Shown: one piece after another, positions 1 to 48,449 of the stretch
Numbering within the stretch: the stretch's first letter is position 1
How the letters are laid out: each line of letters begins with the position of its first letter
Origin: Promethearchaeia archaeon
GTDB lineage: Archaea > Asgardarchaeota > Lokiarchaeia > Sigyniarchaeales > SOKP01
Direction of reading: 5' to 3'
Length of the DNA: 48,449 nucleotides
Assembly (NCBI GenBank): GCA_029856125.1
Contig: JAHQWJ010000030.1
Coordinates: 1-48,449, forward strand
Position numbers and translations under genes: made by a program
Notes under the pieces: model-generated
Seen by the model: the letters and a program-made list of their open reading frames with translations, nothing else
Told to the model about the DNA's origin: nothing
The model's database searches: none

Positions 1-2
1 GC

Positions 3-1994
3 ATGATGCTGACGGGTTTTTCCACATCTTTTATAATTCTGTTGATTTCAAGGATGATAAGTGGAATCGGAATGGGATGCGTAATACCCGTAGGTTATTC
101 CATTATTTCCGATGCGATTCCGCCCGACGAAAGATCTGGATGGTTTGGTACGCTTGCAATATTGAGCTCAATTTCTAATGGTAGTGGCCAAGCTTTATCT
201 TCCTTTGTGGGACCAATTTTAGGCTGGAGATTTCCATTTTTTTTGTTGTCGGGAATAAGTATTATAATAGTATGCATATTATTTTTTGTCAAAATCCCTC
301 AACGAGGAGCAAGCGAGAATGAGTTATTAGATCTCGTCGATTTAAATTTAGAATACCAATATAAAATATCGAAAAAGGATTTATCAAACATAATAAAAAA
401 GAAAACTAACAAATATTTAATCATTCAAGGCTTTTTCGCAATAATCCCAGGAACGCTTTTTGTTTATTTTATGACTTCTATGCTTTCCACTCATTACTTC
501 ATTATATTACCTATCGAAATTAGGCTTCAAACGGCTGCGATATTTGCAGGTCTTTTAGGAGTAGGTTATCTATTGGGAAATGCAATTATGTCTTATGTAG
601 GAGATATTTTATTTCGAAAAAACAAAAAAAATCGAACTCGATTAGCAACAGCTTGTATGGCATTCAGCATTCCATTCGTTCTTTTAATGTTATTTTCTAT
701 ACAACCTATTAGCAGTGAAGTGGTTACTAATTTAAATTATCCGATTCCAATCCCTCCTGGAGAGATGATGTCATTTGTGATTTTAACAATTATAGAGATT
801 TTTAAAGTATCTCCAAATTACATTTATTATTTCATATTTGGATTTATAGGAGCAGTGTTAAGCACAGGTTGGGTTTCAAATAAGAATGCAGTTATGGTGG
901 ATGTTAATCTTCCCGAGCATAAAGGCACAGCTACCTCCTTTTTTAGCCTCGCAGAGCAAGTGGGAAAAGGAGTTACGTTATTAATGTCGTTTTCTTTGAT
1001 TTCATTTTTTGGGAGTGTGTTTAATATGATGCTCTTTGCGGTATTTCTTTGGGTACCTTCTGCTTTACTATGGTTCCTCGCAGGTAAATCTGTCGAAGTC
1101 GATATGGAATATAAATCTACCATTCTTTTAGAAAGAAAACAAATCAATCTACTGGATTTTATTTTTGAATTAGAAATTCAGATGGACAGAGCTACTCAAA
1201 AAGTGCAAGATTCAAAGTATTATATCCTTACAGATCAATCGAAATTTAATAAATTGCTTGATGAAGCGATAATAATACTCAATTACTGCGAAAAAGAAGG
1301 AGAATATAGGAGTATAACAAAAATTGAGAAAAGAGCTCGAAAATTAAATATTAAAGCAAATTCAATTAAGTCTATGGCTAATCAAATATTCAAAATTCTT
1401 AATGTAAAGGATTTATCCGCAAAGGAAATTGATATGCTTAATGAAGATCTACGACAGATCATTTTAAACATTTCTGAAGGAGAGCGTAGCACTTTTGGAG
1501 ATTTGCAAATTTTTTATGAAGATGCTTATCTAAAAATAATTGAAGCTCGTTTATTAAGGAACAATGATCTTATTAAGAGTAAAGGGAAAATACAAGATGC
1601 AATAAAAATATACGAAAGAGTTAGAAATTTATTGAATGAACGTGTGGAAATCATAAATGAAACCGCCGAATTATCAGAAGAGGATAAATTTGTAAATGAA
1701 AAAGAGCGAGAACTACTAAAAAAAACATCTAATGCATTAGCCGCTACTAATGCTTTAAAAAACGAGATTGAAGGAGTTTTTAAAAAATTGGAAGAGAAGG
1801 GGATTATGGAAAAGGATTTAAGAAAAATCTCAGATTTGACATATGAATACCATGTTAATCTGTATGATGTAATTGTGGATACTTTCGGCCAAGATCGAAG
1901 AACAAAGGACATTATTATGGAAATTCTTGAAGAAATTGATGCCATCTTTAATGATTACGATAAATTAAAAACGCTAGAGTTGAAAGTATTTTAA
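3..1994 (+). CDS. MFS transporter (5'-truncated by window edge) with ~290-aa C-terminal soluble helical extension
   Basis: MFS motifs 'SRMISGIGMG', 'ISDAIPPDERSGWFG', 'LGWRFPF', 'VGDILFRK', 'LPEHKGTA'; multiple TM helices to about aa 360, then a charged helical tail. Confidence 0.85.
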   Translation: MMLTGFSTSFIILLISRMISGIGMGCVIPVGYSIISDAIPPDERSGWFGTLAILSSISNGSGQALSSFVGPILGWRFPFFLLSGISIIIVCILFFVKIPQRGASENELLDLVDLNLEYQYKISKKDLSNIIKKKTNKYLIIQGFFAIIPGTLFVYFMTSMLSTHYFIILPIEIRLQTAAIFAGLLGVGYLLGNAIMSYVGDILFRKNKKNRTRLATACMAFSIPFVLLMLFSIQPISSEVVTNLNYPIPIPPGEMMSFVILTIIEIFKVSPNYIYYFIFGFIGAVLSTGWVSNKNAVMVDVNLPEHKGTATSFFSLAEQVGKGVTLLMSFSLISFFGSVFNMMLFAVFLWVPSALLWFLAGKSVEVDMEYKSTILLERKQINLLDFIFELEIQMDRATQKVQDSKYYILTDQSKFNKLLDEAIIILNYCEKEGEYRSITKIEKRARKLNIKANSIKSMANQIFKILNVKDLSAKEIDMLNEDLRQIILNISEGERSTFGDLQIFYEDAYLKIIEARLLRNNDLIKSKGKIQDAIKIYERVRNLLNERVEIINETAELSEEDKFVNEKERELLKKTSNALAATNALKNEIEGVFKKLEEKGIMEKDLRKISDLTYEYHVNLYDVIVDTFGQDRRTKDIIMEILEEIDAIFNDYDKLKTLELKVF

Positions 1995-2016
1995 TTTAAA
2001 CAATTTGTTATTATCT

Positions 2017-2319
2017 CTAATTATTGAGAAATTCTGATTTTAATATATCTGTGAAATGTAACTTATCACTATTTCCTAACTCGTGTGTGTCGATTCCTTT
2101 CTTATTATAAAAATCAGGACAATTATCATCTGAAAATAAATTCACAAGCAAGATAAGACAGTTTTGGAGTTCTAAATCGTTATTTTTATCTTTATTGACG
2201 TTTTCCATAATTTTAATAAGGAGATTGCTGAGCCAGACTTTATTGAAATTAGGTAAGTCATCCTCTCTGTCTTTAGATTTCCTATTATAAAAATCTAAAA
2301 TATTAGCTACACAATCCAT
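2017..2319 (-). CDS. hypothetical protein, 100 aa
   Basis: ATG ORF with purine-rich element (GGGAAAGGGA) upstream; no motif recognised. Confidence 0.65.
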   Translation of the reverse strand: MDCVANILDFYNRKSKDREDDLPNFNKVWLSNLLIKIMENVNKDKNNDLELQNCLILLVNLFSDDNCPDFYNKKGIDTHELGNSDKLHFTDILKSEFLNN

Positions 2320-2352
2320 TTTAAAATTAATCCCTTTCCCGTGTAAGAGTTC

Positions 2353-2394
2353 AAGAGTTACATTAATTTACGCTCCCGAAATTATGTAATTCTT
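2353..2394 (-). promoter_or_regulatory. long imperfect hairpin in putative 5' leader of 2017..2319
   Basis: Minus strand AAGAATTACAT-AATTT-CG-[GGAG]-CG-T-AAATT-A-ATGTAACTCTT; TATA-like AATATATATAAA near 2429-2440. Confidence 0.4.
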
Positions 2395-2599
2395 CGTTAT
2401 TAAATCAACAGATACATGCTAATTCGGATTTATATATATTTGTGACTGTTAGTTCAATGAGAAAAAGGAATTTCATCAAAAATTAGGTTGGTTCAAAACA
2501 TATTTGAAGGGAATCAATTAGATGTAAAGAGTTAGTTGTTTTTTTCTTCAAAAACCTAACAAAATTAGTATCACGAGTAATAAGGATGTCGGGTATTAA

Positions 2600-3148
2600 T
2601 CAAGCTTCAATACCTTCTATAAAAGAATCAATGGCTTGTTCAAGGTCGATCAAGTCCTCGACTTCTTTTATGTCACTACTAGCAATTCTGTTTAGAAATT
2701 CCTTTAAGAGTTTTTCCTTTTGTTTATCCTGTGGGAAAATCAAAGAACTTTTATAATGCTCATAGTCTAAGATATTAGTAAAAACTAGAAATAGTTTTTC
2801 GATGTGGCTATATTCAATCAAGCTATGAAGTTTATCTCTGGTAATGAGAGTTTGTGTTTGATCCTTATAGAATCCACTGAGGTCGTTATAATAATTTGTA
2901 ATGCGAGCAACATTATCCAACTGCGTCTGAAGAGCAGCTTGACTGATCGGACTATCATCAGAATACATGATTTCAAAATAAGCATTAACAAAATCTTTCA
3001 ATTTTTGAAGCTTCTGCTGGAAAACTCTAGTTTTGACTATCCGAGTAAACATTGGGCTTTCTTTATCCTTATAAAAGCGAAGTTCAAATTTAACTATTGC
3101 CAAAATATCGAGAAATAATTCCTTTATATCAATGTTATCTCTTTCCAT
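2600..3148 (-). CDS. hypothetical all-helical protein, 182 aa
   Basis: Long ATG ORF with amphipathic helical pattern; no motif. Confidence 0.7.
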   Translation of the reverse strand: MERDNIDIKELFLDILAIVKFELRFYKDKESPMFTRIVKTRVFQQKLQKLKDFVNAYFEIMYSDDSPISQAALQTQLDNVARITNYYNDLSGFYKDQTQTLITRDKLHSLIEYSHIEKLFLVFTNILDYEHYKSSLIFPQDKQKEKLLKEFLNRIASSDIKEVEDLIDLEQAIDSFIEGIEA

Positions 3149-3321
3149 TTTACTGTAAGTTTGTTCGTAGTTCTTAATTTATATTTAGTTCTATTAACTA
3201 GTATACATCTGATAATATAAAAATATACTATATATTGAATTCTAATGTTTTAATAAATTTAATTCTTAAGATTACTTTTTCTTATAGATTCATATAGAGT
3301 CTTTTTCTTGTTTTTGGTTTC

Positions 3322-4311
3322 TTAATAAGTTAAGGGAAAATGAGGTCTATCCGTTATTTGATCTTTAGGAAGGAGGTTTCTTTGGTTTATTTTTCTTCTT
3401 GTAAGCTTCCTGAACGTTATCGCATTTATATGAATCCTTAAAATTCGGAGTGGGGAAAAAATCATAAATTTCAGATCGTTGTTAGGATTCTTTCTTAATT
3501 CGAGAAATTTTAGATAAAAACGTTCAGTTTTTGCTTTTCGCTTAGGAGTTTCAAAAGAAATAAATCTTTTAAGAATCTTGTCCAGTGACTCTGAATCTTC
3601 ATAACAATAGTAGTTTGAAGCTTTTAAAGACCATTTGATAGCCTCTAACTGATATTTTATCGAGTTCAATTCTTTTCTAGGACCTATCAATAACGCAAAA
3701 AACGAAATAAAAAGATTCATAACCGTACTTCTAAAAATCTCGCGAACGGTAATTTTGATTTTAGGTCTAATAGAATCTCTGAGATCTTCTCCAAACAAAA
3801 CCGTGCTATTTTGAATTACACTCCCTAAAACGATATTTCGCGGAGCAAATAACATTGAGAAAAAACGATTTACTCGAAAAATTTTGTAAAATATCGCTTG
3901 TTCCCAGAATTTCTGTTTTGTTAAAAAATGACTCACGAACATTCCTGTCGAGAGCTGGATTACTCCAAGAATCTCACGAAATAGTTTTGAAGTTGGTTCT
4001 TTAAATTTATGTTTTATTTCTAATGCAATAAAATACCTCTCAATCTCCTTTAAATGTCTACCTGAAACCCGATTTTTAAAAATAAAGAGGAGATCACAAT
4101 CAGATACAGCAGTGTTTTCATTATCTACTTGTTGACTACCAAACAAAAGAAGGGATACAATTTTATTAATTCCTATTTCTTTGTTAATTAAAACCACAAT
4201 GTCCTTAATGTAATTTCTTGATTGTTCGTTCAATCCTTTTAAATTATTTGATATGTGGTATTTTATTTTATCATCTGTTTCGCTGGTTTTATCTGAATTA
4301 ATATCTTGCAT
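3322..4311 (-). CDS. Pol-beta superfamily nucleotidyltransferase domain protein with C-terminal helical domain
   Basis: 'LLLFGS...SDCDLLFIF' matches the GS-x-DxD motif. Confidence 0.75.
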   Translation of the reverse strand: MQDINSDKTSETDDKIKYHISNNLKGLNEQSRNYIKDIVVLINKEIGINKIVSLLLFGSQQVDNENTAVSDCDLLFIFKNRVSGRHLKEIERYFIALEIKHKFKEPTSKLFREILGVIQLSTGMFVSHFLTKQKFWEQAIFYKIFRVNRFFSMLFAPRNIVLGSVIQNSTVLFGEDLRDSIRPKIKITVREIFRSTVMNLFISFFALLIGPRKELNSIKYQLEAIKWSLKASNYYCYEDSESLDKILKRFISFETPKRKAKTERFYLKFLELRKNPNNDLKFMIFSPLRILRIHINAITFRKLTRRKINQRNLLPKDQITDRPHFPLTY

Positions 4312-4378
4312 CTTTACCTGAAATATTATTTCCTATAATAAAAATATAAACTAAAAATTAATAGTTGATTAAAAGAAC

Positions 4379-6388
4379 TCAAATTCGATTACCGAGGTTA
4401 TAACCACGACTAATAGCTTCTAAAACAGTTTGTGGCTTTTTTGCATCTCCGAGTTTTTCAACAGGAATTTTTAAAGTCTTAATCTCTTTAAAAAGAGAAT
4501 CATTCGGTTTAACACCTGTGGCATAATAAACATAGTCGACATCGTTAATTTGTTGTTCAGTATCGGTAGCATCAACATATGATACATAATCTTCACCTAT
4601 TTCTGTTACTTTTACACTGGTAAGTTTTTTCACTCCGAGATAATCACATTTATCTAATAGAACCCACTTAGTAGTCTTACCTAATGCAGTTCCTAATTTA
4701 GGTAATTGTTCTAAAACAGTTACTTTATTCCTTCCTTCGTGCATCATTTTCAAGGCTACTTCTGGCTCCAGTGCTTTGTATCGTGTGAGAAAATTAAACG
4801 AATTAACATCCAATGATCCATATTTTGCTATGTAAAGTGCTAATTCTATGCCTGTAGCACCACCGCCTATAATAACATTATTTTTCCCTAATGGGGCATC
4901 ACCGCTAAAAACATTATTTGCCCAAAATACGTTTTCTCTTTCAATTCCTGTAATCGGAGGTTTAATTGGAGTTGAACCGGTTGCTACTAATACTATATCT
5001 GGATTTATTTCTTTAATTCTGTCACTTGTTATTTCTTGTTGCAGGTGAACATTAATATTATATTTCTGAATCCAGTAAGTATAGTTTTCAATCATCCTCT
5101 TAAATTCGTTCCTTCCTGGCGGTATCCAAATTATATTTAATAGGCCACCGATTTTATCATCCTTTTCATATAAATGCACTTCATGACCTCTCATAGCCGC
5201 AACACGCGCAGCTTCTAACCCTGCTGGACCAGCTCCAACAATCATAACTTTTTTCTTGCTCTCAAGTGGTTTTAACTCAGTCTTAGCTTCTTTTCCGGCT
5301 CTAGCATTTCTTAAACATACTACAGATTGCATACCAAAGATAGCATCAAAACATCCTTGATTACAACCGATACAATGCATAATATCCCTTAATTCACCTT
5401 TCTTTGCCTTTTCAGGGAGATAGGGATCCGCGATTAAAGTTCGACCCATGCATATGGCATCAGCTTTTCTAGCCATTAAAATTTGCTCAGCTAATTCAGG
5501 TGTGTTTATTCTATTGGAAGAAAATACTGGGATTGAAACATAATTCTTAATATTTTCAGCTAAATATGAATAGCATCCCTCCGGAACATCCATTGTTGTT
5601 TGAGGAACTTTTGTCTCATGCCATCCTCCTGTTACATTGATGTAATCTAGATATTTTGAGAGTTCTTCCGCAATTACTCCTTTTTCTTTATAAGTATTAC
5701 TTCCAGGTACAAAATCATCCCCGGAAATCCTATAACCAAGAGGAAAATCCTCTAAATTAGATTTCATTAGCTCTAGAGTTTCTAAAGGGAATCTAAGTCG
5801 ATCTTCTAAATCACCACCATATTTGTCGGTTCGGATGTTAGTTTTTGGAGAGAGAAATTGAGTCATCAAATAGCCGGCATTTGCACAAATTTCAACAGCA
5901 TCAAAGCCTGCTTTCTTAGCGCGTACTCCTGCAGCCACAAATGCTTCCTGTTCCGTTTTTATATCTTCAAGAGTCATTTCTCTTGGAGTAGTTTTGCTAA
6001 ATTTACTATATACCGCCGAGGGAGCAATGGGCGTTTTACCAATTACAATAGGCATAGTATACGCACCACCATGATACAATTGAGCACACACCTTTACATC
6101 ATCTCTAGCGTCGTGAACAGCTTTCGTTAGCTCAGTTAATTTTGGTAAATAATCGTCACTATCAATAGAAATCATCATTGGAATCCCTTTTGCATAAAGA
6201 TCTACATAACACCCACCTACAATTAATAACCCAGCGCCTCCCTTTGCTCTTTCGACATAAAAATCAATTAGCTGTTGACTGATATAGCCATCACTAGCCA
6301 TGTTGAGATTTATTGCGGGCATAACTATACGATTTGAAATTGTTATATTTCCAATGTCCAGAGGTTCAAACAATTTAAAGAATTTCAT
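4379..6388 (-). CDS. NADH:flavin oxidoreductase / 2,4-dienoyl-CoA reductase (FadH-like; OYE domain + FAD domain)
   Basis: 'NRIVMPA', 'NIRTDKYGG', 'CIGCNQGC' Fe-S motif, 'VGAGPAGLEAA', 'IIGGGATG'. Confidence 0.9.
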   Translation of the reverse strand: MKFFKLFEPLDIGNITISNRIVMPAINLNMASDGYISQQLIDFYVERAKGGAGLLIVGGCYVDLYAKGIPMMISIDSDDYLPKLTELTKAVHDARDDVKVCAQLYHGGAYTMPIVIGKTPIAPSAVYSKFSKTTPREMTLEDIKTEQEAFVAAGVRAKKAGFDAVEICANAGYLMTQFLSPKTNIRTDKYGGDLEDRLRFPLETLELMKSNLEDFPLGYRISGDDFVPGSNTYKEKGVIAEELSKYLDYINVTGGWHETKVPQTTMDVPEGCYSYLAENIKNYVSIPVFSSNRINTPELAEQILMARKADAICMGRTLIADPYLPEKAKKGELRDIMHCIGCNQGCFDAIFGMQSVVCLRNARAGKEAKTELKPLESKKKVMIVGAGPAGLEAARVAAMRGHEVHLYEKDDKIGGLLNIIWIPPGRNEFKRMIENYTYWIQKYNINVHLQQEITSDRIKEINPDIVLVATGSTPIKPPITGIERENVFWANNVFSGDAPLGKNNVIIGGGATGIELALYIAKYGSLDVNSFNFLTRYKALEPEVALKMMHEGRNKVTVLEQLPKLGTALGKTTKWVLLDKCDYLGVKKLTSVKVTEIGEDYVSYVDATDTEQQINDVDYVYYATGVKPNDSLFKEIKTLKIPVEKLGDAKKPQTVLEAISRGYNLGNRI

Positions 6389-6536
6389 ATAAATTTCACT
6401 TCAATTAAGATAGAATTAATAATTTTATTAGTTATTAAAATTGATAACAGTATAAATTATTAACTTTTGTTTGTTTAAAGCTTAAATAAACGCCATTCAA
6501 GCGATATAATAAAGAGAAAATTTTTATTGTTTATTC

Positions 6537-7328
6537 TTATCGGAAGTACGAATCAGAACTACGATCTTCTTGAGGACCCTTCATAAATTGATTTGCTTGC
6601 TTTTTGTAAGAATCGATTACTTGCTCCATTTCTTCGATCTGTTTGTTTAATTCATCGAAGTTCATTTCAATATTAAAATATTCCATTAATAATACAACCA
6701 ATGCTTTAGATGCCCGGGGATCTAATGTCATCATAGGTAACGGTAATGTTTCTGCTAATAAGCATACTCCAGGAGCAAATCCTTTTTGTCCTGCCCAAGC
6801 GGGTAAAATTCCATTTGCTCCAGCAATTACTCCGCCCTCCATTAATGTAGTATCTTTAAATTTTAAAAAAGATTCATTTATTTTGTCGTTTGTTCCACAA
6901 ATATGTGTTATTGGTTTGTCTCTTACTCTATCAATTACCATTGCACCAGCACTGACGTACATTTTAATTTTACTATTTGTAATTTTATCCATCGCTTCAC
7001 AAAATTTCTGAGAAAAATCAAATACTCCTTGTGAAGTCTGGGGTTGATAATTGGCTGTTAAAATAAAGAGATCAGGTTTATTTTTCTGTTTTCTTGACTT
7101 ATAATAGACTTTTGCTGATGGAATCTCCAATTTACCTTTTTCAACATTTGACTTGGGGGGAAAATCGAAATATTCAATGTCCAAGAATTCTTTGGCTTCA
7201 ATCGAATCTTTAATCGAAGTGATCGCAAGTTTTGCGACCAAAGCAATCCCTGGCCAACCAATCAAAACAATTGGATCGTTTAAATCATCTGGATTTAACT
7301 CAAATTTCTGATTTATGTTTATAATCAT
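6537..7328 (-). CDS. PAC2-family proteasome assembly chaperone
   Basis: 'LIGWPGIALVAKLA', 'GVIAGANGIL', 'GVCLLAET', 'DPRASK', C-terminal HbYX-like 'SYFR'. Confidence 0.85.
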   Translation of the reverse strand: MIININQKFELNPDDLNDPIVLIGWPGIALVAKLAITSIKDSIEAKEFLDIEYFDFPPKSNVEKGKLEIPSAKVYYKSRKQKNKPDLFILTANYQPQTSQGVFDFSQKFCEAMDKITNSKIKMYVSAGAMVIDRVRDKPITHICGTNDKINESFLKFKDTTLMEGGVIAGANGILPAWAGQKGFAPGVCLLAETLPLPMMTLDPRASKALVVLLMEYFNIEMNFDELNKQIEEMEQVIDSYKKQANQFMKGPQEDRSSDSYFR

Positions 7329-7349
7329 TTCATTCTACCTTTTTTGATG

Positions 7350-8363
7350 CTAAATATCAATTATTTTTTCTCCGCAGTGGGGACAAAATTCGATGCGTAC
7401 TTTCATAAATTTCCCACAGAAAGGGCAATACATACCGGAGTTAAGATTGTTAGAAACCTCAGTGTTAGAAGTTTCAAAAATTTGTGACGATTGATAATTT
7501 GGTGATATATATTGAGTTTGTTGTTCTCTACTATTTTTTAAAAAGTCATACAGAGAAGTTAATAGGCAAATAAATAATGGAGCAAATAACAATCCAGGTA
7601 AATTATAAAATAGATCATATAGTATAATTGAACCATAATTTCTCGTAGATGGATTGTACCATGAAGGGTCGTATACTTCGAGTAAGAAAGGAGTAACAAC
7701 CATTTGGAAGATAAAATCGCAAAGAAAAACAAATAAATTGCTAAGTATAAAAATGCCAATTATCTTCCAAAATGCTCCTCTTGCTACTTCTCGAGCTTCT
7801 TTTATAGGTTGAATTCCTTCTTCTGAATGATATGTGAATATGTAAAAAATATAATACCCATAAATGATAATACTTGGAATAAAAAGGAGAAATGACCCTA
7901 CTGCTATTCCAACACCTAATAATAGAATAACAAGCAATAACCTCCCATTAAATGCGTTTTTTAATTCAGTAGTAAAGTTCGAAGGACTACCAGAGAATTT
8001 GTTGAACAAATAATTACTTACTAAACACATAGCGAATACATTGAAAATTGATGATGTTAAATTATTGAAAAACTCAGTACTGATAATTAAAGCGAAGTAC
8101 TCAAACATGACATTAAGATCGTCGTTAGTGAGGGTTGTAGGATCTTTCTGTATAATAAGTTCAATCGCTGGAGTTATGAGATTTAATTGCCAGTTCAAAT
8201 CAGTAACTAACAAATTTTTAATTATTAAACTAATTACAAAAATTAAGGCTAAAGGTATAATTAAAGTCTTGTAGCTCTTGCTAAATAAATATAAGCCTTC
8301 ATAGATGACATCCTTAAACCGTTTATTTGAGACGCTTTTCTGTCTTGGATACCCATCCGACAT
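7350..8363 (-). CDS. multi-pass membrane protein with C-terminal zinc ribbon
   Basis: About 6 TM segments; C-terminal 'CPFCG...FCPHCG'. Confidence 0.8.
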   Translation of the reverse strand: MSDGYPRQKSVSNKRFKDVIYEGLYLFSKSYKTLIIPLALIFVISLIIKNLLVTDLNWQLNLITPAIELIIQKDPTTLTNDDLNVMFEYFALIISTEFFNNLTSSIFNVFAMCLVSNYLFNKFSGSPSNFTTELKNAFNGRLLLVILLLGVGIAVGSFLLFIPSIIIYGYYIFYIFTYHSEEGIQPIKEAREVARGAFWKIIGIFILSNLFVFLCDFIFQMVVTPFLLEVYDPSWYNPSTRNYGSIILYDLFYNLPGLLFAPLFICLLTSLYDFLKNSREQQTQYISPNYQSSQIFETSNTEVSNNLNSGMYCPFCGKFMKVRIEFCPHCGEKIIDI

Positions 8364-8490
8364 AATTTTAATTATTCTCTTAATTATTTATAATTTGTTA
8401 AAAAAATATAATTAAAAGGTTTATTCTTTAATTTACTAGTAGTTATATATAATGTTAACATAAGAAATAAAAATTCTCTTAATACATGAT

Positions 8491-10398
8491 ATGTACGCGC
8501 AACAACAACCAACACGCCAAATTCCTGGAATAATATCTTATATGGATTATTTTTCATCTAAGAAATCTGCTTATATTCTCCTTTTTAGCGTACCTTCTAT
8601 TCTTGCTGTTTTATCGTTTATACTGAATTCACTTTACACGAATATTTGGAACTTTTATTACCTTTCGAATGTTTTACTAACATTTTACTTAACCTCTGGA
8701 GGAGGTATCATAATATCGGTTATTTTTTACTCAAAACGCTCTCCACTACTTGCTAGTCCCCCGAAGGGATGGTCTTTTCAAATGAATTCTTTTTTTACTG
8801 GAATAATGGGTTTGTCACTTTTAATTGGACAACTAATTACAATCTTCCTTAGAAATATCACGTTTCAAGAAGTGTTTCTCATATTGGGTACTATTATTTC
8901 CTATATCTTCGCATTTGTTGTATATTTTTCGTTTACTACAGCTGGTAAGTATGGAAATATAATTTTAGCATTTGTACAACCAGTAATTGTAATAACGCTC
9001 TACAGTATTTTCGCATCTCCACTTCCATTTTTCTTTTTTATCAGAGCAATCCTTTTCTTTTTAATTTGTGCATTTATTTTTGCGATCCCTTATACAAGAA
9101 GTATGTCTCGAGTAAGCAATATATACAGGCAAGCAACCGGTATAGGAGGATATCCTTTTATTAGAGCTTTCGTACTTTCGATGTTGACCGAGGGTAATGA
9201 TGATTTACTCGAAGGCTTTTTTGATAAAATAGGGGTCAACACCAATGCTTTGATACAATACTTGGCAATCAGAAGCAAGGCTACACAAAAACTAAAAGGT
9301 TTATTCGTCATACCACATGTTCATTTTGGACCTTTTAAAACTTGTGGATCTTCAGATTTACCAGCTCATATCTACGAGGCCTTTAGTCAAATTCAGGGTA
9401 CGACGGTTTATCACACTACAAATGATCACACGCAGAATTTAACTTCTCAGAAAGAACTTGAAAAAGTCTTAAGTAAAATAAAGAGAGATGTGAAATATAT
9501 CGAAGAAGACAAAAAGATAGAATGGATAAAAAAAGTTAATGCCACCACAAGAAGCATGTCGAATTCGGCAAAGTTAATAGGTATAGAGATAAATAATGTT
9601 GCTATAATGTTCCTAACTAGACATCCTTTACCTTCTGATGACATTCAAGCTGAAATAGGGGATAGAATTAGAAAGATAGCAAAAGACAAAGGTTACCGTG
9701 AAGTTATCATAATAGATTCGCATAATTCAATTATAGGGGATGAGGTTTTGATAAGAAACAAATCGATAGAAGCCAATGACCTTATATCTGTTTCAGAGAA
9801 ATTCCTTATTTCCAATAAGGCTAAAGAAAATGACAATAAAATTGTTGTAGAATATGGTGTTGCCAAAGATCTAATGACGGAATACACAGAAAGAGATGGA
9901 ATTGGTATAGGTGGAATAGTTGTTCATTTATTTAAAAACATTGAATCAAGTCAAAAAACAGTGTTTATTCACTTCGATGCAAATAATGCCTATGTTGATA
10001 TTCGATCGTTCGTTTTAAACATGCTACAAAATAGAGGAATCGAAAGGGGGGAAGTTACGACTTCTGATTCTCACACAGTAGCAAGACAATTCACAGCCCG
10101 GGGATATTCTCCTTTGGGTGATAAGATCAAATTAGAAAAGATTCTAGACAAAATTGATAATCTAATAATTAAAGCAGAAAACAATTTAGAAGATGTGGAA
10201 TTTTATTATCACGATTCTATTGTCGAAAATGTTAAGATATGGAACAATCCTCGCTATTTTGAGGTGATTATGAATACACTATTCAAATGCATTAAAGTTT
10301 CTCGTGGACTATTCACATACAGTCTGATAATCCCTGCTTTATTTTCAATAATTTTGCTTCTATTTTTCTATAACATCCAATTTTCTGCTATTTTTTAG
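8491..10398 (+). CDS. DUF2070-family archaeal membrane protein
   Basis: N-terminal TM bundle; 'HVHFGPF', 'HTTNDH', 'DSHN', 'DANN', 'TSDSH' motifs; C-terminal TM. Confidence 0.8.
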   Translation: MYAQQQPTRQIPGIISYMDYFSSKKSAYILLFSVPSILAVLSFILNSLYTNIWNFYYLSNVLLTFYLTSGGGIIISVIFYSKRSPLLASPPKGWSFQMNSFFTGIMGLSLLIGQLITIFLRNITFQEVFLILGTIISYIFAFVVYFSFTTAGKYGNIILAFVQPVIVITLYSIFASPLPFFFFIRAILFFLICAFIFAIPYTRSMSRVSNIYRQATGIGGYPFIRAFVLSMLTEGNDDLLEGFFDKIGVNTNALIQYLAIRSKATQKLKGLFVIPHVHFGPFKTCGSSDLPAHIYEAFSQIQGTTVYHTTNDHTQNLTSQKELEKVLSKIKRDVKYIEEDKKIEWIKKVNATTRSMSNSAKLIGIEINNVAIMFLTRHPLPSDDIQAEIGDRIRKIAKDKGYREVIIIDSHNSIIGDEVLIRNKSIEANDLISVSEKFLISNKAKENDNKIVVEYGVAKDLMTEYTERDGIGIGGIVVHLFKNIESSQKTVFIHFDANNAYVDIRSFVLNMLQNRGIERGEVTTSDSHTVARQFTARGYSPLGDKIKLEKILDKIDNLIIKAENNLEDVEFYYHDSIVENVKIWNNPRYFEVIMNTLFKCIKVSRGLFTYSLIIPALFSIILLLFFYNIQFSAIF

Positions 10399-10437
10399 AA
10401 TCAGGAAGCTTATCTTTGTAGATATGATCTAAATATT

Positions 10438-10455
10438 ACTTAGATATATGTAAGT
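10438..10455. promoter_or_regulatory. 18-bp near-perfect palindrome, candidate operator of the GTPase operon
   Basis: ACTTAGATA|TATGTAAGT (one G/G mismatch), upstream of TATA-like TTTAAAAA at ~10472-10479. Confidence 0.4.
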
Positions 10456-10509
10456 GATTTGACCTTTTTTCTTTAAAAATATTCTTTTCTTTTCGTGATC
10501 GTATAAAAT

Positions 10510-11046
10510 ATGTTGAGTTCAGAAATTTCAAAATTGATGAAGGTGACATTTATAGGGTCGCCAGCGGTTGGAAAAACAACTATGCTACGACTTCTCTCAA
10601 AAGATACGATCGGTAAATTTTATTTCCCAACTCATGGCTTTGATTTGAAAACGATCAAATTAGACGATTATAATATCCGTGTTTGGGATTTTGGTGGCCA
10701 AAGCTCGTACTTAAAGACTTATTCAAGAGATTACCTTCTAGGTTCAGATGTTCTTTTTGTTGTTACTGATTCTACGCCCCGAAATGTTTTAAATTCGCGA
10801 GAATTGATTAAGTTCGCAACACATTTTATCGACAAAGAGTGTCCAATAATTGGCATAGCAAATAAACAAGATTTAACAAAGAATGATGGAAGAATGAGTC
10901 CCAATCGCGTAGAACAATTACTCCATATAAAAACATATGGCCTTACAGCTATAAATCCAAACGAGAGAAACAAATTATTAGATATTATGAGAAAAGAATT
11001 AAACCAAGTTGTATTAAGAAGGAGGTCAAAAGAAGATGAACTTTAA
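10510..11046 (+). CDS. small GTPase, Arf/Rab-like (Ras superfamily)
   Basis: G1 GSPAVGKTT, G2 PTHG, G3 WDFGGQ, G4 ANKQD, G5 LTA. Confidence 0.92.
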   Translation: MLSSEISKLMKVTFIGSPAVGKTTMLRLLSKDTIGKFYFPTHGFDLKTIKLDDYNIRVWDFGGQSSYLKTYSRDYLLGSDVLFVVTDSTPRNVLNSRELIKFATHFIDKECPIIGIANKQDLTKNDGRMSPNRVEQLLHIKTYGLTAINPNERNKLLDIMRKELNQVVLRRRSKEDEL

Positions 11047-11590
11047 TGAAGATGAACTTTTTGGAGCAGCTCTAATAGGCTTTGATCTAATTGATGGTCC
11101 GTTCATAAAATGGAAGAAGGAATATGGAACTCCGTCAAATCTAATGAAATTAGACGATTTTGCCATGAACTTCTATCTAGCATTCAGAGGTGGTAATACG
11201 GGGAAGAAACCAAGAGCCATTTTATATGATAAATTCTATATTGTTGCTTTTCCTCAAGATCTTGAGCTTTGTTGCTTATTTATGAAACCTCAAGGAATAG
11301 ATAGGAATATTAATCAGTTAAACAAAATTGCTTCAAGAATAACTCATGAGATGGATTCTATTGAACAAGAAGTCGATATACCGGTTAATTCTGATGAAGA
11401 TGCAATCGAAGAAATGAAGAGAATAATCGTAAATCTATTGAGTGGTGTAGAAATGTCCACCCCAGAGTTAAGAAGATACTTCAAATTGAGTAACTCACAG
11501 ATATGGAAGGTAATGTCTACTTTAGAAAGCTCTTTAAAAGTTAAACGTGCTCGTAAACAAGGAAGAACTGTTTTATGGACCGCTAACTAG
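11036..11590 (+). CDS. N-terminal longin/uDENN-like domain fused to C-terminal winged helix-turn-helix
   Basis: 'GAALIGFDLIDGP' (FDxxxGP hairpin), beta-beta-alpha-beta-beta-beta-alpha pattern, acidic linker, then 'IIVNLL..MSTPELRRYFKLSNSQIWKVMSTLE..KVKR..QGRTVLW'; overlaps GTPase stop by 11 nt. Confidence 0.7.
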   Translation: MNFNEDELFGAALIGFDLIDGPFIKWKKEYGTPSNLMKLDDFAMNFYLAFRGGNTGKKPRAILYDKFYIVAFPQDLELCCLFMKPQGIDRNINQLNKIASRITHEMDSIEQEVDIPVNSDEDAIEEMKRIIVNLLSGVEMSTPELRRYFKLSNSQIWKVMSTLESSLKVKRARKQGRTVLWTAN

Positions 11591-11620
11591 TTTTTTTTCT
11601 AATTTTTTATATTTTTATTG
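11590..11620 (+). terminator. oligo-T terminator tracts after the GTPase operon
   Basis: T8 and T6 runs immediately after TAG. Confidence 0.5.
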
Positions 11621-11626
11621 AATTAA

Positions 11627-12433
11627 TTACCTAATATGATTCCAATTTTTCATTTTTGTATAATATCTTGAAAACATAATGTAGCAGATATTAGGCATTT
11701 CCTTGTCAAGGTTATTTAAAGTGATATATCGGAGAATGTGATTGATTAGGAAAATTCCCAGAAATTCCATGTGATAGCTACCTACTTTTTTAGAGAGTAC
11801 TTCACCTATGTAAGCGATATTTAGTTTCTCCCGAGCGTTGTAAGTTAATTCAATAGAGATACCTGGAAATATTTCCTTTATAATTTGCCACTTATCAGCT
11901 TTTTTCCTCACTATAGCACCAAGAAATATGGCTAAATCATTTACATCACTATCTTTCAATAAACTAAATGGCTCGGTTCTTTGAATTAAAACCTTTTGCA
12001 TTAATTCTGATTTTTTATCATAAGATTGTTCAAAGGGTTCTCTATTTTGAATCATTCTCTCCATAAAATTAAAAATTATATCAACATAAGTAATGCTATC
12101 TTCACCAGGGATTATATGTACTCTTTCACCTGAAAAAAAGCATTTAAATTCTGCGGTAACCCCATCTCCAAATTCATCGCCGAAATATGTAAAAACTAGA
12201 TGTATAATAACCTCTGGAAACATTTCTAATGTAATCGTCCAATCTTCGTTAAAGCCTATATTTTCGATTATGCCTCCAATGTCCTCTGAAATTATCTTCT
12301 TAAGCGTATCCATGTTGATATCAACGAAGAGCTGATGTTTTGCTTTGCTAACATCTTTTAATTCCTTAACATGGGGGCCTGTTACCCCAGTTGCGTCAAT
12401 TTGTCCTACAGTCCAATATTTAGTTCCAGTTAT
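11627..12433 (-). CDS. internally duplicated protein, DUF3786-like; probable ATA start at 12433 (first ATG at 12313)
   Basis: Frame open from 12445 to 11627; SD-like GGTGGA just upstream of ATA; two repeats 'WTITLEMFPEVIIHL' / 'WQIIKEIFPGISIEL'. Confidence 0.6.
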   Translation of the reverse strand: MTGTKYWTVGQIDATGVTGPHVKELKDVSKAKHQLFVDINMDTLKKIISEDIGGIIENIGFNEDWTITLEMFPEVIIHLVFTYFGDEFGDGVTAEFKCFFSGERVHIIPGEDSITYVDIIFNFMERMIQNREPFEQSYDKKSELMQKVLIQRTEPFSLLKDSDVNDLAIFLGAIVRKKADKWQIIKEIFPGISIELTYNAREKLNIAYIGEVLSKKVGSYHMEFLGIFLINHILRYITLNNLDKEMPNICYIMFSRYYTKMKNWNHIR

Positions 12434-12475
12434 TTTAACTCCACCTTAGAAAAAGTTGTTCTAGTATTATAGAAG

Positions 12476-13795
12476 TTATTTTTTTTTGAATTTTGCGATA
12501 AAAAATCCTTTTGTTCGGTGGGTTGCTGGAAACAATCTTCCTGTTCCGGGAATATGCTGGTGGTTTATCTTATAGCTAGGAGAAAACCAGTTTGGAAGCT
12601 CCATAGGCTTAAAATGGTTTAAAACTTTTAACACCTGCAGCTCCCCTTCCTCGGGATAAAGGCTACATGTAGAATAAACGAGAATTCCAGAAGGTTTTAA
12701 TAAATTAATAGCACTTTTAAGTAACTTTTCCTGGAGTACAAGATTTTGATGTAGGAATCCCTCATTCTGTCGCCATTTAAGTTCGGGATTTGTCGAAAAA
12801 GTTCCACTTCCAGTACAAGGTGCATCTAATAAGATCTTATCGAAGAAATTGGTAAATCTAACGGGTAATTTAATACCATCTGAATTCATAAGGTTAGTGT
12901 TTAATACATTTAACTTCTTTAAAAGTTGTTTTGTTCCTTTTAATCGCTGTTTGCTAAAGTCGTTGGCTAATATGGTAGCTTTATTTTGAGATAACTGTGC
13001 AATAATGCTAGTTTTAATTCCAGGAGCCGCACACATATCGCATATCAACTCGTTTGCTTGAGGTTCTAAAAGGTGAGTTACCGCAAAAGAAGCCTTATCC
13101 TGAATGACGAGTTTGCCTTCTTTATACAATCTATTCAAGATGATTTTCTTTTTATTTTTTAAATCTGTATAAAAAACTTCTGAGAAATTTGAATCTTGTT
13201 TAGCATTAATTCCTAATTCTTCTAAATCCTTAAAAACAATGTTCAATGAATTTTGTTGATTTTTTTCATATGGCAAATCATTAAGTCGAAAAAATAGTAT
13301 TTTATTGCCCTCCTTACCATCCATTTGCTTAAAATTGGCTCTAATTGTTTCTAAATCCATTATAGGTGCAAGTTTTTTAATTGAAAAAGTTGGAATTGCG
13401 ATTTCTAAACTTAACCTTTCTATTTCGTTTTTTCCTTTTAATGCTTGCTTCCACGAAAAGACATCAAGTTTCTTTATGAGAGCTAATTCATCTGAGCCGA
13501 ATTTGAGTTCATTACCTACGGCTATAGCATTTTCTTTCTCCCAAACAATTCGATAAATAGCAATAAGATACTTAGCATTACTATAATTATTAGAAACATG
13601 TGATTCATTAGTAAATTTAAGGTTTCGCTTTAAAATGAAATTAATTTTATTCCAATATCGGAGTATTTCGTAATAATAATGAATTAACTCAGCATTACTA
13701 CGATTTTTAATAGAAAGAATGCCTGTTTTTCGCTCAATAAATTTAGTTAATAATTTAACTAATTCATTTATAACTTTTTGATTGATACTAAACAC
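12476..13795 (-). CDS. RsmB/NOL1/NOP2 (NSUN) RNA m5C methyltransferase
   Basis: 'IQDKAS', 'DMCAAPGIKT', 'LLDAPCTGSG', 'YSTCS', 'GFFIAKF'; GTG start. Confidence 0.9.
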   Translation of the reverse strand: MFSINQKVINELVKLLTKFIERKTGILSIKNRSNAELIHYYYEILRYWNKINFILKRNLKFTNESHVSNNYSNAKYLIAIYRIVWEKENAIAVGNELKFGSDELALIKKLDVFSWKQALKGKNEIERLSLEIAIPTFSIKKLAPIMDLETIRANFKQMDGKEGNKILFFRLNDLPYEKNQQNSLNIVFKDLEELGINAKQDSNFSEVFYTDLKNKKKIILNRLYKEGKLVIQDKASFAVTHLLEPQANELICDMCAAPGIKTSIIAQLSQNKATILANDFSKQRLKGTKQLLKKLNVLNTNLMNSDGIKLPVRFTNFFDKILLDAPCTGSGTFSTNPELKWRQNEGFLHQNLVLQEKLLKSAINLLKPSGILVYSTCSLYPEEGELQVLKVLNHFKPMELPNWFSPSYKINHQHIPGTGRLFPATHRTKGFFIAKFKKK

Positions 13796-13806
13796 TCCCC
13801 GGTAAT

Positions 13807-13935
13807 TTAATTATTTTTCGAGCTCCAAAGATATACTGCGGGATTAATTCGATTTAAAAATTTAGCTATGTAATAAGCATTTAAAGGATAGGAAGACTCA
13901 CTTTTCTTATCACGATTAAAGTATTTAAGATCCAT
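13807..13935 (-). CDS. putative small protein, 42 aa (MDLKYFNRDKKSESSYPLNAYYIAKFLNRINPAVYLWSSKNN)
   Basis: Manually translated ATG..TAA ORF ending 11 nt before the methyltransferase start; not in the ORF track. Confidence 0.4.
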   Translation of the reverse strand: MDLKYFNRDKKSESSYPLNAYYIAKFLNRINPAVYLWSSKNN

Positions 13936-14196
13936 GGGTTTTCTATTATTTCCCTAAAATTTTATTAATTATTTAATTAAGTATATAATTTAAACCTAGT
14001 ATTTATTAAAACTAATTTAATGAAGGAAAACATTAGCGAATAATTTTTTCTATTAATTCTTCTAACCCTTTTTCAGTTATGTATTTTTTTTTTTCTAATT
14101 TTTTCGTAATAGTATTTCTTTCTTACTAGAGAGCTTTTAAAGACATGAATACTTAATAGATCATATTAAATTTCAAATACATATTAAGTGGTTTAA

Positions 14197-14958
14197 ATGT
14201 GGTTAGTCTTTCTGATATGGATTGTTGTTATTTTCGTTTCGACAGTGTTTATTAGTCAGTATATCAAAATGCAAAATCGAGAGGATGTTGCTATTGCATT
14301 ATTCGTTTTGTTTATTACTATGTCACAAATACTTGCATCAAAAATCGGGGATTTCACTGTTTTTAATTATCAAATAACTGCTCCAGTAGCCGTATTAATA
14401 TTTCCCTTTACTTTTCAGATTACCGATATGGTAAATGAAAATTTTGGTCAAAAAGCAACTCATAGAATGATTTTTATCGCTTTCATAACTCAAATATTCA
14501 TGGCTATCTTTATATGGTTTAGCATCGAAGTTCCTGCTGCTCCATTTTGGGGTTTTGATTGGGCAAGCGACCCTATTGAAGCTCAACAATTTTGGTTAAA
14601 TTTCTTCGGTTCCACAATTAGGATTACGATTGCATCTTGGATATCTTTCATAATAACTGAAAATTTAGATGCCATTTTATTCGCTAAACTTAAAAAATGG
14701 ACGAAAGGCAAAAATCTCTGGATAAGAAATGTGTTTAGTGATATACCAACCTTAGCTTTAGATAGCGTACTCTTCATTAGCATTGCGTTTGGAGGTGAAT
14801 TTCCTCTTGATGTTATATTAATAATGATTTGGGGCCAACTACTTACTAAATGGTTCTTTGGGGTCATTGATACGCCTTTTATGTACCTTTCTCGCGGGGT
14901 AATTAATGGGAAGATAAATTTATTGGGAAACCTCTTTTCCAAAAAAGAAGATCATTAA
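14197..14958 (+). CDS. yhhQ: queuosine/archaeosine precursor transporter (YhhQ/VUT family)
   Basis: 'SQILASK', 'FPFTFQITDMVNENFG', 'RITIASWISF', 'LWIRN', 'DTPFMY'. Confidence 0.85.
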   Translation: MWLVFLIWIVVIFVSTVFISQYIKMQNREDVAIALFVLFITMSQILASKIGDFTVFNYQITAPVAVLIFPFTFQITDMVNENFGQKATHRMIFIAFITQIFMAIFIWFSIEVPAAPFWGFDWASDPIEAQQFWLNFFGSTIRITIASWISFIITENLDAILFAKLKKWTKGKNLWIRNVFSDIPTLALDSVLFISIAFGGEFPLDVILIMIWGQLLTKWFFGVIDTPFMYLSRGVINGKINLLGNLFSKKEDH

Positions 14959-14986
14959 ATATTTGTAATTTTCTTTACAGTTTCAC

Positions 14987-16192
14987 TCAAATAGGGATTA
15001 ACTCATAATCAATAGATCCAATTTTATTTTGAAGAGCCGCTTCAAATTGCCTAACGGGATTTAACATCCCGAGCATCGCCTTAAATTTCTCAACACCTTG
15101 TTCTAATGGTATTGTCCACTGACCGTCTTGTTTTAAAACAGGAAGCCCAGGAGCCTTAGTTTCTGCATCAAAACAAGCCTTATCTATAGCAACTGGATCT
15201 GAAGAACCAAAAATACCTAGATCTGGAACAACTACCATTCCGGGATTAGGTACGCAATCACACATGAGAGGGATATCCAACGCAAAATTAATATAACGGA
15301 TGTTCTCAGCACCAAAAGATTTGACAACTGCTGCTGCACAGTCGATGAATCGATCTGTAAATTCATTAATTTCGTTCATTTTGGGTTTCTTAATTGCTCT
15401 TTTAATTGGACATTTCAAAAAACACAGAAAACACCCATAACAAAGCTCAGCATCTATTAAAGCCTTCTCATTTTCGATTTTGATCGCTTCTACTGGACAG
15501 GCACTAATACATTCTTGCTTACATTGGGATGTATCGCATTTTCTCTCATTTATTTTTAACATGTCAGTCGCGTGGGCTAAATGCTTATTGTGTTTTGTTA
15601 CGCATCCAATTCCAAGTTGTTTTAATGCGCCACCAAATCCTGCCTGGGGATGTCCTTTAAAATGAGAAATAACTAGAAGCTTATCGTAATTAAACAAATT
15701 TTTCGCTACTGAAACGCTTTTTAGCGTTATTCCATTAATTTCCACAATTTTTCTTTCAATTCCTTGGTCCCCATCAATAAATTTGAGCGGAGCTCCAACT
15801 ATGGTTTCGTCATACCCGTGTAATTTAGCAATTGCTTGATGCTCTGAAGCGTTTTTCCTATGACCTATACAAATCGAGTAATCATCGTGAATTTCGATCT
15901 CTTGAAGATGATTCCCCCCACCTTGAGTTTCAACTAAGGTTGGAATGGCACCTAGAGATTTAACGGCTTTTACTACTTCATATACATAATCGTGCCGTAA
16001 ATAATGGGTGTTCATGGCTTCCCCTACGTGAACTTTAATCGCAACTTTATCTCCCGATTTAATATTATCTAAAATTTTATCCAAAATAAGTCGAGTTTTT
16101 ACTAATTTGTTTGTTACCATATTCTTTGAAGTATTAGTCAGAGATGCTATTTCATTGGGAGGTGCCCAATATACAATGATATTATCCGACAT
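14987..16192 (-). CDS. DUF362 domain protein with inserted ferredoxin (4Fe-4S) domain
   Basis: 'VAIKVHVGE', 'SHFKGH..AGFGGALKQLGIGC', CxxxCP and CxxCxxCxxxCP, 'CDC', 'SSDPVAIDKA'. Confidence 0.85.
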   Translation of the reverse strand: MSDNIIVYWAPPNEIASLTNTSKNMVTNKLVKTRLILDKILDNIKSGDKVAIKVHVGEAMNTHYLRHDYVYEVVKAVKSLGAIPTLVETQGGGNHLQEIEIHDDYSICIGHRKNASEHQAIAKLHGYDETIVGAPLKFIDGDQGIERKIVEINGITLKSVSVAKNLFNYDKLLVISHFKGHPQAGFGGALKQLGIGCVTKHNKHLAHATDMLKINERKCDTSQCKQECISACPVEAIKIENEKALIDAELCYGCFLCFLKCPIKRAIKKPKMNEINEFTDRFIDCAAAVVKSFGAENIRYINFALDIPLMCDCVPNPGMVVVPDLGIFGSSDPVAIDKACFDAETKAPGLPVLKQDGQWTIPLEQGVEKFKAMLGMLNPVRQFEAALQNKIGSIDYELIPI

Positions 16193-16299
16193 GATAAATC
16201 CTTTTCAATTGTTTGTTTAATAGAGTTATTATTATTTTTATATTAAAGGAACAATTTTATCTATTAAAAATAAAATCTTTATTTTTTAAAAAATTGAAG

Positions 16300-16328
16300 A
16301 ATTGGTACGAACTGATTTCGGACCAATT
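16300..16328 (-). terminator. 12-bp inverted repeat, hairpin or operator
   Basis: AATTGGTACGAA-CTGAT-TTCGGACCAATT, about 26 nt after the 16355 stop and followed on the minus strand by T tracts. Confidence 0.45.
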
Positions 16329-16354
16329 GAGCTATAAAATGCACCTTTAGTTTA

Positions 16355-17254
16355 TTAAGTAGTAATTGTAATTTTATCTTCAATAAAGCCCCAAGATTTT
16401 AGAATTTCTCCTGATTTGTCCATCATTGATTCGATAAATTCCTTAATTGAAGTTACTTTTTTTTGATGCGCTATAGCTGCTGATAATACATTCGTCCCTT
16501 TTAACTCTCGATGGTACAATTTTCTATGATAATCTTCAGAAAGCACATTCATCTTCAACCATTTTTCTTTCACTTCTTTGGAAGCAGGACTTTCTTGAGT
16601 AGTAAGAATAGCTGAACCTAAACACACACCTTCAGCGCCCATACCTAAAGCCCCTAAAAAACCTCGAGCGTCACCAATTCCGCCTGCGGCAATAATTGGA
16701 GTTTTTAAAAGTCGTTTCGCCAAAGTAAGATTGATTAAAGTCGTATGCTGAAAAGGATTCTTAAAACCGGAAGCTTCCATTCCAATTAAAGTAACAGCAC
16801 TAGCTCCTGCTTTTTCTGCAGAAATCGCATGTCTGAGCAAAGCACATTTATGAAACCAAAAACAACCCGCTTCTTTTATTCTTTTTCCAAGATGCGTTGC
16901 TTGATAAGCTGAAGTAGTAAAAACTTTTATTCCTTCGTCAATAGCAATTTCCAGATACTTTAAGTAATCTTCTTTGGAAACATAGCTAAGAGGATCAAAA
17001 GTTCTCACTCCGGGAGGTAAGACTGTCAAATTAACACCAAAAGGTTTATCCGTCAATTCTTTCATCTTTATAAGCTCTGACTTGAAATTACCGATTTTAT
17101 AATTTAAACCGGTTATAATCCCTAATCCTCCCGCGTTTGAGAATGAAGCAGCAAATTCGGTTCTACCTAATCCCGCAAATGCCGCCATAATTAAAGGGTA
17201 CTTAGTACCCATCATTTTATTTATAGAAGTGTTCCAAATCATTTTAACCACCAT
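16355..17254 (-). CDS. nitronate monooxygenase / FabK-like FMN oxidoreductase
   Basis: 'SNAGGLGII', 'TDKPFGVNL', 'PIIAAGGIGDARG', 'GAEGVCLG'. Confidence 0.85.
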   Translation of the reverse strand: MVVKMIWNTSINKMMGTKYPLIMAAFAGLGRTEFAASFSNAGGLGIITGLNYKIGNFKSELIKMKELTDKPFGVNLTVLPPGVRTFDPLSYVSKEDYLKYLEIAIDEGIKVFTTSAYQATHLGKRIKEAGCFWFHKCALLRHAISAEKAGASAVTLIGMEASGFKNPFQHTTLINLTLAKRLLKTPIIAAGGIGDARGFLGALGMGAEGVCLGSAILTTQESPASKEVKEKWLKMNVLSEDYHRKLYHRELKGTNVLSAAIAHQKKVTSIKEFIESMMDKSGEILKSWGFIEDKITITT

Positions 17255-17413
17255 ATATTGACAAAAATATATCTAATGATGAGATTTAATTCTTAATAAT
17301 TCAGAAATTAAGGAAAATTAAAAATTTATTTAAAATCTTTTTTTTGTTGAAGAATGAAGGAAAATTTTAGATATTTTTGACAAGTTATATATCTGATCTT
17401 TCAACTGAGGCAG

Positions 17414-18400
17414 TTAGATATCGTGCTTTTTCAATTCTATTATTCTTTGCTCTATACCAGCATACTCCTTAGGGTAAAACCATTTAAATATCCTTACCCA
17501 ATCAAAACCGATGATAATACCAGCGAGAAGGCTGAACAAATAACCGTAATTAACAATTTGTTCCGGATTAAGCAGTTCCCGAGGGATGAATTTAGTTCCA
17601 TAAATGACCATACTAAAAGACATACTCGTTATAAAGATACCAATTGGGAAAATTGGAACCTTAAAAACTCTAAAGAAAGATAGGTTGTCTTGAGTAATTG
17701 AGTTGAAAATATACGAGTTCCGGTCTTCGTTTACAGGAGATTTTTCCATCTTTTTTATAAATTTTAGGCGGATTACATCTTTGATGTCTCTAAAGATAAA
17801 AAAACCTCCAAAAAACAGAACAAAATAGAGCAGAATCATAATTATAGCAAGAATAATTTTTAATTCATTGAGAAAAACCTCAAACTGTCTAACTATTGTG
17901 CGAGATATGAACAAAAATATTGCTAAACCTATTAGTATTATTCCAAAAAATCCCTCATGTAAGTGATATTTTCCTATAAAGTTGCCCTCGAATTTAGAAG
18001 TAAATTTCTTTATGTAGTAAGCTATGAAAACAACAAAACCAGGTGCGATAACGGCAGTTGAGATAAACAATAGAATTTCAAGAAAATCTTCCATGTTATT
18101 TGATAATAATCCTAAATCAAGATTCTCGTTTAGGTAGGAGATATTCCATGCAACTATACCAAAAAAGGCAAGAGAAAAAAATAGTATTCTATAACTGCGG
18201 ATATTTATAACTAACACGATGCCATAAAATAATGTATTAAGTAGGCCAATTGATATCCCTCTAGTAATGGTTAACTCGTAAGAGTACAATTTAAGTACTT
18301 GTTTAAGCTGTAAATAATAAGTAAGAGAAGACCACACCGCAAAGGATAAAATAATAATAATTAATGATTTTATCAGTATTTTACAACTTCTTCTCATCAA
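17414..18400 (-). CDS. hypothetical multi-pass membrane protein
   Basis: About 8 hydrophobic segments; 'GKYHLHEGFFG' motif. Confidence 0.75.
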   Translation of the reverse strand: MMRRSCKILIKSLIIIILSFAVWSSLTYYLQLKQVLKLYSYELTITRGISIGLLNTLFYGIVLVINIRSYRILFFSLAFFGIVAWNISYLNENLDLGLLSNNMEDFLEILLFISTAVIAPGFVVFIAYYIKKFTSKFEGNFIGKYHLHEGFFGIILIGLAIFLFISRTIVRQFEVFLNELKIILAIIMILLYFVLFFGGFFIFRDIKDVIRLKFIKKMEKSPVNEDRNSYIFNSITQDNLSFFRVFKVPIFPIGIFITSMSFSMVIYGTKFIPRELLNPEQIVNYGYLFSLLAGIIIGFDWVRIFKWFYPKEYAGIEQRIIELKKHDI

Positions 18401-18475
18401 ATTTAATAAAATAAAATGCTATTTATATTAAATTGATTTAGAATCACTCAGATAATTCAACCAATTAACTTATCT

Positions 18476-19333
18476 TTATAGATTCAAGAGCTTAGCAGCA
18501 TTATTATACATAATTGCTTTTTTAAATCCATCTGAAATAGGAATTTCTTTGACTGCGGGAATAATCTCATTCCAGTGTGTAAATGGATGATCTGAAGCAA
18601 ATAATACTTTATCCTCCGCATTAAATTTAGAAAATGCTTCAAAAGGAAACCATTGATATAGTTCAGGATATGCAGAAATATCAATATAGACATTAGGATG
18701 TCTAACAACTACGCTCCATGCATCCCAAAACCATGGAATTCCCATGTGTCCCATTATGATTGTTAAATCTTGATGTTTGGATGCCAATGCGTCTACTAAC
18801 ATTGGGTGACCGTATTTTGTTATTGAACCTAATATTGAAACTAAATGTGCTGTGTGAGTCCAAAGAGGAATATTAAAATCTATCATTTTCTTCCATAAGG
18901 GGTCATATTTCTTATCAGAAATGTCAAATTTCTGCGCTGGAGGTACAAGTTTGACACCTTTTAGTCCTAACGATGTTATAGCGTAGTCAAGCTGATCCAT
19001 AGCGTCAGGTGCAGGAACATCAATACACGCAAATCCAATAAATTTCTCGGGATATTTCTTAACAAAATCAGCGACATTATCATTTGTTACTATACATACA
19101 CCGTAAGCTGTCGTAAGGTTATATGATACAATCACAGCTTTATCAATACCATATTTTTCCATCTGAGTAATATAATCATCAATAGATATTTTTGTTTGTA
19201 GAACTTCATAAAATTTAAACATCGCACGACGGCCTTTTTTATTTGTACCAAGTAGAGCATTAGCTACAAAATCAAGATCGTTCCCCCAATCGGCCTCTTT
19301 ACAAAAAGGATGAACATGCATATCAATAATCAT
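18476..19333 (-). CDS. amidohydrolase family 2 (TIM-barrel metallohydrolase)
   Basis: 'IIDMHVH', 'GLKGVKL', 'WTHT', 'IMGHMG', 'NVYIDIS', 'LFASDHP'. Confidence 0.88.
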   Translation of the reverse strand: MIIDMHVHPFCKEADWGNDLDFVANALLGTNKKGRRAMFKFYEVLQTKISIDDYITQMEKYGIDKAVIVSYNLTTAYGVCIVTNDNVADFVKKYPEKFIGFACIDVPAPDAMDQLDYAITSLGLKGVKLVPPAQKFDISDKKYDPLWKKMIDFNIPLWTHTAHLVSILGSITKYGHPMLVDALASKHQDLTIIMGHMGIPWFWDAWSVVVRHPNVYIDISAYPELYQWFPFEAFSKFNAEDKVLFASDHPFTHWNEIIPAVKEIPISDGFKKAIMYNNAAKLLNL

Positions 19334-19404
19334 TTTAATAACTCACCAGTAGCTTAGAGATTTAAATTAAGATAAGAATAATTTAAATTTTAGAATTAGA
19401 TAAC

Positions 19405-20736
19405 TTATAAAAAATTATCTATCGTTCTCTGATTTTTAACGAAATTAATTAATTTACTACTTTGTTTCCAGTATTTGTAGCTTACCATGAAACCCTCTGC
19501 CATTTTTTTTGTTGAATCGTTAAAATTGTCAAGGATTAGAGGGTTTCCTTTTGCCATAGCATCTTTAATCGACTCCCTGATAACCCATACACCTAAGGGT
19601 ACGATATAACCACCTTGTACTTCACGAAAGATTAGAACTCTAGCTTGTCTTCCAATTTTATATAAATACTCGCAAACCTCTTTTCGAGCCGCATAATAAG
19701 CACCGGTGATATTGCTAGCGTAATTCTTTCTGCCTTTGTAGAACTCAAAATCGGTCATTATCTGAGGTCTTAAGCTACGATTATCTCCATCAAGAGAGAT
19801 GTTCCATAAAGTATTAGGAGCCCATACCTCGTTCATCTCGTAAGTAAACTTACCGGGAAAAAGAAGTATTTTAAAGTGATTATCTAAGTATGTATTTTCA
19901 AAAATGCGATAATCGTCAATCTCAGGAAATTTTTTTATTTCCGTAATCAATGCTTTAGAAATAATATCGTCTACTGCAGTAATACTCCATCTTGTTGGAA
20001 CAATTCTGCGCTTTGTTTTTTTACCCAATAACCCAGCTGAAAAAACTCTCTTAATCGTTGATTCTGGAACATGTCCTTTAAAGTAGAGATATTCTGACAC
20101 CGCTTCAGTTGCATTTAAATCTGTATCGGAAACAACATAATCTACTTTTGGATGGATTTTTGTATTTTCTGTAATTCTTATCTTCTCAGTCATACCAACA
20201 GGTCCCATAGGTAACGCGTGGTTATCCATCATCATTCTAAGATTCATTTTTTCGAGCTTTGTTTCAGTATCTACAGGACGGGCGGCCATAGATAACTCTT
20301 GCGAGGTCTCAAGTAATCTTTGAACTTTTAAAGAAGGTGTGTTTTTACGACTTTTTTTTCCAATATTGACATCGATTTTAAAATTATTACGCACCAAACT
20401 ACTCCTATACCTAACAATGTCAATTAAGCTTTTTCCAAACCACAACTCGGGGGCATCTAAAATGTGATAATCTGAAATGTTTAAGTCTAATTCGAATTCT
20501 TGAAAGGGAACCAGTGGACCGAGATATACTTTTGGATAATTAAAATGACCGACGAAAAAACCTGGAGGGCTGGGTCCAAATAATTCAACATCTCTAAGAG
20601 TTTTATCGAATTCAAATGGAACAAGAGACTTTAAAACAGATTTTTTTAATAAGATTGGACAAGTTTTCTTACCACATAACAGTCTCGCTCCTTTGCAACG
20701 TAAGCAAATACCTTTTTCTGTTTGAGGTCGTACCAA
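19405..20736 (-). CDS. nreA: Nre-family archaeal DNA repair protein with C-terminal PIP box
   Basis: 'CLRCKG..LCG..CP', 'PTRWSITAVD', 'GAYYAAR', 'PLGVWVIRE', C-terminal 'QRTIDNFL'; TTG start. Confidence 0.9.
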   Translation of the reverse strand: MVRPQTEKGICLRCKGARLLCGKKTCPILLKKSVLKSLVPFEFDKTLRDVELFGPSPPGFFVGHFNYPKVYLGPLVPFQEFELDLNISDYHILDAPELWFGKSLIDIVRYRSSLVRNNFKIDVNIGKKSRKNTPSLKVQRLLETSQELSMAARPVDTETKLEKMNLRMMMDNHALPMGPVGMTEKIRITENTKIHPKVDYVVSDTDLNATEAVSEYLYFKGHVPESTIKRVFSAGLLGKKTKRRIVPTRWSITAVDDIISKALITEIKKFPEIDDYRIFENTYLDNHFKILLFPGKFTYEMNEVWAPNTLWNISLDGDNRSLRPQIMTDFEFYKGRKNYASNITGAYYAARKEVCEYLYKIGRQARVLIFREVQGGYIVPLGVWVIRESIKDAMAKGNPLILDNFNDSTKKMAEGFMVSYKYWKQSSKLINFVKNQRTIDNFL

Positions 20737-20923
20737 TCTTATGTCTCTTTAATAGTTATTCTATCATTTAAAAAAGATTCTATTATTATTAAAAAGGTAG
20801 ACGAGTATAAATTTTTAATATTTGTATTAAAGAAGCAACACACAAAGCACGATTAATTATTGGGAATAATCATTCTTAATCCAGTCATCAATTTATATAG
20901 AATGTAATCTAATAAGACTTATT

Positions 20924-21922
20924 ATGAAAGCGATTGTATGCACAAAATACGGGCCTCCGGATGTTCTCCAGCTCAAAGAGGTTGAAAAACCTACTCCAAA
21001 GGACAATGAAGTTCTGATAAGAATACATGCAGCAACAGTAACAATGGGGGATTGTGAGATGCGAAGTCTCAAATTCTCTTTCTTGTTGAGGTCCCTCATG
21101 CGATTAGCATTTGGTTTCAGAGGACCAAGAAAAAACCACTCTATACTAGGACAAGAGTTAGCTGGTGAAATTGAAGCAGTAGGTAATGAAGTAAAACAGT
21201 TTAAGAAAGGAGACCAAGTTTTTGCTGTCACCGGCTTTCACTTTGGTGCTTATGCTGAATATGTATGCCTGCCTGAAGAACGGAAGGAAGGAGCAGTGAT
21301 ATTAAAGCCAGACAATATGACCTATGAAGAGGCTGCCGCCGTTCCTATTGGAGGATTTGAGTCATTGCATTATCTTAGAAAAGCAGATATTCAGAAAGGA
21401 CAAACAGTTCTTATTAGTGGAGCCTCTGGAAGTATAGGTACAACTGCGATACAGCTCGCTAAATACTATGGGGCAGTAGTAACCGGGGTAGGCAATCCCA
21501 AGAGTTTAGAAGTGATGAAATCCATAGGAGCCGATAAAGTAATTGATTACACTAAAGAGGATTTTACCGAAAGTGGTGAGACCTATGATGTCATTTTTGA
21601 TGTCATAGGCAAGAGTCCGTTTTCAAGTTGTGTAGGTTCACTAAATGAAAAAGGAACCTACCTTTTAGCCAACCCAAAGATGTCATTGTTTAATCGAGAG
21701 AAAAGGGCTTCAAAGAAAAGCGACAAGAAATATATAAGTGGAACCACGGGCACCACAACCAATATGACTGAAGATTTACTTTTCATCAAAGAGCTTATTG
21801 AGGCGGGGAAGCTAAAAACAGTCATAGATAGACGCTATCCGTTGGAACAAGTTGCCGAGGCTCACAGGTATGTTGAAACAGGACAGAAAACGGGAAATGT
21901 AGTAATAACTTTTGGATCATAG
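20924..21922 (+). CDS. MDR-family NAD(P)-dependent oxidoreductase (zinc-free, quinone-reductase-like), copy 1
   Basis: 'MKAIV..YGPPDVL', 'GASGSIG', 'GADKVIDY', 'VIDRRYPL'. Confidence 0.9.
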
Positions 21923-21990
21923 TAATAAAATCTTACATTTTGGGACAATTTTTAAAAATTAATATCAATCAAAAAAGGAAAGATACACCG

Positions 21991-22968
21991 ATGAAAGCGA
22001 TTGTATGTACAAAATTCGGATCCCCGGATGTTCTTCAGTTCAAAGAGGTAGAAAAGCCTACTCCCAAGGACAATGAAGTGCTAGTAAAAGTTCATGCGGC
22101 ATCCGTAAATGCCTCTGATGTGGAGATCATGAGAGGTAGGTACCAACCTCCCTTTTCTCGAAAACCAAGATACGAGATACTCGGATCTGACATAGCGGGG
22201 CGGATTGAAACGGTTGGCAGTAATATAGAGCAGTTTCAGCCAGGTGACGATATATTCGGGGACTTATTCGGTTGTGGTTGGGGCGCTTTTGCGGAGTACG
22301 TATGTGTTCCCGAAAAGGTATTAACATTGAAACCGGCCAGCATGACGTTCGAGGACGCAGCAACCTTACCTCAAGCAGCAATCGTTGCCTTGCAGGGTCT
22401 TCGCAAGAAAAGACAGATTCAACCAGGACAAAAGGTTTTGATTAATGGTGCGGGTGGTGGTATGGGTACGTTTGCAGTGCAGATTGCCAAATTATTCGGG
22501 GCTGAAGTGACTGGTGTGGATAGCGCGGAGAAATTGGACATGCTCCGTTCGATAGGTGCAGACCATGTCATTGATTACACTCAAGAAGATTTCTCCAAAA
22601 GTGGACAGCGTTATGACTTGATTCTTGATGTAGCGGGACATCATTCGATAAGGGATTACAAGCGTGCTTTGAATCCTAAGGGAATTTTAGCCGTGGTTGG
22701 AGGTTCTAAGGGGACACTTCTCCAAGCTGTGTTCCTAGGACCGCTGATTTCAATATTCGGAAGTAAAAAAATGGGTATCCTAGCTTGGAAACCAAACAAA
22801 AAAGAAGATTTAGCTTTTCTAATAGAACTTCTTGAAGCCGGTAAAATAGTTCCTGTTATAGATAGACGTTACCCGTTAAGTGAAGTTGCTGAAGCACTCC
22901 GATATCTTGAAGACGGACACGCCCAAGGAAAATTAGTAATAACTGTGGAACGCAATAACAAAACCTAA
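21991..22968 (+). CDS. MDR-family NAD(P)-dependent oxidoreductase, copy 2
   Basis: Same motifs ('GAGGGMG', 'GADHVIDY'); start moved to the ATG at 21991 to match the paralog N-terminus MKAIVCTK. Confidence 0.9.
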   Translation: MKAIVCTKFGSPDVLQFKEVEKPTPKDNEVLVKVHAASVNASDVEIMRGRYQPPFSRKPRYEILGSDIAGRIETVGSNIEQFQPGDDIFGDLFGCGWGAFAEYVCVPEKVLTLKPASMTFEDAATLPQAAIVALQGLRKKRQIQPGQKVLINGAGGGMGTFAVQIAKLFGAEVTGVDSAEKLDMLRSIGADHVIDYTQEDFSKSGQRYDLILDVAGHHSIRDYKRALNPKGILAVVGGSKGTLLQAVFLGPLISIFGSKKMGILAWKPNKKEDLAFLIELLEAGKIVPVIDRRYPLSEVAEALRYLEDGHAQGKLVITVERNNKT

Positions 22969-23159
22969 CAAAACAGTGCATTTTTAAGAAATCGAGGGTT
23001 TTTCTTGCCAATTTTATATTTTATAATTTTAATACTGAATTTATTTTATCCTTAATCGTTGAGCGCTTAATCCTCTTAAGAATATTCATCGAGACATATA
23101 AATTTTCTAATTTTTATCTACTGATAATAATCCTTAGTTCCAAATAGAGGTAAAATAAT

Positions 23160-23513
23160 ATGACTGAAAGTTTAGATAAAGAAAAACCTAAGGAAATAGA
23201 AAAAGATGAAAGCAAACCTTCAAAATTAATAGCCTCTCCACAGATATGTGCTGTAGAAAACGATGATAGTACTGGATTTGATATAGAAGTTTATTTACCA
23301 GGGGTTGATAAAGAAACTATTACGTTGAAAATGGACAGTGAATTTATCCATGTTTCTGGCGAAACTGACACATTGAAGTACACAGGATTTTATAGTTTAT
23401 GCTGTCCTGTAGAACCAAAAAAAGCTACAACAAAATACAAAGAAGGGTTGCTTAAAATCCATGTTCCTTATAGGGAAGTAGAAATGCAAACTATAGATGT
23501 TAAAATAGATTAA
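23160..23513 (+). CDS. Hsp20/alpha-crystallin small heat-shock protein
   Basis: 'EVYLPGVDKETI', 'KYKEGLLKIHVP'. Confidence 0.85.
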   Translation: MTESLDKEKPKEIEKDESKPSKLIASPQICAVENDDSTGFDIEVYLPGVDKETITLKMDSEFIHVSGETDTLKYTGFYSLCCPVEPKKATTKYKEGLLKIHVPYREVEMQTIDVKID

Positions 23514-23556
23514 AAAAAAAAATTATTTTTTAAAATTTAACCTAATTGAAAAGGTG

Positions 23557-23727
23557 ATGGGTATATCTCGCAAGTTGGATGAATGTGTAGAAAAAATTGA
23601 GGAAAAAAAAGTTTTGCCTCATAAAACTATAAATCTCTTAAAAGGTATGGAGTACGATGCTAGAGTTTTAGAAGAAGAAATATGTGAGAATTTAGAAGAA
23701 GAAAATGATAAAAAAGTAAATGACTAG
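23557..23727 (+). CDS. putative small acidic protein, 56 aa
   Basis: Manually translated MGISRKLDECVEKIEEKKVLPHKTINLLKGMEYDARVLEEEICENLEEENDKKVND; fills the gap between hsp20 and the convergent GH3 gene; not in the ORF track. Confidence 0.5.
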   Translation: MGISRKLDECVEKIEEKKVLPHKTINLLKGMEYDARVLEEEICENLEEENDKKVND

Positions 23728-23735
23728 CATCAAAA

Positions 23736-25781
23736 TTAATCGAAATATTCAATCTCCTTTTGTAAATGTATATCTCGGGAAGAACTTCCAAGAAGGATGT
23801 TAAATGTTCCAGATTCAACAACCCAACTATGGGTTGAGTCATCATAGAAGGAAAAATCACCCGAGGTTAAATTGAACTCTACTGTCTTTCTTTCATTTTG
23901 TTCTAGTTTCACTTTCTCAAATTTTTTTAATTCTTTTGGAGGGCGATCAGTACTGCATTCAATATCTTGAACATAGAGTTGAATAATTTCCGCACCTGAT
24001 CGGCTACCTGTATTAACGAGATCAACAGACACAGTAACGATATCGTCTTTGGAAAATTTTTCTTTATCTAGTTTGAGATTCTCGTATTTAAAAGTTGTAT
24101 AAGATAACCCATATCCGAAAGGAAATAATGGTTCCATTTCTTCCTTATCAAAATAACGATACCCAACATAGATTCCTTCGTCGTAAAAAACATTTTCCTC
24201 GACTCCTGGAAAAGTTCGCTCAGAATTATGAGCGGGGGAGTCGGAAAGCTTTTTAGGAAATGTTAAGGGTAATTTTCCCGAAGGATTCACATCCCCAAAT
24301 AAAATATCTGCAATCGCGTTTCCTACCTCCATACCTCCATACCACGCTTCAACAACCGAAGGAACGCTATCAATCCACTCGTTCATAGGAATAGGGCTCC
24401 CATTTATGAGAACAACAATGGTTTTAGGGTTTTGTTTTACGGTTCTCTTAATTAATTCAATTTGTTCTAACGGCAAGTTAAAAGATTTCCTGTCTTCCCC
24501 TTCAGCATCCATACCATGTTCATGATTGAGTCCGGCGAATAAAATTGTTACTTCTGCCTTTGATGGAGTTTCTATTATTTCTACTCTATCCTTACATTTT
24601 TGTTTTAAACCCTCGAGAGGTGAAATCTCGTATGGAGGAAAATTAGCTGAGCTACCTCCGTCAGAGAATATACCGCCTCCTACTAATTTAAAATCTGCAT
24701 TTGGGCCAACAATAGCTAACTTTTTCAGTTTATCTATATTTAACGGCAATATAGCGTCGCTATTTTTCAATAGTACTATTCCATTTTCAGCTATCTTGCG
24801 AGCTAATGCTTGATGTTTGGGTGTGTTTCTATTTCCACTAGGGAGCGTACTTTTGTCGTCAAATTGTCCTACTAAAAACATAACTCTTAGTAATCTTGTA
24901 ATATTGTCATTAAGAGTCTCTTCTGAAAATTTACCTTCTTGAAAGGCGTTTCTCATATTTCGCTTGCTTAACTTTTTTGATGTGGGCATTTCAAGAGACA
25001 ATCCTGCATTAACACACCCTTCTGTACTTGTGTAGGCTGTGCCATTCCAATCTGAAACTGTAAATCCTCTAAAACCCCAGTTTTCCATCAATCTTTCTCT
25101 CAGTAGATTATAATTCTCTGATCCATAGATCCCATTTACTTTATTATAACACGTCATAAATGACCAGGCATCAGCTTCTTGAACGGTTGCTTTAAAGGCG
25201 GGTAAATATATCTCTTGAAGTGCTCGTTCGCTCACTTCTGAATTAACTGTAAGCCTATTTGTTTCCTGATTATTACATATATAATGTTTTACACAAGCAG
25301 CGATTTTCTGGCTTTGAATTCCTTTTACTGTAGCAACAGCAAGAATTTTATTTAAATGTGGGTCCTCTGTTTGATACTCAAAAGTCCTTCCATTCATTGG
25401 AGTTCTTTGAATATTAATTCCAGGAGCAAGTAGCATATGAGCGCCGACTTCACGAACTTCTTCGGCTATAGCCTTTCCAAACGCGTAAGATAGTTTAGGA
25501 TCCCATGTAGCGGCCCTACAAATAGTAGAAGGAAAATAAGTACTCTTTGTTTTACCCATCGAGTCAGGTCGAACCCCATGAGGCCCATCGTACATCGTAA
25601 ATGATTTTACACCCAACCTTTTAATAAATTTAGTGTTCCACATTAATCTTCCCGAACATAACTTAAATTTTTCCTCAAGAGTTAATCTGCTTAATAAATC
25701 TTTAACTCGCTCTTCTAACTCTAAACTTTCATCCCTAAACGGAAGTTGGGATAATTCTTCTTCTGAATAAGTTTTACTCAC
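23736..25781 (-). CDS. GH3 beta-glucosidase with Fn3-like C-terminal domain
   Basis: 'DGPHGVR', 'LAPGINIQR', 'CVKHY', nucleophile 'VSDW', 'PSGKLPLTFP', 'FPFGYGLSYT'. Confidence 0.93.
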   Translation of the reverse strand: MSKTYSEEELSQLPFRDESLELEERVKDLLSRLTLEEKFKLCSGRLMWNTKFIKRLGVKSFTMYDGPHGVRPDSMGKTKSTYFPSTICRAATWDPKLSYAFGKAIAEEVREVGAHMLLAPGINIQRTPMNGRTFEYQTEDPHLNKILAVATVKGIQSQKIAACVKHYICNNQETNRLTVNSEVSERALQEIYLPAFKATVQEADAWSFMTCYNKVNGIYGSENYNLLRERLMENWGFRGFTVSDWNGTAYTSTEGCVNAGLSLEMPTSKKLSKRNMRNAFQEGKFSEETLNDNITRLLRVMFLVGQFDDKSTLPSGNRNTPKHQALARKIAENGIVLLKNSDAILPLNIDKLKKLAIVGPNADFKLVGGGIFSDGGSSANFPPYEISPLEGLKQKCKDRVEIIETPSKAEVTILFAGLNHEHGMDAEGEDRKSFNLPLEQIELIKRTVKQNPKTIVVLINGSPIPMNEWIDSVPSVVEAWYGGMEVGNAIADILFGDVNPSGKLPLTFPKKLSDSPAHNSERTFPGVEENVFYDEGIYVGYRYFDKEEMEPLFPFGYGLSYTTFKYENLKLDKEKFSKDDIVTVSVDLVNTGSRSGAEIIQLYVQDIECSTDRPPKELKKFEKVKLEQNERKTVEFNLTSGDFSFYDDSTHSWVVESGTFNILLGSSSRDIHLQKEIEYFD

Positions 25782-25981
25782 TTTATTTGACCTTTTTCTA
25801 CTTATTATAAATTTAATTAAAATAATAGAAAAAATATTTTTTTCAATATTTTATTCTACTATTACAATCCTCTAATTGTGGTTTATTCTAATAATCATTC
25901 TACTTAATTGAAACTTATTGTTTTTTGAGGCTTAGAAAACGATAAAGGTGGATATGACAGTCTCATTGCGTCATTTCTAAT

Positions 25982-25995
25982 AAAAAAAAAAAAAA
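25982..25995 (-). terminator. T14 terminator tract of the LRR gene
   Basis: 14-A run on the plus strand, 8 nt past the TAA at 26004. Confidence 0.55.
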
Positions 25996-26003
25996 CTCTT
26001 CTT

Positions 26004-26591
26004 TTAGTTTAAAATTCTTACATTTTTAAGATGGATGGAATCTGATAATGGATTGTTAGTAATGTTTAAGGTTTCTAAGTTGGGAAGGTTAGCTAAATTA
26101 TCTATTTTTCGGATTTGATTATTTGATAAATTTAGGTGCTTAAGGCTCTTTAATCTCTCTAAACCTTCAATATTTGTTATTTGGTTATCGCTCAAATCTA
26201 AAGTTTGCAAGTCTTCTAAATTTTCCAGATTTTCAACTTTTCGAATTTTGTTATTATTTAGTAATAGTTCCTTCAATTTTTTTTGATGATCTAGGTGTTC
26301 AATTTTAGAAATTTGATTACCACCTAATTCTAATTCTTCTAAATTAATAAGGGCATCTAATCCATTAATTTCTTGTAGCAAATTAGATTCTAAATGAAGT
26401 TTTCTTAAGTTAACAAGATGATTCAACTTTTCAATAGTAGTTATATTATTCGTCTCTAAATAGAGGCCCTGTAGATTGGAGTATTTTTGTAAGTTTTTTA
26501 TATCACTTATGCGATTAATATCCAAATGATTTAAATAAAGATCATTATTATTTAAGAAAAATTTTTTCTTATTTATCTTGACATATTCCAT
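26004..26591 (-). CDS. leucine-rich repeat protein (SDS22-like 22-aa repeats)
   Basis: About 7 repeats of LxxLxLxxNxIxxIxxL. Confidence 0.9.
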   Translation of the reverse strand: MEYVKINKKKFFLNNNDLYLNHLDINRISDIKNLQKYSNLQGLYLETNNITTIEKLNHLVNLRKLHLESNLLQEINGLDALINLEELELGGNQISKIEHLDHQKKLKELLLNNNKIRKVENLENLEDLQTLDLSDNQITNIEGLERLKSLKHLNLSNNQIRKIDNLANLPNLETLNITNNPLSDSIHLKNVRILN

Positions 26592-26718
26592 AGGAGATAG
26601 TTAGAAACTCCCCCTTTTTAGTAAATCGAATAAAAATTATAACTAAAACGATTTGTCAGTTTATAATTAAAAAGTAACATATAAAAAATTAGGTGTCTCC
26701 TTCTCTAAGATGGAGTAA

Positions 26719-27309
26719 TCAAATTTTTCTGCATAATAGTTCACCTTTTCCAATAGGAACTATTAAAGCATCGACGCGTTCATCTGATAGGGCTTTTTCA
26801 ATCATGGGTTTTAAGGTATCATAATGGTTAATTGCATTATCGGCTACTAACAAACCTCCTTTTACCATATTCGGGATGATTAGATCGTAACACTCGTCAT
26901 AAACTTCCTTTTCAGCGTCTAAAAAGCAAAAAGATATGTTTTTCTCCTCTTTTAAAAAATCTCGAGCATCTCCTTCTGTTAATTCAACATATTTCGTCAT
27001 TTTACTCTCTCGAAATGTCTCTTTTGCAAGTTTTATCTTTTCTTTTAAAATTTCAAATGTTTTGATTTTGATACCTCTTTCTATACATGCGAGCGCTATC
27101 CACATAGTAGAATAACCGCCACTAGTTCCAATTTCTATAAATTTTCCATTAGGAGCACCAGCAGCTAAAATTGAAAGAAATTTGCCCGTCTCAGGAGGGA
27201 TCTGACGAAGTCTTTCCATTCGAGGCGTCCCATCAGCTCTATCTTTAGAGTCAAGACTCTCGAGATAGTTCATTCTTCTTATTACAAGTTTTGAGATGTT
27301 ATGAAACAT
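26719..27309 (-). CDS. class I SAM-dependent O-methyltransferase (YrrM/COMT-like)
   Basis: '[11 protein letters not shown]', 'FLDAEK', 'GGLLVADN'. Confidence 0.88.
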
Positions 27310-27565
27310 AATATTTCACTTGAATTGTCTATTAACTTATAATAAATATAACAATTATATATTAATTATCAATGAAGCATGAATTACTTCGGACAAACAT
27401 TTAAAACAGCAATAAGCCATAGATAGCTCAAGTCACTCTACTGATCAGATAAGATACCAAACCAATGTATAAAATTTCGTCTCTAAATTAACCCCCTTTT
27501 ATTTTATTGAAAATTTATTTTTAAATGAAGAAACACATCCTAATTTATAAAACAAAATTTTCAAG

Positions 27566-28765
27566 TTGAATAAATTGAGCTTTAAAATAAAAAACAATGT
27601 ATATTGGGTAGGGAAAACAGATTGGGATCTCAGAAAATTCCATGGAAATGAATATTCTACTAATCGTGGTTCCACCTACAATTCTTACCTAATTAGAGAA
27701 GAGAAAAATGTCCTTATTGACACCGTATGGATGCCCTTTTCAAAAGAATTCGTTGAAAATCTCTCAAAAGAAATTGACTTAGATAAAATTGACTATGTTA
27801 TAGCTAATCACGCAGAAATAGATCATAGCGGTGCACTTCCTGAGCTTATGGAACGCATACCAAACACTCCAATTTACTGTACAGCTAATGGCGTTAAGTC
27901 GTTAAAAGGCCACTATCATAAAGATTGGAACTTTAAAGTGGTAAAAACGGGGGATACGTTAGATTTAGGAAACGGTAAGCAGTTAATCTTTGTAGAAATG
28001 AGAATGCTTCATTGGCCTGATAGTATGGCATGCTATCTAACGGGAGACAATATCCTGTTCAGTAACGATGCTTTTGGTCAACATTACGCCACGGAATATA
28101 TGTATAACGATCTTGTTGATCAAGATGAGCTATTTACGGAATGTATCAAATATTACGCTAACATTTTAACCCCATTTAGTGCTTTTGTCGATAAGAAAAT
28201 CAAGGAAGTTTTAGCTCTAAACATTCCAATAGATATTATTGCAACAAGTCATGGAGTTATTTGGAGAGATAATCCAACTCAAATTGTAGAAAAATATTTA
28301 ACCTGGGCTAACGATTACCAAGAAAACCAAATTACAATATTATACGATACAATGTGGGATGGAACAAAAAGAATGGCCGAAGCTATTGTAAAAGGAATTC
28401 TGGAGATCGATAAGAAAGTTAATGTTAAATTGTATAATATAGCAAAAAGCGATAAAAACGACCTAATTACAGAAATCTTTAAATCTAGGATTATACTAGT
28501 AGGATCACCTACTATAGGTGGAGGAATTCTATCTGGTGTTGCCGAAATTTTGGAGATGATTAAAGGAATGCGTTTTAAAAACAAGAAAGCTGCGTCATTT
28601 GGTTGTTATGGGTGGAGTGGAGAATCAATAAAGGTTATAAAGGAACATTTAGAAAAGAGCGGTTTTTCTATAATTAATGACGGTATTCGCGCTTTATGGA
28701 ACCCCGATGATGTAAGTTTGGAAAAATGCGTAGAATTCGGTAGAGAAATAGCTAAAGCAAACTAA
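27566..28765 (+). CDS. fprA: flavodiiron protein (FprA type, O2/NO reductase)
   Basis: 'GSTYNSYLI', 'NHAEIDHSG', 'LHWPDSM', 'SNDAFGQH', flavodoxin domain 'YDTMWDGT', 'FGCYGWSGE'. Confidence 0.92.
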
Positions 28766-28902
28766 ATTTTTTTTTACATTTTTTTAATTTTAGATAGTAA
28801 TGTGTTGAACTCTGTATAGAACGGTTTAATTGGAATAATAAAATTGAGAAATGATTTCCCTTTACTGGTAAAGTTTTTTTGATTTGTATTATTTTTTCTA
28901 TC

Positions 28903-29544
28903 ATGTCTCAAGATATCGTACAAATTAAGCTTAGCATAGAAATCCCGCAAGATAAATGGCTAGCAACTTTCAATAAAAAATATCCCGAATTGAATTTTCA
29001 TATTCTATCTATCTTTCCTATTGGAGAGAGTTCAGGGATTACATCGTTTCAAATAAGGGGTTCCTCTGTAAAACGTTTTATTTCCGATTTTAAAAAAAAA
29101 TCAACTGAGGGAACTGCCCAAATCTTGTACGAAGGTGAAGACCTTGTAATATTGAACGTAAAGGAAGGTGATCCATGGATATTAAATACCTTAGTTAAAA
29201 CTGAGCTTTTGATATCTTATCCTGTGCTTGTAAAAGGTGGTAAAATCAGAATAGAAGCTATAACAAATCGTTCAAAAGTAGATAGATTTTTAACACAGCT
29301 GAAAAAGAAAGACATAAAAGCGAAAATCGAGCGCATAGGGTATTATTATAAATCGACTCTCCTCACTCAAAGACAAGATGAAATTTTAAATCATGCATAT
29401 CAAAAAGGATACTTTGACATTCCAAGAAGTGTTTCATTAACCGAATTCGCTAATGATTTAAACATTTCAAAATCTGCTCTTTCTGAAACATTGAGGAGGA
29501 TTTTTAAGAAATTAGCTAATAATCACATTAATTCTAGCAATTAA
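28903..29544 (+). CDS. transcriptional regulator with C-terminal Bat-like HTH (HTH_10)
   Basis: 'LTQRQDEIL..AYQKGYFDIPR..SLTEFA..LNISKSALSETLRR'; ATG at 28903 preferred over TTG at 28879. Confidence 0.88.
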   Translation: MSQDIVQIKLSIEIPQDKWLATFNKKYPELNFHILSIFPIGESSGITSFQIRGSSVKRFISDFKKKSTEGTAQILYEGEDLVILNVKEGDPWILNTLVKTELLISYPVLVKGGKIRIEAITNRSKVDRFLTQLKKKDIKAKIERIGYYYKSTLLTQRQDEILNHAYQKGYFDIPRSVSLTEFANDLNISKSALSETLRRIFKKLANNHINSSN

Positions 29545-30656
29545 ATCTGCGATAGCAGTTCCATTAAAGCCCGAGGAATCTCTTTAAAATTGTTTACAGC
29601 AAAAAATTTACCTTTTCCAACTCGAGCTATTTCTCGACAGGTATCGATACCTCTTTCAGCATCGTTCTCAGCGGGTATCCCGATTACATGTAATTTTGGG
29701 TATTTTTTCGCTAATTCAAGAGGGTTTTTCCCTCTATTAAAGTTTCCATCGGTGATTAAAATCCCCGATTTATGTCTTGTTTTTTCCTTAATCTTATTTA
29801 ATTCTTTTAATCCTTTTTCTAAACCAATATTAATATTGGTAAAACCAACTGCCTCCGAATCAAGAATTTCATCTATGATTTTTATGACCGGCTTCTTCTT
29901 ATCTATTTTTTTCAGAACCATAGCTGTGGAATTAAAAAGAACTATTCCATAACTTTCTTTTTCCATATTATAGGCCATCACAGATGTAGTAAGAGCTGCA
30001 TTAAGTAGAAGCTTCCCATACATACTTCCACTTGTGTCTAAGATCATTACAATTTTTCTCTTTTTCTTTTTTCTTTGTATTCCAAAGATATCTTTGTAAG
30101 TAAGACTATTTTTATATATATTTAATGGATTATGTTGAATAGTTTCGTCTAAGTCAAATTCTGGAGACCCAATCTGATAAGAAGGAGCAACTTTTTTAAA
30201 GTTTCCTCTTATTCCTTTACTCGTTATTTTTAACGAAGTTTTTATAATACTTTGTCTTGCAAGTCGTCTAAAAACCTGTTTGTATTGTTTTGAAATTGGT
30301 CGTCTTATAAAAAAGTAAACTTCCGCCATCGAAATTTCAGAATTTTTTGCTTTTTCTGCAAAGAATTGTACACCCTCATCACAATCTAAAGCGTCAGTTG
30401 CAGCATAAACATTCGATTTGAGTAGCCCTAATATTGCTTCGAGGTTTTTATGTTCTATAGATAGGTAAGTTAATTCCTTAATTTGCTTGTAGTCTAGCGT
30501 GTTTGCTAAATGTTGATAATAATCTGGTTTTTTCTTTTGTTTTCTGATTATTTCATACCTAAGAATTTTTTCATCTGGGATTCTTTCTGTATATCTTATG
30601 TGCAGCCTCTTATTCTCAATCTCCTCGGAATTCTCCGCAGAGAAATCATCGATTAT
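29541..30656 (-). CDS. von Willebrand factor A domain protein (MoxR partner); 5' end non-canonical
   Basis: MIDAS 'DTSGSM', 'GFTNI', 'ITDG'; frame open upstream of the ATG at 30329 up to 30692; start uncertain. Confidence 0.8.
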   Translation of the reverse strand: MIDDFSAENSEEIENKRLHIRYTERIPDEKILRYEIIRKQKKKPDYYQHLANTLDYKQIKELTYLSIEHKNLEAILGLLKSNVYAATDALDCDEGVQFFAEKAKNSEISMAEVYFFIRRPISKQYKQVFRRLARQSIIKTSLKITSKGIRGNFKKVAPSYQIGSPEFDLDETIQHNPLNIYKNSLTYKDIFGIQRKKKKRKIVMILDTSGSMYGKLLLNAALTTSVMAYNMEKESYGIVLFNSTAMVLKKIDKKKPVIKIIDEILDSEAVGFTNINIGLEKGLKELNKIKEKTRHKSGILITDGNFNRGKNPLELAKKYPKLHVIGIPAENDAERGIDTCREIARVGKGKFFAVNNFKEIPRALMELLSQI

Positions 30657-31525
30657 TGAAAATCCGACGAATTTAGAACCGATAATACAATGTCAGCGAT
30701 TATCTCCTCTTTTGAGCTAGTAACGCCATCTTCGAGCTCAATTTTATTATATAAAGCCATTATTGAGGTATTAACCCAATTTGCTGAGCTATTGATTTCT
30801 TCAGTTTTAGAAATTAATTGTGCTAGATCAATTGCTCCTCTTATTGAACTTCCTCTTTGTATTGATCTGCTATTTCTTGAATGATGTATTATTTGTTGAG
30901 AGAGTTGTGCGATTTTTTCTCCATCTGAGTTATCTAAATTAGCCTCTTGTTTGATTATAAGAACTTCTTCATCAGAGGGTTGAAAATCCAACTTTATCCA
31001 GATAAACCTATCTTTTAAAGCTTCTCCAATGACAGTCACGCCCACATGGGCTGCAGGGTTTTGAGTAGCGATCGTAAAGAATTTGTCATGAGCCTTAATT
31101 GTTTTTAATTTAGGAATTTCTAAAATACCCTCGTCTAACGCCGTTAAAAGTGAATTTTGTGTGCTTTCAGGCATCCTATTAATTTCGTTTATAAAAAGAC
31201 AACCTCCTTTTAACATAGATGAGGCCAGCGGACCGTAGATATATGAATCTTCTTGATAGCCTTTTGATATCACTAATGGGGGGTCAAAATAACCAACTAA
31301 ATTATGAGGTAGAGTCTCTTCAGAACAATCTATTCGAGCAAAATCAGTATCATAAAATGAAGCAATTGCTTTCGCTATCCTCGTTTTACCTGTTCCTACT
31401 TGGCCTTCAATGATTAAATTTTTATCTACTGACCTTGCCAGAATAATTTTTTTTAATTCTTCAGTTCTTCCAATGATTTTGTATTTACTTTGTATTTCTT
31501 TCACAATCTGAGATGCATTTAGCAT
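30653..31525 (-). CDS. MoxR-family AAA+ ATPase
   Basis: 'IIGR', Walker A GQVGTGKT, Walker B variant LFINE-INR, 'ATQNP', 'EALKDRF', 'GSSIRG'. Confidence 0.9.
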   Translation of the reverse strand: MLNASQIVKEIQSKYKIIGRTEELKKIILARSVDKNLIIEGQVGTGKTRIAKAIASFYDTDFARIDCSEETLPHNLVGYFDPPLVISKGYQEDSYIYGPLASSMLKGGCLFINEINRMPESTQNSLLTALDEGILEIPKLKTIKAHDKFFTIATQNPAAHVGVTVIGEALKDRFIWIKLDFQPSDEEVLIIKQEANLDNSDGEKIAQLSQQIIHHSRNSRSIQRGSSIRGAIDLAQLISKTEEINSSANWVNTSIMALYNKIELEDGVTSSKEEIIADIVLSVLNSSDFQ

Positions 31526-31745
31526 GTTTTCAATAATTAAGCATTTCTAAAATAATTTTATTTTAAAATGTGAATTTATTTTTTCGATTCCATTTTTTGA
31601 TTTAAAAACTTCTTTTCGATTGTTAAAGCCTCCTTAAATAGGTTTTAATTGTTCAAATAAGGTGAATTTTAAATAGAAGTTTAACGAAAAGATTAATTAT
31701 ACGATTTCTTTATGAAAACGAAATTCAAGTAATTTGTGTGTCCTC

Positions 31746-33152
31746 ATGAACAAATATGATATAATAATTGTTGGTGCTGGTCCTGGAGGTTCAATGGCAG
31801 CAAAAATCGCAGCCGATTTGGGATTAAAAACAATTTTCTTTGAGCGCGGGAGAAAACCAGGTGAAAAAAATTCATCAGGATGTGGTTTGGGTCCTCGACT
31901 GTGGCAGGATTTTCCAAGTATGATGAAGGAACTAACACCGGAAAAATGTCCTTCTATGAGAGCAGGTTCTGCTGCTCGAAATTATTTCATCAATCAGGAG
32001 GGTATTGTTGCTGGTTATGTAATGGCTCGTCCCACCGAGTCAGTATCATATGAACCAGCAAAATCTTGGATTACGATGAATTGTTACCGAAGTGAGTTTG
32101 ATCCTTGGCTTGCAGAGTTTGCTATAGATGCCGGTGCTGAATTAAAAACATCAACTTTAATTATTGATCTCTTGAAAAAGGATGGCAAAGTTTGTGGTGT
32201 GATTGATGAGCATAATAATAAATATGAAGCACCTATTGTTATTGGAGCTGATGGAGCAGTTTCGATGGTTGCAAAACAAAGTGGACTAAGGACTAAATGG
32301 GCACAAGATCAAATTACAGTAGTACCTCAATATGATTTTCAGGCAAGTCCTGAAAAAATTGATGATATCATGGGAGATGAAACTCTGGCAGTATGGTGGT
32401 CTGCTATTTTTCCAGCTTCTTATCAAGTGTTCTTTCATGATGGTTTTCATCAAGGTCTTGGCAATTGGTTAAATAAATGGGATAAGAATCCATTATATTA
32501 TCTAAATCGCGTAATAAACCTCAAATATTATCAAAGATTATTGAGAATACTGAATGCCAAACCAAGAGAACTTCAATCTCACCTCCTTCCGTGGTTAAAA
32601 TACCCTTATAACACGCACACTGATGGGGTTATTTTGATAGGTGATGCAGGAGGATTTCCTTGTCCACTTGAAGCTGAAGGAATATATCCTGCTATGGTAA
32701 CAGGGAAAGCTGCTGCAGAAGTAGCAGCGGAAGCAATCGCCTCTGAAGATTTTTCAAAAAACTTTCTCTCAAAATATGATAAAGTATGGAAAAATACAAC
32801 TGTTGGTGAAGATTTCGAAACTGGAGAAGAATTATATAATCTATGGAAAGCACTCCCTTTCAGTCCACAAGAGACGATGTCTTGGTTTGTTCCTATGTTT
32901 ATGGAGGCAATGGGTGGAATTTATGATTGGTCCCAGCCACACACAAAGCGAGTTCGACAGATAGCATCCCAAATTAAATCATACATGCCTAAAGCCCTTC
33001 CCTTCATAATGAAATACGTCTTTCCGCTTGTAGCTAAAATTTTTGAGGAAGATCTTGATAAAATGATGGACCCTCAGAAATTAATGACTGTAATTCCTAA
33101 GGTAATGGATTTAATTCCCAAGAAAAAAAAACCACGGAGGGATGATACATGA
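31746..33152 (+). CDS. FixC/geranylgeranyl-reductase-family FAD oxidoreductase
   Basis: 'YDIIIVGAGPGG', 'ERG..PGEKN', 'RSEFDPWL', 'IGADG', 'LIGDAGG..EGI..AM..GK'; ATG at 31746. Confidence 0.85.
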   Translation: MNKYDIIIVGAGPGGSMAAKIAADLGLKTIFFERGRKPGEKNSSGCGLGPRLWQDFPSMMKELTPEKCPSMRAGSAARNYFINQEGIVAGYVMARPTESVSYEPAKSWITMNCYRSEFDPWLAEFAIDAGAELKTSTLIIDLLKKDGKVCGVIDEHNNKYEAPIVIGADGAVSMVAKQSGLRTKWAQDQITVVPQYDFQASPEKIDDIMGDETLAVWWSAIFPASYQVFFHDGFHQGLGNWLNKWDKNPLYYLNRVINLKYYQRLLRILNAKPRELQSHLLPWLKYPYNTHTDGVILIGDAGGFPCPLEAEGIYPAMVTGKAAAEVAAEAIASEDFSKNFLSKYDKVWKNTTVGEDFETGEELYNLWKALPFSPQETMSWFVPMFMEAMGGIYDWSQPHTKRVRQIASQIKSYMPKALPFIMKYVFPLVAKIFEEDLDKMMDPQKLMTVIPKVMDLIPKKKKPRRDDT

Positions 33153-33412
33153 AATCCAATGGTTTAACAAAACACATTCCTGGCACATTAGATTTTATTT
33201 TTATTGATCAAAATAAATGTAATAGATGTGGGCAATGCATTCTGGTTTGTGTAGCTAACTTATGGCGTAAGATCGACACTGTTATTTCTATTTCAGAAGA
33301 TTATAAAGAGAGATGTTTAGAATGTGCTGCGTGTTATCAAGTTTGTGAAGCTGATGCCATTGATTTTCGTTATCCATCAGGCGGTACAGGAATAGTATAT
33401 GAAAAAGGGTAA
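33149..33412 (+). CDS. FixX-like ferredoxin
   Basis: CxxCxxCxxxC twice, 'CLECAAC', C-terminal 'YPSGGTGIVYEKG'; ATGA overlap with the FixC-like gene. Confidence 0.85.
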   Translation: MKSNGLTKHIPGTLDFIFIDQNKCNRCGQCILVCVANLWRKIDTVISISEDYKERCLECAACYQVCEADAIDFRYPSGGTGIVYEKG

Positions 33413-33541
33413 GATCCTATTTTTATCAAAATTTTCTGATGAGAATTTTTGTAGTGTGGTTGTAATTAAAATCAGTAATACGATTCATTTAGATCACTTA
33501 AGGAATTTTTTAATAAGTAAGGATTTCATTTTAACTTAATA

Positions 33542-35605
33542 ATGCTTTTAAAATCTATCCTAAAAAAGAACAAAAAGAATAGAATTATTTTTGGATTTAT
33601 CGTCGTAATTTCGATTCTACTAATTCCATTAATGTTAGATGTTTTAGCACCCATTAACAACAAAAAATCCGCTGTATTCTCCACATCTGCTAATGGAGAT
33701 AATTTTAATATCTTAGATTTTTGGGAGAATGAAATTGAAAGAGTAAATAGTACACCGTTAAATATTGTTTACGGAGATAATCACACCATAGAACATATTA
33801 CTTCTTTTTCGAATAAAATATATGAATTGAAGGCTCGAGATATTTATTTTAATTCTCCCTATTGGGCTGGAGCGCAACCACAAAATCTCACATTATATGG
33901 AGTTTTATTATATCCTGAAATTATCAAGAGTAATAATCCAGGAGCTTTATGTATGCATGGATTAAATGGAGAAATAGATGAAGCGTTTGATCTAGCTATA
34001 CCATATTTAGAGAAAGGTTTTGTAGTTCTATGCCATTCACATCCAGGTCATGGTAAATCAGAAGGAGCAGAACCAGAACCAGGGAATTTATATTATGAGG
34101 GCGCATATAACGAATCAGCTCATTTTTATTTAACGCTATGTGGGGCGATTCAAGGATTGAGGGTTCTTGAAACTCTTCCAATTGTTAATAATTCTCAAAT
34201 AATGGTTACAGGTAAGTCCTATGGGGGATTAAATGCTATGTGGTTAGCGGGTATTTTAGGAGAGAGGATAGCCGGTGTTACAGCGTATATAGCTGTAGGA
34301 GATATCGCTAAAAATTTATTCTATCCTGATAAATTAATTTTTTGGATATTAGGGAAAAGTATTAGGGAAATTCCTGATTCTTATGTAACGAACCAACTCT
34401 TAAGATTTGATCCAATTTATTATTTAAATTCCTCCAAATTACCCCCAATACTGTGGCAAATAGGAACCAATGACGATTTTTTCCATTATAGCTCAATAAA
34501 GGGAACTTTTGACTCAGTTCAACACAATAATAAATTTTTGCAGATTTTCCCTAACGATCATCATGGTTTTCCGGGATTTGAGGGGTCCTCTAAATTTTTT
34601 ATCGATTACGTTTTAAACAATGGTTCCAGTCCCCCTCAAATTAACATTACTAGCGTATCCAAAACCCAAGATCTTCGTGGAGATAATCTGCATATCGCTA
34701 TACGAGTAAACTCAACTGAGGAAATCGATTCAATTCAGATGGTATATAAATACACTGATATCCTTGGATCTACTTGGGATCATATAAACCTTGATAGCAT
34801 TGATGAAACGAATTGGGAAGGAGAACTAAACCCGACAATCTTCAGTTCTAATCTTGATTATTATATTATAGTCAATTTAAAAAATATGACTAATGTTTGG
34901 TTTTCGTCTAATATATACTCAGCGGGAGAGATAAGAAGTAACCTAACACTTCCTTTCATTATTATTATTTCTGTTCTTATACTTATTCCTCTTGCTTTAT
35001 CAATTAGGAGAAAGTTTCATAAACTACCCGAAATGGATTTAGATGAAAAAAGTAATATGAAACATTATTTTCTAAAAGAAATTATTCTAATATTTGCAAT
35101 AGACACTGTTTACTATCTTTCGCTTATTATACCATGGATAGTTTACGAGAGTGGGGGCGTAATTTTTAACCACATATATATATTTAACAATTTATATACT
35201 TGGAAGATATATTTTGGCGAGTTTGCTTCTTCTTTAACCACTATCTTCTTTATCGCAACTATCGTTAACTCGCAATTAAATTTCATCAGCTTAAGAGTAT
35301 CAGCAATATTGAAGCTATTATATCCAACAATTTTGTTAGGTTTCATCAGCGTTACGCCATTTCTTTCGGGTGCCTTAGATCCTAACAGTTTAACTTCTAA
35401 CTTTGGATTAATTTTCCCTGGAATTGGCCCAATAATGATGATTGTTTGTTCAATTTTATTGTTTTTAATTGGTCGAAGAGAAAGAAAAACTAAGATTTCT
35501 TTAGGTTTAGTCAAGAAAAAGTCAAGTGATAGGAATAGATTTAAAGAAAGTTTAAAGAATAAGTTTGAAAAAACTAAACAGAGAATGCGATCTAAGAGAA
35601 CTTAG
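33542..35605 (+). CDS. membrane-anchored alpha/beta hydrolase (esterase/peptidase-like) with C-terminal TM bundle
   Basis: N-terminal TM; 'MHG', nucleophile 'GKSYGG', 'GTNDDFF', 'PNDHH'; 4-5 C-terminal TM helices. Confidence 0.8.
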   Translation: MLLKSILKKNKKNRIIFGFIVVISILLIPLMLDVLAPINNKKSAVFSTSANGDNFNILDFWENEIERVNSTPLNIVYGDNHTIEHITSFSNKIYELKARDIYFNSPYWAGAQPQNLTLYGVLLYPEIIKSNNPGALCMHGLNGEIDEAFDLAIPYLEKGFVVLCHSHPGHGKSEGAEPEPGNLYYEGAYNESAHFYLTLCGAIQGLRVLETLPIVNNSQIMVTGKSYGGLNAMWLAGILGERIAGVTAYIAVGDIAKNLFYPDKLIFWILGKSIREIPDSYVTNQLLRFDPIYYLNSSKLPPILWQIGTNDDFFHYSSIKGTFDSVQHNNKFLQIFPNDHHGFPGFEGSSKFFIDYVLNNGSSPPQINITSVSKTQDLRGDNLHIAIRVNSTEEIDSIQMVYKYTDILGSTWDHINLDSIDETNWEGELNPTIFSSNLDYYIIVNLKNMTNVWFSSNIYSAGEIRSNLTLPFIIIISVLILIPLALSIRRKFHKLPEMDLDEKSNMKHYFLKEIILIFAIDTVYYLSLIIPWIVYESGGVIFNHIYIFNNLYTWKIYFGEFASSLTTIFFIATIVNSQLNFISLRVSAILKLLYPTILLGFISVTPFLSGALDPNSLTSNFGLIFPGIGPIMMIVCSILLFLIGRRERKTKISLGLVKKKSSDRNRFKESLKNKFEKTKQRMRSKRT

Positions 35606-35614
35606 GTACAAGAT

Positions 35615-36868
35615 TTAAGGATACAAATAAACTGAGACTTTTTCTCCTTTTTTCAATCCTTCTTTATCTTCAGATATTTCTACAATCCCATCAGATTGAG
35701 TTAACGAGCTTATAATTCCTGAGCCTTTTAATTTAACTGGAAGAGCAAGAAACTGATTTTCTTTCTTTTCAAGTTTAACTCTCAAGAAATGTTTATATCC
35801 CATTCGGGATACAGGTACGTCTTTACTAATTATTGCTATGATTTCTACTCTTGGATCTATGTTAATACATCCTAACATTTTCTTGATGGTGGTTCCAACA
35901 ATTAATAAAAAACAAATATACGCTGCTACAGGAGTACCTGGTAGGCAAAAAACTAACGATTGATCTTTTAATCCAATTAAGATAGGCGAACCGGGTCGCA
36001 TCGCAATTCCATGAACCAACACCTCACCGTTTTCATGTATGGATTCGGGTAAGAAATCTTTAGTTCCAACTGATGTACCACCTGTAAATATAATAATTTG
36101 AGAGTCAACAGAAGATTTAATTAAATTATTTCTAATTTCGTCTTTACTGTCCTTGATATTTAATTCTCTTACTACGCTTCCTCCATATGTTTCTACAAGG
36201 CTTGATACCATTGGACTATTAGAATTATAGATTTTATTTGTTGGAAGGGGATTTCCTACTTCAATTAATTCGTCTCCTACAGCAAAAACACTAACTTTTG
36301 GTTTTTTTTTTACTTTGACATGTTTAATCCCTAATGAAGCCAAAAGAGCGATGTGAGAAGCTTTTATTGTAATACCTGATCTTAATATTTCTGTTCCTAG
36401 AGGAATATCTTCTCCTTTTTTAGAAATGTTTTTTCCCGGAACTATTGATGTATAAAGATACACTTTATCGCTATCAATGTCAGTATCTTCTATCTTAATA
36501 ACTGAATCAGAGCCTTTTGGTATCGCAGCTCCAGTGGAGATTCTAACAGCTTCTTCAGACGTGAGAACAAGATCAGTTTGTTCTCCAATCTCGACTGTAC
36601 CAATTTTCTTTATTACCTTTGGATTGCTAGGAGATGCACCAAATGTATCTTCTGCTTTAACAGCGTATCCATCCATAGCAGCTCTATCAAAGGGGGGAAT
36701 AGCGAGCTCGCTGGTAATGTCAATCGCTAATACTCGATTTAATGCTTTAGATGTTTCTACTTCATCAAGAGAGGCTGGTGTGATGTAACCTTGTATCTTT
36801 TTTAGAGCATCATCCAATAAAGTTAATTTTGAAAAACCAATTTTGTTTAAATTTTTCAGATTGCTCAC
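35615..36868 (-). CDS. moeA: molybdopterin molybdo/tungstotransferase MoeA, copy 2
   Basis: 'PPFDRAAMDGYAV', 'ISTGAAIP', 'GDEL', 'TGGTSVG..D', 'LPGTP'. Confidence 0.93.
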   Translation of the reverse strand: MSNLKNLNKIGFSKLTLLDDALKKIQGYITPASLDEVETSKALNRVLAIDITSELAIPPFDRAAMDGYAVKAEDTFGASPSNPKVIKKIGTVEIGEQTDLVLTSEEAVRISTGAAIPKGSDSVIKIEDTDIDSDKVYLYTSIVPGKNISKKGEDIPLGTEILRSGITIKASHIALLASLGIKHVKVKKKPKVSVFAVGDELIEVGNPLPTNKIYNSNSPMVSSLVETYGGSVVRELNIKDSKDEIRNNLIKSSVDSQIIIFTGGTSVGTKDFLPESIHENGEVLVHGIAMRPGSPILIGLKDQSLVFCLPGTPVAAYICFLLIVGTTIKKMLGCINIDPRVEIIAIISKDVPVSRMGYKHFLRVKLEKKENQFLALPVKLKGSGIISSLTQSDGIVEISEDKEGLKKGEKVSVYLYP

Positions 36869-37401
36869 TCTTTTTTATTTATCATATAAATCATATGCTT
36901 GATTTCGGGCAAGATTAATTCATTTAAAGCTAATTTTACAGCATTAGGAGATCCTGGAAGTAAAAATACTGCTTTATTTTTGATTTTACCAGCTAATGCT
37001 CGTGATAACATCGACGATGGACCAATTTCTTTGTAAGAGAGATATCGGAATAATTCTCCAAAGCCATCTATAGTTTTTTCTAATAAAGGTTTAATTGCTT
37101 CGTACGTTACATCTTTAGGTGTTAATCCGGTCCCCCCACTAAATACGATGACATGTAAGGAAGAATCATTTAACAGCCGTTTTAGTTTTTCTTTAATTTG
37201 AGTTTCGTTATCGGGTACTATTTCTGAAGAAGTTAGAAATACTCCAGGATTTTTGTCTAAAATTTGCCGCACCAAAGGAATTGTCTTATCTGAGATACTT
37301 TTCTTTCCTTGTAATTCATTAAATCTGGATGTGCTTACAATAACTAAAGCAAGGTTAACAGTGTCAGGTCCTTTTTTCTTATGTTGTTCATGAACTTTCA
37401 T
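36865..37401 (-). CDS. moaB: MoaB/MogA molybdopterin adenylyltransferase
   Basis: 'SGGTGLTPKDVT', 'GFGELFR', 'LSRA', 'LPGSPNAV'. Confidence 0.92.
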   Translation of the reverse strand: MKVHEQHKKKGPDTVNLALVIVSTSRFNELQGKKSISDKTIPLVRQILDKNPGVFLTSSEIVPDNETQIKEKLKRLLNDSSLHVIVFSGGTGLTPKDVTYEAIKPLLEKTIDGFGELFRYLSYKEIGPSSMLSRALAGKIKNKAVFLLPGSPNAVKLALNELILPEIKHMIYMINKKE

Positions 37402-38627
37402 TAAAAAAAATACACCCGTTTTTTTTCTCCTTTTTCTATTATTGACTCTAATTCATCGATTTCAACATAACCATCAGCATAAAACATGGTGCTAATAGCT
37501 TCAGAACCCGTTTTTATGGGAAAAATCTTTTTCACGCCATCTACATCTTGAATTTTTACGGTTTTAAATTCGTGACGACCAATTGTGCTGTATATCCTTT
37601 CTCCAACTTCGAAGAGCTTAGAATAAGTTTCCTTTAAAGGATAACCAGAATTCTTTCTAAGAAAATTATCAATAAAGACATAAAAACAGCTTAGTGCTGA
37701 AGTTGGATATCCTGGTAATATGAAAATCATCTTGTTTCCAAACTTGGTAAAAATTATTGGTTTACCAGGTTTAATTCTTACACCATGCACCAGAATTTCT
37801 TTATCATCGTATTGTTCTAAAACTTTGGGCCCTAAATCTCCTTCACCTTTAGAAGTTCCGCCAGAGAGAATAACAATGTCGCTGAATTTCAATGCATCAT
37901 CAATAACACACTTCAATTCGTTAAAATCATCCTTTAAAATTCCAAAGAATTCCACCAACGCTCCTGTGTTTTCAATGGCCTTCTTCAAAATTATAGAATT
38001 TACATCGTAAATTTTCCCAATATCTAATTCTTTAACATTATCGCTAACGAGCTCGTTTCCAGTACTTATGAGCCCTACCTTTAATTTCTTATAAACAGTC
38101 ACTTCTTGTATTCCACAGGAGGCTAAAATTCCGAGAGTTGCCAAATCAATTAATCGATCTTCTTTAACGATAATTTGCTCTTTTTGTATATCGTGGCCAA
38201 TTTCTATTATATGAGTTCCAGGAGTTATAGCTGCTGAAATTTGAATCTTTCCTTCAATTTTTTCGGTAAATTCAACCATTACTACACCATCAGCGTTTTT
38301 CGGAATGGCTGCACCTGTAGCAACGTACGAACATTGACCCTTAGATATTTCTTTATGAGGTTTTTCTCCCGCGGGAATTGTTTCGATTAATTCAAATTCT
38401 ATGAGGTTGTCTTCTTCGGCAAGAAAAGTATCCTCGGCAATAACAGCATAACCGTCCATTCTTGATTTGCGGAAATGAGGGACATCGATAGGACTAATGA
38501 TATCTCTGAACATTACCCTATTATAGGCTTCTTCAAGGGGAATAATTTCTTCTTTAATTTTTATCTTTGGTATAGCCTCTAATAGCTTCTTAAATTCTTC
38601 TACTTTAATAGTTTGTAAAAATTTCAT
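37401..38627 (-). CDS. moeA: molybdopterin molybdo/tungstotransferase MoeA, copy 1
   Basis: 'PHFRKSRMDGYAV', 'STGNEL', 'SGGTSKG..D', 'KPGKP', 'LPGYP'. Confidence 0.93.
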   Translation of the reverse strand: MKFLQTIKVEEFKKLLEAIPKIKIKEEIIPLEEAYNRVMFRDIISPIDVPHFRKSRMDGYAVIAEDTFLAEEDNLIEFELIETIPAGEKPHKEISKGQCSYVATGAAIPKNADGVVMVEFTEKIEGKIQISAAITPGTHIIEIGHDIQKEQIIVKEDRLIDLATLGILASCGIQEVTVYKKLKVGLISTGNELVSDNVKELDIGKIYDVNSIILKKAIENTGALVEFFGILKDDFNELKCVIDDALKFSDIVILSGGTSKGEGDLGPKVLEQYDDKEILVHGVRIKPGKPIIFTKFGNKMIFILPGYPTSALSCFYVFIDNFLRKNSGYPLKETYSKLFEVGERIYSTIGRHEFKTVKIQDVDGVKKIFPIKTGSEAISTMFYADGYVEIDELESIIEKGEKKRVYFF

Positions 38628-38659
38628 TCGAAGATATCCAACAATGATTTTTTTTTAAT

Positions 38660-39109
38660 TTAATGAACCCATTCTGAACTTCCATCTAAAAAAACTTCTT
38701 TCTTCCAGACGGCTATTTCTTTTTTATAATTTTCTACAGCGAGTCTCAAAGCTCTGAATCCTTCTTCTCTATGAGAGGACGAAACAATAACATGAACTAA
38801 TTCATCTTTTATGTCAAAAACTCCTTTGAAATGAATTATGATGATATCAACTATTCCGGGTATTTCTTTTATTTCTTTACATATTTTGTTAATGCTTCTG
38901 TTTGCAAGTTCTTTATAAGCATCAATTTCTAAGTTACGAATTAGTTTGCCATCCTTAGAAGTATTTCTTACAATTCCCGTGAATGTTAGAATCGAACCAG
39001 CTTCTTTAATTTTGGGATGATTCTTTAGTGAAAATATAATATCACTTAAGTTAATTTCGTCCTTTTTATAGATACCTGATTTAATTTGAGTAAAGTTATT
39101 ATTGTTCAC
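38660..39109 (-). CDS. moaE: molybdopterin synthase catalytic subunit
   Basis: 'GSILTFTGIVR', 'SSHR', 'VWKKE', 'SEWV'. Confidence 0.92.
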   Translation of the reverse strand: MNNNNFTQIKSGIYKKDEINLSDIIFSLKNHPKIKEAGSILTFTGIVRNTSKDGKLIRNLEIDAYKELANRSINKICKEIKEIPGIVDIIIIHFKGVFDIKDELVHVIVSSSHREEGFRALRLAVENYKKEIAVWKKEVFLDGSSEWVH

Positions 39110-39114
39110 TTTAG

Positions 39115-39396
39115 CTAACCTCCCGCAAAAGGTAATAGAAAAGCTACTTTATCTCCATCTCTTAACTTCATTTTTCCTTTATTTTTATCCGTAATCAATT
39201 TATCATTTATGACGATAGAGATGTTTCCTTTCAAATTTTTTATTTCCTCGTTCCATATTAGATTTTTAATAAGGTTATACTTGCTTAGAATCTTTGAAGT
39301 AAGTCCTTCTATAGTGTTTTCCTTTAACTCTAGAAACTCTCGATTTTTACCGGTTATATCCTTAAAATCAGCAAAGTAAAGTATTTCGACCGTCAT
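39115..39396 (-). CDS. moaD: MoaD/SAMP sulfur carrier (ubiquitin-like)
   Basis: 'VEILYFA', 'LRDGDKVAFLLPFAGG' with C-terminal GG. Confidence 0.92.
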   Translation of the reverse strand: MTVEILYFADFKDITGKNREFLELKENTIEGLTSKILSKYNLIKNLIWNEEIKNLKGNISIVINDKLITDKNKGKMKLRDGDKVAFLLPFAGG

Positions 39397-39417
39397 AATA
39401 TTGACATCAAATTTTGT

Positions 39418-40338
39418 TTAATAATAGGGCTCTCTGGTATCTACGACCTGTTTAACGATTTTTTCATACATAGATAGTGAGTGATTATTCTTCAAGGCTT
39501 CTTTAATGTTTGTGCCTAAGTCAGACCGAAACAGGCAACCAAATAGATTTCCATCGCAGCCAACCCTAAGTTTTGTGCATCCCATACAAAATTCGTGTCC
39601 GGGAGTAATAGTTTCAACTTTTGCTGAGTTTGGTAGTGTAAACACTTTTCGATTTTGCATGTTACCTCTTACTTTTATGTCTATCGCTTTTCTTTCAAAC
39701 TCTTCTATTAAAGGCGTTACATCGAAATAGTATTTCTCATAGATTCCATTATCTTGACTAATTGATCTAGACACCTCATGTAATTCAATTAGTTGCAGAA
39801 TAAAATCATTTTCAGCGCAAAAATTAACCAAATCATCTACTTCTTGATCATTTATGCCTTTAAGAACTACATAATTCAATTTAATAGGAGTAAGCCCGAT
39901 GTCTTTTGCTATCATCAATCCTTTTAGTACGGTCTCTAAGGAATCAGAACCATATATCTTCTTATAAATATCTGGTTTTAATGTCCCCAACGACACATTA
40001 ATACGGTTTAAACCAGCATCATAAAGATCCTGAGCTTTTTCAATTAAAAAAACGCCGTTTGTTGTCATAGATATATCTTTGTAAAGTTGCAGATCAGAAA
40101 CATTTCTAATAATCTCGACTATTTCTTCTCTGAGTAAAGGCTCTCCGCCAGTAAATTTAATTTTGGTTACTTTTAATATTTGTGCTAATATCCTACAAAG
40201 TTGAGTAATTTCATCAACGCTTAGTTCCGTAGTTTTGGGAATGAATCCTTCTCGATCGCAGTAAATGCAATTATAATTACAATTAGAGGTTACTGAAAAT
40301 CTAATATGCTTTATTTCTCTATTACAGTTGTCTTTCAT
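39418..40338 (-). CDS. moaA: GTP 3',8-cyclase (radical SAM)
   Basis: 'CNYNCIYC', 'TGGEPLLR', 'TTNG', 'FCMGCTKLR...C', archaeal-type end 'REPYY'. Confidence 0.93.
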   Translation of the reverse strand: MKDNCNREIKHIRFSVTSNCNYNCIYCDREGFIPKTTELSVDEITQLCRILAQILKVTKIKFTGGEPLLREEIVEIIRNVSDLQLYKDISMTTNGVFLIEKAQDLYDAGLNRINVSLGTLKPDIYKKIYGSDSLETVLKGLMIAKDIGLTPIKLNYVVLKGINDQEVDDLVNFCAENDFILQLIELHEVSRSISQDNGIYEKYYFDVTPLIEEFERKAIDIKVRGNMQNRKVFTLPNSAKVETITPGHEFCMGCTKLRVGCDGNLFGCLFRSDLGTNIKEALKNNHSLSMYEKIVKQVVDTREPYY

Positions 40339-40347
40339 GCTATTATC

Positions 40348-40779
40348 TTACGTTTTTTTTATTTTTTCATCGACTTTTACTTCAGTTATAACTGTTATCG
40401 GATATTGTCCGTTACTATCTTTCTCATACATCTTTACAACATCCCAAATATTTAATAATGCAATGTTAACACCCATGAGAGCCTCCATTTCTACTCCTGT
40501 TTTTGAAATGCTTTTGACGGTACATCTTACTTTAATAACATTATCGTCTTCGTGATTAAAATCAACATCAACATTACTTATAGGAATGGGGTGACATAAT
40601 GGAATTAAATCGGGGACTTTTTTAACGGCATTAATTGCTGCGATTTTTGCAATAGTAAAGACATCCCCTTTTTTAATGTTTTTATTTTTAATTCTTTCTA
40701 TCGTCTCTTTCTTTAAGTAAATTTTCCCAGACGACGTTGCTATCCTTAATATAGAATCTTTTTCAGATATGTCAATCAT
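40348..40779 (-). CDS. moaC: cyclic pyranopterin monophosphate synthase
   Basis: 'MIDISEK', 'KKGDV', 'LIPLCHP', 'TGVEMEAL', 'WDVVK'. Confidence 0.95.
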   Translation of the reverse strand: MIDISEKDSILRIATSSGKIYLKKETIERIKNKNIKKGDVFTIAKIAAINAVKKVPDLIPLCHPIPISNVDVDFNHEDDNVIKVRCTVKSISKTGVEMEALMGVNIALLNIWDVVKMYEKDSNGQYPITVITEVKVDEKIKKT

Positions 40780-40805
40780 TTTTTCACTAGGAACTTTTTT
40801 TTACA

Positions 40806-40829
40806 CGAACTATCTTAGTGTACATAACG
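40806..40829. promoter_or_regulatory. candidate ModE-like operator upstream of moaC
   Basis: CGAACTATC-N6-TACATAACG between the TATA-like TTTTTATAC (minus strand, ~40837-40845) and the moaC ATG. Confidence 0.35.
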
Positions 40830-40984
40830 AGAGTTTGTATAAAAATTTTATAATTTTAAAATATTATCAGAAATTTAACAATATCCTCAGTTTTAAATAG
40901 ATTAATTGTTTAGGTAAAATTTTTCTTTGATTTTTAGCAATGATTTGAGTTGTTAATTAAAATAGAGGAATTAAAAAGTTTTTT

Positions 40985-41191
40985 GTGTATAGAGGCAAGA
41001 AATACTATTTAGAAGGTGAGGATTCTCTAGCTTTGAATGGTAATGATAATTTGCATAGAAATGAGATTGATGATATCGCGGAGATTCAAAAGTTATCTAA
41101 GTTATCCCATCTAAAGTGCTTGGATCTTAACTCTAATAAAATTCCAGAAATTAACTGTCTCGATCATTATCCTTACAAAAAAAAATATTAA
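40985..41191 (+). pseudogene. truncated LRR gene remnant
   Basis: Only about 1.5 LRR units ('LSHLKCLDLNSNKIPEINCL'); resembles the N-terminus of 26004..26591. Confidence 0.55.
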
Positions 41192-41207
41192 AATTATTTG
41201 AGTCAAA

Positions 41208-41414
41208 TTATTCTCTAACTATTAAATATATAATACAACCGATACACCCAGATAATAATACGATTAATAACCATACAACAGCGTTCATATCCCTTTTCTT
41301 GGCGTCTTTATATACCCATACGGCCAATCCTATAGCAACAATCCAAAAAATGATAAGAGTTATAATTATCCCTAACATCATTGGTGTTATCATTACAACT
41401 GATTGAAAAATCAT
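41208..41414 (-). CDS. small two-TM membrane protein (PLDc_N-like)
   Basis: 'WVYKDAKKRDMNAVVWLLIVLL.G.IG.IIYL'. Confidence 0.75.
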   Translation of the reverse strand: MIFQSVVMITPMMLGIIITLIIFWIVAIGLAVWVYKDAKKRDMNAVVWLLIVLLSGCIGCIIYLIVRE

Positions 41415-41500
41415 TATAATTTCCTCATTTAATATTCAATAAACATTATTCCTCGAAGTAAAGATATCCCAAATTATAATATATACATTTTGGTCAGAAT

Positions 41501-42604
41501 TTACAAAATTTTAACATCAGTCGCCTTGAAATTGATATAAACATCTGTTCCATATTTAATGCCCAATTTTTGCTGAGATAATTTTGTAACGCTTACTAAA
41601 AATCTTTCTGAATTAGTTTTAATAATGACATGGATTAAATTACCAAGATCTCGAATTTCATCAACTTGACCCTTAAATAAATTCAATGAGCTAACATTTT
41701 GAGGGGGATTTTTAGCGAGAATAATACTCTGAGGGTGGATACAAACTTTTACTTTTCCCTCTTTTTGATCCGATGCAGTGATAACAATATCATTAATTTT
41801 GATTTGATTCAGATTTGATGTTGGATCTACTTGAGCGTTACCTGAAAAAATGTTTTCGTAGCCTACAAAATATGCTGTGAATTCGTCTTTAGGAGATTGA
41901 AATATTACGCTTGGAGAATTAATTTGATTAATTTTACCTTCATTTAAAACCGCTATTCTATCCGCTAACCTTATTGCTTCATATCGATCGTGAGTGCTTA
42001 ATATGATTGTTTTTTCTTTATTTTGTTTGATTTTATTAATAAAACGATCTAGAATCTTAACATTCATTGGATCCAAATTTGCTGAAACCTCATCAAGGAG
42101 GTAAATTTCAGGTGTAATAATGAAATTCATCGCGATTACTACTCTCTGCATTTCTCCTCCTGACAATGCTCTCGCGTTTTTGTTTTCCATACCAGAGAGC
42201 CCTACAGATTCAATCATTTCTTCAACTAGATGTTTGTATTGATCGTATTTCATTCCTCTAACTTTCAATCCATAAGCGATATTCTCAAAAACTGAAGCAT
42301 CTCTAACTAAGGGTTTTTGCCTTACAAATGATAGTTTTCTTCGATAGAGTGTTTTTTCTTTTCGTGATAAATTTGTTATATCTTTTCCCAGATATCTTAT
42401 TTCCCCTTGCGTTGGAGATTCGAGTAACCCTAAAATTCTCAATAAAGTAGTCTTTCCACTTCCATTTGGGCCGATTATGGCAAAATTTTCTCCCTTGTTA
42501 ATAGAAAGGTTAATATTTGAAAGTACTGAGATTACATTACCATCTTTTTTAGAAAAATCTTTTGATAGGTTTTTCACTTCAAGCAGGCTCACTCTATTTA
42601 TCAC
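41501..42604 (-). CDS. tupC: tungstate/molybdate ABC transporter ATPase with C-terminal TOBE domain
   Basis: GPNGSGKT, LSGGEMQR, LLDE, 'STH'; TOBE-like 'SSLNLFKGQV...INFKATDV'. Confidence 0.85.
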   Translation of the reverse strand: MINRVSLLEVKNLSKDFSKKDGNVISVLSNINLSINKGENFAIIGPNGSGKTTLLRILGLLESPTQGEIRYLGKDITNLSRKEKTLYRRKLSFVRQKPLVRDASVFENIAYGLKVRGMKYDQYKHLVEEMIESVGLSGMENKNARALSGGEMQRVVIAMNFIITPEIYLLDEVSANLDPMNVKILDRFINKIKQNKEKTIILSTHDRYEAIRLADRIAVLNEGKINQINSPSVIFQSPKDEFTAYFVGYENIFSGNAQVDPTSNLNQIKINDIVITASDQKEGKVKVCIHPQSIILAKNPPQNVSSLNLFKGQVDEIRDLGNLIHVIIKTNSERFLVSVTKLSQQKLGIKYGTDVYINFKATDVKIL

Positions 42605-43289
42605 CCCCCTGTAATCGCGTTAAACCGTAATTTAATATGAAAGATATAGATATTAGAATGATACCTAACGCTATAGCCATTCCAAATTCACCCATACGTG
42701 TTTGCAATACAATTGAAGTAGTAAACGTTCTCGTCGCCCACCGAATGTTTCCACCTACAATCATTACAGCCCCAACTTCAGATATTGCTTGACCAAAAGC
42801 TACGAGAAATCCCGCAATAATCGATTTTTTTGAATGTTTGATTAATTCCCACCAAAGTTGCCGTTCATTAGCCCCCAAAGAAAGTACCGTTTCTTTCAAG
42901 GCGGGATCTACACTTTCTATTGCTGCCTTTCCGGTTCCAATTATGATTGGTACCGCTAAAAGGAATTGAGCAATAATCATAGCAGTTGTTGAATATAACA
43001 ACCCTAACGATCCGAATATTCCTCCAGCAGATAGTAGTAAAAATACAATAAGCCCCATTACTACAGGTGGAAATCCCATAAAAGTATTTATTAAATTGCT
43101 AAGAAATCTTTTTCCTCGGAATTCTCTTAAACCAATAAATGAACCAATTGGTAAAGAGACTAAAGCTGCTAAAAAAGTAGAAGTTAAAGAAACGCGAAAT
43201 GAGACTTCAATCACGCCCCAGACTTCTGGATTTAAAGTAAATATTAAATAAATCGCTTCTAAAATTCCTTCTATAATTTCATTTGACAT
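42594..43289 (-). CDS. tupB: tungstate ABC transporter permease
   Basis: 'NTFMGFPPVVMGL', 'ISEVGAVMIVGGNI..TR..TTSI'. Confidence 0.9.
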   Translation of the reverse strand: MSNEIIEGILEAIYLIFTLNPEVWGVIEVSFRVSLTSTFLAALVSLPIGSFIGLREFRGKRFLSNLINTFMGFPPVVMGLIVFLLLSAGGIFGSLGLLYSTTAMIIAQFLLAVPIIIGTGKAAIESVDPALKETVLSLGANERQLWWELIKHSKKSIIAGFLVAFGQAISEVGAVMIVGGNIRWATRTFTTSIVLQTRMGEFGMAIALGIILISISFILNYGLTRLQGGDK

Positions 43290-43301
43290 TTTTTTTTCTA
43301 T

Positions 43302-44312
43302 TTAAGCAAATTCTTGTTGGTAACTTGTCCAAAAAGAAACTTCTTCTTCAGTAGTTGGGCAGTTATGAGTTGTATTACACATCCCAAAGGCAGCATGGAA
43401 TAGTTTTTCTCCGTTTTTTGTATAAGAATCTATTAAGTTTTGCCCATAGTCTGAAGTCAGAAATCCAACAAATCTCAATACGCTACTATATTTAACGTGT
43501 GAATGTAAGTCTGGATTTACGGGGATTACGCCATAAGGATTAAGTAAGTGATCCTCCCCTATAACTGATTCAGCTAAGATTTTTAGAGATGTATAGGTAT
43601 CATTGAAAGAAAGCCAAGTACCTCGATCAATTAAAGTATATCCCTGGTTATTTGCATCCTGAAAAGTCATTTGTAAAGTAGTTGCCATTCCTTGTCCAGT
43701 TTCTGTGTATTTATCAGGCTGTCCAAACCAGTCCACTTCTGGAATAACACTGATTAGTGACCATAAAAATAATTCTTTGGAATAAGTACCTGAGCCGTCA
43801 CCTCGAGAGTAAAATGTTGAATTGCCTGCATCTATACCCTCTTTTAATTTTGTCATAACAATTGTAATGTTGTCGTTTGGTAATAATTCTGCAGGGTTAC
43901 TTTCGTGACCAACTATAATAAAATCATTGTACATGACACATGCTCTATTTATCCCGTAAGGAGTTTGTCCATCGCTATCGTTTACAAAAATATCTTCTCT
44001 AGACCTAGAATGTACGAGTATTACATCTACATCGCCACTCTCTCCATATACTAGTGCTTGTCCCGTTCCAACTGATAGAACTGAAACCTCGATACCAGTT
44101 TTTTGAGTGAATTCAGGCAACAAATAATCTAATAATCCAGAATCATACGTAGAAGTTGTAGTGGCAAGGGTAATTCGAGTTGGATTTCGAGCGGATAATA
44201 ATTCGATTATAAAAAAAGTTCCGAAAGAACCTCCAATTATGAGAATAAAAATAATTAAAACTACAGTTTTGTGCTCACTAATTATAGTTTTTAATGTTCT
44301 CCTCTTACTCAA
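43302..44312 (-). CDS. tupA: tungstate ABC transporter substrate-binding protein
   Basis: TupA signature 'LATTTSTYDSGLL', 'GTGQAL', 'MYNDFIIVG', 'SRGDGSGT', 'DRGTW', 'LLNPY'; N-terminal TM anchor. Confidence 0.92.
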   Translation of the reverse strand: MSKRRTLKTIISEHKTVVLIIFILIIGGSFGTFFIIELLSARNPTRITLATTTSTYDSGLLDYLLPEFTQKTGIEVSVLSVGTGQALVYGESGDVDVILVHSRSREDIFVNDSDGQTPYGINRACVMYNDFIIVGHESNPAELLPNDNITIVMTKLKEGIDAGNSTFYSRGDGSGTYSKELFLWSLISVIPEVDWFGQPDKYTETGQGMATTLQMTFQDANNQGYTLIDRGTWLSFNDTYTSLKILAESVIGEDHLLNPYGVIPVNPDLHSHVKYSSVLRFVGFLTSDYGQNLIDSYTKNGEKLFHAAFGMCNTTHNCPTTEEEVSFWTSYQQEFA

Positions 44313-44358
44313 GTTATTTTCACAGATTTTATGATTTTAACATAGTTTTTAATTTTTC

Positions 44359-44387
44359 GAGTTTCCACTTCTCTCAAGTGGAAATTC
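44359..44387. promoter_or_regulatory. 12-bp inverted repeat upstream of tupA
   Basis: GAGTTTCCACTT-CTCTC-AAGTGGAAATTC (9 perfect pairs, 12 with one mismatch). Confidence 0.55.
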
Positions 44388-44493
44388 TAGCAATATGTTG
44401 AAAAAAAAAATTCATAACTTAAAAAATTATGCGTTTGGTTTGATCGGTAATAACGATAAAAACCTGTAAGAGTATAAAAAATGGTGATTTAAT

Positions 44494-46251
44494 TTAGATT
44501 ACAACTACAAGATCTTCTTCTTTTTTCTCACTTATTCTCTTCTTAAATTTCCGCAATAACCCTGAAAATTTCATTGGTTTTTCTTTATAATCAAGGTCAT
44601 TTAAAGCTTGTTCTTGATATACTCTAACAATCTCGTTAGAAAGTTCTTGCCAATCCCTGCAGATACTTAATGTTATTTCATCACTCCTTAAAAGAGTTTC
44701 ATGAGAAATAATCTTTGCAAACTCTTTTGCTAAGGGTTCTACGATACTCTGATCAGCCCCTTCAAGTACATCTCTGATAAAATCTTCCGCAGAATACCAT
44801 TCGGCGACTCTTTGAAGATCACGATGAATTTGAGTGAGTAGAACATTTCTGGGTCCTTCCCAAAGTTCCATTATCATAGAATCTCTGTGGAGTCGTGGTA
44901 ATGCTATGAAATCCTCCATTATTCCATGGCCACCAAAGAAAGAAATAGCCATACGTATCAGAGCAGGAGCCTCATCAGCAACAACAATCTTGCATAGCAT
45001 TATAAGCTCACGTAATCTGAATCGTCGTTTGCGTTCATCGACATTATCTATTTGCTGTAACTCTCTTATCCCACTAATTAATTCCTCGCCAAAATGAATA
45101 AACTCTGAATATAGCTTAAATGCACCTGCAGTTGATCTCATGACAGCATGTTTTAAATCATTAATCTGATTCATCATTAGCGGAAAAGATGCAATAGGAA
45201 CTCCAAAGGCAGTTCTAAATTGAGCATATAAGATAGCTTCCCTTGCAACACGAAGACCCCCTGCTGCCATACCAAAAGCAATATGAAGTCTCGATAGAGA
45301 AAGAACAATTCCAACGACATCTGCTAATCCTTTCTCATGAGGTCCTACAGGATATGCAACGGCACCATTATATGTAATCTCCGCTGTGGGGAGTTCAGCA
45401 GTACCTAGTTTCTGTTTGAGTCGATCAATAGTATATGAATTTCTAACCCCCTTTTCTTTATTTCCAGGAAGCCAAGCTGGAACAGCAAATGCAGCGACTC
45501 TTGTCGATGATGGAACACCCTTAGGTTTTGCTGTGACGATCGCATAATCTGCTTGCATTGCAGAACAGAAAAATTTTTGACCGTATATACGCCAGCAATT
45601 TGAAATTCCATCGGGACCCTCCGCCTCCTCATAAACAGCTTCTACCAAATTAACTGGAACATCACTTCCTCCTTGAATTTCACTAATAAATTGCGAGCCT
45701 AAACTATATTCTCCATTTATACCATCTCGAACGGCTGTGAGACATGCTTTTGCTTCTGAACTTAATTCATTTTCATATTTTTGCATTAACCAGACCATTC
45801 CATGAGTACAAGCAACAGGACACATAACACCCACCTCTCCCAACTGATATAGGAGAGACATTTTAGCAAATCTACTCCAAGCGGTATTTCTATTAGGGTC
45901 GAATAAACCTAAACTAAATACTCCCTTTTCAAGCTGCTCGGTCTCAGCAGCCCTTTTAATCCTATCTATTCGATGATTATGTCCATCATAATGTTGTATG
46001 ACTGTGCATTTCGCCCGATTCTCAAGTCGAGTTGCCTCATCTGCTAAATCCCTCCAAAGGTAGGAAGCTTTATCCGACAACTCTTTAAGTTCAGCATCTA
46101 TTCTCTCGAATTCAGAACCCGTATATTTTTTAATTAATGCTTGAAAAAATTCATCATCTCTATAGAAATTAAATTGATTTTTAACGAATAAATAATCATC
46201 AAATGAATATGGGTTGTTTCTATCACCCTCAGTACTTTCTTGTGCACACAT
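44494..46251 (-). CDS. acyl-CoA dehydrogenase, AidB-like
   Basis: 'CPVACT', 'SEIQGGSDV', 'IYGQKFFCS', 'RLKQKLGT', 'RTAFG', 'GGHG', 'WEGPRN'. Confidence 0.9.
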   Translation of the reverse strand: MCAQESTEGDRNNPYSFDDYLFVKNQFNFYRDDEFFQALIKKYTGSEFERIDAELKELSDKASYLWRDLADEATRLENRAKCTVIQHYDGHNHRIDRIKRAAETEQLEKGVFSLGLFDPNRNTAWSRFAKMSLLYQLGEVGVMCPVACTHGMVWLMQKYENELSSEAKACLTAVRDGINGEYSLGSQFISEIQGGSDVPVNLVEAVYEEAEGPDGISNCWRIYGQKFFCSAMQADYAIVTAKPKGVPSSTRVAAFAVPAWLPGNKEKGVRNSYTIDRLKQKLGTAELPTAEITYNGAVAYPVGPHEKGLADVVGIVLSLSRLHIAFGMAAGGLRVAREAILYAQFRTAFGVPIASFPLMMNQINDLKHAVMRSTAGAFKLYSEFIHFGEELISGIRELQQIDNVDERKRRFRLRELIMLCKIVVADEAPALIRMAISFFGGHGIMEDFIALPRLHRDSMIMELWEGPRNVLLTQIHRDLQRVAEWYSAEDFIRDVLEGADQSIVEPLAKEFAKIISHETLLRSDEITLSICRDWQELSNEIVRVYQEQALNDLDYKEKPMKFSGLLRKFKKRISEKKEEDLVVVI

Positions 46252-46427
46252 ATTTATTTCACTACTCTTCTTTCTTTATTAAAAATTTTTAGAAAGTCTT
46301 GTTATTTAAATCTAAGCGGACTAGTTTAAATTTTTATGTGAAAATTTACAAATATATCAAGGTCAATTTTGCATAAAGTTGATTGGAGGTAAGAATTTTA
46401 TAAAATGATTTAACAAAATAACAAAAA

Positions 46428-47348
46428 TTAGGTGAAATTAAACAAATTTCTCGCTTTATCAACGGTACTGGAATCAAATTTCCTAAATAAAGCATATGCA
46501 GTAATTGGCACGACACAGCCACAATTTTCGCATAAACGTGGTGAATTTCCCATGACACAAAACTTTTGTTTTCCATCAGGATAGAAACTTTTTATATAAC
46601 CAGTTTTAAATATGCAATGTGGCACAAATTCTTTTGACTTGTATATTTCTAACATTTTTTTGGAATAAAAAATAAAATCTCCATATTCACGCATTACTTT
46701 TAAAATATCTTTTATAGTCTTTTTTAATATACTACCATTTAATAAAAGTGGGCTGTCAGGATAGTCGGTATAAAATTGAAGGATTAATCCAGAAGCACCG
46801 TTATCGTGAGCAATCTTAACAATATCTTCAATTTCCTTATAATTTAATGTCATGATGGTTGTTGTAACGACCGGATTGTTCTCCCGAATATTTTCTATAA
46901 CTTTATCAAAGACCTTTGCACCTCTTATCTTATCATGAGTTTCCTTGGTACCATCTATACTTACCCAGTATTTCGGTTGTTTATATCCATTAAATCGAGG
47001 TAATTTTATAATTCCATTTGATACAACCTGAACTGAGGGAAAAATTTTAATCGCTTCTTTTATAACATCCATTCTTAAAGTAGGTTCTCCACCGGTTAAA
47101 ACAGCTATTTTTGTTCCTAATTTTCTATGGTATTTAAAAACTTTAATCCATTCTTCGTCCGATAACTCCGTCCTTTTATTTTTTAATTCCTTTGTTGATG
47201 AGAAAAAATAACAATGCTTACATTTTAAGTTACATTGCCAAGTTAAATCATAATTCACATATAGCGGAACTTTTCTTACTATTGCCTGTAAAAATGATGG
47301 ACCCATGGAAGCAAAACTTATTATATTTTTCACAGTAAAAAGTCCCAT
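46428..47348 (-). CDS. radical SAM protein with C-terminal Cys-rich (SPASM/twitch-like) region
   Basis: 'CNLKCKHC', 'LTGGEP', 'VSIDG..ETHDKIRG', 'C..CGC'; ATG at 47348 preferred over GTG at 47384. Confidence 0.85.
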   Translation of the reverse strand: MGLFTVKNIISFASMGPSFLQAIVRKVPLYVNYDLTWQCNLKCKHCYFFSSTKELKNKRTELSDEEWIKVFKYHRKLGTKIAVLTGGEPTLRMDVIKEAIKIFPSVQVVSNGIIKLPRFNGYKQPKYWVSIDGTKETHDKIRGAKVFDKVIENIRENNPVVTTTIMTLNYKEIEDIVKIAHDNGASGLILQFYTDYPDSPLLLNGSILKKTIKDILKVMREYGDFIFYSKKMLEIYKSKEFVPHCIFKTGYIKSFYPDGKQKFCVMGNSPRLCENCGCVVPITAYALFRKFDSSTVDKARNLFNFT

Positions 47349-47456
47349 AATCAATATAAGATTCGATGTTTTAAATATAAGCACTTCAAAACAAATAGAA
47401 CTGGGATTGTAATTATTTTTAAAGAAATAAAATATTAATAATAAAATAAAAATAAG

Positions 47457-48194
47457 TTAAGGCATAGTTATAATATTGGAATCTTCATCGAGATTGATTA
47501 TTCCTTTAACAGCTAGCTGCTTAATTGTCCGCACTGCCATAATAGGCGGGACAGAAAGAAGTTTCTTTAACTCATTAAGGTTGCAGCTTCCCTGAGCCAT
47601 GATCGTTGCTAATATATCGACTTCAGATATTTCTTCCTCAGAATTCTCTATTAAAAACGATGTAAAATAGTTATCCCTTTTCAAATGATTTAGTTTTAAG
47701 TCTAAATCCTTCATCTTTTCTTCGGAATATTCTGTTCTTAAATGTCTTTCGCGGTTTTCGTTGTCTATCTTTTTTTGATCTAATAGATTGTTATCCTCTT
47801 CCTTCGAAACAATTTTGTTGTTAATAAATTTTAGTTTCGACTGAAGATCTTCAAGTTCTAACTTCGGTCCTTTTAGATCGTCGCTGATTTGTTCAATAGA
47901 TTTTTGTAGTTCTGAAGTCTTTGCTTGTAAGCCATTTTTAGACGACTTTAAGACTTCTATTTGTTTTGCTAGGTCATCCGATTTTGTGTTGAGTTCTGTT
48001 AGTTCATTATTTTGGATTTCGATCTTCTCTTCAAGCTTTTTAACATCTTCTTGTTCAAGTTGCATCTTTTTCCAAGTTAAGCTCAAATTCTGAATAATAT
48101 TTTCACTGTTTTTTTGAATTGCTTGTAGGTATTCGTCGAAGTACTTCTCGAGCTGTTCAATTGTTCCTAAAATGTCGTTTAAGTTCGAACTCAT
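47457..48194 (-). CDS. long coiled-coil protein with C-terminal winged helix
   Basis: Heptad pattern over about aa 1-175; then 'ILATIMAQGSCNLNELKKLLSVPPIMAVRTIKQLAVKGIINLD'. Confidence 0.75.
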   Translation of the reverse strand: MSSNLNDILGTIEQLEKYFDEYLQAIQKNSENIIQNLSLTWKKMQLEQEDVKKLEEKIEIQNNELTELNTKSDDLAKQIEVLKSSKNGLQAKTSELQKSIEQISDDLKGPKLELEDLQSKLKFINNKIVSKEEDNNLLDQKKIDNENRERHLRTEYSEEKMKDLDLKLNHLKRDNYFTSFLIENSEEEISEVDILATIMAQGSCNLNELKKLLSVPPIMAVRTIKQLAVKGIINLDEDSNIITMP

Positions 48195-48448
48195 TAGAAA
48201 TCGACCTCCTCTTTTAAAGTGATTGTACCAGAAGATTGGTCGTATTCAATAGGAGCATTATCTTCAAGCATTTTTGTAATTATTTTGCGTGCTTGCTCTT
48301 CTTTCATATCAATGGCAACTAGAATATTTCTAAGGTCTAAAGAACTTCCTACTTGTAGAGCTTTAATAAACTGGTAAAGTTGGGAAGTTATGTATTTTCT
48401 CTTTATCAAAACCTTCATAGCTGCGACTCTAATCTCGTAGGATTCAAC
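48194..48448 (-). CDS. C-terminal part of a protein ending in a winged helix (5' end beyond window)
   Basis: Frame open to the window edge; 'LDLRNILVAIDMKEEQARKIITKML..PIEYD...TITL'; TAATG coupling to the next gene. Confidence 0.7.
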   Translation of the reverse strand, partial: VESYEIRVAAMKVLIKRKYITSQLYQFIKALQVGSSLDLRNILVAIDMKEEQARKIITKMLEDNAPIEYDQSSGTITLKEEVDF

Positions 48449-48449
48449 G

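Follow-up and report, generated by a model that had tools for sequence, protein, structure and literature searches.

The window (the whole stretch of 48,449 nucleotides analyzed here) carries on its forward strand a small two-gene unit, in which the gene of an Arf-like GTPase runs into that of a longin-winged-helix protein, hereafter the partner (Table 1). The ORF reading gives an 11-nt overlap of the two genes (11036-11046), exactly as the first-pass annotation had it, and the translational coupling proposed there agrees with this overlap and with the Shine-Dalgarno sequence ahead of the partner start. The claim that the pair ends in T-tracts as a two-gene unit also stands, as oligo-T tracts directly follow the partner stop. 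Archaea are known to use oligo-T termination, and on this ground the tracts are a putative terminator. A convergent gene of 228 aa ends at 11627, just past them. The operon comprises two genes only; its neighbors encode a DUF2070 protein and the 228-aa protein, and no kinase gene is present.

Table 1 Features of the GTPase-partner locus, with positions in the window
Feature	Position	Strand	Remarks
Extended promoter element	10421..10452	+	dyad, then GAT(T/A)(C/T)ATAT box
7-N4-7 dyad ATATGAT-CTAA-ATATTAC	10422..10439	.	one mismatch to RTAWTAY-N4-RTAWTAY
TATA-like box TTTAAAAATATT	10472..10483	+	putative promoter element; centered ~32 nt before ATG; conserved in aligned upstream regions
Arf-like GTPase gene	10510..11046	+	178 aa, G1-G5 intact
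Shine-Dalgarno AGGAGGT	11020..11026	+	within 3' end of GTPase gene, 9 nt before partner ATG
Longin-wHTH partner gene	11036..11590	+	184 aa
Longin/roadblock-superfamily domain, residues 1-112	11036..11371	+	beta-beta-alpha-beta-beta-beta-alpha, AF2 models
Acidic flexible linker, core residues 113-120	11372..11395	+	acidic stretch ~105 to 126
Basic winged helix-turn-helix (wHTH), residues 121-184 + stop codon	11396..11590	+	fold matches, family Pfam matches
Oligo-T tracts T8, T6, T5	11591..11616	+	directly after partner stop; putative terminator; two-gene unit ends here

Folds of the GTPase and its partner

The GTPase is intact and Arf-like, in agreement with its first description. It matches Pfam Arf (PF00025) at 5e-19 and 68.9 bits against a cut-off of 22.3, and Arf scores best among the GTPase families (Roc 49, Ras 42 and Gtr1_RagA 18.7 bits). 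Its closest solved relatives in a PDB search are Arl3, Arl2 and Arf1 (E 4e-15 to 1e-11). The motifs G1 (GSPAVGKT), G2 (T41), G3 (WDFGGQ), G4 (NKQD) and G5 (TAI) are all kept in the orthologues, and the catalytic Gln64 sits in WDFGGQ. The protein is without the long N-terminal amphipathic helix, with about nine residues (MLSSEISKL) before strand 1, and without Gly2, the myristoylation site of eukaryotic Arfs; we therefore call it Arf-like and not a canonical Arf.

The AF2 model of the partner (pLDDT 81) presents strands at residues 8-17 and 21-29, a helix at 39-51, strands at 61-63, 68-74 and 77-83, and a second helix at 92-112. This is the strand and helix order of longins, and the N-terminal helix of roadblock proteins is absent (DSSP, two AF2 models). 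The F-D-x3-G-P turn places G21-P22 (nt 11096-11101) at the modeled beta1-beta2 turn, and these two residues are invariant across the 21-26 diverse members of our alignments. Comparison of the full partner model with solved folds retrieves the TRAPP longin 3cue_A (VIA Z 9.8 over 103 residues), 7e2c_A (Z 9.4) and MglB 3t1r_A (Z 9.1). With the N-domain alone, nearly all of the top 50 fold matches belong to the longin/roadblock superfamily, at Z values of only 5.8-8.0, and all Foldseek matches fall within the superfamily at E 3e-3 and weaker. Topology and fold matches thus agree with the longin-like domain and FDxxxGP hairpin described earlier. A few of the top 50 N-domain matches are structural-genomics chains of unassigned fold.

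The more specific suggestion of a longin/uDENN domain akin to NPRL2/3 fares unevenly. The longin topology and the G-P turn stand, and published work names this turn as the mark of GAP-type longins, namely FLCN, NPRL2, SMCR8 and C9orf72, and also of certain longins from Asgard archaea (PMC12290439). But in the N-domain fold searches GAP longins come out no higher than other longins and roadblocks, and across 26 members the models NPR2 (PF06218) and Folliculin (PF11704) are missing from the 25 most-matched families at E<=10. A Pfam scan of the whole genome finds no NPR2 match, and Folliculin only below threshold and elsewhere (C18:112888). No Pfam or NCBIfam model matches the N-domain of the window protein or of 26 relatives, nor do sequence searches of this domain against the PDB return a match.

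These results bear on a reading of the pair as a miniature nutrient-signaling GAP of the GATOR1/folliculin type, in which a precursor of NPRL2/FLCN would act on an Arf/Rag-like GTPase with no relation to DNA or division. We regard it as very unlikely. The G-P turn is common to NPRL2, FLCN and SMCR8 (PMC12290439), longins resembling NPRL2 are on record for Asgard archaea (10.1101/2020.10.19.343400), Foldseek aligns the whole partner model to the NPRL2 chains 9v0j_A and 9o5d_D (E 6e-3), and in the nearest ESM Atlas cluster (score 0.77) 19% of the members have Pfam NPR2, a weak lead. Against it, in addition to the silent NPR2 and Folliculin models, the operon has neither a second longin subunit nor a DEPDC5-like gene, the GTPase is an Arf and not a Gtr1/RagA by the above scores, the C-terminal domain is of prokaryotic transcription-factor (TF) type, and the promoter dyad described below is common to ftsZ1, not to metabolic genes.

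Since the GTPase keeps its catalytic Gln, an arginine finger supplied in trans would make sense. The partner has K-P-R60 in its alpha1-beta3 loop. R60 is kept in the family of the window and in most lineages, but several others have L, Q, M or V at this position; an Arg-finger GAP mechanism therefore cannot hold family-wide. R51 is even less conserved.

An acidic linker, noted from the outset, joins the two domains; its confidence is low in the AF2 model (pLDDT <50 at residues 114-116), and its length and sequence vary in the family alignment. The C-terminal domain is modeled as three helices (121-165) and a two-strand wing (169-183) that bears K-Q-G-R. It superimposes on PH1932, NolR, HlyU and ArsR-type chains with VIA Z 10.7-9.5 over 60-63 residues at 1.5-2.6 A, and Foldseek matches it to ZitR, HlyU and SqrR. 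Relatives match Pfam HTH_11 (7e-8; 9 of 26 members), HTH_DeoR (1e-7) and HTH_5 (1e-7), and the window protein's own wHTH lies below the Pfam thresholds, with E of only 0.04-0.13 to SdpR/ArsR models. Distant members of the family carry S-x-x-T-I-R-R-Y-L, the classical recognition helix of DeoR/HTH_11 DNA binders. The basic ArsR/MarR-like wHTH with a 'QGR' wing of the first-pass annotation is thereby recovered as an ArsR/HTH_11/DeoR type. By model and family matches, the domain appears to be a wHTH of prokaryotic TF type and not the C-terminal domain of NPRL2. The Z-alpha domain of PKZ scored E 0.008 against the partner; its DNA-contacting Asn and Tyr presumably correspond to W157 and S161, and with these residues in their place a Z-alpha (Z-DNA binding) identity was rejected.

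Whether such a domain must lead to DNA is the point of a second alternative, which makes the partner a pure regulator of the GTPase cycle with no DNA output: the longin would be the GAP and the wHTH a protein-contact or GEF-like module, a fused GAP+GEF. The actinobacterial conservon is a precedent, as the three same domain types are likewise encoded together there (PMC9769811, PMC11343762). NPRL2/3 and ESCRT-II use winged helices as protein modules, the fold matches of the partner include an ESCRT-II chain (Z 8.8), and the dyad at ftsZ is not tied to the presence of the wHTH. We nevertheless consider this alternative unlikely, if one to be taken seriously: family members match DNA-binding HTH families at 1e-7, with a recognition helix like that of DeoR and a wing that is basic, and the dyad goes with operons that bear the wHTH, not with longin-only genes.

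Conservation of the pair

The partner family comprises 518 homologues in our search, is single-copy in 123 of 134 genomes of the same GTDB family, and spreads across the class and into some other Asgard lineages. In all 80 close loci (80/80) the GTPase lies directly upstream of the partner on the same strand. In 77 of these 80 the two genes overlap, by 14, 11, 4 or 1 nt, and 72/80 have an SD-like site with a GGAG core at -18 to -4 of the partner start. The pairing recurs in 11 distant loci (L112, L118-L127), where the partner is 28-53% identical. The flanking genes behave differently from the pair: the DUF2070 and 228-aa neighbors are syntenic only among close relatives, and tblastn with the window proteins (E<=1e-3) did not find them in 17 distant loci (L111-L127), the paired loci included. 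GTPase and partner never share a reading frame in any locus, and a search for longer forms found no natural fusion of the two, which is weak evidence. Longin-only relatives stand alone, with no GTPase neighbor, in four lineages.

The synteny check asked for at the outset is thus answered, with the pairing held down to 28% identity; an unconserved pairing, one of the refuting conditions named there, does not apply, and the operon is a conserved two-gene unit of Lokiarchaeia-type Asgard archaea. Because the family counts hundreds of homologues and the pair is kept in every close locus, the observation at 10510-11590 as a whole is confirmed as real and well beyond chance. The interpretation first attached to it, taken as a whole, is partly supported.

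Adjacency might still mean co-expression only, the longin-wHTH protein being a one-component regulator that senses something other than the GTPase. The longin-only relatives would fit this, as would the report that, as a rule, Asgard GTPases do not share operons with longins or roadblocks (Tran et al., PMC10933270). We judge it highly improbable: from 28 to 100% identity the two genes remain overlapping and SD-coupled as their other neighbors change, and longin/roadblock domains are canonical small-GTPase platforms.

A promoter dyad in common with ftsZ1

The promoter of the operon presents a dyad whose half-site centers are 11 bp apart. It is conserved ~70 nt upstream of the GTPase ATG, upstream of the TATA-like box; since this box is centered only ~32 nt before the ATG, the leader should be very short. 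The extended element is the top site of a whole-genome PWM search (score 24.5), for which a Markov-sequence null gave 0 matches at >=18 in 3 Mb. The second-best site in the same genome belongs to ftsZ1; its dyad, at 140178-140195 of contig 84, starts 81 nt before the ftsZ1 ATG.

To count dyads across relatives, we admitted at most one mismatch within 160 nt upstream of a gene. The dyad precedes the operon in 77/77 related loci and ftsZ1 in 28 of 30 relatives, compared with 1/51 and 1/72 for control genes. It precedes lokiactin in 4/28, where it is kept only within the genus. In this genome strict dyads also lie upstream of ftsZ2, of sepF and of the genes for a second Arf-like GTPase and a Roadblock protein, and xerA has no site with <=1 mismatch. 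Over the whole genome the strict dyad is no more frequent than expected (15 sites, with ~17 expected by our own estimate), so only its placement is informative. In the distant lineages, 5 of the 11 paired loci have the dyad at the operon, against a background of 0.026 per 150 nt, and variant palindromes are found there as well. None of the five longin-only genes examined has the dyad upstream (0/5).

A strict reading of these data is a GTPase-gated transcription factor. A longin-wHTH dimer would bind RTAWTAY-N4-RTAWTAY, autoregulate the operon and activate or repress ftsZ1 and other dyad-bearing or cytoskeletal genes, and the GTP/GDP state of the GTPase would switch its DNA binding. The half-site spacing suits a dimeric wHTH, the position upstream of the TATA box is of activator type, the dyad is near-universal at both the operon and ftsZ1, and in distant lineages it tracks the wHTH-bearing operon while longin-only genes are without it. 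Two findings weigh on the other side. In 3 of 5 genomes whose family member is without the wHTH, the dyad stands at -66 to -72 of an ftsZ paralogue, and there are other candidate binders, such as a 121-aa ORF (C18:185158-185523) whose own promoter contains two dyads. Moreover, the dyad was not seen upstream of ftsZ in several distant genomes that bear the wHTH. Because the dyad occurs at ftsZ paralogues in genomes without the wHTH and was not seen at ftsZ in several that bear it, a different factor may bind it. The longin-wHTH dimer is one candidate binder, and the strict form of the switch seems to us rather unlikely.

Proposed mechanism and known systems

The reading that we prefer, with a confidence somewhat better than even, is a cognate pair of Arf-like GTPase and longin-wHTH protein, in which the longin docks on the GTPase, the wHTH serves as a DNA-directed output and the operon is co-regulated with ftsZ1. 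We infer the physical interaction, the role of the partner as GAP, GEF or effector, its DNA binding and its target genes. The longin domain, which is probably dimeric as roadblock/longin platforms are, would dock on the switch regions of the GTPase translated along with it. Once docked it could either regulate the nucleotide state, as a GAP, or read it; in the GAP-type version the G-P turn, which is invariant, would lie near the nucleotide, together with R60 in this lineage. The flexibly linked basic wHTH would give the complex its DNA-directed output, and co-regulation with the division gene would run through the common 7-N4-7 dyad upstream of the TATA box. Since operon and ftsZ1 have this dyad in common, the pair most likely acts in cell-division or cytoskeleton control.

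Asgard genomes encode dozens of small GTPases and of longin/roadblock proteins, which can rarely be matched from gene order (PMC10933270). The operon gives one fixed and deeply conserved pair, a ready-matched candidate for a link from GTPase to DNA. Together, the fused domain of DNA-binding type and the dyad in common with ftsZ1 make a concrete hypothesis, in which a eukaryote-like GTPase module would be connected to DNA and to cell division. If the GTPase-gated transcription factor were true, the closest archaeal relatives of eukaryotes would possess a one-step switch from G protein to gene with a tie to cell division.

The partner resembles one-component wHTH regulators (ArsR/SmtB, HTH_11/BirA-type, DeoR and MarR) in its three-helix C-terminal wHTH with basic wing, its N-terminal dimerizing or sensing domain, and a palindromic candidate operator in its own promoter. 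It differs in that the 'sensor' is a GTPase-docking fold whose presumed ligand is a protein switch; compared with ArsR and MarR, its domain order is reversed. Two other systems were set aside: the haloarchaeal ArvA vesiculation operon is not the same system, as ArvA partners DUF2073 and DUF2072 and not a longin-wHTH protein, and the 'Dip' division-positioning system has no bearing on the pair.

The closest analogues are the MglA-MglB switch, the conservon of actinobacteria and the longin-domain GAP complexes of eukaryotes. The last are C9orf72-SMCR8 for Arf, and FLCN-FNIP and GATOR1 NPRL2-NPRL3 for Rag; 15 GP-motif longins of 'FLCN/SMCR8-type' have been published in Asgard archaea, with the GTPase partner left open (PMC12290439). 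The longin fold, the invariant G-P at the beta1-beta2 turn and an Arf-like client with catalytic Gln are held in common with these complexes, as is, in most lineages, the basic R60 in the neighboring alpha1-beta3 loop. Here, in contrast, the partner is one small protein that lacks both a second longin subunit and a DENN/NPRL2 C-terminal domain, its Arg is not invariant, it goes unmatched by the sequence models NPR2 and Folliculin, and its longin is fused to a wHTH of prokaryotic TF type.

Like MglA-MglB, the polarity switch of Myxococcus and Thermus, the pair is made of two genes, one for a small GTPase and one for a partner from the roadblock superfamily. MglB binds as a dimer over the switch regions of MglA and is among the best fold matches of the partner (3t1r_A, Z 9.1 with the full model and Z 7.7 with the domain alone). 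Unlike the partner, MglB has the roadblock N-terminal helix and no DNA-binding domain, and the GTPase here scores best as Arf.

The first-pass annotation knew of no characterized system with such a two-gene architecture, a statement that now needs qualifying, as the conservon operon combines a GTPase with a roadblock GAP and an HTH GEF. In the mfp operon the small GTPase MfpB has the roadblock protein MfpD as its GAP, and its GEF is MfpC, a DUF742 protein that contains an HTH (PMC9769811, PMC11343762). The conservon/mfp unit has four genes: the GTPase MfpB/CvnD, the roadblock protein MfpD/CvnB, the DUF742 protein MfpC/CvnC and the histidine-kinase-like MfpE/CvnA. Both systems are regulatory G-protein modules of prokaryotes in which a small GTPase of the Ras superfamily is encoded together with an HTH and a domain of the roadblock superfamily. 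In the Asgard system, by contrast, longin and HTH lie in one chain, the unit has two genes and no kinase, the GTPase is Arf-like and not MglA-like, the longin is not of roadblock topology, and the lineage is different. By this comparison the operon is best taken as an analogue of the conservon, not a member.

The GTPase–partner gene pair and its conservation

The gene pair described in the first-pass annotation is confirmed: the six-frame ORF list and the presence of all five G motifs agree on an intact GTPase gene that overlaps a 184-aa partner gene by 11 nt. Runs of T8, T6 and T5 lie directly 3′ of the partner stop codon and the downstream neighbor is convergent, which makes the two genes a self-contained unit. 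The GTPase matches the Pfam Arf model at 5e-19 (68.9 bits), well above Roc, Ras and Gtr1/RagA, and among solved structures Arl3, Arl2 and Arf1 are closest to it. The G motifs are kept in orthologues, among them NKQD and WDFGGQ, which holds the catalytic Gln. On reading of its sequence, both the long N-terminal amphipathic helix of canonical Arf and Gly2 are absent, and we therefore name the protein Arf-like.

The pairing on which that annotation was built is conserved. A GTPase orthologue lies directly 5′ of the partner on the same strand in all 80 close loci, drawn from a species-level genome collection, and is still the immediate upstream neighbor in 11 more distant loci, where the partner is 28–53% identical. 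The junction in the close loci is an overlap of 14, 11, 4 or 1 nt (77/80) or a gap of 1–16 nt (3/80), with a GGAG-core site 5′ of the partner start in 72. Among 400 genomes of the phylum, the partner family occurs throughout the order and class of the window organism and in a few other lineages; within its GTDB family it is single-copy in 123 of 134 genomes. The 228-aa gene adjoins the pair in 77 of the 80 close loci and the DUF2070 gene is syntenic in most of them; neither was found in the distant loci L111–L127 with the window proteins as queries (tblastn, E ≤ 1e-3). Four further lineages have as family member a longin-only protein of 112–150 aa that keeps the Gly-Pro turn, without the winged helix-turn-helix (wHTH) and without an adjacent GTPase, and the L112 lineage has a GTPase with a longin-only form of the partner. 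A search for fused forms returned no GTPase–partner fusion. The contig DATKTW010000082.1 (L002), labelled "Candidatus Nanopelagicaceae bacterium", carries this Asgard locus, its four proteins (DUF2070, GTPase, partner, 228-aa) being 82–89% identical, and is probably mis-binned.

Features of the gene pair, its surroundings and the dyad-bearing genes
Feature	Location	Strand	Remarks
DUF2070 membrane protein	window 8491-10398	+	Pfam 1e-85; directly 5′ of the pair
Dyad ATATGAT-CTAA-ATATTAC	window 10422-10439		5′ of TATA-like box
TATA-like box	window 10472-10483		3′ of dyad
GTPase gene, 178 aa	window 10510-11046	+	six-frame ORF list
AGGAGGT	window 11020-11026	+	9 nt 5′ of partner ATG; sequence reading
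Partner gene, 184 aa	window 11036-11590	+	six-frame ORF list
228-aa gene, convergent	window 11627-12313	-	sequence reading; no Pfam match; ESM Atlas weakly DUF3786-like (score 0.85)
RsmB/F-type rRNA methyltransferase	window 12476-13795	-	Pfam 1e-54; ordinary gene
ftsZ1	contig 84, dyad 140178-140195, gene 140259-141371		matrix score at least 18; dyad start to ATG 81 nt
Second Arf-like GTPase	contig 138, dyad 74702-74719, gene 74785-75261		matrix score at least 18; 83 nt to start codon
Site between thioesterase gene and PNPOx-like gene			matrix score at least 18
ftsZ2	contig 65, dyad 6928-6945, gene 6894-5752
sepF	contig 7, dyad 8154-8171, ORF 7967-7626		140-190 nt upstream
Roadblock/LC7 protein, 135 aa	contig 84, strict dyad 51131-51148, gene 51200-51607		Pfam 2e-8; ~69 nt to start codon
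121-aa ORF (L134)	contig 18, dyads 185073-185120, ORF 185158-185523		double dyad; no family match
117-aa ORF (L133)	contig 136, dyads 57835-57882, ORF 57888-58241		double dyad; no family match
Coiled-coil protein, HTH-like C-terminal segment	L111 51-995	+	by eye; beside longin-only member
Small HTH + zinc-ribbon-like protein	L111 997-1320	-	by eye; beside longin-only member

Fold and candidate catalytic residues of the partner

The partner belongs to no curated family: it has no Pfam match, and NCBIfam matches are marginal (E 0.03–0.13), the relevant ones being the SdpR, Sta1 and ArsR-type wHTH regulator models over residues 126–183. All 518 homologues are in Asgard (Promethearchaeota) assemblies and form only ~31 clusters at 50% identity, so the family is narrow and well conserved. 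An AF2 model of the full-length protein (26 diverse members in the alignment, pLDDT 81) falls into three parts. Residues 8–112 form a beta-beta-alpha-beta-beta-beta-alpha domain whose first hairpin turns at G21-P22; an acidic linker, disordered in the model, leads to a winged helix at residues 121–183 that is made of three helices and a wing of two strands. In an exhaustive structural search with this model the N-domain reached Z 9.8–9.1 against TRAPP longins and MglB, and the C-domain Z 10.7–9.5 against the archaeal and bacterial wHTH regulators PH1932, NolR, HlyU and ArsR-type proteins. In Foldseek, the GATOR1 chains of NPRL2 aligned with the model as a whole (E 6e-3). Folded alone from 21 sequences that include the longin-only relatives (pLDDT 79.6), the N-domain matched members of the longin/roadblock superfamily in every Foldseek alignment and in nearly all of the 50 best VIA matches (dynein LC7, BLOC-3, MglB, roadblocks of MK-D1, Ca. 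Prometheoarchaeum syntrophicum, LAMTORs, Mon1-Ccz1, AP sigma, C9orf72), at Z of just 5.8–8.0 and with GAP-type longins not favored.

The predicted strand order is longin-type, and by these models the assignment is sound at the superfamily level; the GP motif is the one feature that points to a specific uDENN or NPRL2 affiliation. The longin/uDENN–wHTH fusion proposed earlier thus stands in its longin-type order and its transcription-factor-type wHTH, whereas the Pfam NPR2 and Folliculin models fail to detect the family in profile searches. The interpretation drawn from it is supported in part, for a probable cognate pair with such a wHTH and not for a specific NPRL2/Folliculin relative. NPR2 in 19% of members of the ESM Atlas neighbor cluster is a weak lead. 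By its sequence matches the C-domain can be recognised as a prokaryotic DNA-binding type (among 26 family members, HTH_11 in 9, best 7e-8; HTH_DeoR 1e-7; HTH_5/ArsR 1e-7), and distant members carry a DeoR-like recognition helix, S-x-x-T-I-R-R-Y-L; DNA binding itself is putative.

D17, G21, P22 and P59 are invariant in all 21 aligned sequences of the family, and F16, Y47, F50, G53, F67 and F82 nearly so. Conservation of R51 is limited to close relatives. R60, the arginine after P59, is kept in the family of the window and in most lineages, which makes an arginine-finger GAP mechanism plausible for the lineage of the window; elsewhere the residue is L, Q, M or V, so such a mechanism cannot be general to the whole partner family. 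GAP, GEF and effector are all candidate roles of the partner toward the GTPase.

A promoter element shared with ftsZ1

Alignment of 78 upstream regions reveals a conserved element ~70 nt 5′ of the GTPase ATG, RTAWTAY-N4-ATATTAY followed by a GATTCATAT-like box, with unconserved columns on its flanks. When the full 3.69-Mb genome is scored with a weight matrix, the operon promoter is the top site (24.5) and just three others score at least 18, compared with none in 3 Mb of Markov sequence. One precedes ftsZ1 (Pfam Tubulin 1e-44, FtsZ_C 1e-30). Another, a perfect dyad, precedes a second Arf-like GTPase; this 158-aa protein matches Pfam Arf at 2e-19, shares 34% identity with the window GTPase and has no longin gene beside it. 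The strict dyad, RTAWTAY-N4-RTAWTAY, occurs 15 times in this genome, about the chance expectation; its sites include those upstream of ftsZ1, ftsZ2, sepF, the second GTPase and a Roadblock/LC7 gene, as well as double sites before two small ORFs that lack annotation. xerA has no dyad with at most one mismatch. Across the relatives, when up to one mismatch is allowed in the 160 nt upstream, the dyad precedes the GTPase operon in 77/77 loci (46 perfect) and ftsZ1 in 28/30 (17 perfect, at a fixed position of −77 to −94), against 1/51 for DUF2070 and 1/72 for the 228-aa gene as controls. The element shared by operon and ftsZ1 is therefore real and family-wide. Its link to actin is genus-limited (lokiactin, 4/28, own genus only).

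That the longin–wHTH partner is itself a putative GTPase-gated factor binding the dyad is, strictly read, unlikely, and the evidence is mixed. The 11-bp half-site spacing fits a dimeric wHTH, and the dyad stays with the operon in 5 of 11 distant loci, where the background rate is 0.026 per 150 nt, with variant 7-N4-7 palindromes there in two more and no dyad upstream of the five longin-only genes examined. However, in three of the five genomes with a wHTH-less family member the dyad lies at −66 to −72 of an ftsZ paralogue, and several distant wHTH-bearing genomes have none at ftsZ. In five genomes without any partner-family member, no dyad was found at ftsZ. In other Asgard (L182, L183, L189, L190, L194–L197) a coding region ending ...RDLLK-x-ELWE, which we take to be a CdrS-like ribbon-helix-helix gene, stands immediately 5′ of ftsZ, and in some of the wHTH-bearing genomes with dyad-less ftsZ the gene follows a putative gene of this type; unlike those loci, ftsZ1 in the family of the window is served by a dyad-bearing promoter of its own. 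The product of the 121-aa ORF of contig 18, directly 3′ of an actin paralogue, is another candidate for the factor that binds the dyad. The best-supported reading is a cognate pair of a GTPase and a longin regulator or effector with a putative DNA-directed output domain, co-regulated with ftsZ1.

Comparison with known GTPase–longin systems

Longin/roadblock dimers serve as small-GTPase platforms in MglA-MglB, TRAPP, Mon1-Ccz1, Ragulator, GATOR1, FLCN-FNIP and C9orf72-SMCR8. A GP motif beside an arginine finger is described as the hallmark shared by GAP-type longins and 15 longins of Asgard archaea; for the Asgard set the authors ask whether the clients are ArfR or Rag GTPases (PMC12290439). 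Asgard genomes also contain NPRL2-like longins fused to prokaryotic signaling domains (10.1101/2020.10.19.343400), and Tran et al. noted that the GTPases of MK-D1, a Lokiarchaeon in culture, lie generally outside operons with roadblock or longin genes, so that matching is hard (PMC10933270). Our literature search, which lay outside the large supplementary tables of Asgard surveys, found no paper on a longin–wHTH fusion or on its operon with an Arf-like GTPase. By domain content, the nearest prokaryotic analogue of the pair is the actinobacterial conservon, in which MfpB is the GTPase, MfpD a roadblock GAP, and MfpC, a DUF742 protein that contains an HTH, has demonstrated GEF function (PMC9769811, PMC11343762). 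Because an HTH protein acts there as a GEF, the partner wHTH might, by analogy, be a module that contacts the GTPase and does not bind DNA.

Follow-up and report, generated by a model that had tools for sequence, protein, structure and literature searches.

In the fs-chlD genes of magnesium and cobalt chelatases, one gene yields both an AAA+-only protein and an AAA+-linker-vWA protein by means of a conserved -1 frameshift (PMC3711429; PMC9227772). A 2021 review of recoding in archaea lists one cellular archaeal gene whose -1 frameshift was demonstrated by experiment, the alpha-L-fucosidase gene fucA1 of Saccharolobus solfataricus (PMC8211752), and our literature search found no Asgard case. 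The heptamer G_GAU_UUU has been tested by experiment as a -1 site in RNA2 of pea enation mosaic virus (PEMV; PMC4737148), where shifting requires four U's and a stop 3 nt after the heptamer (PMC5009743). In addition, the CbbQ/CbbO, NorQ/NorD and RavA/ViaA pairs combine an ATPase of the same clade as the one described here with a MIDAS vWA partner. Partners of the CbbO/NorD/ViaA type are separately initiated, whereas the Asgard vWA protein lacks its own start and is fused to the ATPase in sister lineages. Similar to the Asgard gene, fucA1 is a cellular archaeal gene made up of two ORFs offset by -1, and it has a heptamer along with a putative stem-loop. However, its heptamer is A_AAA_AAT and it is interrupted only in S. 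solfataricus strains, full-length relatives being the rule, while the split state of the Asgard gene is kept across about 19 Asgard families.

The gene pair studied here is transcribed from the minus strand of the window, by which we mean the entire 48,449-nt stretch of Lokiarchaeial DNA that was analyzed and to which all coordinates refer (Table 1). The layout described in the first-pass annotation was confirmed, with the AAA+ and vWA frames at the same coordinates and in the same -1 relation, the heptamer GGATTTT in its claimed place, no ATG, GTG or TTG in the vWA frame before 30329, and a conceptual -1 translation product of 661 aa, as had been estimated. The organism is an Asgard archaeon (Lokiarchaeia/Promethearchaeota), as that annotation had supposed. 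The 3' end of the AAA+ ORF reads TCG GAT TTT CAA TAA. Between ATA 30656 and ATG 30329 the vWA frame contains 109 codons without a start, in agreement with the roughly 110 protein-like codons noted earlier, and since this stretch can be aligned to orthologues and to in-frame fused homologues it represents real coding sequence. Database homologues of the vWA part are called with lengths from 262 to 367 aa, depending on the position of an incidental start.

Table 1. Features of the AAA+/vWA locus in the window.
Feature	Position	Strand	Remarks
AAA+ ATPase ORF (zero frame, 290 aa)	31525-30653	minus	MoxR/GvpN-like by Pfam and PDB matches; predicted product without a shift
Stop-to-stop vWA frame, 383 codons	30692-29541	minus	-1 relative to the AAA+ ORF
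Candidate shift site G_GAU_UUU	30659-30665	minus	T_TTT invariant in the 128 distinct -1 junctions examined
vWA frame after the putative shift, from TCA 30659-30657 to TAA 29543-29541	29541-30659	minus	Acidic linker, helical region, vWA domain
AAA stop TAA, one codon past the heptamer	30653-30655	minus	0-2 codons after TTT in 95/95 distinct Lokiarchaeia junctions
26-nt junction block GGATTTTCAATAATCGATGATTTCTC	30640-30665	minus	Third codon positions conserved; rare codons ATC and TTC used
GAUGA, 8 nt past the heptamer; Asp-Asp in the vWA frame	30646-30650	minus	Most other Asgard families have this pentamer after the hairpin
Hairpin TCTCTGCGG / AGAATT / CCGAGGAGA, 15 nt past the heptamer	30620-30643	minus	Outer 5 bp kept in the window's family, inner stem partly
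UUGA directly 3' of the hairpin	30616-30619	minus	With the 5' GAUGA-UU, a putative symmetric GA-UU-helix-UU-GA
First canonical start of the vWA frame, an internal Met codon	30327-30329	minus	Truncated 262-aa product
vWA domain with intact MIDAS motif (DTSGS)	29574-30053	minus	Pfam VWA, P0001 residues 214-373, E = 3.6e-10

The encoded proteins belong to the class of MoxR-type AAA+ ATPases with an adjoining MIDAS vWA partner. The ATPase carries a Walker A motif GTGKT and a Walker B motif written INEINR, scores 70.5 bits with AAA_3 (cut-off 27) and 70.4 bits with AAA_5 (cut-off 22), and has its best PDB match to MoxR (2r44, 51 bits), followed by CbbQ (5c3c) and NorQ (9qhd). A special kinship with midasin was considered and rejected, as its PDB score of 138 bits is the sum over six AAA domains, the best single one of which reaches 47 bits versus 51 for MoxR. 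The vWA part scores 40.8 bits with the Pfam VWA model (cut-off 23.8) and contains DxSxS. A low-confidence structure model of the vWA frame (mean pLDDT 57.5, 18 sequences) begins with an N-terminus of about 38 disordered residues, followed by helices.

The succession of AAA+ domain, acidic linker and vWA/MIDAS domain is that of ChlD-type medium subunits, and the Asgard gene further shares with fs-chlD a (candidate) shift near the AAA end, the existence of in-frame fused relatives and the annotation by gene callers as two adjacent genes. The parallel to chlD drawn in the first-pass annotation is thus an apt analogy, but it does not extend to membership in that family: the fs-chlD ATPase is ChlI/ChlD-like, whereas the Asgard one is MoxR/GvpN-like and reaches 23.3 bits with TIGR02031 against a cut-off of 499.55 (its match to PF01078 has E = 5e-5), and the ChlH/CobN large subunit (PF02514) was not found in this 99% complete genome, while the controls did yield matches. 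Some published fs-chlD genomes likewise have no large subunit (PMC9227772). The shift site differs as well, being A_AAA_AAR in fs-chlD and a U-run adjoining the stop in the Asgard gene.

Conservation was analyzed in 113 orthologous Lokiarchaeia loci with 95 distinct junctions, a set in which related genomes are not independent samples. In the alignment of orthologous junctions that had been proposed as a check, the vWA frame lies at -1 in 113/113 loci, T_TTT is kept 0-2 codons from the stop in all of them, and in-frame fusions were found among homologues; being common to all orthologous loci, the -1 arrangement is far beyond chance. It is hardly conceivable that the break is an assembly error or that the vWA frame is a decaying pseudogene, a view that has nothing in its favor except the break itself, as all 113 Lokiarchaeia genomes, assembled independently, show the same break, as do 33 of 40 Asgard loci outside this set, and the vWA frame is still open with 40-96% amino-acid identity retained among relatives. 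Relative to the stop, TTT is located at -6 in 84, at -3 in 8 and at -9 in 3 of the 95 distinct junctions. The two frames overlap by just 13 nt in 61 of these junctions, and T_TTT lies inside the overlap in every one. Since, moreover, two loci (L108 and L111) have a TGA at -10 in the -1 frame and the zero frame terminates directly after TTT in 8 loci, a frame change common to all is confined to TTTT.

We conclude that the AAA+ ORF and the vWA frame very probably constitute one recoded gene with a conserved programmed -1 frameshift, and that in this Lokiarchaeon and in most of the sampled Asgard archaea the pair is most likely one gene read in two ways. This interpretation, already put forward in the first-pass annotation, gives the best fit to the comparisons of frame, heptamer, codon bias, structure, fused homologues and split lineages. 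That a slip occurs, how efficient it is and what the two products do is inferred from these sequence comparisons, according to which most ribosomes would decode GAU UUU CAA and then terminate at UAA to release the 290-aa ATPase, while some would slip backward by one base on G_GAU_UUU. The heptamer of the window and its family is not a strict X_XXY_YYZ, so that tRNA-Phe in the A site would re-pair perfectly with U_UU and tRNA-Asp in the P site only partially. The slipped ribosomes would continue in the -1 frame with Ser-Ile-Ile-Asp-Asp-Phe and produce a 661-aa fusion of ATPase, acidic linker and vWA domain with the predicted junction peptide ...SVLNSSDF-SIIDDFSAENSEEIENK (...LNSSDF/SIIDDFSAE...). 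Stimulation would likely come from the stop close by and from the conserved RNA that follows, namely GAUGA, a short helix and UUGA. The two products may assemble as a mixed AAA+ ring bearing a MIDAS adaptor, as suggested by the analogy to ChlI/ChlD and further MoxR-vWA pairs. The window sequence G_GAU_UUU_CAA_UAA shares with G_GAU_UUU_UGG_UAG of PEMV the identical heptamer and, behind it, a single sense codon and then a stop; however, PEMV is a plant virus translated by eukaryotic ribosomes, and its signal includes several hairpins and a long-distance interaction, for which no equivalent long-range partner was found within the operon. The first-pass annotation had referred to the dianthovirus site.

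The alternative set out in the first-pass annotation was re-initiation at ATA 30656, which overlaps the stop as ATAA. In this two-gene reading, for which ATC 30653 is a further candidate start, ribosomes that have terminated at TAA would go on to make a separate vWA protein of some 371 aa. Coupling of the ATGA type likewise results in a -1 overlap, and ATA overlaps the stop in most loci of the window's family (hereafter f1). Furthermore, the homologous start codon of another gene in the window is ATA, ACG, ATT or ATG in different relatives, preceded by the strong Shine-Dalgarno sequence GGTGGAG, and such near-cognate starts (ATA, ACG, ATT) in this genus indicate that non-AUG initiation is not exotic here. 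At the junction itself, however, ATA is replaced by GTA in 9 of the 95 distinct junctions (those with CAG) and by TTA, CTA or GTA in 7 of 14 loci from other families of the order, while ATC gives way to GTC or CTC where the variant is TAG or TAC. The first base of the heptamer varies in Lokiarchaeia, being mostly G (69 of the 95 distinct junctions), with A in 14 and T in 2, and because its GGA varies there is no Shine-Dalgarno sequence before the junction. A conserved ATG, GTG or TTG at the position of ATA 30656, which had been named as the outcome that would speak for separate genes, did not appear: none of the canonical starts is conserved among the 113 Lokiarchaeia loci, and the U-run is kept. 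Where homologues are called with an initial M near the junction, the codons are TTG Leu codons 17 nt past the stop and the junction block is intact. Re-initiation also leaves unexplained why the U-run persists in spite of codon bias, why strict heptamers are in excess and why a hairpin sits where initiation would take place, and we consider it unlikely, with the start at ATA 30656 disfavored. As a separate candidate, a start at the conserved ATG in TCGATGA was rejected, as this ATG is in the zero frame and opens an ORF of just 17 codons.

Selection acts on the nucleotides of the junction beyond coding need. Entropy along a 300-nt alignment of 81 distinct sequences is lowest in the junction block (0.09 versus a mean of 0.70 bits), and the U-run is upheld against GC codon bias. 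Elsewhere in the two genes of the window Phe is encoded by TTT 20 times and by TTC 2 times, and GC-rich relatives retain GAT TTT TTC against their own codon bias, as in the GC-rich locus L032, where none of the 21 Phe codons elsewhere is TTT, all 21 are TTC, and codons ending in T make up 6%. A T-run could also allow slippage of RNA polymerase, by which an extra U in some transcripts would bring the fusion in frame; the known chlD cases involve long A-runs at which transcriptional slippage is possible, and T6-T7 runs are found in some Asgard families. However, the known slippage-prone runs are far longer than four T's, and the window and its whole family have four and no more. The heptamers A_AAT_TTC, G_GGT_TTT and A_AAC_CCT, among others, match what re-pairing of tRNAs would need and not a dependence on homopolymer length, and a hairpin 8 nt downstream is a ribosomal signal, all of which makes polymerase slippage very unlikely.

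The conserved block in f1 also contains the direct repeat GAT TTT / GAT TTC, 17 nt apart with a net change of -1, which would be compatible with a bypass specific to f1, whereby the peptidyl-tRNA would leave GAU UUU and land on GAU UUC 17 nt downstream, skipping Ser-Ile-Ile-Asp-Asp-Phe. The stop lies just past the take-off site and the 16 nt in between are conserved at the nucleotide level. Nevertheless, other families have the same U-run and -1 relation without a matching landing codon, the Phe landing codon is missing in L003 and L108/L111, and a one-base slip accounts for all families, so that a bypass is extremely improbable.

With respect to the RNA downstream of the proposed slip site, the GC-rich hairpin of the first-pass annotation is present with its 15-nt spacer, as compared with the 5-9 nt expected of a stimulatory structure, but it is weak, being no better than shuffles (z = -0.75), and only partly conserved. 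Within f1, 86% of the cells are paired versus at most 67% in slid controls, with few compensatory changes. The conserved part of the hairpin region is its flanks, GAUGA ... UUGA, and not the inner stem. Generic structure within 70 nt past the heptamer was not detected among the 95 junctions (mean z = -0.17 versus -0.09 in controls), and together with an alifold consensus of just -4 kcal/mol this indicates that f1 has no strong stem-loop. A search of the operon for a conserved distant sequence complementary to the junction block gave none, and an Rfam search gave no match at the junction. The 16S rRNA of this genome ends at its 3' side with ...GGAUCACCUCCU; pairing with this end was rejected as a candidate, as GAUGAUUU pairs weakly and is misplaced, lying on the wrong side of the slip site.

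A similar arrangement was found when sampling was extended to 40 Asgard loci beyond the Lokiarchaeia set, 33 of which have the vWA frame at -1, 6 at +1 (truly split) and 1 fused. Five of the six +1 loci have a spacer of 7-10 nt and an ATG, elements gained in the truly split lineages, which speaks against re-initiation at the -1 junctions. Heptamers of the -1 loci include T_TTT_TTA, T_TTT_TTC, G_GGT_TTT, A_AAT_TTT, A_AAT_TTC and A_AAC_CCT, and a strict X_XXY_YYZ heptamer is present in 33 of 47 non-f1 overlaps versus about 3 expected from a control rate of 0.0096 per codon. In these loci the 45 nt past the heptamer are more structured than controls (mean z = -1.45 versus -0.06; Mann-Whitney p = 3e-8), and about 22 of the 47 have the heptamer, a fixed distance of 8 nt, GA, a helix of 5-10 bp, GAU and GA, the helices being preserved although the encoded peptides differ. 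The in-frame fused homologues (606-719 aa) align colinearly through the junction, at which the U-run is missing in the fused Promethearchaeota form. In our tree the -1 state forms the backbone of the Asgard clade and the incidental starts are scattered singletons; a single origin of the split state inside Lokiarchaeales, indicated by a first tree, was overturned by the wider sampling. The order of GA, helix, GAU and GA, 8 nt past the slip site, hints at a kink-turn-like RNA bound by L7Ae or another protein as the stimulator, a tentative and rather doubtful reading that would require a rearrangement to GAUGA-UU-helix-UU-GA in f1. In the best-supported register of the window, the GAs flank the helix symmetrically and the 0/3 asymmetry of a kink-turn is absent. 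Binding of such a protein would place the ratio of ATPase to ATPase-vWA fusion under protein control.

If ribosomes slip at a U-rich site before the ATPase stop, public annotations truncate the vWA protein, and the vWA proteins deposited for these organisms would, in hundreds of cases, be cut short at arbitrary internal starts. The logic of one gene providing an AAA+ ring plus an AAA+-vWA adaptor would then extend from chelatases to MoxR-type chaperones. The kink-turn reading, if true, would provide a protein-dependent -1 stimulator in a cellular gene, retained from the Asgard ancestor. The candidate signals in Asgard archaea resemble those of eukaryotic viruses in their U-rich heptamer, adjacent stop and helix about 8 nt away, and the candidate, kept across about 19 Asgard families, would offer a natural test bed for how ribosomes shift frame in the archaea most closely related to eukaryotes.

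The upstream reading frame of the pair encodes a MoxR/GvpN-like AAA+ ATPase (AAA_3 70.5 bits, AAA_5 70.4 bits) and the downstream frame a vWA domain whose MIDAS motif is intact. The coordinates, the -1 frame, the missing start and the GGATTTT heptamer described in the first-pass annotation were all reproduced. Walker B reads INE(I/L/V)NR, with Asn-Glu replacing Asp-Glu, in nearly all aligned members of the AAA-vWA family, split or fused, and IEEFNR in the outgroup protein P0157. Database homologues of the vWA frame were called at 262, 296, 322, 350, 354 or 367 aa, the called length being set by the position of an incidental start codon, and all of them align to the N-terminal start-less stretch of the window. 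In the two homologues checked among those called with a methionine near the junction, the start is a TTG Leu codon 17 nt past the ATPase stop, and the junction block is kept (with GAC in one and an early TAG stop in the other). Judged from these alignments, the stretch lacking a start codes for protein, and the vWA protein is truncated by gene callers.

Features of the ATPase/vWA junction and of a comparison gene in the window
Feature	Position	Strand	Detail
AAA+ ORF	31525-30653	minus	290 aa, ending TCG GAT TTT CAA TAA
vWA frame, stop to stop	30692-29541	minus	-1 (one base back) to the AAA+ ORF
Earliest ATG/GTG/TTG of vWA frame	30329	minus	ATG
Heptamer	30665-30659	minus	GGATTTT
GAUGA	30650-30646	minus	8 nt 3' of heptamer; then UU, hairpin, UUGA
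Hairpin of first-pass annotation	30643-30620	minus	15 nt 3' of heptamer
Comparison gene	11627-12445	minus	no ATG/GTG/TTG start; start region 12433-12446

Genome searches and genome contigs yielded 113 orthologous Lokiarchaeia loci with 95 distinct junctions, and the vWA frame lies -1 to the ATPase in every one of the 113. In the window's own family, f1, the junction (81 distinct) consists of GGATTTT, one of CAA, CAG, CGA, TAA or TAG, and TAATCGATGATTTCTC. Across a 300-nt alignment, entropy is lowest in this block (0.09 bits vs a mean of 0.70, third codon positions included), which also contains codons seldom used in these genes; TTC, for example, has 2 uses vs 20 of TTT. A zero-frame TTT preceded by T lies inside the overlap in all 95 distinct Lokiarchaeia junctions, the overlap is just 13 nt long in 61 of them, loci L108 and L111 carry a TGA at -10 in the -1 frame, and in 8 loci a zero-frame stop follows the TTT immediately; therefore, any mechanism common to all loci would have to shift frame inside the four T's. 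In the -1 frame, Ser (TCA or TCG) follows the site in 83/95 junctions; in the zero frame, that position holds Gln, His, Arg, Ala, Phe or stop. In addition, the junction of three GC-rich relatives (53-62% GC) retains GAT TTT TTC. In the rest of these genes, one of the loci, L032, uses TTT 0 times vs 21 for TTC, and only 6% of its codons end in T. Such retention goes beyond what coding for protein can account for.

Translation of the vWA frame from a near-cognate start at the junction would account for the missing start codon without a frameshift, and such initiation seems to be tolerated in the window's genus: the comparison gene starts with ATA behind the Shine-Dalgarno sequence GGTGGAG, and its relatives have ATA (5 loci), ACG, ATT or ATG at the homologous position, always downstream of GGTGGAG, so near-cognate starts do occur there. 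However, the ATPase/vWA junction has no Shine-Dalgarno sequence, TAG- and TAC-variant junctions carry GTC or CTC in place of ATC, and in half of the loci from the order's other families, ATA and canonical starts are both absent from the overlap. CAG variants have GTA in place of ATA 30656, the re-initiation codon offered as an alternative in the first-pass annotation. Non-AUG initiation at the junction is improbable.

The programmed -1 frameshift proposed there is the best supported reading, and on comparative sequence evidence the junction is most likely a conserved site of this kind. The -1 relation is found in all Lokiarchaeia loci and in 33 of 40 further loci fetched from about 19 additional Asgard families. 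In these 33, the stop follows a slippery heptamer (T_TTT_TTA, T_TTT_TTC, T_TTT_TTT, G_GGT_TTT, A_AAT_TTT, A_AAT_TTC, G_GAT_TTT or A_AAC_CCT) at a distance of 0-2 codons, or of five codons in L160. A strict X_XXY_YYZ heptamer occurs in 33/47 non-f1 overlaps, where about 3 would be expected (background 0.0096 per codon). Six of the 40 are in +1 relation, five of them (L143, L144, L170 and L171 of family f31, L151 of f22) having a spacer of 7-10 nt and then a canonical ATG; these are genuine splits, and in-frame TTT TTT is still present at their ATPase C-terminus. The remaining locus is fused in frame. A close ATPase homologue was found in 225 of 301 Asgard genomes searched, nearly all as ORFs of about 290-320 aa; among the 150 matches listed, the fused forms (about 717-732 aa) all belong to one family.

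Outside f1, the 45 nt 3' of the heptamer show more structure than control windows do (mean z -1.45 vs -0.06, Mann-Whitney p = 3e-8), and about 22 loci share the order heptamer, 8 nt, GA, 5-10 bp helix, GAU, GA. The helix sequences (GGAGGU/ACCUCC, GGGAAUUC/GAAUUCCC, GGAGAU/AUCUCC, AGGGAGCUG/CAGCUCUCU) and the encoded peptides both vary between families, so selection appears to act on the helix itself. Directly 3' of the hairpin, GAUGA, read in the vWA frame as Asp and then Asp or Glu, recurs phylum-wide, 20-45 nt past the ATPase stop (L021-L034, L132-L169), and GAC-preferring GC-rich genomes retain its GAT. In f1, there is no helix between the stop and GAUGA. The hairpin of the first-pass annotation is present and its outer 5 bp are kept in f1 (86% of cells paired vs at most 67% in slid controls) with few compensatory changes, but in the window it folds no better than shuffles (z = -0.75), and no structure signal was found across the f1 family.

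Among known systems, the shift of pea enation mosaic virus takes place on G_GAU_UUU_UGG_UAG, where the U's and the stop are both required (PMC4737148, PMC5009743); G_GAU_UUU_CAA_UAA in the window has the same layout. Frameshifted chlD genes give ChlI-like and ChlD-like products by shifting -1 on A-runs (PMC3711429, PMC9227772, PMC5009743); the earlier comparison with them holds for the single -1 shift and the two-product logic, but the window ATPase lies outside that family (TIGR02031 23 bits vs a cut-off of 499.55), and no CobN/ChlH was found in the organism's genome. In a 2021 review of archaeal recoding (PMC8211752), fucA1 is the one cellular -1 case described as shown by experiment, and the literature searched held no Asgard case. 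The conceptual window fusion has the domain order of eukaryotic midasin (AAA, acidic linker, MIDAS domain). The window ATPase matches several of midasin's six AAA domains, with 138 bits in total and 47 bits for the best domain alone, a kinship no closer than that to bacterial MoxR (51 bits). The pair is flanked (28879-29544 and 31734-33412, plus strand) by a regulator of the HTH type and by an FAD-dependent oxidoreductase accompanied by a ferredoxin-like gene, while the genes around fused homologues are unrelated (histone and STT3; CDC48 and EAP30); therefore, gene context does not indicate function.

In-frame AAA-vWA proteins (606-719 aa), which the first-pass annotation had suggested looking for, do exist, with 32-51% identity to the ATPase and colinearity across the junction; at the junction position, the fused form of Promethearchaeota lacks a U-run. 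In a tree of 106 ATPase domains, an outer clade is wholly fused, and the -1 state forms the paraphyletic backbone of an 80-row Asgard clade, which encloses the fused Njordarchaeales-type clade, the homologue P0142 and the lineages split with an ATG. Incidental starts close to the junction arise singly and are scattered over the tree, at 8 changes for 8 rows. From the tree, the -1 arrangement appears to be old and maintained.
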